Assembly: GCA_047947115.1 (NCBI GenBank)
Contig: CP170459.1
Coordinates: 2,528,001 to 2,592,000 of the forward strand
Direction of reading: 5' to 3'
Source: Verrucomicrobiota bacterium
GTDB lineage: Bacteria > Verrucomicrobiota > Verrucomicrobiia > Limisphaerales > AAA164-E04
DNA: 64,000 nt
Shown here one piece after another: positions 1 through 64,000 of this stretch. The notes under the pieces are model-generated. The model was not told where the DNA came from. It ran no database searches and saw nothing but the letters and a program-made list of their open reading frames with translations. Each line of letters starts with the position of its first letter. Position 1 is the stretch's first letter. The position numbers and the translations under genes are program-made.

Positions 1-1
1 A

Positions 2-1597
2 TTACAGACACAAGAGGTAGTTGACCAAATCCTCCTTTTCCTGCTTGGAGAGTTGAAGTTGCAAGATGAGGTTAAAGAATTCAACGGCGTCATGTAGAGT
101 GGGGAGACGTCCGTCATGCAGGTAAGGCGGGGTGTCTTTGATGCCGCGTAATGGGAAGGTCTTGATGGGGCCTTCAGGGCGTCCGACGTAGAAGCGTTCG
201 ACTTTCAGGTCGTGCATGTAATCGTCCACGAAGGCTGGGCCATAGTGACATTTGGAGCACATGGCTTTGCCGTGAAACAGGACCTCACCACGGCGTTCGG
301 ACTCGGATGAAAGTTCAGGGATGAACCGCATGAGTGGATCGAGTTTCGGAGTAGGGGGATAATCGAGTATGGCGTTGAAATCGCCCATACGGTTGGTCAC
401 TTCGCGTTTGACAGCTCGAGGGCCGATGGCTTGCTGCATGCCTGGATCTCCGTCAAAGTATTCTTCAACCTCCGAAAAATGATCCATGCTGCGAATGGAT
501 CGTTTGGAGGAAAGTTGCATGAGGTTGAAGTTCCCCCGCATGGTCGGCGTATCAACACGCAGTCGGGCCAGAATCGGACGGGCATCGGGGCCAAGTTCGA
601 ACGCTCCGCTGGTATGTCCGTTGACGTGGCAGTCAAAGCAGGCCACGCCCTTGGATGGCTTTTCAGTGACCCGATGGTCGGTGTGGTTGAACCAGGTGGT
701 CGGTGAAGGGCGCAGGAGTTCTTTGAGACCTTCCATTTGCTCTGGAGTGATCAAGCCATCGAAAATTTCAAAAAAATTATCAAGTGTGACTTCGCGGCCG
801 TTGGTGACGTCGCCCAATTCCCTGTGAGTGGACAGGTACATCGGTGGTGGGAACTCGGGAAGATACGCCTCCGGGATGTCCATGTCCACATCCATGCGTT
901 CGTGTTCGGGATGAACTTTGATCCATGATCTGGGAAAGACCATGTGAGCGGTTGATTGGAGGGGGTGGGCCAACGGTTTGTAGGGAAATAAATCCCGATC
1001 CTTTATTTCCGACGGCGTCAGTTCGGCCATGGTTTCGTAGGAGGAAATGTCGGCCGCCAGTCTGGCCACAGGTCCCTTCATGATGGGTTTGCCTCCGGAC
1101 ATGAACTGACCTTCGATGGGCTCCTCTGTGAAGGAGAAACGTTCATTCATGTAAGCATGCACATCCCGCATCAATCCGGGTTTTTGCTTTCGGTGGAACT
1201 CAATCCATTGATCGAATCGCATGGGTAGCACGGGTGATGCAAAGGAGGAAACCCCGCGTCCGTAATAGCGCCATAAATCGAATGGAGTGCGCATGCCTTT
1301 TTGGATGGCCGGGTAAATCTGCAGTCCGTCCAACCGGGGCCCCGTGGCTTCCTGGATCTGTCGCGGGGAAGGAGCCGGCGCGAAATGGATCTCATCCGTC
1401 GAAGTCGTGTTCCGCGCGTCCTGGCCGGGGTTCGTCGCCTGGTTTGTGATTTCCTGAGAGTTGGATTGAGTCTGCCGCCGGGTGGAAGGAACCCGGCTAA
1501 GGTCACTGCCGTGATACAACTGGTAAGTGGAATAAACACCGAAGGCGATTCCAATGATGCCCAGCATGCCAATGATGCGTGCAGTTTTCTCATTCAT
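2..1597 (-). CDS. Membrane-anchored di-heme cytochrome c, CcP/MauG superfamily-like
   Basis: 531 aa; N-terminal TM helix; two CxxCH motifs (CFDCH, CSKCH); C-terminal KTFPLRGIKDTPPYLHDGR resembles the CcP/MauG P-LR...PY-HDG motif. Confidence 0.75.
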   Translation of the reverse strand: MNEKTARIIGMLGIIGIAFGVYSTYQLYHGSDLSRVPSTRRQTQSNSQEITNQATNPGQDARNTTSTDEIHFAPAPSPRQIQEATGPRLDGLQIYPAIQKGMRTPFDLWRYYGRGVSSFASPVLPMRFDQWIEFHRKQKPGLMRDVHAYMNERFSFTEEPIEGQFMSGGKPIMKGPVARLAADISSYETMAELTPSEIKDRDLFPYKPLAHPLQSTAHMVFPRSWIKVHPEHERMDVDMDIPEAYLPEFPPPMYLSTHRELGDVTNGREVTLDNFFEIFDGLITPEQMEGLKELLRPSPTTWFNHTDHRVTEKPSKGVACFDCHVNGHTSGAFELGPDARPILARLRVDTPTMRGNFNLMQLSSKRSIRSMDHFSEVEEYFDGDPGMQQAIGPRAVKREVTNRMGDFNAILDYPPTPKLDPLMRFIPELSSESERRGEVLFHGKAMCSKCHYGPAFVDDYMHDLKVERFYVGRPEGPIKTFPLRGIKDTPPYLHDGRLPTLHDAVEFFNLILQLQLSKQEKEDLVNYLLCL

Positions 1598-2112
1598 GGT
1601 TTGGACTGGCTGTTGGTTTGATCGACCAATGCAGCGCTTGGAATTCTTTTAGGTTTTCGGATTACGGGCAGGAGAATGGCCCATCCTGCCGCAAGAAAGA
1701 CCAGGTTTTTTATAATATATTGCCCCTCGATGGTAGGCGCGAAAGGGGCGTATTTAAAGGTCAATTCGGGCAGGAAAAACAGCGGTAAAAACGTTCCGGC
1801 CATGTGGGCAAAGAACAGAATGGAGACCCACCGCAGGCAAATGTTCAGGATGAACCCGATCCCGATCAACACTTCCATCACTGCCAGACTTCTCAGGGCC
1901 AGATCCGCTCCCATTTGATAACCGGACATGCGCATGATGGTTTGACTGCCCAGTAATTCGGCAGGGCTCAGGTCCGGGAACAGTTTCAGGAAACCGAACA
2001 GGAAATAAACCAACCCCAATGACAAGCGCAAAAGCAGCAGATCAGAAGCGTAGGCTTCCTGCGAAATGGCTGGTTCACTTTGAACCGTTTTACTTGCGCT
2101 TGACGAGGACAT
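1594..2112 (-). CDS. DoxX-family membrane protein
   Basis: About 4 TM helices; LRLSLGLVYFLFGFLK start and EGQYIIKN motif; 4-nt overlap with the downstream di-heme gene. Confidence 0.75.
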   Translation of the reverse strand: MSSSSASKTVQSEPAISQEAYASDLLLLRLSLGLVYFLFGFLKLFPDLSPAELLGSQTIMRMSGYQMGADLALRSLAVMEVLIGIGFILNICLRWVSILFFAHMAGTFLPLFFLPELTFKYAPFAPTIEGQYIIKNLVFLAAGWAILLPVIRKPKRIPSAALVDQTNSQSKP

Positions 2113-2169
2113 GATTTCGTCCGGGGTTTTAATGATTCGCTTGCAGGCATCAGACTGCTTTTCAAACGA

Positions 2170-3603
2170 CTAAGAAATGATTTCTTTCAACACGCTCCCA
2201 TGAACATCCGTCAAACGGACATTTCTCCCCGCGTACAGGTAAGTATGTTCCTCGTGGTTAATGCCCAGTTGGTGGAGTACGGTTGCCCAGAGGTCGTAGA
2301 CATCGCAGGGTTTGTCGGTGACGTGATAACCGAATTCGTCGGTGGCGCCATAGACGGATCCACCCCTGAAACCGCCACCCGCCAACCAGACGCTGAATCC
2401 GAAAGGATTGTGATCGCGACCATTGCTCCCTTGAGAAAAGGGTGTCCGGCCAAATTCGCCGGCGAAGATGACGATGGTTTCATCGAGCAATCCGCGGCGT
2501 TTTAGATCCACCAACATGGCGGCAATGGGTTGGTCCACCTGATGCCCCATGGCTCCATGACCGCGTTCCAGGTCGCCGTGTTGATCCCACGGGTTCGCCG
2601 CGCCGCCAGCTCCGATGTTTTCCGTCAGGCAACTCAATTCCACAAACCGAACCCCCCGTTCCACCAGGCGGCGAGCCATCAGGCATTGCAGGGCGTAGGC
2701 CGCTTTTTGTGGATGTGGGTCGTCCACTCCATAAAGTTTTTTGGTTGCTTCGGTTTCGCCTTTCAAATCCACCAGCTCCGGCACGGCGGTTTGCATGCGG
2801 TAAGCCGTTTCGTAGTTGCGGATGGCGGCCTCGACTTGAGTGGAATGATTCGATTGTTTCAGGAATGTTTGATCCAGGCTTTCAATGAAGCTCAATCGTG
2901 TCTGCTGTTGTTGATCAATTTCCCTGGGCACGATGTTGGCGACCGCTTCCCTGGCGTCCACTTTCAGAATGGAAGCCTGATGATGCGCCGGAAGAAATCC
3001 GTTGCTGAACAAACCGACCCCGCCATGAGGGGGAACCGCACCGCCGCTTTGCAGGACCACGTAACCCGGCATGTTGTGATTTAGATTGCCCAGACCGTAA
3101 TTGATCCAGGCCCCTGCGCTGGGGTGTCCGATGAAAGGGAATCCGGTATGGAAAGCGAAGTTGCCCTGGGCATGTTCGTTGAGCTTGGTGGTCATGGAGC
3201 GGATGACGGTCAGGTCGTCCGCACACCAATCCTGGAGCCTTGGAAACATGGAGCTGATATCAATCCCGCTTTGACCGCAACGTTTGAACTCGAAAGGGCA
3301 GGGGAAGATGTTCCCATTGTTGTTGAACTGGGTGCGTTCGATATTGACCGGCATGGGTTTGCCTGCCAGGGATTTCAATTTCGGTTTGGGATCAAATGTG
3401 TCGATGTGGGAAAATCCTCCCGACATGTAGCAGAGAATGACATTCTTAGCTTTGCCCTTGTAGTGTGGTACCGGCCCCGAAGGAACCGCGTTCAGGGATT
3501 GCGATCGCAGGGCTGAAAAAGCCATGAGGCCGAAGCCCGAGGAGCACTTTGCCAACATGCTGCGGCGTGAGATCATGGGGTTGGGTAATGGTTTATTGGA
3601 CAT
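2170..3603 (-). CDS. DUF1501 domain protein with Tat signal
   Basis: SRRSML twin-arginine motif; [24 protein letters not shown] and GRDHNP motifs typical of PVC DUF1501 proteins. Confidence 0.9.
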
Positions 3604-6600
3604 AGATGAACTCCTTCAAATTGAAAATGGCATGTGCCAGGTCAGCCCATGCATGGCTCAAACCCTGCTTGCTCTGGATGCTTTCCAGTGCTGCTTTGGT
3701 TGTGTTGATTTGGGATAACCAGTTGTTCCGTTTGGATAATTCCTCTTCATTTAAAGCCGCCAGCAGGTCCTTCTGGGAAACAAAATGAGGATCGCCATTG
3801 AATGAAGCTTTGATTTCTTCAGAAGACAAGGCTCTGTCATAAAACCGGGCTTTGGCGATCTGACCTCTCAACAAGCGATTGCCGCCAGGGGAACCATGGC
3901 GGTTTCCCAAAAGCAATTGAGCGTTGCCGGCCGAAAACGTGACCGGTCCGTCGCTTCGGTATGGCTTGCCGTATTGCGTTCCGTTTCGGTAGGCCGTGAT
4001 CGTTCCGTCAACCTGGTACGTCAGCGCAATGTGCACCCATTCCTGGTGAGCGGTATGCTCATTCTCGCCATGCAGATTCTGGGTGCGCGCAAAGACGTTG
4101 CTTCCTGCCAGCCATTTTCTGGATGTTTGTTCGCCGTAGACAATCGCATCGAACGTTGAGCCTGAAGTATCCTGCAGGGACATCACCCCGCCGCCGCGTT
4201 GATCAAGGTCGTCCAGTTGCACCCAGGCTTCGAGCGTCTTTTCTTTGATGTCTTTTTGAAATGCTTTTGATCGGGCGTAACTTCCTTTTCCGTTTAATTT
4301 CAACGCACCTCCTTCCAACCGGGCCTCCCCCAGCAACTCCAGATCTAGACCGCCGATCTCATCCTTCAATCCGCTCGAAAAATTCCAACTGGCAAAGGGG
4401 GCGGGGCCTGGGGCAGCAGTTTTCAGAGTGTCCTGATCTCGCCCTTCCAGGACTCGGTTTCTTGCCGTTTCCTCCAATTGGACCAAGGCCGCCTCGGTTT
4501 CCTTAACTTGATCGCTCAGCGCGTTTATTTGTCGGGTGGTATCCTGTTTCAGATCGTGCATGGCGGCCAGAAATTGTTCCGCACGGATGGTTTCGCTGAG
4601 ATTTGGATAGCGCCCCAAGGCTTTCAGGAACAGGGATTGGATTTCGTTTCGATGGGTTCCTTTAACTGAAGGATCTATCTGAGCCAAACCTGAAACCCAT
4701 TTTTCGGCGCAATCAATAACAAACCGATCATTCAACATGCTCAAGGATTGGCCGGGCACGTTGGTGGCATCACGACGACCTCGCGTGCTGGCGGGTACCG
4801 GCGCGTCGAACAAGGTGAGAAAGGGGTCCAGATCGTTTCGCTTGACCCGGACGTAAACACTGCGCCTGGGGGAGTTGCCGTTGACCGGGGAACCATACTG
4901 GGTGTCCCGATCCAATTTGCCGGACACGGCGAGCAGACTGTCCCGAATCGCTTCTGCTTCCAATCTGCGAACGGAAAAATGCGACCATAGCTGATTGTCA
5001 GGATCCCTGGCTGCTGCCAGATCCGATGTGTCGCTGGAGCGTTTCCAGGTTTCCGAGGTGACCAGAAACCGGATCATGTTCTTGATCGACCATCCGTTGT
5101 TTTTGAAATGTGCAGCCAGAAAATCCAGTAGTTCCGGGTGAGTTGGTGGAAGGCCAAGTTTGCCGAAATTATCCGGTGTGGCGACGATGCCTTTCCCGAA
5201 GAGGTGATGCCAGATGCGGTTGACGATCACTCGCGAGGTCAGAGGGTTGTCATCACGCAGCATGTCCTGGGCTAACTCCAGACGACCGCTCGATTTAGTT
5301 TGATAAGGTTCGTCATCCAGAAATTCCAGGAATCGTCGAGGCACCACATCCAATGGCTTCTTGTGGTCTCCCCGATCAAACAGGACCTGGTCGAAACCTT
5401 CCGTTTCGAATTGGCCCGGAGAACGCATGGGCGTGGCTAAATGTTTTTCAAATCGGCGCCATTCTTCCAACATTTTGGCAATCGAAGTTCCTTCCTGAGC
5501 CTGGTTGGTAAGAATCTTTGATTTCAATATCGCATCCAGAAAAACCGCCTGGGCATCCGTGAGGTGTTTGTTTTTCCATGCAGTCAATGATTCGAAGATC
5601 GACTTTCGGTAAATGGCCAGGAGTTCACTTTGGCTTTCTGGTAATTCATCCTTTGTCTCTGCCAGAACCGGTCGGAATATTTCAGCTTCCACCTGGTTGT
5701 TGAAAGGAGAGTTCGAGGGGACGATGACGGCGTTTCGGATTCCGAACCAGGAACGCGTTTGGTCAAGCCTGGCAAGCACGGGTTGATCGGCCGCGGTGGT
5801 GATTTCGATGTGGATTTGATCTCCCTTCCAGTAATCGAGCGGAAACTTCCTCCAATGCCAGCGTGATCCATTCATGCGTTCCACCGGATAAACCGTTCCG
5901 TCACGCGGGTAGTTTTGAACCGCATAGCGCGCCATGGCATTTCCGTCCCCGTTGACCAACAGCCAGAGGTCGTAAGGTTGATCGAGTTGGATTCTGGGTG
6001 AATGCAACAAGCCTCGATCCTTGGTGGACACCAAATGAGAATAGGTGCCGGAAGGAAGTATATTTTGGACAATGGATTCTCCTTCGGTAGACAAGGCCCA
6101 GGTTCCGGAATGAGCAGGTCGTGTTGCTGACGGACCCTCTGCAAACCATTTTGAGGCATCCGAAGGATCTGCAAGATTCCAGTCATGAACACGCTTGAAT
6201 GTTTCTGCTCCGTTGGCTTGTTCCCGCAGTGCTTTCCATGCTTCCAGGACTTCCTTGCGATCGGTCTCAATGGCGGACAATGGCCATAGCACATCGCCTT
6301 TTTTGGATTGCTTCAGCGCTTCCAACAACACGTTTGAATCTGGATTCAGGTGCTCCGTCTCGATCATCCATGTCGCAATGATTTCCTCCTTGATGGATGC
6401 CTTCAGCGCTTTCATTTTAACGCGTAAATCCGCTTCCGAAGTGGGGGGGACGTTTACTTGAATCATGGTAGGCCGTCCGGAGGCCATGATTCCGTACCAT
6501 GCGTAGAAATCCTTTTGACTGATGGGTTCGAATTTGTGGTCGTGACACCGAGCACAGGAAACCGTGATGCCTTGAAAGGCTTTGGAGACGACGTTGATCT

Positions 6601-7654
6601 GATCGTCGGTGAAACGTACTTGCTCATCCAGCGCATCGGTTGGAGCAAAACCATGGAAGACCATGCGCAATTGCGCGGTTCCGATGGCCGATTCGTTGAG
6701 CCCGAGTTCCTCATTGATGCGCGGATGCGCCACTAAATCCCCTGCCAGATGTTCGAGAAGAAGCTGATCATAAGGTATGTCATTATTCAGGGCTCGAATC
6801 AGGTAATCACGATAAAGCCATGCATTCGGAATCATGGGATCCCCTTCGCTACCGTGAGATTCGGCGTAACGCACCCAATCCATCCAATGCCTTGCCCAAC
6901 GTTCACCAAACTGGGGGGAACTTAAGAATGTATCCACCCAATCCACGTAGGCGTTGGGGCTTTGATCCGCCAAAAATGCTTCGATTTCCTCCGGACTGGG
7001 GGGGAGTCCCCGGAGAATCAGGCTCAAGCGCCGAATGAGTGTTTCTCCATTTGCTTCTTCTGAAGGCTCCAGTCCTGCTTCCTTTAATTTGTCTGCGATG
7101 AAGGCGTCCACTGGATGCATGTGCCGTGTGGCGTCGGGTGGGTAGGGGATGTCAACTGCCTTGATCGGTTGAAAACTCCACCATTGTTTCCGCCGTTCCA
7201 TGACGGCTTCCCAATTCGTATCCGTTTCCAACTCTTCTTCCGAAGGTGGATGGTCTCTTGGATCAACGGCTCCCTTGGCTATCCATGCCTCGAAATCAGC
7301 GATAACCGAGGCTTCCAGCTTTGCACCCGATTTCGGCATTTGTAAATCTTCAGAGGTCTGGTGGATGGCCTGTATCAGGAGACTGTCTGCCGGTTGGCCC
7401 GGAACGATGGCCGGCCCGGAGTCACCCCCCCGACGCAAGGCATCCCGATGATCGAGTGCCAGTCCACCTTTCTGAGGTCCTTTGGATCGATGGCACTCAT
7501 AACAATCCTGAGCAAGGATGGGGCGAATACGTGATTCAAAAAATTCAACCTCTGTTGTATCCTGTTCCGCCAGCAAAGGAGGCAAACCGGCGAGCAACAG
7601 ACCTAAGCTGCAGATCCATAATCGGATCGACTTCAATGTCAAAGTGTTTAACAT
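3593..7654 (-). CDS. Planctomycete cytochrome c / DUF1549 / DUF1553 protein with a LamG-like domain
   Basis: [45 protein letters not shown] and [10 protein letters not shown] motifs; C-terminal LamG-like segment (TLEAWV...WVHIALTY). Start placed at MLNTL (7654) because a promoter and signal peptide fit there; the ORF track starts at 7696. Confidence 0.9.
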
Positions 7655-7667
7655 GGGATTCACGTTA

Positions 7668-7696
7668 ACCTTACCATGCATTCCGAAAGGCGGCAA
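7668..7696 (-). promoter_or_regulatory. Putative sigma70 promoter for the DUF1553-DUF1501-DoxX-di-heme cluster
   Basis: Minus strand TTGCCG-17 nt-TAAGGT with an extended TG, 13 nt upstream of ATG 7654. Confidence 0.45.
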
Positions 7697-7709
7697 TCTT
7701 TGAACACGC

Positions 7710-10700
7710 CTATACTTCGATTGTTTTGTTCAGCGACAGAAAGTGCAGCCATTTTCGAGTGACGGGGCGTTGGTAGATTCTCTGCAGAGCCCGGGCGTAG
7801 AGTTCCAGTTGCACTTGGTAATGGTTGAGGCGGGTTGACACAGCTTCCTCCTGGATGTTGTCGGTTTTGTAATCGAGGATCTGGATGGATTGTTCGTCCA
7901 GAATGCACAGGTCGACAATGCCTTGAACAATCACAAAATCATCTTCCGTCGATGCGGCATCCTCAGGAGAAAGACCGAGGGTAGCCAGCTCGCTGAGTTT
8001 GAATCGAGCGGTGAAGGGCATTTCTCTTTGAACCAGATCGATGTGGTTCAGGATGGTTCTGCCTGCGGTCTCTTGCCAAAAGTGATGAACCGCTTCGAGA
8101 TCCAGAGCTTCCTTTGCAACTGGATCCAGGTTGCCGGAAGCGATCATGTCTTCCCGTTGTTGTTCGAGGTGTTCCAGGGACATATCCGGCTGCAGGGCCA
8201 CCCACTGTAGGAAATGGTGGTGCAAGGTTCCGCGTTCGCTGGCGGAAAGTTTGCCGGGTGGCTGTGGTGAACGGTCCGTTGCTGCTTTGGCTTCCTGGAA
8301 AAACCAGGAGGCGGATTCGTCCGCGGTGCTTTCATCCCGGTGCCTCCGCAGCATGGTGACGGTGGCCTTGGCTGGGTGGTGCGTGGCGCCTTGGTGCGGG
8401 TAGCTCCAACTGGCCAGTTGCTGCCAATGTGGCAGTCGCTTGCCGGAGGTAGTGCTGCGATCGGTCTGATCCGACTGATCCGACCGATCCGACCGATCAT
8501 CCGCCAAGAGCACTTGCCACTGCATGTGCTTTGTCGTTCCGGTGGGTTCGCTCCACCACTCTGGGTGGTCGAGGTGTTGACAGAGCCAGGGGAACAGCCA
8601 GTCCATGGCGCATCGTGTGCTGGAGGGCGCGTCGGATGCGGTGTCACAAAGGAAGCGTTCGGTCCATTTTTGCATGCGGTTTTCGGAGGCGGTTCCCGCG
8701 AGAATCAGGTGGTCTCTGGCACGGGTGAAGGCCACGTAGAGCAGGCGCATTTCTTCTCGCAGGCTTTCCGCTTTTTGTTTGCGTCGTCCGATCCACAAGG
8801 GGAGGCTGGGGTATCGCGGTTTGGCTCCGGGTGGTTGGATCATTCCGGCTACTCCTAGGGATTCATCCAGCAACCATGTCTGTTGGATGTCCTGGAAATT
8901 GAATGTTCCGGCTAGTCCCGCCACCGCAACCACGGGAAATTCCAGACCTTTGCTTTTGTGGATACTCATCAGGCTGACCGCCTGCCCTTCTTCGCCTGCG
9001 CCCGGATCGAACTCGGCTTCGAGATTGCGTTTGTTCTCCAGATACTGGAGGAATCGGTTCAATCCCTGCTGCTGGTATTGATCAAACTGCCGTGCCAGTT
9101 GGATCAACTGCTTGACGTGTGTGATGGCTTCGAGGTGGTTCTCCGTGGATGCGAGATGTTCCAGATAAAAGGTGTCGTTGAGAATCGTCTCAAGCCGTCT
9201 GCTCAAATTCAAATGACGACCGCTTTGCCGCCAACGATGAAATCGTTCGAGGAATTGTTTGGATTTTTCTCTGGCGGATCTGGCGTGTGGATTGTCAGAG
9301 AGGTGGTCCGGCAGGATATTATCTGGGGATTCCCGAACAAATAGATGCAGTGCGCTCCAATAACTGCCTCGACGTGTTCCAATCCGAATCAGGGACAGTT
9401 CGTTGTCATTCAAAGCCACCAACGGTGATCGGAGCACGGCTATCAAGGGGATGTCCTGTCTCGGGTTGTCCAGCAAAGTGAGCAGGGATACCAGGTCGGT
9501 TATCTCGGTTCGTTCCAACATCCCGCTGCGGGGGACGGACAGGGGGACGCCCAGTTGACCGAACACGCGCGCATAGGTGTCCGCTCTCGACCGAACAGAT
9601 CGGATCAGGATGGCCATGTCTTTCCACTCAACCGGGCGGAAGGCGTCCCGATCATGATCATAGACCGGGTGTTGATCTTCTTTGAGTTGCAGCAAACGCA
9701 ACGCAATCATCCGCGCTTCCTGTTCTGTTTCGGTGATGGGGGCTTCGGCGTCGTCGGAGGATGCTTCGTCCGGTTTGACCGTCATGATCATCCGGCATTC
9801 CACCGAAGGAAGTTCCTGGTTTGCCAGCTTTGATCTGTTGTCGGGATCTCCGAATTGCAGGTGGGCATTTCTATCGTAGGCGATACCTTCTTCGTCGGCC
9901 CCCATCAAATGGGAAAAGAAGGCGTTGACGAAATTGAGAATACCCGGGCGACTTCGAAAGTTGTCCTGCAGGTACACCACCTGGCATGGTTCTGATTCTT
10001 TCGATGTCTGCCAGTCGCGTTCGTAATCGATAAAAAACCGTGGATTGGCCAGGCGAAATCCATAGATGCTCTGTTTCACGTCACCGACCAGGAAGCGGTT
10101 GGCTTGAGGGCCCTCTCCGGCGATGGCGGTCAGGATGCAGTCCTGTGCGGCGTTGATGTCCTGGTATTCGTCAACGTAAACTTGTTTGTATTGCTCATGG
10201 ATGCTCCGGGCGAGTTCGGTGGGGTGGCCTTCTTTGCGATCCCAAAGCAGGTCGAGCGTGAATTGTTCAAGATCGGAAAAATCCAGGCCGCCTCGTTCGC
10301 GTTTTTTGGAAGCGAATGTTGCGGTGAATTCCCGGGTCAATTCCAGCAGAACAAGGGTTCGGTTTCGGAACCATTTCCAGTCTTCTTCCAACGGATCATG
10401 CCCGCCTTCTTCATCCCGGCAAAGCGTGGCGAGGAAGGCCGCATCATCGAGCATGCGTTTGATCGGTTCCCGGTGCTTCGTCTTGCAGCGTGGAGGCCAG
10501 CATTCCTTTTGATCGCGATCAGCCACTGCGCGGATGGCTCGCTCAACAGCTTCGGTGGAGGGTGTTCCTTGCAGACAGGGAAGCATTCGTTCAAGGCACG
10601 CCTTGGCGTTGGTGTTCTCTTCGGGTAGAGATTGAAGCAAAGGAACCCATTGTTGCATCCAATCCAGCGATTCGTTCAGGAAACAGGTTCTCCATTGATC

Positions 10701-11309
10701 GGGCGTTTCCTGAACCAGCAGGCGAATTTGCTCATCGATCCAGAACAGCGGCGCCACCATGGCCTGGCTGAATCGATGAAGTTTGATGATCCATTCCCGC
10801 AGGCCCCGATCCCACCCGTTTTCAAATTCGGTGACGAAGCGTCGAACCGATTCATCGAGCAGTTCCTTGCCTTCGTAATGATGTTCGAGCAGTTCATCCA
10901 GTGTCTGTTCTTCCAGGAACGCAATTTCTTCCGGCTCCAACACGCGTGCCTGGGGATCCAGTTCCAGTGAGTGAAAGTGTTGGCGGATGAGATTGAAGCA
11001 AAACGAGTGCAGGGTGCCGATGGATGCCGCGTCGATGTGCGCCAGTTTTTCCTGGAGATCGTGGTTTTGCGGGTCATTCAATAAAGCTTCTTCCAGCCGT
11101 TGAGCGATGCGTCCCCGCATCTCGCTGGCAGCAGCTTCGGTGAAGGTAACCATCAGGATTTCCAATAAAGAAACACTATCGTCTGAATCCAACAACTGCC
11201 GCATGCATCGGTCGATGAGCGTGCGCGTCTTTCCCGTTCCGGCACCGGCTACGACCAGAACGTTTCCTTTTGCCTCAATGGCTCGTTGTTGAGCTGCGGT
11301 GTGTTTCAT
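7710..11309 (-). CDS. addA: ATP-dependent helicase/nuclease subunit A (AddA)
   Basis: UvrD motifs AGAGTGKT, VDEYQD, GDVKQSIY, SIHKSKGLEF and YVAFTRAR; C-terminal RecB-type nuclease QGIVDL...LDYKTD; overlaps addB by 4 nt. Confidence 0.93.
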   Translation of the reverse strand: MKHTAAQQRAIEAKGNVLVVAGAGTGKTRTLIDRCMRQLLDSDDSVSLLEILMVTFTEAAASEMRGRIAQRLEEALLNDPQNHDLQEKLAHIDAASIGTLHSFCFNLIRQHFHSLELDPQARVLEPEEIAFLEEQTLDELLEHHYEGKELLDESVRRFVTEFENGWDRGLREWIIKLHRFSQAMVAPLFWIDEQIRLLVQETPDQWRTCFLNESLDWMQQWVPLLQSLPEENTNAKACLERMLPCLQGTPSTEAVERAIRAVADRDQKECWPPRCKTKHREPIKRMLDDAAFLATLCRDEEGGHDPLEEDWKWFRNRTLVLLELTREFTATFASKKRERGGLDFSDLEQFTLDLLWDRKEGHPTELARSIHEQYKQVYVDEYQDINAAQDCILTAIAGEGPQANRFLVGDVKQSIYGFRLANPRFFIDYERDWQTSKESEPCQVVYLQDNFRSRPGILNFVNAFFSHLMGADEEGIAYDRNAHLQFGDPDNRSKLANQELPSVECRMIMTVKPDEASSDDAEAPITETEQEARMIALRLLQLKEDQHPVYDHDRDAFRPVEWKDMAILIRSVRSRADTYARVFGQLGVPLSVPRSGMLERTEITDLVSLLTLLDNPRQDIPLIAVLRSPLVALNDNELSLIRIGTRRGSYWSALHLFVRESPDNILPDHLSDNPHARSAREKSKQFLERFHRWRQSGRHLNLSRRLETILNDTFYLEHLASTENHLEAITHVKQLIQLARQFDQYQQQGLNRFLQYLENKRNLEAEFDPGAGEEGQAVSLMSIHKSKGLEFPVVAVAGLAGTFNFQDIQQTWLLDESLGVAGMIQPPGAKPRYPSLPLWIGRRKQKAESLREEMRLLYVAFTRARDHLILAGTASENRMQKWTERFLCDTASDAPSSTRCAMDWLFPWLCQHLDHPEWWSEPTGTTKHMQWQVLLADDRSDRSDQSDQTDRSTTSGKRLPHWQQLASWSYPHQGATHHPAKATVTMLRRHRDESTADESASWFFQEAKAATDRSPQPPGKLSASERGTLHHHFLQWVALQPDMSLEHLEQQREDMIASGNLDPVAKEALDLEAVHHFWQETAGRTILNHIDLVQREMPFTARFKLSELATLGLSPEDAASTEDDFVIVQGIVDLCILDEQSIQILDYKTDNIQEEAVSTRLNHYQVQLELYARALQRIYQRPVTRKWLHFLSLNKTIEV
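8459..8503. repeat. In-frame 9-bp tandem repeat (GATCCGACC-like, about 5 units) inside addA
   Basis: gatcggtct gatccgact gatccgacc gatccgacc gatcatccg; encodes DRSDRSDQSDQTDRS. Confidence 0.75.
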
Positions 11310-14300
11310 GACTCCTGGTTGGGGGCTTCTCCATAGGAGGCTTTTTCAAGATTGCGCCACGCTTGTGTCCAGGGATCGATACGGCACACGGTGGCGAAGT
11401 CGCATCGTTCACAGGGTGTTTCGTTCCTATGGAGAAACGGCTCGGCGGAGATGTCGCCGTTCAATATGCGATCCCCAAACCGGCTCAGTAGCTGTGCGGC
11501 ATGCTCCATGAAGTGTTCGAACTTCGCCGGAGGCATGACATGCCAATGCGTCTTGCGGGGGGAGCCGTCCTTGTTGAGCTGGTATTGAAATTGATCACCA
11601 CTGGAAGCGCCTTCGCGTTGATCCATCCATGGCAGGGCGTCCAGGTTGAAACATCCCACGTGTTGATAGGCTTTTCGGACGGCATCTTCCGCCACGTTTT
11701 CATTGAGTGCTTCCTGACGGGAACTCTTGCCTTCATAACGCGCTCTCAGTGTTGTGAAAAACGCGCCGACAGCCTGGACGCTTTCAACGTCGAATGCCTT
11801 CGCCATGCCCGGATGACGCAGGACGTTGAGGTAAACGGGTAATTGTAACTGAATGCCGTTCCAGGATAGTGTGGCATCCGGTTTCTTTTTTCCGGATTTA
11901 TAATCCACCACGATGCCCATGACCGAACCATCCTTCAAGGGTAGCAGGTCGACTCGATCGATGATGCCGTTGAAGACCATTTTGGCGTTGTCGGAGAGGT
12001 TTAATTCCCAGGCTGGGAGTTTGGGTTCCTTGCCTCCAAATGCGACTTCGACACCGTTTGGTTCGAAGGCGTATTGTTTCATCCAGACCACGACGACACC
12101 GATGAACGTCTCCAACCCATGCCCCAGAGCTGTTGCCGTGACTCGGTTCACGGGTTTGTCCTCCATCAGGCCATCGTGAAAAATCGCCATGGTCTGACGC
12201 ACGATCTGGGACATGAGTTCGCGGGCCTGGTTCGAGGTCAAATCATGCCAGGTGAGGCCTTCCTCCTTGACCGCCAGATGGAATGACTCCAAGGCGGCAT
12301 GTTGAAAACTGCCGAGACGTCTGGCGTCCAGTTCGAACGCCATACGTTCCTCCGCTTTCAGACCGGATTGAACAAAATATCTGAACGGACATTCCGCGAA
12401 GGCTTCGATGCGGCTGACAGAGGTGCGCAGTATGGGGGATTCGGGCGTGTCCGAATAGAGCGTTCGCGCGATGATGGCATCCAGTTCAGGAGCCTGATCG
12501 GTGTTGCTTTCCTTGCTGACAAACGCGACGGATTGTTCGTTTCTCAACAGGGGGAGAATGCTTTGGATATCTTTGCCGGATGTTTCGTTTTTCCATGCCC
12601 AAAACTCGGGAGAAAGCAGCAGCTCGCGTTCGTGCAATGTTTCGTCCAGAGGGATGGTTTCGTTGAAAGACGCGGTTTCAAGGTTTGGAAAAAGACGTTT
12701 TACGTGTTGGATCAAAGCGGAAGGCAACAGTGCTTGTCCATCTTCTCCGTTAAGTGCATAGGACAGCGATAGCCATTCGGTGGATCGTGTGCAGCCTATG
12801 TATCCCAGGAAACGTTCGGTGGCCAATTGTGTCCGGTAACGGTTACCGATCGAAATGCCTTCCTCTTCCAAACGTAATCGTTCGCGTTCATCAAGAATCA
12901 AAGGGACGGATGGTTTGGCTGGAAAAATGGATTCGTTCAATCCCAGTAAAAAGGTGGCTTTCAGGTCCGGGTTACGCGATCGGTCAATGGCTCCGACCAA
13001 TACCTGGTCAATCGCGGGCGGGAGCACGCCAACCGTCAGATGGTTCAATCCCGCTTCAAGGATCGGAATCCATTCCCGGATCGGCAGCGGTGTTTCGGCA
13101 AAAGCCAGATCGATGTTGTTTAGCCAAGTTTCCAGCGATTCCAATACACGCATGTGGAATCCGGTATGCATGGACAGGGTCGATGTTTCGTCGGTATCGG
13201 TATCCCAGTTTTGCAAGATGGATTCCACCCCATGCGCTTTCCACAAAGCCCGGCAGGCGTTTGCCAACTGGAGTCCGTTCCATGGCCTCAGGTTGCCAAG
13301 TGATTGGCTTTTGGACGGAAGCCCCAGGAATCGTTTGATGGGGAGCAGTAGTTTTTCCCGGATCGGTTCAAATCGTTCGACGAGTTTGTCCGGCCCTTTG
13401 AGAGGTTGCCACCAACGTGTGCCTCTCCAACCGCGTTCAATCGAGGCGTTTTCAAGATCGTCGATGGCGTCGATGGTCAAGGGGGTGAATCCTGATTTCA
13501 AATAGGCAAACCAGTCTTCATGTGCCCAGCCGTAGGCCGGCAATCGTATGGCGCTCCGGGTGAGTTCAATGAGCGGATGGTGCGCAATTGATTCTCGCCG
13601 ATCAATAAAACAGGGGATGTCGTAACGATCAAAAACATGCCGTACGACTTCCTGGTAATGCGGCAATGAACGCACGAGGACGGCCATCTGATGAAATCGC
13701 ATTCCTCCATCCCGAACGTGTTTCAAAATGTTGCGCGCTGCATGGATGGCCTCGGCCTCCCGGCTCTGGCAGGCGGTGATGGTGATGGATTGTTTTTGCG
13801 GGGCCTGGTTCGATTCGTCAAGTCCCAGTTGAAGCTGGTCGCCCGACTGCGGTTTGGGTGAACCATTGCCTTCGAAGGGAGCCGGCCGGGTCCAGTTTTC
13901 TTCAAGGTAACCCAGCATGAGGTCCGATGTAAAACGTCCGTATTGTGGCGTGCGTTTCAGGACGGTTCGTTTTACTACGACTTCATCCAGCGATGCAAAG
14001 TCATGAAGGCAGTGCCGGAGTGTCTGGTGCGTGGGGAGCCAGATTGAAAAGACTTCGCGTTGTTGATCAGGAAATGAATCCGCGCAAAAGGCCAGTGTTG
14101 TTTTTTTGCTCAATGGAGCGAGGAGTGTCAGGAGCTGACGTTCCTGTGGCGTCAATGCGGCGAAACCATCCATCCAAAGCCCGCCCAGCCAGAAAGGTAT
14201 GGATGCATGATTTGAGCGGCCCAGGGTGCGCAGCGCGTCGGCGGCCATGTCGAGCAGGCAATCGGGATCGTGCAATTGTTTGTTGTCGATCCAGGATTGA

Positions 14301-14839
14301 TAGTCTTGGTAAAGCAGGGCGATGTCGTGCAGTTTGTACCGGATGCGGGTGGGCAGATGTTCGGATTCGGCCAGTTCAAGAAGGCGCGTGGGAGAAGTGC
14401 GGTTTTGCTGGAATTCTCGAATCACCCGACTCAGTTCCTGTGCCAGTCCAGGTAATTTGGCCGCTGCATGAAAGAGTCTCAGTTGATCCCTGATCTGATT
14501 CAGCAAGGCGCGCATGACCATGATACGGCCTTCTTCGGATAGCAATCCGCGCGCGCCCATTCCGCATTCGGAGAGAATGAATTCGGCCAGTCGGTCGAAG
14601 GACAGGATTTGCAATCGACTGTAACCATGCAGGTCGGGATCGCTCAACAGGGCGTGTTCCATCTGGAAAGTGGCCTGCTTGGGGGCGAGGAGGAGCAGGG
14701 GGGCTCCATCCGGTCTTTGTTTGAGTTCTGTCCGGATGGCGTTCAGGCATGCATGGGTCTTACCGCTGCCGGCGGGACCGATCAGCAGTTCGACGATGCT
14801 TTTGTTGCCTGGATGCGACATGCCTTGCGTAGCTTTCAA
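11306..14839 (-). CDS. addB: ATP-dependent helicase/nuclease subunit B (AddB)
   Basis: Walker A GPAGSGKT; nuclease GIIDRVD...VDYKSG; Fe-S staple cysteines (ECPF ... PCERCDFATVC); start may be 14821. Confidence 0.92.
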   Translation of the reverse strand: MKATQGMSHPGNKSIVELLIGPAGSGKTHACLNAIRTELKQRPDGAPLLLLAPKQATFQMEHALLSDPDLHGYSRLQILSFDRLAEFILSECGMGARGLLSEEGRIMVMRALLNQIRDQLRLFHAAAKLPGLAQELSRVIREFQQNRTSPTRLLELAESEHLPTRIRYKLHDIALLYQDYQSWIDNKQLHDPDCLLDMAADALRTLGRSNHASIPFWLGGLWMDGFAALTPQERQLLTLLAPLSKKTTLAFCADSFPDQQREVFSIWLPTHQTLRHCLHDFASLDEVVVKRTVLKRTPQYGRFTSDLMLGYLEENWTRPAPFEGNGSPKPQSGDQLQLGLDESNQAPQKQSITITACQSREAEAIHAARNILKHVRDGGMRFHQMAVLVRSLPHYQEVVRHVFDRYDIPCFIDRRESIAHHPLIELTRSAIRLPAYGWAHEDWFAYLKSGFTPLTIDAIDDLENASIERGWRGTRWWQPLKGPDKLVERFEPIREKLLLPIKRFLGLPSKSQSLGNLRPWNGLQLANACRALWKAHGVESILQNWDTDTDETSTLSMHTGFHMRVLESLETWLNNIDLAFAETPLPIREWIPILEAGLNHLTVGVLPPAIDQVLVGAIDRSRNPDLKATFLLGLNESIFPAKPSVPLILDERERLRLEEEGISIGNRYRTQLATERFLGYIGCTRSTEWLSLSYALNGEDGQALLPSALIQHVKRLFPNLETASFNETIPLDETLHERELLLSPEFWAWKNETSGKDIQSILPLLRNEQSVAFVSKESNTDQAPELDAIIARTLYSDTPESPILRTSVSRIEAFAECPFRYFVQSGLKAEERMAFELDARRLGSFQHAALESFHLAVKEEGLTWHDLTSNQARELMSQIVRQTMAIFHDGLMEDKPVNRVTATALGHGLETFIGVVVVWMKQYAFEPNGVEVAFGGKEPKLPAWELNLSDNAKMVFNGIIDRVDLLPLKDGSVMGIVVDYKSGKKKPDATLSWNGIQLQLPVYLNVLRHPGMAKAFDVESVQAVGAFFTTLRARYEGKSSRQEALNENVAEDAVRKAYQHVGCFNLDALPWMDQREGASSGDQFQYQLNKDGSPRKTHWHVMPPAKFEHFMEHAAQLLSRFGDRILNGDISAEPFLHRNETPCERCDFATVCRIDPWTQAWRNLEKASYGEAPNQES

Positions 14840-14845
14840 TAATGG

Positions 14846-16093
14846 TTATGGGTTCCCTGACATTTCCAGGCAGACCAATCGTTCGGGACTGCGTGCCAGA
14901 AACATTCCGTTCGAAAAAGCAGGAAACGCACGCACGCCTGAAGGAAGGATTTGTCTGCGACTCAGGGTTCGGAAGGTATCGGGCGAAGCTTCGATGAGGA
15001 TCAATTCACCGGATTCCATCATGAGCAGCAACTGATCGTTGACGCAAATCACCGATCCTGCTCCCAGGTTGTCTTCGCTCCATTGAACCTTTCCGGTGAC
15101 GGCTTCGATGCAGCGGAATTCAGGTCCATATTCCTGGCGGCCGTGGAATCCATAGAGGTATCCTTGATGGTAAACACAGGTGGCATAGTGGTTGGATATT
15201 TGATCGTCCCCCGACCAAACGCGATTGAGCGAATCCCCCTCGCGTTTGACCAACACAGCACCCGCACCATAGCTGGCGGAGACAAACACGCCTTCGGGAA
15301 GAATTAGTGGAGTGGCTGCGTTGACCGATGCGTTCATGGAGGAACGCCATGGCATAGAGGCCAGGATTTGCCCTGAGGCTGGTTCCATGGTGTAAAGTTT
15401 TTCGCGCGTCCAGATCCATAAGGCGGGATCGTTGTTTTTATTGTCCAGAACGGGGGATGCATAGCCGGCTTCATCGGATGTTGCTTTCCACGCAAGTTTG
15501 CCGGTGTTGCGATCCAATGCAACCACCCCCGAGCCGTCCTGTCCCCCGATGATGAAGACGACCACATCACCTACCGCCAGCGGAGACGGGGCCATGCCAA
15601 AGAATCCTTTACCACTTTTCCAAGTGGATTTGGCGTCCATCTCCCATCGCTTTTTCCCGGAGTTTTTTTCGACAGCCGAGAGCATGCCATCGGCACTCAT
15701 GAGAAAAATGGAATCACCATCCACGCAAGGAGTGGCTCGTGGGCCGTTGTCGAAACCAAAGTCATCCCGGTATTGGGTTGGGTGTTGATAACGCCAGTTT
15801 CTTTCGCCTGACTGGAGGTCGATGCTGTCCAGGGTGCTTTGAGTTCCAAGGCGGTGGTAAAGAAAAACTGTTTTATTGTAAATGACCGGTCCGCTGAAAC
15901 CGCTTCCGACTTTTTGTTCCCATTGTTTTTTGGGCGGCTGGGTTTTCCAGTTGCTTCGAATGGTTTCGTTGGAGGCAGCACCGTTTCGGTTTGGGCCAAG
16001 GAACTGGGGCCATTCGCCGCCCTGAGAAAATGTTGTGAAGGCGCATGCCAGCAGGCTTGTGGTCAGCAAAATGGTATGGGGTACGGTGCGCAT
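14846..16093 (-). CDS. Secreted PQQ-binding-like beta-propeller protein
   Basis: Signal peptide then WPQFLGPNRNG; repeated xxGkxxW propeller blades; GPRATP and YASP motifs. Start at MRTVPH (16093) is supported by the upstream promoter; the ORF track starts at 16198. Confidence 0.85.
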   Translation of the reverse strand: MRTVPHTILLTTSLLACAFTTFSQGGEWPQFLGPNRNGAASNETIRSNWKTQPPKKQWEQKVGSGFSGPVIYNKTVFLYHRLGTQSTLDSIDLQSGERNWRYQHPTQYRDDFGFDNGPRATPCVDGDSIFLMSADGMLSAVEKNSGKKRWEMDAKSTWKSGKGFFGMAPSPLAVGDVVVFIIGGQDGSGVVALDRNTGKLAWKATSDEAGYASPVLDNKNNDPALWIWTREKLYTMEPASGQILASMPWRSSMNASVNAATPLILPEGVFVSASYGAGAVLVKREGDSLNRVWSGDDQISNHYATCVYHQGYLYGFHGRQEYGPEFRCIEAVTGKVQWSEDNLGAGSVICVNDQLLLMMESGELILIEASPDTFRTLSRRQILPSGVRAFPAFSNGMFLARSPERLVCLEMSGNP

Positions 16094-16264
16094 GGGGTGA
16101 TTATGGGGGATTTGGATTTCACCTTGCAAGAGCAGAGGGGAGGGATAAGGAGGGTTGTTTGAATAGAGCTGAAATGTCTGTCGTCCAAATCGCATCAAAC
16201 CCGGGGTTCCAATTGAAACAAACTGAACAGAATCATTGTAACATTAGCGATTCATCCATTCATT

Positions 16265-16498
16265 ATGAAACAAATCAATATCTTGAAGGCAACTTTATGC
16301 GTTGCGTTGGCTGGCATCTTTGCCATGGGCACAACAGGCTGTGTGGTGAGTTTGGGGAACAAGGGAACCCCTCGCCATTCTGAAGAAACTACCCTCGGCC
16401 AGGAACTGATCGACCTGAAGGCGGCGAGAGATTCCGGGGCGTTGACGCCTGATGAGTATGAATACGAACGGCGGAGATTGTTGGATCATCGTGATTGA
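16265..16498 (+). CDS. Small lipoprotein with a SHOCT domain
   Basis: Signal peptide with lipobox TTG-C; C-terminal LGQELIDLKAARDSGALTPDEYEYERRRLL matches the SHOCT pattern. Confidence 0.85.
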   Translation: MKQINILKATLCVALAGIFAMGTTGCVVSLGNKGTPRHSEETTLGQELIDLKAARDSGALTPDEYEYERRRLLDHRD

Positions 16499-16504
16499 TG
16501 GGTG

Positions 16505-17170
16505 CTGCAGGTAGATCGGACCGTCCCCGGTCCGTCCCCGCTAGCGACAGCTACGCGGATGTGGGGATTTGGATGCTGCGGGGTATTCCTTTGGATGTTG
16601 ATATGCAGGGTAAGGAAGTCACAAGGGTTGCGCGCCGAGACGCCACGCTCTACCTGAGGACGCCATCGGGCCTCGCATCAATTCACCATTCACTATTTTA
16701 AATTCACTATTTAAAAGGGGACGGCACGATCTACCCGGGGTATACTGCAGGTAGATCGGACCGTCCCCGGTCCGTCTCCGCTAGCGACAGCTACGCGGAT
16801 GTGGGGATTTGGATGCTGCGGGGTATTCCTTTGGATGTTGATATGCAGGGTAAGGAAGCCACAAGGGTTGCGCGCCGAGACGCCACGCTCTACCTGAGGA
16901 CGCCATCGGTCCTCGCATCAATTCACTATTTAAAAGGGGACGGCACGATCTACCCGGGGTATACTGCAGGTAGATCGGACCGTCTCGGTCCGTCCCCGCT
17001 AGCGACAGCTACGCGGATATGGGGATTTGGATGCTGTGGGGTATTCCTTTGGATGTTGATATGCAGGGTAAGGAAGCCACAAGGGTTGCGCGCCGAGACG
17101 CCACGCTCTACCTGAGGACGCCATCGGGCCCCACTTCAATTCGCTATTCACCATTTTGAATTCACTATTT
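16505..17170. repeat. Tandem array of three REP-based mosaic units (BIME/REPIN-like)
   Basis: Near-identical units start at 16505, 16745 and 16964 (periods 240 and 219 bp). Each has a GGTAGATCGGACCGTCCCCGGTCCG hairpin, an inverted copy (GCGCGCCGAGACGCCACGCTCTACC) and heptamer repeats; units 1-2 also carry a half copy (GGGGACGGCACGATCTACC). Confidence 0.9.
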
Positions 17171-17206
17171 AAAAAAGGGGCGGATCTTTTGGATCCGCCC
17201 CTTTTT
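17171..17206. terminator. Bidirectional rho-independent terminator downstream of gyrA
   Basis: AAAAAAGGGGCGGATC-TTTTG-GATCCGCCCCTTTTT perfect stem with A and T tails. Confidence 0.9.
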
Positions 17207-17245
17207 CGTTTTTTAATTCAATGGAAAGAATTTGATCTTCGGCGC

Positions 17246-19939
17246 CTACTTGGTGGGTTCATCGGTTGCTTCGGGGCTTTCGCCTTCGGAGGCTTCCGGA
17301 GTTTCCGTGTTTTCGGTGTCGCTTGATTCCTCATCGGATTCGGAGTCTTCGTCGTCCTCGTTTTCATCGTTGATGACCGGGGCGATGGCCTGGAGTTTGT
17401 CTTTGGAACCAGTGTCGACCAGTTTGACCCCCATGGCGTTGCGGCCGGTTTCTCGGACGTCGTCGACCTTGATGCGGACCATTTGACCACCCACGGTGAT
17501 CAGCATGATTTCGTCATGATCATGAACCGTCAGGGCTCCGACGATGCCACCGCTTTTCTCGCCTGTTCGCATGGTGATGATGCCCTTTCCACCACGTGTT
17601 TGTCGGCGGTAGTCTTCGAAGTCGGTTCGTTTGCCGATTCCTTTTTCGCTGGCAACCAGGAGAGTGGCGCCTTCTTCCACGATGGCCAGTGCGACCACAC
17701 GGTCGTCTTTCCCCAGTGAAATGCCGCGAACGCCAGTTGTGGCGCGTCCCATGGATCGGGCGTCGGATTCGAGGAAGCGAATGCTCTTGCCGTTGCTCGT
17801 GATGAGAACGACTTCATTATCACCTGATGTCAGTTTGACTTCGATCAGGCGGTCCTCATCGAGAATGTTGATTGCCTTGATGCCTCCTTTACGGTGGTTC
17901 TTGAAGGCGGACAGTTCGGTTTTCTTGACCGTTCCGTTTTCGGTGGCGAACAAGAGGAATCCGGGTTGTTCCCAGGTGATGTCCTTCTTCGCTTCGTCGG
18001 TTTGTGATTCCACACGGATCAAAGCTGCCACTTTTTCGTCGGGCTGGAGTTCCAGCACGTTGGCGATGGAACGTCCCTGAGCGGTTCGGCTCATTTCAGG
18101 CACTTCGTGCACACGTTCCACGAATACACGTCCGGTGTTGGTGAAGAACATCAGGTAATCGTGGGTGCTGGCTGTGAACAGGTGTTCGACGAAGTCTTTG
18201 TTTTTGCCATCCACAACACTCTTGCTTTTGGTGGCCATGCCGATCACACCTTTGCCACCCCGGCGCTGGGCACGGTATTCGGTGAGGTTGGTGCGTTTGA
18301 TCAGGCCGTTGTGCGTCAGAGTGATGATGACCGGTTCGTTGGCGATCAGATCTTCAATCAGCATATTGCCGTGGAAGGGGATCAGTTCGGAACGGCGATC
18401 GGTCGCATATTTATCGCGGACGCGTTGGAGTTCTTCTTTGATGATTGCCAGGACGCGGACTTCACGGGCAAGGATATCCATCAGGTCCTTGATGGTTTCC
18501 AGCAGTTCGCCGTATTCCTTTTTGACCTTGTCTGTTTCCATGCCGGTCAACTGGTAGAGACGCAGTTCCAGGATGGCGTTGACTTGTGCTTCGCTCAATT
18601 CGTAGCGGCCGTTGACCAAGCGTGCTTCGCTGTGGATGAGGATGCCGAATTGTTCGACTGTTTCACGTGCAAATTCGTAGGCGAGCAGTTTGGTCTTGGC
18701 TTCTTCGCGGTTGGCGGATTCGCGAATGATGCGAATGAAGTCGTCAAGGTTGGCCAGTGCGATGAGGTAACCCTCCAGGATCTCGGCGCGTGCTTCGGCC
18801 TTTTTCAGTTCATAACGCGTGCGTCGCAACACCACCTCTCGACGGTGTTCGATGTAGCAATTGATGATCTCTTTGAGGTTTAGCGTTTTTGGCTTTTGAT
18901 GGTCAATCGCCAGCATGTTCACGCTGAAAGTCGTCTCCAGTTGCGTGTATTTATAGAGATTGTTGATGACGACTTTTGGAATGGCATCCCGCTTTAGTTC
19001 AATGACCAGGCGTGTGTTTTCGTCTGATTCATTTCGCAAGGCGGAGATCTCGGTGATGATTTTTTCATTCACCAGTTGGGCAATGCGTTCTTCCAATACG
19101 GCGCGGTTGACGTTGAACGGAATTTCCGTGATGACAATCTGTTCGCGTCCGGTCTTGGTGTTTTCCACTTCAACCCGACCGCGGATGCGGAGACTGCCAC
19201 GTCCGGTGTGAAAATATTGTCGGATGGGATCCAGTCCGCAAATCTGACAACCACTTGGGAAATCCGGGCCTTTGATGTATTCCATCAGGCCGTCAATGGT
19301 AATGCTTGGGTTATCGATCTGGGCACAGATACCATCAACCACTTCCCCGAGGTTGTGAGGGGGAATGTTGGTAGCCATCCCGACTGCGATGCCCGTTCCA
19401 CCGTTGACGAGGAGGTTGGGAAATGAAGATGGGAAGACGGATGGTTCCACGGTGGAATCATCGTAGTTGGGAACGAAATCCACGGTGTCTTTCTCCATGT
19501 CATCCATCAGGATGGATCCCAGATGGGTCATGCGAGCTTCCGTATAACGCATGGAAGCGGGTGGATCTCCTTCCACTGAGCCGAAATTTCCCTGACCTTC
19601 AATCAAGGTATCGCGCATGGCCCATGGTTGAGCCATGTGCACGAGTGTCGGGTAGATCGCCTGATCCCCGTGGGGGTGGTAGTTACCCATGGTTTCCCCG
19701 ACAATCTTGGCACACTTGATGTGCTTTTTGCTGGGACCAACGCCGAGGTCGTTCATCGCGTAAAGGATGCGGCGTTGGGAAGGTTTGAGTCCGTCTCGAA
19801 CGTCGGGCAGTGCACGCGAGATGATGACCGACATGGAGTAATCGAGAAACGAGTTCTTGATTTCGTCGGCGACGTTGATCTTTTCGATACGGCCGCCTGA
19901 CGGTGGTGTTGTAGGTGGTGTGGAATCGGATTCCGCCAT
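17246..19939 (-). CDS. gyrA: DNA gyrase subunit A
   Basis: RALPDVRDGLKP, YHPHGD, catalytic MRYTE, GyrA-box QRRGGKG, C-terminal pinwheel repeats and acidic tail. Confidence 0.98.
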   Translation of the reverse strand: MAESDSTPPTTPPSGGRIEKINVADEIKNSFLDYSMSVIISRALPDVRDGLKPSQRRILYAMNDLGVGPSKKHIKCAKIVGETMGNYHPHGDQAIYPTLVHMAQPWAMRDTLIEGQGNFGSVEGDPPASMRYTEARMTHLGSILMDDMEKDTVDFVPNYDDSTVEPSVFPSSFPNLLVNGGTGIAVGMATNIPPHNLGEVVDGICAQIDNPSITIDGLMEYIKGPDFPSGCQICGLDPIRQYFHTGRGSLRIRGRVEVENTKTGREQIVITEIPFNVNRAVLEERIAQLVNEKIITEISALRNESDENTRLVIELKRDAIPKVVINNLYKYTQLETTFSVNMLAIDHQKPKTLNLKEIINCYIEHRREVVLRRTRYELKKAEARAEILEGYLIALANLDDFIRIIRESANREEAKTKLLAYEFARETVEQFGILIHSEARLVNGRYELSEAQVNAILELRLYQLTGMETDKVKKEYGELLETIKDLMDILAREVRVLAIIKEELQRVRDKYATDRRSELIPFHGNMLIEDLIANEPVIITLTHNGLIKRTNLTEYRAQRRGGKGVIGMATKSKSVVDGKNKDFVEHLFTASTHDYLMFFTNTGRVFVERVHEVPEMSRTAQGRSIANVLELQPDEKVAALIRVESQTDEAKKDITWEQPGFLLFATENGTVKKTELSAFKNHRKGGIKAINILDEDRLIEVKLTSGDNEVVLITSNGKSIRFLESDARSMGRATTGVRGISLGKDDRVVALAIVEEGATLLVASEKGIGKRTDFEDYRRQTRGGKGIITMRTGEKSGGIVGALTVHDHDEIMLITVGGQMVRIKVDDVRETGRNAMGVKLVDTGSKDKLQAIAPVINDENEDDEDSESDEESSDTENTETPEASEGESPEATDEPTK

Positions 19940-20036
19940 AATATGTCTTTGCTAAGGGTGGCAACCGGATGGGTTGCCTCAAGTAATGATCAAATTAAAT
20001 GTTCAGTGAGTTTGTTGTTCCATGGGTGTTCCCGGA

Positions 20037-22565
<2,529 letters not shown>

Positions 22566-22606
22566 TTAGGCTGCAGTTGCTTTTATTTGAACTGCCATAT
22601 CGGGAT

Positions 22607-22635
22607 ATTCTAGGTGAAATCTCACATGGACACAA
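22607..22635 (-). promoter_or_regulatory. Putative gyrB promoter
   Basis: Minus strand TTGTGT-17 nt-TAGAAT, about 47 nt upstream of the gyrB ATG. Confidence 0.45.
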
Positions 22636-23085
22636 TCGTTTATTTTGGCTTTTAGTGAATGTTGTCCAATTGGCATGCCCCATGCTTTATGTCCCGGTTA
22701 CAGCCAACGTTCCGTGTTGTCTGGCCGGGTTGGGTTTGGGGGTTGTTACCTGCTTATCATAATATGGATAGGGGGCGGTTCCATGCTTCGTTAACAGGGC
22801 CTTCAGCAAGGGGTATTGGATTCATTTTGAAACACTTGTCGTATACCGGTTGTCTCAAGTGTCAGCGCATGAGGGATTGGGTTCTTCCCGTCTGCTTTGG
22901 TTTTTGATACCAACGCGGTTTGAGGGGACGCTTCGACGACCAGGAATGTTCGACCTTCATGCATTCAGGACTTTTGACATGGACAAACCCTTTGGATTCT
23001 TTTTCAGTTGTCCCCTGTTTACCTCCATTTTTTGGGATTCAAAGATTTTGTGAAATGGAGAAGGGCAGATCGTAATCTTAGAGTG

Positions 23086-26000
23086 ATGAGTAAAAACACT
23101 AAATCCAAGTCTACCAATCCTGCGGAACGTCCGCAGGGAACCGCCACATCCACAACCGGTTCATATGATGAAGCAGGCCGCTTCAGTGGTCGTTTTTTCA
23201 GAAAAGTGGATTGGCAGACGGCCGGTTTTACGGCGTTGTTTGTCTTCATTGGATACTTACTCTCCATCGCGCCGGATGTGACGCTCGAAGATTCCGGCGA
23301 GCTGTCTGTGGGGTCCTTTTATGCGGGAGTACCGCATCCTCCCGGTTACCCGGTATGGACGCTTTATACCTGGTTGTTCACCGTTTTGGTTCCAGTTTCC
23401 AACATCGCCTTCCGAGTGGCACTTTCCTCTGCTGTGGCGGCGGCAGCGGCCTGTGGCCTTCTTTCTCTGATGGTTTCCCGCGGAAGCAGCATGATTGTGG
23501 AAGGGATGGAAGAACTCAAAGGCATGAATCGCTCGCTCGAGGATTGGATCTGTCGGGTTTCCGGTTGGGTGGCTGGCATGCTGCTTGGGTTTAACGGATT
23601 CATGTGGAGTCAGGCCGTGATTGTGGAGGTTTACACGCTCAGTGTCCTGTCGCTGATGGGCGTGCTGGTTTGTCTGATGCACTGGGTATATGTGCCCGAG
23701 CGCAAAAAGTACCTTTACTGGGCTTTCTTCCTTTTTGGGATTTGTTTCAATAACCACCAAACACTTATCGTTGCTGCGATGGGGCTTGAAGTCGCCATTG
23801 CGGCTGTGAACATTCGCTTGGGGCGGGATTTGTTCCTATTTAACAGTGTGATTTATCTTCTTGGCCTCATTGCCAAATGGAACGGCATGCTCACTGCCTT
23901 TGACCAGAACATTCCATTGTTCGTTATCTACAACGCGGTTGGGATTGCCTCCATTGGTGTTTTTGTTTGGGCATGGAACCGGACCCAGGAGGTGCTGACG
24001 GAATGGGTGCCTCTTGTCATCATTGCGGCGGTGTTTTTGCTGGGGGCTTCGTTTTATTTTTACATGCCGATAGCTTCGTCGACGAATCCGCCCATGAACT
24101 GGGCTTACCCTCGGACCTGGGATGGGTTCGTGCATGCGTTTAGTCGAGGTCAATATGAACGAGCAAATCCGACCAGTTCGCCTTTGAGGTTTATCCAGCA
24201 GATGTATCTGTATTTCAAGGGGGCCGGATCCGAGTTTTCTCCGGTGATGTTGTTGATTGGGTTGGTTCCTTTCTTTTGCTGGAAACGCATGGCAAAACGC
24301 GAACGCGCCTGGATGACCGGGTTGATGGCGGTCTTCTTTTGTTTGGCGGTGATCCTGATGATCCTGCTGAATCCGCCGCCCGACAAGCAGAGTCAGGACT
24401 TGAATCGAGTCTTTTTTACCTCTTCCCACGTTTTGATCGCCATATTCATGGGCTATGGGGTGGCTCTGATCGCCTCGTTTCTGGCTCGGCAATATGAGGC
24501 TCAGCGTCTGCCGGCACTGACCGGAGGTGCCATCGCGGTGGCACTTGCCATTTATGGAAAGCTCGGGTTGGAGCGTGTTCATCCGCTGGATCAATTCACC
24601 GCGTTTTACGGCATTTTGCTTTCGGTCGCTTTTATTCTGATCTTCGGTCTTTCCCGATCCAAGGCGCCGATGAAAGCCATTCTGCTGATCTTTGCGCTGG
24701 CGCCCTTTTATTCGGTGATGAGTCATTGGTGGGAAAACGAGCAGCGCGGGCATTTGTTCGGATACTGGTTTGGGCACGATATGTTTTCCCCGCCGTTTGA
24801 GGTTTATCCGGAGATGGCCGAAGATGCCATCCTGTTTGGTGGGACCGATCCAGGGCGCTTTAATCCGACTTACATGATCTTTTGCGAGAGTTTTATTCCA
24901 GCTTCCAAGAAACCGCGTGATCCGGATTTTGATCGCCGGGATGTTCGCATTATCACGCAGAATGCGTTGGCGGATGGTACCTATCTGGACTACATCCGTG
25001 CCCATTACTTCCGGAGCGCACAGAGGGATCTCCCTTTCTTTCAGGAGATGCTTCGTTCGTCCAAGGAAAAGGAATTGAACCAATCGACAAATTGGATGGC
25101 CCGTGCCTCTGCCCCTCTGGATAATGCCATGACCAGCTTTGGCGCGTATGTGGAACAGAAGCGGAAGGATCGTGGTGTGTATCCGTCCAAGGAAATTTAT
25201 ACTCCATCACATGAGGATTCGGAAAAGGCCTATCTGGATTACATGGCGGATGCCGCCCAGCGGAAAATGTCCGGTCACCTTAAGCCGGGTGAAATCGTGA
25301 CTGAAACCCCTGATGGCCGCATTTCCGTACAGGGGCAGGCGGCGGTCATGGCGATCAATGCCATTTTGGCCAAAATCATTTTTGACAAAAATCCCGGCCA
25401 CGAGTTTTACATCGAAGAAAGCATGCCGCTCGAGTGGATGTATCCGCACCTGACTCCGTTTGGGATCATCATGAAGATCAACCGCGAGGAAGTCCCGGTA
25501 ATCACGGAAGAGATGTTGAAGAAGGATCACCAGTTCTGGTCCCAGTACATGAATCGACTGGTCGGAGACTGGGTGAAATACGACACTCCGATCGAGGATA
25601 TCGTGAAGTTTGCCGATGATGTCTATCTCAAGGGAGATTTGTCAGCATTCAAGGGTGATACCAAATTTGTGCGGGACGATTGGGCGCAGAAGGCGTTTTC
25701 CAAACTACGCAGTGGTATTGCCGGAATTTATGCCTGGCGATTGGGCCCGCAATGTCCGAAACATTTGCAGCCCAAAACTGTGGAGGAAGAACAACGTTTG
25801 TTGGAAGAGGCTGATTATGCCTTTCGCCAGGCGCTGGTGTTGTGTCCATACAGCCCGGAAGCCGTCTTTCGGTATTCCAATTTGCTGGCCATGACTCAGA
25901 GGGTGGATGACGCGATCATGATCACTGAGAAGTGTTTTGAATTTGATTATGAAAACGAGGGGGTAAGGCAATTGTTGCAACAATTGCATCGGATGAAGCA

Positions 26001-26508
26001 GGGACAGGCGAAATTGAATCAAATCCAGGACACCATTCACAATCTGGAACAACAGTTTGTGGCCAGCAAAACCAATCTGGATGTTGCCTACAAGCTCATG
26101 TCCAATTACGTGCTCACCATGCGGACCAATGAGGCCATTGTGGTGATGGATGAATTATTGGCCGACCCGAATGCGCCTGCTGAAACCATTCTGACCGTGG
26201 CTTCCGCTTACAACGATCTCAAGCAATATGATCGATTGGAAAATGCGCTGATTCGATTGGTGGAGGTGATTCCCGACAATCCAGAAGCCTGGTTCGACCT
26301 GGCAGGAACCCAGGCCTTGATGGGAAAACATCAGCTGGCTTTGCAGACCCTGAGCAAGACCATGGAGTTGAGCCGTGCCCGCAAATTGAAGAATCCTGAG
26401 GCGGTGGATTTGGCCCGTAAAGCGAGAGCGGACACACGGTTCAATGCCATGAAGGTGTTACCTGAGTTTCAGAAGATCCTAAATGGCACACCTTTGAATG
26501 GTGAATAG
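23086..26508 (+). CDS. DUF2723 (TMEM260-like) GT-C glycosyltransferase with C-terminal TPRs
   Basis: APDVTLEDSGEL...GVPHPPGYP, WSQAVIVEVYTL and PPMNW motifs; many TM helices; TPR-like C-terminus. Start placed at MSKNTK (23086); the ORF track starts at 23008. Confidence 0.85.
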   Translation: MSKNTKSKSTNPAERPQGTATSTTGSYDEAGRFSGRFFRKVDWQTAGFTALFVFIGYLLSIAPDVTLEDSGELSVGSFYAGVPHPPGYPVWTLYTWLFTVLVPVSNIAFRVALSSAVAAAAACGLLSLMVSRGSSMIVEGMEELKGMNRSLEDWICRVSGWVAGMLLGFNGFMWSQAVIVEVYTLSVLSLMGVLVCLMHWVYVPERKKYLYWAFFLFGICFNNHQTLIVAAMGLEVAIAAVNIRLGRDLFLFNSVIYLLGLIAKWNGMLTAFDQNIPLFVIYNAVGIASIGVFVWAWNRTQEVLTEWVPLVIIAAVFLLGASFYFYMPIASSTNPPMNWAYPRTWDGFVHAFSRGQYERANPTSSPLRFIQQMYLYFKGAGSEFSPVMLLIGLVPFFCWKRMAKRERAWMTGLMAVFFCLAVILMILLNPPPDKQSQDLNRVFFTSSHVLIAIFMGYGVALIASFLARQYEAQRLPALTGGAIAVALAIYGKLGLERVHPLDQFTAFYGILLSVAFILIFGLSRSKAPMKAILLIFALAPFYSVMSHWWENEQRGHLFGYWFGHDMFSPPFEVYPEMAEDAILFGGTDPGRFNPTYMIFCESFIPASKKPRDPDFDRRDVRIITQNALADGTYLDYIRAHYFRSAQRDLPFFQEMLRSSKEKELNQSTNWMARASAPLDNAMTSFGAYVEQKRKDRGVYPSKEIYTPSHEDSEKAYLDYMADAAQRKMSGHLKPGEIVTETPDGRISVQGQAAVMAINAILAKIIFDKNPGHEFYIEESMPLEWMYPHLTPFGIIMKINREEVPVITEEMLKKDHQFWSQYMNRLVGDWVKYDTPIEDIVKFADDVYLKGDLSAFKGDTKFVRDDWAQKAFSKLRSGIAGIYAWRLGPQCPKHLQPKTVEEEQRLLEEADYAFRQALVLCPYSPEAVFRYSNLLAMTQRVDDAIMITEKCFEFDYENEGVRQLLQQLHRMKQGQAKLNQIQDTIHNLEQQFVASKTNLDVAYKLMSNYVLTMRTNEAIVVMDELLADPNAPAETILTVASAYNDLKQYDRLENALIRLVEVIPDNPEAWFDLAGTQALMGKHQLALQTLSKTMELSRARKLKNPEAVDLARKARADTRFNAMKVLPEFQKILNGTPLNGE

Positions 26509-26529
26509 TGAATTTTAAATGGTGAAATT
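26495..26529 (+). repeat. 7-bp-period GTGAAT motif overlapping the DUF2723 stop codon
   Basis: TGAATGGTGAATAGTGAATTTTAAATGGTGAAATT. Confidence 0.7.
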
Positions 26530-26542
26530 CCGAACGTTGGTG

Positions 26543-26750
26543 TGCAGGTAGATCGGAACGTCCCGGTCCGCTCCCGCTGGCGACAGCTACGCGGATGTGG
26601 GGAGTTGGATGCTTTGGGGTATTCCTTTGGATGTTGCTATGCTGGGGAAGCAAACCGCAAGGATTGCGCGCCGAGACGCCACACTCTACCTTTGGACACT
26701 ACCCGTCTTCACTTCAATTCACTATTTAAAAAGGGACGACACGTTCTACT
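26543..26750. repeat. Diverged solo copy of the REP mosaic unit
   Basis: Collinear with the 16.5-kb unit: GGTAGATCGGAACGTCCCGGTCCG...GCGACAGCTACGCGGATGTGGGGA...GCGCGCCGAGACGCCACACTCTACC...AATTCACTATTTAAAAAGGGACGACACGTTCTAC. Confidence 0.88.
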
Positions 26751-26762
26751 AGGGGGGAAGGC

Positions 26763-27263
26763 TCAGTAATCGTATAGTCCGGGATCCTGGCTGAAACCTC
26801 CCATACCGCCGCCGGGGCCTCCATCCATGTCGCCCATCACATCGCCCAGGATGTCGCCCATATCTTCTTCTATTTTGTCGGGATCTTCTCCTGCTTCGAG
26901 GCGTTTGATGGCAATGTCCATTTCTTTGGGGAGCACTCCTTCGGGCATGACCTGTTGCATTTTACGCATTAAGTGGGCCATGTGCTTGGGGTTGTTCTCG
27001 TCGAGATGTGCCATATCCTTTTCAAGCTCACCCATAGCTCGCATCATTTTGGACTCGTCGATGCCGGACACGTCAGGACCCTCATCGGTTCCTTCATTGT
27101 TACCTTTTCCTCCGCCTTTGATCATGGCAAATGAGCTCATCTGCTTGCTCATTTTTTCGTTGCCACACTTCGGGCATTTCGGATCGCCCTCCGGATTGAG
27201 GCGTTTCGATAAAAAACTGAAAATGACCCTGCACTTCGGGCAGGCAAATTCATAAATCGGCAT
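26763..27263 (-). CDS. FmdB-family zinc-ribbon protein
   Basis: MPIYEFACPKC...CPKCG N-terminus; Met/Gly/acidic C-terminal domain; 12 nt downstream of korB. Confidence 0.85.
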   Translation of the reverse strand: MPIYEFACPKCRVIFSFLSKRLNPEGDPKCPKCGNEKMSKQMSSFAMIKGGGKGNNEGTDEGPDVSGIDESKMMRAMGELEKDMAHLDENNPKHMAHLMRKMQQVMPEGVLPKEMDIAIKRLEAGEDPDKIEEDMGDILGDVMGDMDGGPGGGMGGFSQDPGLYDY

Positions 27264-27275
27264 AAGCCAACTGGT

Positions 27276-28199
27276 TTATTTCATGCGATCAAAGGTCTGC
27301 TGCAGGATTTGCCAATCTTGAAGATCGCCAGTTTTTTCGCGGGCTGCATCTATCAGAGATTGTTCATTGGCATTTTTCGTCGGCTCATTGACATCGTAAA
27401 AGACGCCGAAATAACCAGGGAAGGGGGTGTTAGCCAGTTTGAAAGCTTCGATCTCGTCGGTGACATCGTGGTCTTCGGGCACTTCCAGGAATTCACCGCC
27501 CTTGCGGGGATTGGATTTGTCGAAGGCGCCGGGATAAAACTCCACACACTCGCTCAAGCACTCAATGACGCTGAATCCATCATGATCCATGGCGCGATCC
27601 ATCATGGCAAGCAGGTGTTTCGGATTGGTGGCTGTGGATCTGGCAACAAAGGTGGCTCCAGCTGCAACCAACTGCTTCATCGGATTGATGGGTTTGTCCT
27701 TGGAACCGCCAATATCCGTTTTGCTTCGAAAACCAAGAGGAGACGTGGGGGATGTTTGTTTCTTGGTCAGCCCATAGACAAAATTGTCCATGATCACATA
27801 GGTTAAGTTGACATTCTTACGAGCTGTATGGTTCAGATGGTTGCCGCCAATGGAGAACGCGTCTCCGTCACCACCGAACACAAAGGTGTGAAGATCAGGG
27901 CGAGAAAGAGATACCCCGGTTGCAAATGGCAGTGCGCGTCCATGAATGAAATGGACTCCGTTCGCTTGAACAAAATAGGGGAAGCGGCTTGAGCAGCCGA
28001 TACCTGCAACGGTTGTGATCTTTTCGTGGTGCAATCCACGCTGCTGGATCAGGCGGAAGTAAAGGGCCAATATCGAGAAATCCCCACAACCTGGGCACCA
28101 CGTCGGGTGATCGGCTGAGATTTCCTTTTTGGTCAAGGGAGCCCTGGTTGAAGGATCTTGTTCGGTGACTTCTTGTTCAGCAGTGTTGCTAGCGCTCAT
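27276..28199 (-). CDS. korB: 2-oxoacid:ferredoxin oxidoreductase beta subunit (TPP-binding)
   Basis: WCPGCGDF, GIGCSS, HGRALP, GDGD...GGNH and DNFVYGLTK motifs; substrate not determinable. Confidence 0.9.
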   Translation of the reverse strand: MSASNTAEQEVTEQDPSTRAPLTKKEISADHPTWCPGCGDFSILALYFRLIQQRGLHHEKITTVAGIGCSSRFPYFVQANGVHFIHGRALPFATGVSLSRPDLHTFVFGGDGDAFSIGGNHLNHTARKNVNLTYVIMDNFVYGLTKKQTSPTSPLGFRSKTDIGGSKDKPINPMKQLVAAGATFVARSTATNPKHLLAMMDRAMDHDGFSVIECLSECVEFYPGAFDKSNPRKGGEFLEVPEDHDVTDEIEAFKLANTPFPGYFGVFYDVNEPTKNANEQSLIDAAREKTGDLQDWQILQQTFDRMK

Positions 28200-28238
28200 T
28201 TTTTAAGGTAATTTTGAAATCTTTCCTGTTGGGTCCTG

Positions 28239-30044
28239 TCAGGCAATGGATTCTCGCACGCGTTGGATAATTTCTTTGATTTTATAGGTCAGGCCATCGG
28301 TTTTGTTGATGCCCTTGATCTTGGGGTCACAGTATCTGGCTCGGAGCAAGCCGGCCAGTTGACCATAGCCGTACAGGCCTTCGTCATTGATCTCCACCAC
28401 AAAGACGTGTTTGTATTTGGCGAAAATGTTTTCCAATCCGTTGGGCAGGGGGTTGATGTGGCGAATGTGCAGAGATGCCCAGTTTTCACCCTCTTTTTTG
28501 ACGCGGTCCACTGCTTCCCGAATAGGACCCTGAGTGGAGCCCCAACCCACTAGAAGGATATCACCTTCCTCACTTCCATAAACTTTTGGCTGCTCGATAG
28601 TTTCTGCGAGGGCCTGTAGTTTGCGGCGACGTTTTCCGGTCATTTCCTTGTGCAGCTTGGGTGATCCTGTGGGGTGACCCAACTCGTCGTGCTCAAGACC
28701 CGTGATGACCGGGTATTTCCCGCTTTTAATGGGAGTGCCAGGTGCCACGTGGGGGTTGATACCGTTCTCTTTTGAAAGATCGTAGGGTTTGTGATCTTCA
28801 ATCGGTGAAAGATCGGGTGCAATGTCCCTGCAGATTTCCTTCAGATTGGGTTCTTCAAAAGCCTCGATGCGAGTGGCAATAGCCTGGTCTGTCAGGATCA
28901 CGACCGGGGTACTGTAATCCTTCGCGATTTGAACCGCCTCCATGGCAGTGTAAAAAGCGTCTTCCACATTGGCCGGTGCCAAAACCACTCGTGGAGCATC
29001 TCCGTGACTGCCAAAACAAGCGATGTTCAGATCGGATTGCTCTACGTTGGTGGGCATCCCGGTGGAGGGGCCGCCTCGTTGAACGTCCACGACCACCAGC
29101 GGAACCTCCGCCATGATTCCCCAACCCAGTGCTTCGGTCTTCAGGGAAATCCCCGGTCCACTGGACCCGGTGATGGCTACTCTGCCGGCGTAACTTGCCC
29201 CGAGGGCCATCGAAATGGATGCAATTTCATCTTCACACTGGATAAATGAACCGCCGTATTTGGGGAGTTCTCTGCGAAGGAGTTCCATGATATCTGACCA
29301 CGGAGTGATCGGATAGCCGGCACCGAAGCGGACCCCTGCCGCAATTAAACCATATGCCAAGGCCTCATTGCCATTCATGACCACCTGTGTGGACTGGCGT
29401 TTGGTGCTTTCAGTGAATGCGAAGGTCTGTATCAGATCCCCGACTTCGTATTGATGGCCAGCGTTGAATGCGTTGAGCGCCGTTTCGGTGATCTTCGGAT
29501 TTTTACCTTTGAACTTCTCGGTAATCAGACCTTTCAACTTCTCCTCACCGAGGTTGAAAATACGGCAGATCAATCCCAACGCGAAAATGTTCTTCCCTTT
29601 GTCCCTCGCCGTGCCGCCAATCGCTTCGATGGTCAGGTTGCTGATGGGAATGCCCACATGGTGGTATTCCTGCTGCCATTCCTCCTTGGGGGTGACGTGG
29701 TCCGAATCATAAAGTACGATGCCCTGGTGCTTGAGGGAGGCTATATGTCCTTCGTAGGAATGCTGATAAAAAGCCAGTAGAACGTCTGCATCATCCCCGG
29801 CGCTGAGCACCTCCCCGGTGCCGATGCGGACCTGAAAAATAGAGGGACCACCTGAAATGGTGGAAGGGATGGTCATGAATGTCATGACCTCCTGCTCGCT
29901 TCGGCCTGCGAGCCTGGCAAGAAATCCTCCTATGGATTGAATGCCGTCTTGTGAGTTCCCCGCGATGCGGATGACTGCCTCTGATATGTTCGAATTATTT
30001 GTCTGTCCGCCTGCTTTAGGAGCGGTTGAAATGGAATCACTCAT
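28239..30044 (-). CDS. korA: 2-oxoacid:ferredoxin oxidoreductase alpha subunit (fused gamma-alpha)
   Basis: GNEALAYG, GYPITP, EDEIAS, SSGPG and QRGGPSTGMPT motifs. Confidence 0.9.
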   Translation of the reverse strand: MSDSISTAPKAGGQTNNSNISEAVIRIAGNSQDGIQSIGGFLARLAGRSEQEVMTFMTIPSTISGGPSIFQVRIGTGEVLSAGDDADVLLAFYQHSYEGHIASLKHQGIVLYDSDHVTPKEEWQQEYHHVGIPISNLTIEAIGGTARDKGKNIFALGLICRIFNLGEEKLKGLITEKFKGKNPKITETALNAFNAGHQYEVGDLIQTFAFTESTKRQSTQVVMNGNEALAYGLIAAGVRFGAGYPITPWSDIMELLRRELPKYGGSFIQCEDEIASISMALGASYAGRVAITGSSGPGISLKTEALGWGIMAEVPLVVVDVQRGGPSTGMPTNVEQSDLNIACFGSHGDAPRVVLAPANVEDAFYTAMEAVQIAKDYSTPVVILTDQAIATRIEAFEEPNLKEICRDIAPDLSPIEDHKPYDLSKENGINPHVAPGTPIKSGKYPVITGLEHDELGHPTGSPKLHKEMTGKRRRKLQALAETIEQPKVYGSEEGDILLVGWGSTQGPIREAVDRVKKEGENWASLHIRHINPLPNGLENIFAKYKHVFVVEINDEGLYGYGQLAGLLRARYCDPKIKGINKTDGLTYKIKEIIQRVRESIA

Positions 30045-30125
30045 TCAGTAATTGGTTCCCATTAACGATTCTGATGGTAAAATTGAGTACTGCAGCCGTT
30101 GATGAATCCGGTCGCATCAACGCCC

Positions 30126-30197
30126 AAAGTAGGGCTGTGTATCGTGACTGTCAAACGATTATGGGGGTTACAGGAAGATTATTTTGAAATAAGTCAA
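30126..30197 (-). promoter_or_regulatory. Putative korAB promoter with an upstream Crp/Fnr-like palindrome
   Basis: Minus strand TTGACA-17 nt-TACTTT (30154-30126); TTGA-N6-TCAA at 30184-30197. Confidence 0.5.
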
Positions 30198-30267
30198 TCA
30201 CGTCAGGCAGACCATTTCGATTGAGATTAGCGATTCTTATTTTTCCGGTGATACGTTTAAGGAAATG

Positions 30268-31116
30268 TCACCAAGCTCCCTCATCAAACTGCCGCAGACA
30301 CTCAAGAACCCCGTCTCCTGCAGGTTGTGAGGCAATCTTTCCTTCATGCCTCATGACATGTTCCATGACAGCTGGAATAGAGTTCCCTGGCGCGATCAGG
30401 TGTTGAGCAACATTAGGATGCAACATCGGAATATCGTTAAAATGGTCTCCTGCAACAAGTATTTGGTCTTTGCTTATCTGGTGTCTTTTGGCAATTTCTC
30501 CAACCAGGGTGCCTTTATGGATGGAGGCATGGCTGAATCTGGCGTAAATATCGTTGCGAACCCAGGCAAGATCGGTGTGCGCCCTGAGCTTTTCGTCAAC
30601 AAATCGATGAATCAAATCCGCATCCTCATTGCATCGCGCAATCAGGCAGACGGGAGAATGTTTGTCCTCATAAACATGCGCATCAAATTCACCATTGATC
30701 CATTCGCTGACTTCAAGCATCAGGCTGGAATACTTATTAAATAGTGCTGTGTGAATGGACTTTGAATGGCTGTTCCAGTCGTGGACGGGATGGTATGCAT
30801 TGGATTGGAGTGTATACACCTCACGCTCAACCACTCCTATATAATCGGGAAGTAGTCCTTCGTTGTGTTCCAACAGGCTTTCGAGCAGGAATTCACGGTC
30901 ACGACCCGTGTTAATCATCCATAAAGTGCCGTTTTGCTGCATAGAACCGATGCAATCGATCAGGCCCGACGGTATGCGGGGTGACATGGTTTCGGAATAT
31001 AACGTGCCGTCAAAATCCGTGCACAATAGTCGGATGTTCTTCAAGCTCATGATGTAGTTGGTGTCAGCGTCATGTTGCATCCATTCCAGGGAATTGGTTT
31101 TGCTCCAATCACTCAA
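30268..31116 (-). CDS. HAD-superfamily (IIB) hydrolase
   Basis: DFDGT motif I, NTGR motif II, K...GDHFND motifs III/IV; true start may be further downstream (MSLKNIRLL). Confidence 0.85.
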   Translation of the reverse strand: MSDWSKTNSLEWMQHDADTNYIMSLKNIRLLCTDFDGTLYSETMSPRIPSGLIDCIGSMQQNGTLWMINTGRDREFLLESLLEHNEGLLPDYIGVVEREVYTLQSNAYHPVHDWNSHSKSIHTALFNKYSSLMLEVSEWINGEFDAHVYEDKHSPVCLIARCNEDADLIHRFVDEKLRAHTDLAWVRNDIYARFSHASIHKGTLVGEIAKRHQISKDQILVAGDHFNDIPMLHPNVAQHLIAPGNSIPAVMEHVMRHEGKIASQPAGDGVLECLRQFDEGAW

Positions 31117-31429
31117 GCCGAATCAATGTAAAGAAATGGGGATGAGTTGTCGATGGTTTCCCCCATTACCTGCGGTTGCTTCAAAATAACCACCGGGTTC
31201 CGGTCCTTTGCGACCTCCGGATTTAGGATGGGCACTTGTGGTATTCCACAACACGTAAGGGTTGCATTCATTCTCCTCATTCATTCCCTTCTACAGAAAC
31301 GATACTCCTACCACCCAAAGTATCCGCTTCGGAATGGAAGATTGGATCCCTTGGGTGCTTTCGGCAGAAGGTGCCCGTCGAGCGTGAACTGAAAATCGGT
31401 AGGTGGCGCCGGATAATCATCTCGCTGGT

Positions 31430-31640
31430 GCAAAGTGCATCAGGGGGGGGTAATGAGCGAGCGAGACAGGTGGCAATCAATCGCAATACCACGTTAAATG
31501 AGCTGTTCAGAGATTGGTTGGAGCAACTCGGCGAAGGTGCCTTGCGTGAACAGTCCTATCGACAGCAGATGGAACGGTTTAAGGGCCGGGTTCAGGGTGG
31601 GGGCCGCACATTTACCTGAGAGGAGATGAATGAGGGTTGA
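31430..31640 (+). pseudogene. Degraded antitoxin of a PIN toxin-antitoxin pair
   Basis: ERARQVA..RNTTLNELFRDWLE...GGRTFT*EEMNEG*: in-frame TGA at 31617 where such antitoxins usually read FTREEMNER; no clean start; 5' limit approximate. Confidence 0.65.
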
Positions 31641-32052
31641 GTATTTTTTGGATACGAACAATTTGATCTACTCCTTTGATGAAAAAGCGCCGGAAAAACA
31701 AGAACGATCCCAGATGCTCATCGAGAAAGCATTGCGGACCGGATGCGGTGCGATCAGTTGGCAAGTGGTGCAGGAATTCTTAAACGTTGCCAGACATAAG
31801 TGGGAACATCCGATGTCCGCCAACGAGGCTGTCGAATTTTTAGGGAGTGTGTTGAAACCGCTTTGTTTCGTTTTTCCTACCGCCACCCTTTGGCGGGCTG
31901 CCCTTTCTTTTCAGCTCGAAAGCCAATATCGGTTCTACGACAGTCTGCTAGTTGCTTTCGCTCTGCAGAGCGGAGCCCACATTCTTTAAAGCGAGGCCCA
32001 GCAACCCGGACGCCGCTTCGGTTAGCTTGAGCTACGAAATTCTTTCACCCTT
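31630..32052 (+). pseudogene. PIN-domain (VapC-like) toxin pseudogene
   Basis: FLDTN, ISWQVVQEF and FYDSLLV motifs; the frame continues GAHIL*SEAQQPGRRFG*LELRNSF, so two nonsense codons interrupt the usual LYSED..G.....NPF tail. Confidence 0.8.
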
Positions 32053-32091
32053 AATTCACCATTCTAAATTCACTATTCACTATTCGTAATT
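32051..32091 (-). repeat. 7-bp-period GTGAAT motif overlapping the ABC exporter stop codon
   Basis: Minus strand ...CGAATAGTGAATAGTGAATTTAGAATGGTGAATTAA. Confidence 0.7.
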
Positions 32092-33980
32092 CCCTGCCGT
32101 TTTGCCATGGCGGCAAAGAAGCCTTGGCGTTTGAGGAGTTCGTCGAAGCTTCCTTCCTCCACGATCACGCCTTCTGATAGGACGATGATACGGTCCATTT
32201 TGCGAAGGGTAGAGAGGCGATGCGCGATGCAGATGACGGTGCGGTCCTGAGCCAGATCGTCGATGGCGGCTTGCACTTCGGCTTCGGAGGCGGAGTCCAG
32301 TGCGGCAGTGGCTTCGTCGAGGACCAGGATAGGGGCGTTGCGAACGAATGCGCGGGCGATGGAGATGCGCTGTCGTTGTCCCCCGGAGAGTGAGGTGCCA
32401 CGCTCACCAAGGATCGTTTGATAACCTTCCGGTAGTTTTTGAATGAATCCGTCGGCGTGCGCATCTTTGGCTGCTTTGCGGATGGTTGCTTCGGTGGCGT
32501 TTTCACAACCGCATCCGATGTTCTCCATTACGGTTTGGTCGAATACGACCACATCCTGACTAACCAAAGCCATTTGGTTGCGGAGGTCTGATTGTCGGAA
32601 TTGTCGGTAATCGGTTTCATCCAACTTCACACTTCCTTCGGTTGGATCAAAGAATCGAAAGACCAGGTTTATCAATGTGCTCTTGCCTGATCCTGATTCG
32701 CCTGCAATGCCCAGCTTCTGGCCTCTGGGGATCGTCAGGTTGATCTTGTCCAGGACCTTGGTTTGATCGTAGGCGAAGGATACGTTTTCGAATCTTAGTG
32801 ATTCGGAGAATTGAGTCAAAGGAGCCGGGGTATCCGGCTCGGTAACGGTTGGCTTTTCTTCCAGCACGCGCATCAAGCGGTCAACGCCGATGCTGGTCTT
32901 TTCGATCATGACGTGCAGGTTGGCAAGTTTTTTCACGGGGGAATAGAATGTGGCCAATCCGGCGAAAAAAACCACCATGTCCGACATGCTGCGTTCGGTG
33001 GCAACGACGAATAAAATCAACCCTCCCATGGCGGCAACTCCCATGAATTCCACGAGCGGTCCCACTTTTTCCTGGGAACGAATGGTCTTCATGGTGTGAC
33101 CAAAGAGTCGGCGGGAAAGGGTGCCGAATCGGGACGTTTGAAGGGATTCCAGCCCGTATGCCTTGACCACTCGAATGGATTGAAGCATTTCGACGATCAG
33201 GCTGGATTGGGTGACGTTGGTCTCAACGGCCTTTCTACTCGCCTTGCGCGCTTTTTTGCCGAAGACCAGAATGGCGATGAGCACAAAAGGCAGTATCAGG
33301 AAAAGTGTCATGGTTAATTGCCAGTCCAGAATCAGCAGCAATATGAACACCGACATCACAGTCATAGGGGAGGTGATGCTGTTGCGTACGCCTGAACTGA
33401 GGCACATTTGGAGCATGGCTGTGTCTCCGTTGATGCGCGTGAGCATGTCCCCCATTTTGGCTTTGTTGAAATAGTCTAGCGACAAGCCGCTCAGGGTGTT
33501 GAATACTTTGATCCGCAGATCGTTGACCACTCTTTCTCCAACCCAACTGATACCATATTTGGACAGGAATTCCATGCTACCACGAAAACCTGCCACAAGG
33601 GGTACCAGTAAACAGGCTCCGATGATGTGCCGGGTGGTTAGTGGTTCGCCGAATCCGGGTAACCATTGTTCGGCTAGTGAGTCGGAGTATGCTTTCAGGT
33701 GATCCTCACGGGTTTTGATCCATTCCACCAATTGGCTTCCCATGCCTTCCGGAGTCGTGTCCTCTTCTATTAGGTTGGGGAGCTCATTTGGAAGTTCTTC
33801 TACGACCAGTTCTTTGGGAGGTTCCGGTTCGAGGCGGTGGAGTACGGCCTTGATGGTCCATAAAACGAAGGCATTGGACACGCCAAAACAAAGCGCTGCG
33901 GCTATCGAGAGCCAGAGGCGTGTCTTGTAGGGACGTAGAAACGGCCAGCTAAAGCGGAGTATGGCAAGTGCTTTGTCCAC
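32073..33980 (-). CDS. ABC exporter, fused permease/ATPase (MsbA-like)
   Basis: TM domain plus GESGSGKST, LSGGQRQR, LVLDEATAALD and IAHRLST motifs. Confidence 0.9.
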   Translation of the reverse strand: MDKALAILRFSWPFLRPYKTRLWLSIAAALCFGVSNAFVLWTIKAVLHRLEPEPPKELVVEELPNELPNLIEEDTTPEGMGSQLVEWIKTREDHLKAYSDSLAEQWLPGFGEPLTTRHIIGACLLVPLVAGFRGSMEFLSKYGISWVGERVVNDLRIKVFNTLSGLSLDYFNKAKMGDMLTRINGDTAMLQMCLSSGVRNSITSPMTVMSVFILLLILDWQLTMTLFLILPFVLIAILVFGKKARKASRKAVETNVTQSSLIVEMLQSIRVVKAYGLESLQTSRFGTLSRRLFGHTMKTIRSQEKVGPLVEFMGVAAMGGLILFVVATERSMSDMVVFFAGLATFYSPVKKLANLHVMIEKTSIGVDRLMRVLEEKPTVTEPDTPAPLTQFSESLRFENVSFAYDQTKVLDKINLTIPRGQKLGIAGESGSGKSTLINLVFRFFDPTEGSVKLDETDYRQFRQSDLRNQMALVSQDVVVFDQTVMENIGCGCENATEATIRKAAKDAHADGFIQKLPEGYQTILGERGTSLSGGQRQRISIARAFVRNAPILVLDEATAALDSASEAEVQAAIDDLAQDRTVICIAHRLSTLRKMDRIIVLSEGVIVEEGSFDELLKRQGFFAAMAKRQGITNSE

Positions 33981-34175
33981 AATGTGTCAGCGGCATGCTG
34001 GGTGTGACGGACCCTGCCCGATAACGGGAATGGTCTTTAGAGTTTGACTGCGGTGTCCGATTTGCATGACTAAGTTTTTGTTCATATCAATACAGGCAAC
34101 GTCCTGAATCGGAACAATCAGAACCGAAGCGAGTCGAAAATGCAACTGGTGATTTGCGTTTGAGAAAGCACTACA

Positions 34176-34383
34176 GGTAGAGCTGACCGTCCCGGTCCGC
34201 ACCTTGTGGCTTACGTGATCAAAAAGGTCATCCAAAGGAAATCCTGAGGTGGAGTCATCGCGTTGGCCTTATCGGGGAGCATCGAAAGTAACAGTTTATT
34301 GAGAATCGCAGGCTTTCCAAAACGGGAGTTGAACGAGCTGATGGATGCCTTAAGGAGGCGCGCCGAGGACGGCACGATCTACC
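34176..34383. repeat. REPIN-like element: two inverted GTAG REPs around a unique interior
   Basis: GGTAGAGCTGACCGTCCCGGTCCGC (34176-34200) and inverted GCGCGCCGAGGACGGCACGATCTACC (34358-34383). Confidence 0.8.
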
Positions 34384-34401
34384 TTGATGAGCCAAGAATG
34401 T

Positions 34402-34977
34402 TCATTCAGCGGCTTCGCTGGAAGTTTCTGAATCTCCCAATTCCCTTGGAGCATCGATCAGAGACTGGATTACCTTTTCCAATTTTTCAAATTTGACCAG
34501 CCCCATGAACTGTTTGTTGATGCGTCCTTCCGCATCAATGACGAACGTTTGCGGGATAGCAGAAAAATTCCCGTAATCAGCCACCATCTTTGAGTTGCCC
34601 ATCAGGATCGGATAATTAACTTTCTCCGTTCGCACATAACGCTTTACCGGCCCAAGCCCCTGATCAAGACTAATCCCCAGAAAAGTGACTCCTTTGTCCT
34701 TGTATGCGGCATGCAACTTCATGAAATCCGGCATTTCAGCGCGGCAGGGAGGGCACCAGGTAGCCCAAAAATTCAGGATGATGACTTTGCCTTTGTATTT
34801 TTCAGATTGGACGGGTTTGCCGTTCAGGTCGATCAGTTCCCATGCTGGAGCCTTTTTACCAATCTGAGTGTCGATCTCGGAACTGTAAACGGTTGAGTAA
34901 AGAAACAATGCAAAGAGTCCAAGCCATACGCATGGATTCATGTAGCTTTGCTTGATTTTATGATTCAGGTTTTTCAC
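34402..34977 (-). CDS. TlpA/ResA-family thiol-disulfide oxidoreductase
   Basis: N-terminal anchor; NFWATWCPPCRAEMP; IPQTFVID. Confidence 0.9.
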   Translation of the reverse strand: MKNLNHKIKQSYMNPCVWLGLFALFLYSTVYSSEIDTQIGKKAPAWELIDLNGKPVQSEKYKGKVIILNFWATWCPPCRAEMPDFMKLHAAYKDKGVTFLGISLDQGLGPVKRYVRTEKVNYPILMGNSKMVADYGNFSAIPQTFVIDAEGRINKQFMGLVKFEKLEKVIQSLIDAPRELGDSETSSEAAE

Positions 34978-35149
34978 TTCGCTCCTATTTTAGCACGCCT
35001 GCATGCTGAAACCAGTTATTTGTATGACACTCATAGGAGGGTATTGTTGCTTGATTTTGAAGGTGAGGGTTTTAAGCTCACCGATCAATCAGGTTGTTTC
35101 AGTCAAAGGGGGAACTCTGTTCCTGTGGGGGTGGTATGATGATAGAGTT

Positions 35150-35740
35150 ATGAAAAATAGTATTGTTGTTATTGGAGTGGTGGGAGCGATTTGGTTCAGC
35201 GTCTTGCAAATTGGTTTGGCGGACCCTGGTACACTGTTTGCCGAGCGCAAGGCGGCTCTGGTGGCAAAGTTTGATGCAAATGGTGATGGCCGGTTGGATG
35301 CCGAGGAACGACTTGCCATGCGTGCCGACCGCCTGAAGCCAAATAACAAAGGAGGTTCCCGAGGTCGGGGAGGATTTATGCCTCCCGTTCTCCTGGAGGC
35401 TTTCGATGAAAACAAGAATGGCGAGATTGACGGGAATGAAGGGGTCGAGATGGATCGCGAGATGCAGCGAAGATTTCAAAAGCTCGTACAAACCTACGAT
35501 CAGAATGGAGATGGCGAATTGAACCAAAAAGAGGAAATCATGGCCTTACAAAAGGCTGTCAAAGATGGCGGCCATGATGCTTTGGATACCATGCTGGCTG
35601 GTTTTTTGTTTGGGCGTATGGGGAGTCAGGAGGATGGCAAGGATAATGGAAAACCGAATTGGAAGGCTTACGATCGAAATAACAACGGTATCGTCGAAGC
35701 GGATGAGTTGGAGGCGATGAGAGCGCAAGGATCAAAATGA
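35150..35740 (+). CDS. Secreted EF-hand calcium-binding protein
   Basis: Signal peptide from MKNSIVV; four EF-hand loops (DANGDGRLDAEE, DENKNGEIDGNE, DQNGDGELNQKE, DRNNNGIVEADE); the ORF track starts at 35003. Confidence 0.85.
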   Translation: MKNSIVVIGVVGAIWFSVLQIGLADPGTLFAERKAALVAKFDANGDGRLDAEERLAMRADRLKPNNKGGSRGRGGFMPPVLLEAFDENKNGEIDGNEGVEMDREMQRRFQKLVQTYDQNGDGELNQKEEIMALQKAVKDGGHDALDTMLAGFLFGRMGSQEDGKDNGKPNWKAYDRNNNGIVEADELEAMRAQGSK

Positions 35741-38403
35741 AATTGACTGAGAAGACGCCTCTTACTTTTGAAGATTTTTGCTCTATGACCGTTATCCAAA
35801 AAATGAACTTTTTCGCTTCAGTCCTGTCTTGCACCTTGATCTTGTTGGGTGCTGCGGGCTGCGAACGTCAGGAGAACACTCCTGTTCCGGCAGCTCCAGC
35901 TCAACAAGCCGGCGGGCGTATGGCGGTGCCTCCGCCAGCCGAAGTGAATGGGATCGCCGATTCGAATGAGGCTCCTGTCTTGTTTATAAGCGAATTTCTC
36001 GCAGCCAATGATCAGGGGGTGGAAGATGAAGATGGGGATCGTCTGGATTGGATTGAAATCTATAACCCGGGACAAAAGCCCGTGGATCTGTCTAAATACG
36101 GTTTGACGCAGGATCGCCAGTTGGAGACTGTGTGGCCGATGACCGGTATCCTGTTGGGGGCAGGAGATTTTCAATTGATCTTTGCGTCTGGAAAGGACCG
36201 ACGAGAAGCCGGGGGTGAATTGCATGCCGATTTCAAGTTAAGCAATCAAGGAGAGTTTCTCGCCCTGGTATTGCTTGATCCCCGTCAGTTGGTTCATGGA
36301 TTCGGATCGACCTACCCGTCTCAGCAGAGTGATGTGTCTTATGGCATCTCGGCTGATTGGAAAGCCGGCGAGTTTCTTGAGGATTACGAAAGCTTTTTCC
36401 TGAATCCGACTCCAGGGTCAACCAATGGGGACATTCTTTTCGGATTTGTGGAGGACGTCGTGGCCAGTCATGAACGCGGATTCATGGAAACTCCCTTTGA
36501 ACTGACCCTGAGCACGCCGACTTCTGATGCTGTGATTCGCTATACCCTAGATGGCTCAGAGCCTACCTCTGAACACGGTAATGTCTATGACGCTCCGATC
36601 CAGGTGGAACGTTCTTCAGTGTTTCGGGTGGCCGCATTCAAAGATGGGCACCACCCTTCCGACATTGAAACGCTGACCTTTTTGTTTTTAACTGATGTGG
36701 TGAAGCAGTCTCCCGATGGTTTGCCGCCTGTTGGTTTTCCTTTTGAATGGGGGCAGAATTTTGTGGATTATGGTATGGATCCGGAAGTGGTCGAAGATCC
36801 AGCCTACTCAGCCAGCCTTATCAAAGGGCTGCGTGATTTGCCTGCCATGTCCATTGTGATGGATGTTCAGGATTTGTTCGGCGAGGAAGGGGGTATTTAC
36901 AGCAATGCGGGTCGAGACGGACGTCAATGGGAGAGGCCTTGTTCGGTGGAATACATGTTTGCCGATGGTAAAGATGGATTTCAGATTGATTGTGGAATAC
37001 GCATCAGAGGCGGGTTCAGTCGGGCCCGCATGAATCCAAAACATTCTTTCCGCTTGTTTTTTCGGGATGAATACGGACCATCCAAATTAACCTACCCTCT
37101 GTTCGGGGGCGATGGAGTGAAGAAGTTTGACAATATCGATCTTCGCACCTCCCAGAATTACAGCTGGAGTTTCGGTAGTGACGGAGAGCATGGATTGTTC
37201 GTCAGAGATTTGTTCAACCGCGACCTCCAGCGCGCGATGGGGCATTTGTCCCCTAACGGGGAATTTTGTCATTTGTTTATCAACGGCGCCTATTGGGGAC
37301 TTTACAATACCTGCGAACGTCCGGAAGCTTCGTTTGCTTCGGCTTACCTGCCGGGTGGGAAGGATGATTTTGATGTGATCAAAATCAACAATGGATCGCG
37401 AGAAGAACGAACTTTCGCCACCGATGGTAACACCGATGCCTGGCAGAAACTTTGGAGTTTAGCTCGTGACGGTGTGGCATCCAATGAAGCCTATTTCAAA
37501 TTGCAGGGAAAAAATCCGGATGGCACGGATGATCCGGAAGGGACCGTCCTGCTTGATGTGGATAATCTGATTGATTACATGTTGATCATTATCTGGTCCG
37601 GAAATAAAGACGCCCCCGTGTCCGCCTTTATGGGGGATAATGGTTCCAATAACTGGTATGGTTTTCGTAATCGAAAGGGGCGCGAAGGATTCCGGTTCAT
37701 TGTCTGGGATGCCGAGCATACCATGCTCAAGGAGGATTTGGAAATTGATCGGACAGGACCATTTCCGGCAGGGCGGGAATTTTCGACCAGTAACCCTCAA
37801 TACATCTGGCAACAATGCCAGGAGAACCCGGAATTTCGACTGCGGGTCGCCGATCGCATCCATCGACATTTCTTTAACCAGGGTGTGTTGACCGTGGCGC
37901 GCTTGATTCAGCTGTTTGACAATCGGACTAAGCAAATTGAAGATGCGGTTATTGCTGAATCCGCTCGTTGGGGAGACTCCGATGGGCCCAGATTTGGTGG
38001 AGGCGGTGACAATCCGGGAATGCCTCTGGGTCGAGACGAACATTGGCGGAAAGTGGTGGAATATACCCGCGAGGAATACTTGCTAAAAAGGTCGGACATT
38101 GTCCTGGCCCAACTGTTCGCCCATGGGCTCTATCCTGATTTGGAACCTCCCAGTGCTTCGAGATCTGGTGAAGGAGCGGCAGCCCAATGGGTGATAAGCG
38201 CCCCAGCTGGTGATGTTTTCTACACACTGAATGGTTCCGATCCGCGTCAGGTGGGGGGAGACAGAAGCGCTGATGCATTGGAATACTCTGGCCCGATCAA
38301 GGCCGATGATTCGATCCACACGATAAAAGCTCGATCTTATCTGAACGGTGAATGGAGCGCTTTGCTGGAGTTGGAGTTGCTCTCGGCTCCAGCCAATCTC
38401 TAA
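35737..38403 (+). CDS. CotH-family kinase lipoprotein with lamin-tail and Fn3-like domains
   Basis: Lipobox AAG-C; lamin-tail domain (ISEFLA.N...DWIEIYN...PTPG); IRYTLDGSEP; CotH motifs IRIRGG, KHSFRL, GLYNTCER, NNWY and WDAEH; true start may be 35785 or 35803. Confidence 0.82.
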   Translation: MKLTEKTPLTFEDFCSMTVIQKMNFFASVLSCTLILLGAAGCERQENTPVPAAPAQQAGGRMAVPPPAEVNGIADSNEAPVLFISEFLAANDQGVEDEDGDRLDWIEIYNPGQKPVDLSKYGLTQDRQLETVWPMTGILLGAGDFQLIFASGKDRREAGGELHADFKLSNQGEFLALVLLDPRQLVHGFGSTYPSQQSDVSYGISADWKAGEFLEDYESFFLNPTPGSTNGDILFGFVEDVVASHERGFMETPFELTLSTPTSDAVIRYTLDGSEPTSEHGNVYDAPIQVERSSVFRVAAFKDGHHPSDIETLTFLFLTDVVKQSPDGLPPVGFPFEWGQNFVDYGMDPEVVEDPAYSASLIKGLRDLPAMSIVMDVQDLFGEEGGIYSNAGRDGRQWERPCSVEYMFADGKDGFQIDCGIRIRGGFSRARMNPKHSFRLFFRDEYGPSKLTYPLFGGDGVKKFDNIDLRTSQNYSWSFGSDGEHGLFVRDLFNRDLQRAMGHLSPNGEFCHLFINGAYWGLYNTCERPEASFASAYLPGGKDDFDVIKINNGSREERTFATDGNTDAWQKLWSLARDGVASNEAYFKLQGKNPDGTDDPEGTVLLDVDNLIDYMLIIIWSGNKDAPVSAFMGDNGSNNWYGFRNRKGREGFRFIVWDAEHTMLKEDLEIDRTGPFPAGREFSTSNPQYIWQQCQENPEFRLRVADRIHRHFFNQGVLTVARLIQLFDNRTKQIEDAVIAESARWGDSDGPRFGGGGDNPGMPLGRDEHWRKVVEYTREEYLLKRSDIVLAQLFAHGLYPDLEPPSASRSGEGAAAQWVISAPAGDVFYTLNGSDPRQVGGDRSADALEYSGPIKADDSIHTIKARSYLNGEWSALLELELLSAPANL

Positions 38404-38439
38404 ACCGAGATTCTCCTATGCTTTCAGACCGAGTGTGGT

Positions 38440-39339
38440 ATGGTCTGGCTTATGAACTTTATGAAACGTAACAAGGAAAAATGCCTATGGTTTTTTCTTT
38501 GTCCGGCCATTTTGATTTTCCTTCCATCGCAACACTGCGCCGCCCAGCAGGAGGGGATCATCAAGGCCACGCATGTTGCTGGCAGTGTGCACATGCTTGA
38601 GGGGCGCGGAGGCAACATTGCTGTCTCGGCGGGTGAGGATGGATTGCTGATTGTGGACAATCAATTCGCCGACCTGGCGCCTCAGATCGAAGCCAAGTTG
38701 GCGGAGTTAGGCAAGGGGGACCTGAAGTTTGTGCTGAATACCCATTTTCACAACGATCATACCGGAGGGAATGCTCATTTTGGTAAGAAAGCCACCATTG
38801 TCGCCCATGAAAATGTTCGGGAACGTTTGGAGGGGAAAAACGATACGCCAAAAGCGGCTTTGCCTGTCATCACTTTTCGTGAGGCTTCTTCGGTGCATTT
38901 TAATGGGGAGGAAATCCGTTTACTCCACCTTGGGCCGGGGCACACGGATGGTGACGTGATTGTCTGGTTTACCGGGTCCAATGTCATTCACATGGGAGAC
39001 CAGTTTTTCAATGGCCGTTTTCCTAATATCGATCTGGGTAATGGCGGAAGCGCCGCCGGGTATCAGAAGAATGTCAACACTGTCCTCAAGCATCTGCCCG
39101 AAGGGGTCCAGATTATTCCTGGACACGGTGCGCTGGCGAGCAAGGATGACTTGGCACGGTTCGCTTCCATGTTGTCCGATACAATCAATCCTGTTCGTCA
39201 ATCAATCAGCCTGGGCAAAACACTTGATCAAATCAAAGCGGCCGGTGTGGATGAACAATACAAGACCTGGGGTGTTGGTTTTATCAATACCTCCCGCTGG
39301 CTTGAGATGGTTTACAATTCCTTGACTTCGGAACCCTGA
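38440..39339 (+). CDS. Secreted MBL-fold metallo-hydrolase (cyclase-like)
   Basis: THFHNDHTGG, GHTDGD, MGD and PGHG metal ligands; signal peptide; start likely 38452 or 38461. Confidence 0.88.
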   Translation: MVWLMNFMKRNKEKCLWFFLCPAILIFLPSQHCAAQQEGIIKATHVAGSVHMLEGRGGNIAVSAGEDGLLIVDNQFADLAPQIEAKLAELGKGDLKFVLNTHFHNDHTGGNAHFGKKATIVAHENVRERLEGKNDTPKAALPVITFREASSVHFNGEEIRLLHLGPGHTDGDVIVWFTGSNVIHMGDQFFNGRFPNIDLGNGGSAAGYQKNVNTVLKHLPEGVQIIPGHGALASKDDLARFASMLSDTINPVRQSISLGKTLDQIKAAGVDEQYKTWGVGFINTSRWLEMVYNSLTSEP

Positions 39340-39402
39340 TCGTGACGACTCGGTCCGTTCTCCAATACAACCATCATCATTGATTCGTAGCGTCCGCGAT
39401 TC

Positions 39403-42400
39403 ATGGAAAAAGCAACCGGAACCTGGCATATCTGGGCCGATACGGGAGGCACCTTTACGGATTGTCTCGCGAGGAATCCTGCGGGGCGACTTCGTCGCGC
39501 CAAAGTTTTGAGCAGTGGCCGCCTGCGTGCGCTCGTGCTTCAGGTGGCCGATGACAGGTCTCTGCGCCTCGCGGTGGCTGCGGAAATTCCCGACGGTTTT
39601 CTGGACGGAGCAAAGTTGGTGATTCCAGAAACAGGTCATACGGTGGGAACGGTCAAGTCTCACCTTGCTGTCAACGGCATGTGTCATTTGACGGATGACG
39701 CCGAGGGTTCTCTGAAAACGGGGGATTTGGTGGAACTGGACTTTGACGAAGAAGCTCCCATCCTGGCGGCCAGGGTGGTGACCTTGACTCCGTTTAACCA
39801 AAAGCTACCCCCATGTGTGTTCCATCTGGCCACGACCAAAAGCACCAACGCATTGTTGGAACGGAAGGGTGATCGAACGGCATTTCTCGTGACAAAGGGG
39901 TTCAAGGATCTGCTTCTAATAGGAGATCAAAAACGTCCACATCTCTTTGATCAGTTGATTCAGAAAAATCCACCATTGCACGAACTTGTTTTCGAAGTGG
40001 ATGAGCGTCTTGACTCTGGGGGCAATGTTTTGAAATCTCCAGCCGTTTCAGAACTGCAATCCATGGCTGATCAATTGATCCAACGGGGGATCAAAACAGT
40101 GGCCATTGCTTTTCTGCATGCTTTCAAGAATCCCCGGCACGAAACCATGGTGGCTGAGTTGTTAAGGTCCTGTGGAATTGCATATGTTTCCTGTTCTTCT
40201 GATTTGGCGCCTTTTGTTAAGTTGCTTCCTCGTGCTGAAACCGCCGTTGTGAATGCGTATCTTACGCCTTTGATGCAGACCTATCTGGACCAGGTTGAGC
40301 AGGCGTTGGGAGAGGGGCTTTTTCGTATTATGACGAGTGCGGGAGGATTTGTCTCTCGTCGTGATTATACCGCCAAAGACAGTTTGCTGAGCGGTCCGGC
40401 GGGAGGATTGGTCGGCGCTGCCACGGTTGCGAAACAGTGCGGGGAGCTGAAGACCATTGCTTTTGACATGGGAGGGACGAGCACGGATGTGGCCAGGTTT
40501 GATGGGAAATATGATTACCAATTCGAACAGCGCATCGGTGGGGTGCGCCTGCTATCGCCGTCCCTCAAGATTGAAACGGTTGCTGCCGGAGGCGGATCCA
40601 TTTGTCATTTTCATCATGGAGCGTTTGAAGTGGGGCCGGAAAGTGCGGGGGCTTCGCCGGGGCCTGCGGCTTATGGCGCAGGGGGGCCTTTGACAATCAC
40701 CGATGTCAACCTGCTCCTCGGCAGGATGGATCCGGATATGTTTGGCATACCGGCGGATGTGCAAGCTTCGTCGTACGCAGCGCTTGAGGTGCTGAAATCT
40801 GTGGATGCAGATCGGCGGCGGCAGTTAAACCTCGAAAGCATGCTCCAGGGTTTTTTGGAGATTGCTAATGAACGCATGGCCGATGCCATCAGGGGGATCT
40901 CCGTTCGGGAAGGGTATGACCCTTCTGAATATGCATTGACCGCTTTCGGTGGAGCCGGAGGACAACATGCGTGTCGTATTGCGGAAATGCTGGGCGTGGA
41001 TCGGGTACTGTTTCCGGCGGAAGCGGGATTACTGAGCGCCTATGGTCTGGCTCACGCCCGCATGGAACGATTCATCGAACAGCAGGTGTTGGAGGTGTGG
41101 GATGAATTACAAACGTCCTTCGAAGATGTTGTGCGCGAATTGGAGGAGCAGGCAAGACAAGCGTTGTTGAAGGAAGGATTGGATCCTGATTGGGTGTCGA
41201 TTTCCCGTCGTATCGTGCAATTGCGTCTGCTCGGACAAGAGACTGCTGAGTCTGTGGACTGGAATCCTGATCTGGATTTGATTCGGGCATTTCTTGAGCG
41301 TTATGAGGAAGTGTATGGATATTTGCCCGAGAACAAACCGGTTGAAATCGTCTCCATTCGTGTTGTATCCACGACGCGTGCTCTCAGTGTGGAATCAGAA
41401 GTGTTTGCATCTTCTCGTTTGGCAGAACCACGAAAGTCGATCAGAAGTTTCATCAACGGAACCTGGCAGAGCATTCCGGTGTTCAGTCGGGACGTGTTGG
41501 TTCCGGGGGATGACATTCAGGGACCGGCTTTGGTTCAGGACCGTTTCAGTACTTTGTCCATCGACACCCATTGGAGAGCGTCCGTAGGTTCGGCTGGAAC
41601 ACTTCGAGTGGACCGTGTTGTGGTAAAGCAAAAGGATCGAACTGCCGATGCTTCTTCCTGTGCCGGGGATATGGAATTGGAACTGTTCACGCATCGGTTT
41701 TTCCAATTGGTGGAGGAGATGGGGTTGATGCTCGAGCGCACGGCCATCTCAACCAATGTGAAGGAGCGGTTGGATTTTTCCTGCGCGTTGTTGGATGCCG
41801 AAGGAGAACTGATCGCGAACGCACCCCACATTCCGGTTCATTTAGGAGCGATCGGCTTGTGTGTGCGCCGAGTTGCGGCCGATTTTGAGTTGAGGCCGGG
41901 AGATATGATCGTGACCAACCACCCGGGTTATGGTGGATCTCACCTGCCGGATGTGACGGTGATCAGTCCGGTTTTTGATCGTAAAAATGTTCTGATTGGA
42001 TTCGTGGCCAACCGGGCGCACCATGCGGAACTGGGTGGCATCCGTCCGGGATCCATGCCTCCCAATGCAGGTCACCTGGGGGAAGAAGGCGTGGTGATAC
42101 CTCCGACCTACCTTTATCGTGAGGGAAGACCTTGTTTTGAAGAACTGGAGATCATTTTGATTCAGGCCGAATACCCCTCGCGCAGCCCTGATGATAACAT
42201 GGCCGATCTGCAAGCCCAGGCTGCCGCCAACCGTAAAGGGGGCAATGCGCTTCAATTTCTTGTCGATACATACGGATTACAAACGGTGCAGGGATACATG
42301 CGAGCGGTGAAGGAACATGCGTCGAAGTTGCTTTCCGAGCGGTTGGCCATGTTTGAGCCGGGTGTTTACCAAGCGGAAGAATCCTTGGATGACGGGGCGC

Positions 42401-43227
42401 TGCTCAAGGTAAAGATCACTTTGTCCGAAATGGGGGCCGCTTTTGATTTTACCGGGACATCGCCCACACATCCCGGTAACCTGAATGCGACTCCGGCCAT
42501 TGTGCACAGCGTCGTGTTATACGTGTTGCGGTTGTTGCTGACAGATAGCATTCCTTTAAACGAAGGGTTGTTGGAACACGTTAGAATGACACTGCCATGC
42601 TGCATGCTGAATCCTGTGTTCGACATGGAACCCGATCGATGTCCGGCGGTGGTCGGTGGCAATGTGGAGACGAGTCAACGTTTGGTGGACTTGTTGCTCA
42701 AAGCGTTGAAGGTGATGGCATGCTCGCAGGGAACGATGAATAATCTCATCATTGGCAATGACAAGGTCAGTTACTACGAAACTGTTTGTGGTGGTGCCGG
42801 AGCCAGTGCTCGGGGAGCGGGCGCGGATGCCGTCCATACCCACATGACCAACACAGCCATCACCGATCCCGAAATCCTTGAAAACCGATATCCCGTGCGC
42901 TTGCACCAATTCGAAATTCGAAATGGTTCCGGAGGAGACGGAAAACACAGGGGTGGGGATGGGATTGTGAGGACACTGGAATTTCTGGAACCGCTTGCTC
43001 TTTCGCTTTTGACTCAGCATCGAACATCCGGACCCTATGGCATGGATGGCGGTTTGGCTGGTCAGACCGGCCGTCAGCGACTGATGCGTCAGGGTGGTGA
43101 GGAGGTGGAACTGGCCCCGGTCTGTGGCACGGAAGTTTTGCCGGGAGACAGGCTGATCCTTGAAACCCCGGGCGGAGGCGGGTATGGTAGCCCCTGTGAT
43201 TCAAAGGTGTCATCCAAGGCTACTTGA
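39403..43227 (+). CDS. Fused hydantoinase A/B, ATP-dependent 5-oxoprolinase family
   Basis: [60 protein letters not shown] and HTHMTNT motifs. Confidence 0.92.
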
Positions 43228-43289
43228 ATCGTATCTTTTTAAGAGATTTCTGGCGTAACGGAGTGTTATCATACAAACATTTAAGTCAC

Positions 43290-57050: not shown

Positions 57051-58106
57051 TCAGTCGATTGGGAGGGGCAAAGGGATGTTCCACTTTTCTGCCCAGGTTC
57101 CAAGTGATTTCAAAATGCCCGGGTGCAGTTGAACCCCGTTGGCCAGTTGTTCATGCCTTTTGCGCCAGGCTGATTCGCCGGGGAGACGTACAGGTTGCTC
57201 GGGCTTCACGGGTGTTGTTTCGTGGCAGGCTTTTACGAAGAAGTCCGACTCACGAATGAAGGATTCGGTTCCGCCAAAGGCAGCGGGATCGATGAGTTGG
57301 ATGAACACGGAAGCACCCCATTTTTGCGGCTTCTCCGATCGTCCACGGCCGGTCAATGCTGCGGTCATCATTTCCACCCACAAGCCAAAGGCAAACCCTT
57401 TGTGCCCGTATTCGGCTCCGCCCAACGGATAAATGGTTCCGGGAGGATTGGCAAAAAGTGCGCCGGGATCTTTGGTTGGGCTCCCCTCGGCGTTCTGTAC
57501 CCATTCTCCAGGTAGTGTTTGACCTTCTTTGTGGGAGCGCATGCATTGTCCGTTGCTGGTGATTGAAGTGCAGAAGTCGAACATGATGGGGACATCCGAT
57601 GTGGGGATGCCTACAGCAATAGGGTTCGGCGTGTAGAGTGCCTCCTTTCCGCCGAATGGCGCGACGGTTGCCACGGATGGATCGGAACTCATCAAGGTCA
57701 TCATCCATCCTTTGGATGTGGCTCGCGGAAGATAAGCCTGGAGACAGGCAATGTGGTGGCTTCGTGTGATAGCCATGGTGACAACGCCGTGCTCGGTCAT
57801 GCGTTCAGCCGCCCTGTCCAATGCGTGACATACGAGCCAGGGACCGGGCAGGTATTGGCCGTCGATGACCATGTTGTTGCCGGTGTCCCGGATGGTCTCA
57901 GGTTGGCCGGTTAACTGCATGTCACCTGCTTCCATACTTTTCAGATAGGGGACCAGCATTTGAAGTCCATGCGTGGTATGTCCCATGAGATCTCCTTCAA
58001 GCAGGATCTCGGCAATGATGTCTGTTTTTTCCGGATCGATTCCGGCGTGAACCATCAACTTGGCTGCAAAAGTTTTCAAAGACTCGGCTTCGTAGCGGGT
58101 GCTCAT
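57051..58106 (-). CDS. Ldh_2-family (malate/L-lactate/ureidoglycolate dehydrogenase-like) oxidoreductase
   Basis: DLMGHTTHG, SHHIA, PNPIAVG, GHKGFA and VRLPGE motifs. Confidence 0.9.
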   Translation of the reverse strand: MSTRYEAESLKTFAAKLMVHAGIDPEKTDIIAEILLEGDLMGHTTHGLQMLVPYLKSMEAGDMQLTGQPETIRDTGNNMVIDGQYLPGPWLVCHALDRAAERMTEHGVVTMAITRSHHIACLQAYLPRATSKGWMMTLMSSDPSVATVAPFGGKEALYTPNPIAVGIPTSDVPIMFDFCTSITSNGQCMRSHKEGQTLPGEWVQNAEGSPTKDPGALFANPPGTIYPLGGAEYGHKGFAFGLWVEMMTAALTGRGRSEKPQKWGASVFIQLIDPAAFGGTESFIRESDFFVKACHETTPVKPEQPVRLPGESAWRKRHEQLANGVQLHPGILKSLGTWAEKWNIPLPLPID

Positions 58107-58197
58107 GATGCCCGAACATTACAGGGCCATGAAAAGGAGACAAGGATTCATGTTTTTCAGTTGGTCAATGCTGTCCGGAATGATAGGTTCCATCTCC

Positions 58198-59139
58198 ATG
58201 GATCGACTTCCAAAACCAGATATCATATTAACCCACGAAAGTGATTTGGACGGATTGGTTTCCGGTTGCCTTTTGAAGCGACTGGCCCAGCACATGTTTC
58301 AAGTCGATGTGCCCCTGGCGGCCTATCATTTGCCTCATTGGCAAAACCGTCAGATGACTGAGCTTGCTGCGTGGGTATGTGACTTGACTTTGGATGCTCG
58401 AGTGGATCGTCAGGGATGGGTTGTGGTCGACCACCATCCATCGGCTCATCAGCCCAAGCGAGCGACATACGTATTTTCACAGGAGAAATCTGCCTCCAGG
58501 CTTTGTTATGATCTTCTGGAAAAGGAAGGCATTGGTAATCCCGAGCTGGAACGATTGGTGCATTTGACCAACGTAGCCGATTTGTTTCTGGAATCGGACC
58601 CCGACTTTGAGATGGCATGCGACTATGCTGAATTGGTCAAGGCCTATCATTTTCACCCCTTGGTGAAATTGTTGGAAGGCCGTGTCGAGTCCATTCTGAA
58701 TCATCCTTTGCTGGAAGTCATGCAAGTGAAGCGTTCGGTGGAGGATCCGATTGGGTTGGATTGGGCCAGGCGTCATCTGGAGCCCCTGGCTCCCGGGGTG
58801 TCGTCCGTGGACCTGGCCATTGGTAATCACAACGTGATCATGAATCAACTGTTGAAGGATTCGTCGCTCGAGGATCAGGTGCTGCTTTCCGTTTCGAGGC
58901 GGGCGCCGTACCAATATGGGGTCAGTTTACGCAGTCGCAATGGAAAGGCCCGTGACGTTGCTGTCCAATTGCATGGAGGCGGACACCCCAATGCAGCAGG
59001 AGCCACTTTGCCCAAGTCCGTTAAATCTGTTTCCACGGGATTGGACTACATTCGGCAGGTATTGTCCCCCAAGCAGGAATTGAAGCCTGACGGTGGGTTG
59101 TCGGACCTGGCATCAGCTTTGGATGCACTTCAGGATTGA
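58198..59139 (+). CDS. DHH/DHHA1 phosphoesterase
   Basis: THESDLDG, VVVDHH, SLRS and GGGHPNAAG motifs; start placed at MDRLPKP; the ORF track starts at 58099. Confidence 0.85.
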   Translation: MDRLPKPDIILTHESDLDGLVSGCLLKRLAQHMFQVDVPLAAYHLPHWQNRQMTELAAWVCDLTLDARVDRQGWVVVDHHPSAHQPKRATYVFSQEKSASRLCYDLLEKEGIGNPELERLVHLTNVADLFLESDPDFEMACDYAELVKAYHFHPLVKLLEGRVESILNHPLLEVMQVKRSVEDPIGLDWARRHLEPLAPGVSSVDLAIGNHNVIMNQLLKDSSLEDQVLLSVSRRAPYQYGVSLRSRNGKARDVAVQLHGGGHPNAAGATLPKSVKSVSTGLDYIRQVLSPKQELKPDGGLSDLASALDALQD

Positions 59140-59260
59140 GCTTCGGGCTGATCCGTTGATGTCGCCCAGGCGCGCGCCGCATCGTATTGCGGGCTTGTGC
59201 TGATCCGTAGAATAGTAAGGAAGCAGGTGACTGTTCCACCTGCTCGGGTGTTGAGGCTGG

Positions 59261-60370
59261 TTAATCCTTGGGAGAGCCCGACGCATCCATGACAGGGCCG
59301 GGCATTTTCTCCAAACTCTCACGCAGCAAAGAAGCTCTTCGGATGTCCCGCTCTTCCGGCGTTTTCTTCAGGGCTTCACCGTCTTTATTTTTTGCTTCGT
59401 ACTGGATGTGAGCCGGTTCGGTTACGATGAAAAGTTCATCCACGACCGCTGGATCCACATCGGGAAAGTAGCCCAGATCCAGCCCCAATCGAAGCAGACT
59501 CAGGAGGTTTTTTGCCTCTTTGGATGAGATGATATGGGAGTTGGTGAGGATGCCGTAAGCCCGTCCGATCTGATTGAACAGCATTTCGGGTTTTGTTTCG
59601 AGCAATTTGGCGCGGGCGTTCTCCTCGTTTTCGATCACCTGAAGGACCACCTTGTTCAGGCGTTCGATGATTTCCAGTTCGGATTCACCCAAGGTCATCT
59701 GGTTTGAAATCTGAAACACGTTGCCCAATGCTTCCGTACCTTCGCCATAGAGGCCTCGCACTGCCAGGCCAAGCTTGTTGACGGCAGTGATGGTTTGTTG
59801 CATGTGTTCGGCGATGACCAGCCCTGGCAGGTGCAGCATGGCACTTACCCGGATTCCGGTTCCAACATTGGTGGGGCAAGCTGTCAGGTAACCAAACTGG
59901 CTGGAGAAAGCGATGGGGAGCTTGGTTTCCACCATGGTGTCCAGTTTGTCGATGGCTTTCCACGCTTCCTTGATCTGCAAACCCGGAAGGATGGCCTGCA
60001 TGCGGAGATGATCTTCCTCATTGATCATCACGCAAAAAGTTTCATCCACACTCAGTACCATGGCCGCACCCTGGGTTTTCTTAGCCAGTTCCCGACTGAT
60101 CAAATGCCTTTCCACCAGAATTTGTCGATCCAGATCGGTCAACTTGGCGATTTCCTCCGAAAATCCTTCTTTCATGACCGGCATGGTTTCGATGACAGGT
60201 TGGACGGTTTGGAGGAGTTGTTGTCGTTCCTGCTTGTTGGCTTTGCCGGGGAAGGGGAGTTCCTGTAAATTACGGGCCAGCCGAACTCGACTTGTGAGTA
60301 CGACTCTGTCAAATGGGCCAGGACGTCTGCAGATGTCCTGGGTTGGAATCAGGAAATCATTGAGATTCAT
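59261..60370 (-). CDS. mcsB: Protein arginine kinase
   Basis: SRVRLARN, LVERHLIS, INEEDHLR, LTACPTNVGTG and QISNQMTLG motifs; overlaps mcsA by 4 nt. Confidence 0.95.
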   Translation of the reverse strand: MNLNDFLIPTQDICRRPGPFDRVVLTSRVRLARNLQELPFPGKANKQERQQLLQTVQPVIETMPVMKEGFSEEIAKLTDLDRQILVERHLISRELAKKTQGAAMVLSVDETFCVMINEEDHLRMQAILPGLQIKEAWKAIDKLDTMVETKLPIAFSSQFGYLTACPTNVGTGIRVSAMLHLPGLVIAEHMQQTITAVNKLGLAVRGLYGEGTEALGNVFQISNQMTLGESELEIIERLNKVVLQVIENEENARAKLLETKPEMLFNQIGRAYGILTNSHIISSKEAKNLLSLLRLGLDLGYFPDVDPAVVDELFIVTEPAHIQYEAKNKDGEALKKTPEERDIRRASLLRESLEKMPGPVMDASGSPKD

Positions 60371-60903
60371 GAGGTCGCCGTTTCGGTTTCGAATTCGCTG
60401 ATGGCATGGGCCAGAGCTTTGATGGAGTCCCGGATGATGGCGGCGTCTTCATACCGTTCATCTTTAATGGCTTTTTCCAGTTCTTTCTCAAGTTTCTTGG
60501 TCTTTGCCTCAAGTTCTCGCGTGTTGCGGAATCCTTTGGGGGTTTTTCCTTTGTGTCGAACGCCTTTGTGCATGGATCGGAGCATGTGTTCCAGTCCATC
60601 ATCAAACGTTGCATAGCATTCCGCACAGCCCAAGCGCCCTGTTTTCTTGAGGTCGGCTTGTGTATAGCCACATTTGGGGCAGTTGGACATGCCGGTCAGG
60701 GGCGTGGCTTTCGTCTTTGGCTGAGATTCGGTTGAGGACGGTCCGAGTCCGACCAGTAAATCCACCAATGAAATGCCGCTGGGATCATCGACCCCCTGTT
60801 TTTGGGCGCATGATTCACACATGTCCATCTTCTTGATCTCACCTTCCAGCATCTGTGTCAGGTGGACTGTGGCTTCATTTTGATTGCAGATGTTACAAAG
60901 CAT
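60367..60903 (-). CDS. mcsA: McsB activator with CxxC motifs and a UVR domain
   Basis: CNIC, CESC, CPKC, GRLGCAECY, HKGKTP and ERYEDAAIIRD motifs. Confidence 0.93.
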   Translation of the reverse strand: MLCNICNQNEATVHLTQMLEGEIKKMDMCESCAQKQGVDDPSGISLVDLLVGLGPSSTESQPKTKATPLTGMSNCPKCGYTQADLKKTGRLGCAECYATFDDGLEHMLRSMHKGVRHKGKTPKGFRNTRELEAKTKKLEKELEKAIKDERYEDAAIIRDSIKALAHAISEFETETATS

Positions 60904-60959
60904 AGTTCAGGCGGAGCGGGCCAGGCAATCTCTACCGGATTTCCCCAGCCGACGCTTTG

Positions 60960-60988
60960 AATGTAACTTGCCGGGCATAGAATTGCAA
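60960..60988 (-). promoter_or_regulatory. Putative sigma70 promoter for mcsAB
   Basis: Minus strand TTGCAA-17 nt-TACATT. Confidence 0.5.
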
Positions 60989-61047
60989 TTCAGCAATTGG
61001 GGCAAGTTGTAAGCCAGAATCCTTCGAAAGGATTTGTTCCTCGTCCA

Positions 61048-61914
61048 TTATATCGGTTCCCCTGATACCTTTGTTAATTCATGGTATTTGGCTTCCAATT
61101 GACGAGTTACTTTCCCGGGTTTTCCTTCCCCGATGATGCGCTTGTCAATCTTGACCACCGGGACGATCTCAGCTCCGCTACCGGTTAGAAAACACTCGTC
61201 CGCAATAAACAGATCATATCGGGTCAAATTTTTCTCCTCTACGGTAAAGCCTTCCTGTCTAGCTAGTTCTATGACCGTATTCCGCGTGATGCCATAGAGT
61301 GCTCCGGCAGCCAGTGGAGGTGTGAATATTTTGCCTTGATGCAGGATGAATATATTGTCTCCGGTGCATTCGGCCACAAAGCCTTCACTGTTCAGCATGA
61401 TGGCCTCTTCGCATCCCGCGTTGCTTGCTTCGATCTTTGCCAGGATGTTGTTCAAATAATTCAGCGATTTGATCGCCGGATTGACGGCGTTTACCAGGTT
61501 GCGGGAGGTGGCTGCCGTGATGATTTCCATCCCTTGTTCGTAAAATTCTCGAGGATAGAGCTGAATTTCGTTGGCAATGATGATTACAGAGGGCTTCTTG
61601 CATGAGTTGGGGCTCAGCCCCAGCGAGCCCACGCCCCGCGTTACGATCAGTCTGATATAACCATTGTCGAGACCATTCGCCCGGCAAGCCTCCACGACCG
61701 CCTGACACAGTGCTTCCTGGGTCATCGGGATGGTTAGAAGGATGGCTTTGGCAGAATAAAAGAGTCGTTCGATGTGCTCTCGCAGCTTGAATACGCGTTT
61801 GTGGTAGATGCGAATACCTTCGAAGACACCGTCTCCATACAATAGCCCGTGGTCAAAGACCGATATCTTTGCGTTCTCCTTGTCGTAATATTCACCGTCG
61901 ATGTAAATCTTCAT
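61048..61914 (-). CDS. ilvE: Branched-chain amino acid aminotransferase
   Basis: DHGLLYGDGVFEGIR, YIRLIVTRG, KSLNYLNN, ECTGDNIF, LYGITR and FLTGSGAE motifs. Confidence 0.93.
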   Translation of the reverse strand: MKIYIDGEYYDKENAKISVFDHGLLYGDGVFEGIRIYHKRVFKLREHIERLFYSAKAILLTIPMTQEALCQAVVEACRANGLDNGYIRLIVTRGVGSLGLSPNSCKKPSVIIIANEIQLYPREFYEQGMEIITAATSRNLVNAVNPAIKSLNYLNNILAKIEASNAGCEEAIMLNSEGFVAECTGDNIFILHQGKIFTPPLAAGALYGITRNTVIELARQEGFTVEEKNLTRYDLFIADECFLTGSGAEIVPVVKIDKRIIGEGKPGKVTRQLEAKYHELTKVSGEPI

Positions 61915-61986
61915 CTTTGCATCGGAGTTAAATCGAAGAAAGACCTTGCTGACAAGCAATTCTTTGGAAACTGGTCAGGAGATTTG

Positions 61987-63471
61987 TCACCTGCCGCTTC
62001 GAGAATTGTTTCCGATGGAAACTGGCTTTCGCGGTCGTGTTACCAGGGCGCCGACGGTTAATCCAATCAAGCAGACACAAAAAATCAGGTTGTTGGGGGA
62101 ACGGCTGGTCCATTGATCGAAGGGAGCCCAGGGAATAGGGAAACGGAAAAAGGCAAAATTCAGCAGAAAATATATCCAGGCATTCAGAATCAATAGGCTT
62201 CTGCAAAAATTGCGTCCATTCAGGGAGATGCGTGATCGTTCAGCCCAAAAGAAGCTGACGGCAATGGCAATGGTCATGGGGAGGATGAGGCAAAACACCC
62301 ATCCATATGCCCAATCCAGAAACTTCGCTTCATAAACCAAATGGCGAATCGTTTTCCCGGCAATCGGTAGCAATGTGATGGGAAGGCAAACCCAGAAAGG
62401 CCAGAAACGCCCTGCAGCCACTGCCAGAAAAGGCAACATGCCCATGGTGATGGCCAGGTCGGCAAATTGATCGAACGCCGGATAGTCCATAAAGCTCCAA
62501 CTGCACATTGCCAGCGCATAGATCCCAAACAATGCCCACTCAAATGATCCGGGAATTTGCGATTCCTCCTCACTGGTCGGGTCTGCTTGAATGAGGTGGC
62601 GGTTGACCCAGAGCCCCAAAGCCAGGACGGCCCCGAATATCAGGCCAAAGGTGGTTTCCATGATGTTCCACCAATTAAGGACCGCATCCAGTTGTTCGAT
62701 GAATCCCCCCTTGAACCATTCGGGATGCCACGCGTGAAATGCTTGCAGACATTGTCCGCCCGAAAAGCCCAGTCCCCCCCCCAGAACACCCCATATGCCC
62801 ATTCTTAGCGCCAGTGCGTCCCTGCGGAGAACCCCGGCATAGGCCCAGAGCCCAGTCAGCGCCAGAAGCATGCCGCCCCATTTCTCACGCCTTGGTTTAA
62901 GTTCGGCATCCGGCTCCCATTGCCAGTGATCCGAAAAGTAGATCCTTGGGAGATCTGCGTCCAGTGGGCGATAGGGTTCATTCAGTAGTAGGATTCCCAA
63001 AAAAATGAGAAAGATCATGCCGATAAACAAAAGTCCAAGTTCTCCGGTCCGGTAATGTTTGCCCCCCAGGGCCATGCCTAGAATAACTCCCGCGAAACCA
63101 ATCCAGATTCCCCCTTTGATGAAGAGTCCCAGCAACCCCCATTTCAATGCCGCTGTGTTGCCGATCAGGGGGGCGTCATGGGTAAGCCCGACCGTTTGCC
63201 CATAGGTCATACAGCCACCGAAGGATACTCCAATGGTGATCCAGGCGATGGCCCGGGCGGAAGACAGGGTGTTGAACATGGGGGCAAACAGCATGACCAG
63301 AACCGTTGCGACAAGCACTCCGGCGATCATGGCGCCTGTTTCGTGTCCATATTGTCCGCGGATGCCCCATCCCATACCGCCGGCCATGGCCGTCAGCAGC
63401 ATGGCCTTGCCCAGTGCGACAGTCGGATACCCGGACGACGTCGCAGTCATTTCATCGCTGTTCGCATTCAT
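61987..63471 (-). CDS. Conserved-looking polytopic membrane protein, unknown function
   Basis: About 13-14 hydrophobic segments; polar motifs GWGIRGQYGHE, MTYGQT and NWWNIMET; TTGCCA-17-TAGAGT promoter at 63520-63492 supports start 63471. Confidence 0.75.
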   Translation of the reverse strand: MNANSDEMTATSSGYPTVALGKAMLLTAMAGGMGWGIRGQYGHETGAMIAGVLVATVLVMLFAPMFNTLSSARAIAWITIGVSFGGCMTYGQTVGLTHDAPLIGNTAALKWGLLGLFIKGGIWIGFAGVILGMALGGKHYRTGELGLLFIGMIFLIFLGILLLNEPYRPLDADLPRIYFSDHWQWEPDAELKPRREKWGGMLLALTGLWAYAGVLRRDALALRMGIWGVLGGGLGFSGGQCLQAFHAWHPEWFKGGFIEQLDAVLNWWNIMETTFGLIFGAVLALGLWVNRHLIQADPTSEEESQIPGSFEWALFGIYALAMCSWSFMDYPAFDQFADLAITMGMLPFLAVAAGRFWPFWVCLPITLLPIAGKTIRHLVYEAKFLDWAYGWVFCLILPMTIAIAVSFFWAERSRISLNGRNFCRSLLILNAWIYFLLNFAFFRFPIPWAPFDQWTSRSPNNLIFCVCLIGLTVGALVTRPRKPVSIGNNSRSGR

Positions 63472-63741
63472 GGATTCTCGGAATGCTGCAAACTCTAGAG
63501 AAGGCACCCTTCCTTGGCAAGTAACCTTCTTGGCTGGAAACGTGCAAAAGGACGGTGTGGACAAATATGGCCGGTGAATTGGATGCCCTGCCAAACATCA
63601 TTCACTGAAAACCCAAGGGTAGTGCAGCGACGATGAACCAACTTTGAAGTCTGGAGATCTGCGCCATCCAAGATTCCTCTTCTGGAAGACTTCCTGGAAA
63701 CGGTTTTTTTCAGTGATTTTCTACCGGCAACCATCCTGTCA

Positions 63742-64000
63742 TCACCTCTCCAGTGGCAAACTGGAAGCGTCCGCTTTCAGGTCGCCCAGGACGTATTGGA
63801 TGCCGTCGAGATAATGTCGCACGATGGTTTTGTTCCAGAAGATGTCGTGCTGGTGGCCCAGGGCGGAGTAGAAAATGCGGCCTGTGCCGTAGTGTTTGAT
63901 CCAGCTCAAGGCAAAATCGCCGTCGGTTCGATGCACGCCTGATTTGTTTTTGAGGTTCACCTTGTGCTTGTCGATCCGAAACAGCACACGGAGGAGGGAT
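63742..64000 (-). CDS. ThuA-like domain protein, C-terminal part (runs off the window)
   Basis: LSWIKHYGTGRIFYSALGH...YLDGIQYVLGDL is the typical ThuA C-terminus. Confidence 0.8.
   Translation of the reverse strand, partial: SLLRVLFRIDKHKVNLKNKSGVHRTDGDFALSWIKHYGTGRIFYSALGHQHDIFWNKTIVRHYLDGIQYVLGDLKADASSLPLER

What the first reader, a model, noticed from the sequence alone, without database searches (positions are those of the whole stretch)
16505..17170. Tandem GTAG-REP mosaic array (BIME-like) directly downstream of gyrA
Seen: three near-identical units (240, 219 and about 207 bp). Each has a forward GGTAGA plus hairpin REP (CGGACCG-TCCC-CGGTCCG), a conserved interior of about 95 bp, an inverted diverged REP and a heptamer tract; units 1-2 end in an inverted half REP. 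Units 1 and 2 differ by exactly 21 bp, i.e. three heptamers. Known: GTAG plus hairpin is the signature of REPs mobilised by RAYT (TnpA-REP) HUH nucleases; REPINs and BIMEs are described mainly in Proteobacteria, and E. coli BIME-2 elements are gyrase targets. Inference: this is a recently amplified, possibly undescribed verrucomicrobial REPIN/BIME family. Two of its three loci sit between convergent genes, which fits a role in topology or RNA 3'-end protection. No RAYT gene is in the window.
Basis: partly seen in the sequence, partly recalled or inferred. Interest (0 to 1): 0.7.

Follow-up and report, generated by a model that had tools for sequence, protein, structure and literature searches.

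The report
Triplicated REP hairpin repeat beside gyrA
Three near-identical copies of a hairpin repeat sit between a small gene and the hairpin that likely terminates gyrA; they belong to a genome-wide repeat family with a matching transposase-like gene elsewhere and were likely multiplied locally from the single copy seen in a sister genome, an ordinary case of a known repeat type with no sign of a link to gyrase.

Summary
The array is real. Three units (240, 219, about 211 bp) each hold an inverted GTAG-REP pair; the unit junction also occurs in contigs from four separate studies. The REPs belong to a family of about 160 in this genome. A REP-associated tyrosine transposase (RAYT) gene flanked by the same REPs lies about 1 Mb away; it carries a premature stop here, is full-length in close relatives and is missing in others. 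A sister genome has one unit at the same site, so the triplication is local and recent; one-unit gains or losses occur at other shared sites. This matches published tandem REPIN/BIME clusters, and GTAG-REPs were already reported in a verrucomicrobium. A gyrase link is unsupported: a strong terminator-like hairpin separates gyrA from the array and other relatives lack REPs there. The twist: each unit carries a heptamer arm of a second repeat family (the one around a four-helix-bundle gene, noted by this scan on other genomes), fused to a REP cut in its loop; 27 of 39 such arms lie next to REP-derived DNA. New member of a known kind; interest 0.3.

The parts
16265..16498 (+). 77-codon SHOCT-like gene, the gene whose 3' end the array follows; convergent with gyrA
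   Evidence: PF09851 E=1e-4, below the curated cut-off; same protein in sister genome G001
16505..16744 (+). Unit 1 (240 bp): REP pair, linker, five-heptamer arm, half REP, spacer
16745..16963 (+). Unit 2 (219 bp): as unit 1, three heptamers shorter
16964..17174 (+). Unit 3 (about 211 bp): ends in the A-run of the terminator-like hairpin, no half REP; same end as the single copy in G001
16511..16534 (+). Forward REP: GTAG, 2 unpaired bases, perfect 7-bp stem (copies at 16751 and 16970)
   Evidence: (z=-3.8)
16631..16653 (-). Inverted REP of a second sequence type (copies ending at 16893 and 17111)
16681..16716 (+). Heptamer arm of a second repeat family (also 16920-16935 and 17139-17174); same heptamer flanks a four-helix-bundle gene elsewhere in the genome
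16717..16744 (-). Junction: third REP type cut in its hairpin loop and fused to the T-run of the heptamer arm, plus the spacer of a back-to-back REP dimer (17-bp GTAG spacing); repeated at 16936-16963; 24 bp of it are absent from the G001 site
   Evidence: present in contigs of 4 of 4 runs laid
17172..17206 (.). Terminator-like hairpin (16-bp stem, T-runs on both strands) between the array and gyrA
   Evidence: z=-6.5 and -7.8; kept in G001
17246..19939 (-). gyrA (neighbour only)
   Evidence: TIGR01063 and NF004043 above cut-off
26493..26750 (+). Single paralogous unit (87% over the core) enclosed by an inverted pair of heptamer arms and ending in a half REP; between convergent genes
34177..34382 (+). 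Long-class REP pair (205-bp spacing) of the same family, between co-directional genes

Best explanation
The array is a tandem cluster of inverted GTAG-REP pairs (REPINs) from a genome-wide family that is likely mobilised by the RAYT encoded about 1 Mb away, and it likely arose recently by local amplification of one resident copy, probably without a function for gyrA. Shown: family membership, a RAYT gene flanked by the same REPs, a single copy at the same site in a sister genome, and a junction that is a back-to-back REP dimer with one REP cut in its loop. Inferred: a REP-containing strand from another family member was joined to the T-run at the end of the resident unit, most likely by RAYT cleavage and strand transfer at a C|T step on single-stranded DNA (about 55%) or else by microhomology-guided template switching (about 45%); the unit-plus-junction was then copied head to tail by the same reaction or by unequal recombination. 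The heptamer arm was carried along as flanking DNA. Any effect on the cell would most likely be as hairpins in the 3' untranslated region of the small upstream gene.
For: 157-167 family REPs at 110 loci, 0 in two controls. 28 inward-facing pairs fall mainly in two size classes (11 at 135-142 bp, 14 at 202-206 bp); 12 back-to-back dimers have 16-18 bp spacing, as has the junction. Of 7 Y1-type genes only C1:1508067-1508560 has family REPs within 1 kb; HUH and Tyr motifs, NF047646 E=4e-17, profile hit to E. coli TnpA-REP 4er8 E=5e-15, and a homolog's model matches 4er8 best (TM 0.72). G001 (GyrA 98% identical) has one unit with the same left end and hairpin and no half REP. One-unit differences of 179-222 bp at other G000/G001 sites, e.g. 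L126, L137, L162, L172. Other tandem arrays in the same genome. All five half-REP fusions (four loci) join a C to a T; E. coli TnpA-REP cuts and joins at C|T and builds tandem BIMEs in vitro (PMC3333891, passages). Tandem REPIN clusters that include flanking DNA are the commonest higher-order form in P. fluorescens (PMC3116915, passages).
Against: No activity was tested. The RAYT allele in this genome stops 14 codons early at a Trp kept in 100 of 101 homologs; the gene is absent at the same site in G001, which has more REPs (97 vs 50 exact matches), and in the population of run X1. It scores below the NF047646 cut-off (62.5 vs 80 bits). The C|T junction also lies in a 3-4 bp microhomology, so it does not single out the RAYT. 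G001 is a 220-contig assembly, 88% complete, so collapse of a tandem array or loss of two units there cannot be fully excluded, although its single unit lacks the junction bases that a collapse could retain. The two REPs of a pair differ, so the unit does not fold into one long hairpin.
Confidence: 0.75

Rival explanations
1. The family is RAYT-derived, but this triplication was made by host processes alone (replication slippage or template switching at hairpins and RecA-type unequal exchange with paralogs), the RAYT being inactive or lost.
For: Premature stop in this genome's RAYT and RAYT-less alleles in G001 and run X1; microhomology at the junction; the paralog 9.6 kb away already carries arm plus half REP and could be the donor; weak patchwork signal, 3 sites grouping by genome against 1-2 by locus.
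Against: The junction needs 24 bp that are not at the single-copy site, so simple slippage is not enough; no exact donor for the spacer was found in the genome (nearest has 5 mismatches in 36); full-length RAYT alleles exist in close relatives, so the stop may be younger than the array.
Confidence: 0.3
2. The array is kept by selection as an RNA element: hairpins in the 3' region of the small plus-strand gene that protect its mRNA or damp clashes between convergent transcripts.
For: Family loci are enriched between convergent genes, 42 of 107 against 463 of 2977 intergenic regions (p=1e-8; home-made gene caller); the region folds better than shuffles (z=-7.8, terminator included).
Against: The same bias is general for REPs (PMC3733652) and is expected if such sites merely tolerate insertion; copy number differs between sister genomes; the core has diverged about 14% from G001 against 3-4% in adjacent DNA, which is not the mark of purifying selection; no Rfam family reached its gathering score.
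Confidence: 0.15
3. The array is a strong gyrase site like E. coli BIME-2, placed after gyrA for topological feedback on its expression.
For: Position next to gyrA in a convergent gap; BIME-2 elements are enriched in gyrase cleavage sites in E. coli (PMC6379681, passages).
Against: A terminator-like hairpin separates gyrA from the array; it lies at the far end of the gene from the promoter; 0 exact family REPs in 39 of 40 relatives searched, including five other genus members whose gyrA was found; it is one of 110 loci; the REPs are short stems, unlike the long bulged E. coli type described in PMC8266576.
Confidence: 0.06
4. The tandem copies are an assembly artefact of one real copy.
For: No single record spanned the whole array in the runs laid; the sister genome has one copy.
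Against: Unit-specific substitutions and heptamer numbers; the junction 16701-16774 is covered without differences in X1, X2 and X3 and spanned by a 208-nt contig in X7; the unit-2-specific stretch 16880-16949 is present in X1 and X3; the genome is one 6.08-Mb contig without N.
Confidence: 0.02

Closest known systems
Tandemly repeated REPIN clusters of Pseudomonas fluorescens SBW25 (PMC3116915)
   Same: Inverted GTAG-REP pairs repeated head to tail with their flanking DNA, up to about 700 bp; family-specific REPs beside a RAYT gene.
   Different: Here the two REPs of a pair are different sequence types and do not form one long hairpin; interiors are conserved and come in two classes (about 95 and 155 bp); the repeated flank is a heptamer arm; the junction REP is halved.
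E. coli BIME-2 arrays and the TnpA-REP REPtron (PMC3333891, PMC3479197, PMC6379681)
   Same: Mosaic of several REP types, copy-number variation at one locus between relatives, a Y1 HUH gene that some strains have lost, C|T-compatible junction.
   Different: Short 7-bp stems with 2 unpaired bases after GTAG rather than long bulged stems; RAYT from a different clade; no evidence for gyrase cleavage.
GTAG-17 to GTAG-20 families of Opitutus terrae (PMC3733652)
   Same: GTAG-tagged palindromes in a verrucomicrobium, several families per genome, each with its own RAYT-like gene; the paper also reports REP dimers nested in other palindromes in Anabaena.
   Different: O. terrae dimers named in the text have 1-2 bp spacers and many intragenic copies; here spacers are long and 107 of 110 loci are intergenic. 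The paper's consensus figure could not be seen, so sequence identity to those families was not tested.
Heptamer arms around four-helix-bundle (PF05635/TIGR02436) genes
   Same: The same heptamer flanks such a gene in this genome as an inverted pair.
   Different: The array has only the right-hand arm and no gene; most arms in this genome sit beside REP-derived DNA instead. No paper on these arms was found in two searches; earlier notes of this scan describe them.

Membership tests
GTAG-REP | GTAG 0-2 bases 5' of a short GC-rich hairpin | tested here: met
GTAG-REP | Many dispersed, mostly intergenic copies | tested here: met
   167 hits, 110 loci, 107 intergenic
REPIN / REPtron system | Inverted REP pairs at fixed spacing | tested here: met
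   25 of 28 pairs in two narrow classes
REPIN / REPtron system | Whole doublet folds into one long hairpin | tested here: inconclusive
   Only the outer 7-8 bp pair; each REP folds alone; z=-1.9 and -3.4
REPIN / REPtron system | RAYT gene flanked by the same REPs | tested here: met
   1 of 7 Y1 genes has family REPs within 1 kb
REPIN / REPtron system | REPs are cut and moved by that RAYT | not testable with these tools
   Needs biochemistry; indirect signs only
RAYT (TnpA-REP) | HUH motif, catalytic Tyr, TnpA-REP fold | tested here: met
   fold tested on homolog P0003
RAYT (TnpA-REP) | NCBIfam NF047646 curated cut-off | tested here: not met
   62.5 bits against 80; works-like claim unaffected
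RAYT (TnpA-REP) | Complete reading frame in this genome | tested here: not met
   Stop at a Trp kept in 100 of 101 homologs; 171 aa against 185 aa in 7 of 11 cluster members
TnpA-Y1 subclass 2.7 (PMC6006769) | Asp at the E100 position and no serine-bearing C-terminal extension | tested here: inconclusive
   Both features seen, but the subclass profiles were not available
BIME / tandem REPIN cluster | Near-identical units in tandem with copy number varying between relatives | tested here: met
   3 units against 1 in G001; similar cases
E. coli BIME-2 | Long bulged y/z2-type REPs | tested here: not met
   Forward REP is a perfect 7-bp stem, compared with the text description in PMC8266576; no sequence alignment to E. 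coli REPs was made
E. coli BIME-2 | Preferred gyrase cleavage site | not testable with these tools
   Needs Topo-seq
Heptamer-arm / four-helix-bundle cassette | Same heptamer as the arms around a PF05635 gene of the genome | tested here: met
Heptamer-arm / four-helix-bundle cassette | Inverted pair of arms enclosing the element | tested here: not met
   Only right arms in the array; both arms at the 26.5-kb paralog

The most novel reading that the evidence does not exclude
The RAYT of this REP family also moves the heptamer arms: REP-plus-arm modules are cut and joined at C|T steps and dropped beside terminator T-runs, so two repeat systems share one HUH pathway and the so-far unexplained heptamer hairpins gain a candidate mover. 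In favour: 27 of 39 arms lie within 150 bp of REP-derived DNA (5% of intergenic control), 25 of 27 face outward, five half-REP fusions join C to T, and one G001 site shows a 185-bp REP-plus-arm insertion before a terminator-like hairpin that is empty in G000. A further long shot: the truncated RAYT allele is deregulated rather than dead, as a shorter C-terminal deletion is in E. coli (PMC3479197).
Probability: 0.15. Interest if true: 0.65.

Novelty: new member of a known kind. Interest (0 to 1): 0.3.

Why it matters
As a REP/BIME family it extends a known system to another lineage and offers a clean natural comparison: one copy against three at one site, and RAYT alleles that are full-length, truncated or absent within one species group. 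That makes the open question of whether RAYTs build tandem arrays in vivo somewhat more testable. The link to heptamer arms would matter more if the RAYT proved to move them.

Tried and rejected
Gyrase link: rejected as above. Structured RNA family: 11 weak Rfam matches, none at gathering score, all overlapping the terminator-like hairpin. Viral origin: 0 exact REP matches in viral contigs. CRISPR-like array: rejected because the interiors are conserved, not unique. Coding function: the ORFs over the array shift frame with unit length and are not kept in G001. Exact donor for the junction spacer: none within 4 mismatches outside the array. Other Y1 genes as partner: nearest family REP 4.5-70 kb away. 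Concerted evolution with the 26.5-kb paralog: only 3 against 1-2 informative sites, not claimed. Faster divergence of the core than its flanks (21 of 153 against 21 of 381 third positions on the left, p=0.002; but 99 of 448 third positions in gyrA): ambiguous. Copy number from contig depth: not used, as the tool warns. RNA contigs: run X16 was laid only on the RAYT locus and gave no cover of the gene, which is no evidence on expression; no RNA run was laid on the array. Host phylum: not tested directly (one search gave no names); 22 of 27 RAYT-homolog loci are Verrucomicrobiota. My gene filter dropped the small gene and miscalled this array as co-directional; the count was corrected from 41 to 42. 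Locus L154 has an assembly gap and was not used as an indel case.

Full report
Observation. Unit 1 is 16505-16744, unit 2 is 16745-16963 and unit 3 runs from 16964 to about 17174. Units 1 and 2 differ by 3 substitutions and a 21-bp gap. Each unit has a forward GTAG-REP with a perfect 7-bp stem, an interior of about 96 bp, an inverted REP of another sequence type, a short linker and a heptamer tract; units 1 and 2 continue into half of a third REP type. The left neighbour is a 77-codon SHOCT-like gene on the plus strand. On the right, a hairpin with a 16-bp stem and T-runs on both strands (17172-17206) separates the array from gyrA. That it terminates gyrA is inferred from its form.

Not an artefact. 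In 4 of 4 metagenome runs from different studies the unit junction is present: 16701-16774 without differences in X1, X2 and X3, and a 208-nt contig across it in X7; the unit-2-specific stretch appears in X1 and X3. No listed record spans the whole array, so the exact copy number in those samples is open.

The family. The genome (one contig, 6.08 Mb) holds 157-167 REPs of this family depending on the patterns used, with 0 in the reversed genome and 0 in 2 Mb of simulated sequence. They form 110 loci, 107 intergenic. Of 28 inward-facing pairs, 11 are spaced 135-142 bp (the array's class) and 14 are spaced 202-206 bp. Twelve back-to-back dimers have 16-18 bp between their GTAG ends. Other tandem arrays exist, for example three 219-220-bp units at C1:2665436 and five 187-bp units at C1:1755625. 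Loci are enriched between convergent genes, 42 of 107 against 463 of 2977 (home-made gene caller, one miscall corrected). Among 40 relatives an exact degenerate pattern matched only G001 (97 hits, against 50 in this genome); many of these genomes are fragmented, so this is 'not found in those searched'.

The transposase. Seven Y1-type genes were found; only C1:1508067-1508560 has family REPs within 1 kb, with REP pairs on both sides. It has the HUH and tyrosine motifs, matches NF047646 at E=4e-17 but below the cut-off, and its clade matches E. coli TnpA-REP by profile (E=5e-15) and by the fold of a homolog (TM 0.72). Of 25 homolog loci examined (27 returned), 24 have a GT[AG]G hairpin near the gene under lenient criteria. 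In this genome the frame stops 14 codons early, at a Trp found in 100 of the 101 homologs that carry the motif (120 examined); 7 of 11 cluster members are 185 aa and the 171-aa member lies on a contig of this genome's length; a low-depth contig of run X5 reads Trp there. The gene is missing at the same site in G001 and in a depth-27 contig of run X1. Whether the stop inactivates it is untested: it removes a conserved Trp and the last strand of the model, but a shorter C-terminal deletion activates the E. coli enzyme (PMC3479197, passages).

History of the site. G001 (GyrA 98% identical) has one unit between the same small gene and the same hairpin, with the same left end and no half REP. The 24 junction bases are therefore not part of the single-copy site. 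The junction is a normal back-to-back dimer (17-bp spacing) whose left REP is cut in its loop and fused to the T-run of the heptamer arm. Five such fusions at four loci exist in the genome, each joining C to T. To see how general copy-number change is, I fetched 60 REP-centred stretches of G001; 44 had both flanks syntenic in this genome: 17 had no family REP detected here, 14 the same number, 10 fewer and 3 more (the sample is biased toward G001 REPs). In 15 alignments inspected, L126, L137, L162 and L172 differ by whole units of 179-222 bp, and L139 shows a 185-bp REP-plus-arm insertion before a terminator-like hairpin; several others aligned poorly.

The heptamer arm. It is a separate repeat. 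The same heptamer flanks a four-helix-bundle gene (TIGR02436, PF05635) as an inverted pair at C1:2824251, and a different heptamer flanks a second such gene. Of 39 tracts, 27 lie within 150 bp of REP-derived DNA (intergenic control 5%), 25 of the 27 facing outward; 3 of 23 such loci have both arms. Twelve tracts have no REP DNA nearby. Earlier notes of this scan describe heptamer arms and four-helix-bundle genes in other genomes; I had found the link here before reading them.

Mechanism. Shown steps: family, candidate RAYT, single-copy state in the sister genome, junction anatomy. Inferred steps: a strand from another REP dimer was joined to the end of the resident unit, then unit plus junction was copied twice. 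E. coli TnpA-REP cuts single-stranded DNA at C|T and joins the ends into tandem BIMEs in vitro (PMC3333891, passages), which fits the C-to-T fusions; but the fusion also lies in a short microhomology, so host template switching is nearly as good an explanation. I put 55% on the RAYT route. A role for gyrase is unlikely: BIME-2 cleavage is shown for E. coli (PMC6379681, passages), but here the hairpin shields gyrA, the position is not kept in the other relatives examined and it is one locus among 110.

Comparison with what is known. Tandem repeats of near-identical REPINs with their flanks are the commonest higher-order arrangement in P. fluorescens SBW25 (PMC3116915, passages). GTAG families 17-20 are reported for Opitutus terrae, with the convergent-gene bias and REP dimers nested in other palindromes (PMC3733652: parts 1, 2 and 4 of 8, passages, and a search of four supplements; its consensus figure and Additional files 4-5 were not visible and may bear on novelty). 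REP shape resembles the short perfect group 3 type (PMC8266576: part 1 of 7 and passages); the protein has features of subclass 2.7 (PMC6006769, passages), untested by profile. PMC4679880 (passages) gave nothing relevant. Searches found no description of this family, and none of the heptamer arms or the REP-punctuated gene cluster; the library lacks most subscription journals. The host phylum was not tested directly; 22 of 27 RAYT-homolog loci are Verrucomicrobiota.

Verdict. Real, well explained, a new member of a known kind. The composite with heptamer arms is the one feature worth following. Interest 0.3.

Noticed in passing
G000:C1:1339400-1354700 (L184), outside the window: A sugar-nucleotide gene cluster in which about a dozen small genes (nucleotidyltransferase, HepT-like, RelE, MqsA-like, AbiEii-like, UPF0150, HicA) are separated by mosaic spacers holding co-oriented REPs of this family and several nested inverted repeats. 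It looks like a REP-punctuated cassette array and may be more interesting than the finding itself.
   Followed up: partly
G000:C1:1755600-1756560: Five 187-bp units, each combining a REP of this family with an inverted palindrome of the kind that flanks a different Y1 gene (L004): a cross-family mosaic.
   Followed up: partly
G000:C1:1508067-1508850 (L006): The RAYT gene's 3' end runs into the second half of a long-class REP-pair interior; the gene is present, truncated or absent among close relatives.
   Followed up: partly
L041 (G001:C70:18339-18571): The inverted REP of the G001 copy has its 5' half replaced by another palindrome type (11 bp longer); similar half swaps occur at other loci.
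   Followed up: no
window about 15050-17600 against G001: Flanks are 3-4% diverged near the array, while flanks of most other shared loci are 70-95% identical: possibly a recent exchange between the two lineages.
   Followed up: no
window 32053-32090: Lone heptamer arm with no family REP within 300 bp.
   Followed up: partly
window 43485-45440: 108-bp coding repeats, by recall Sel1-like; not tested.
   Followed up: no
G000 genome-wide: A 40-copy repeat heads the k-mer list and by recall resembles a CRISPR repeat; several other REP families accompany other Y1 genes.
   Followed up: no
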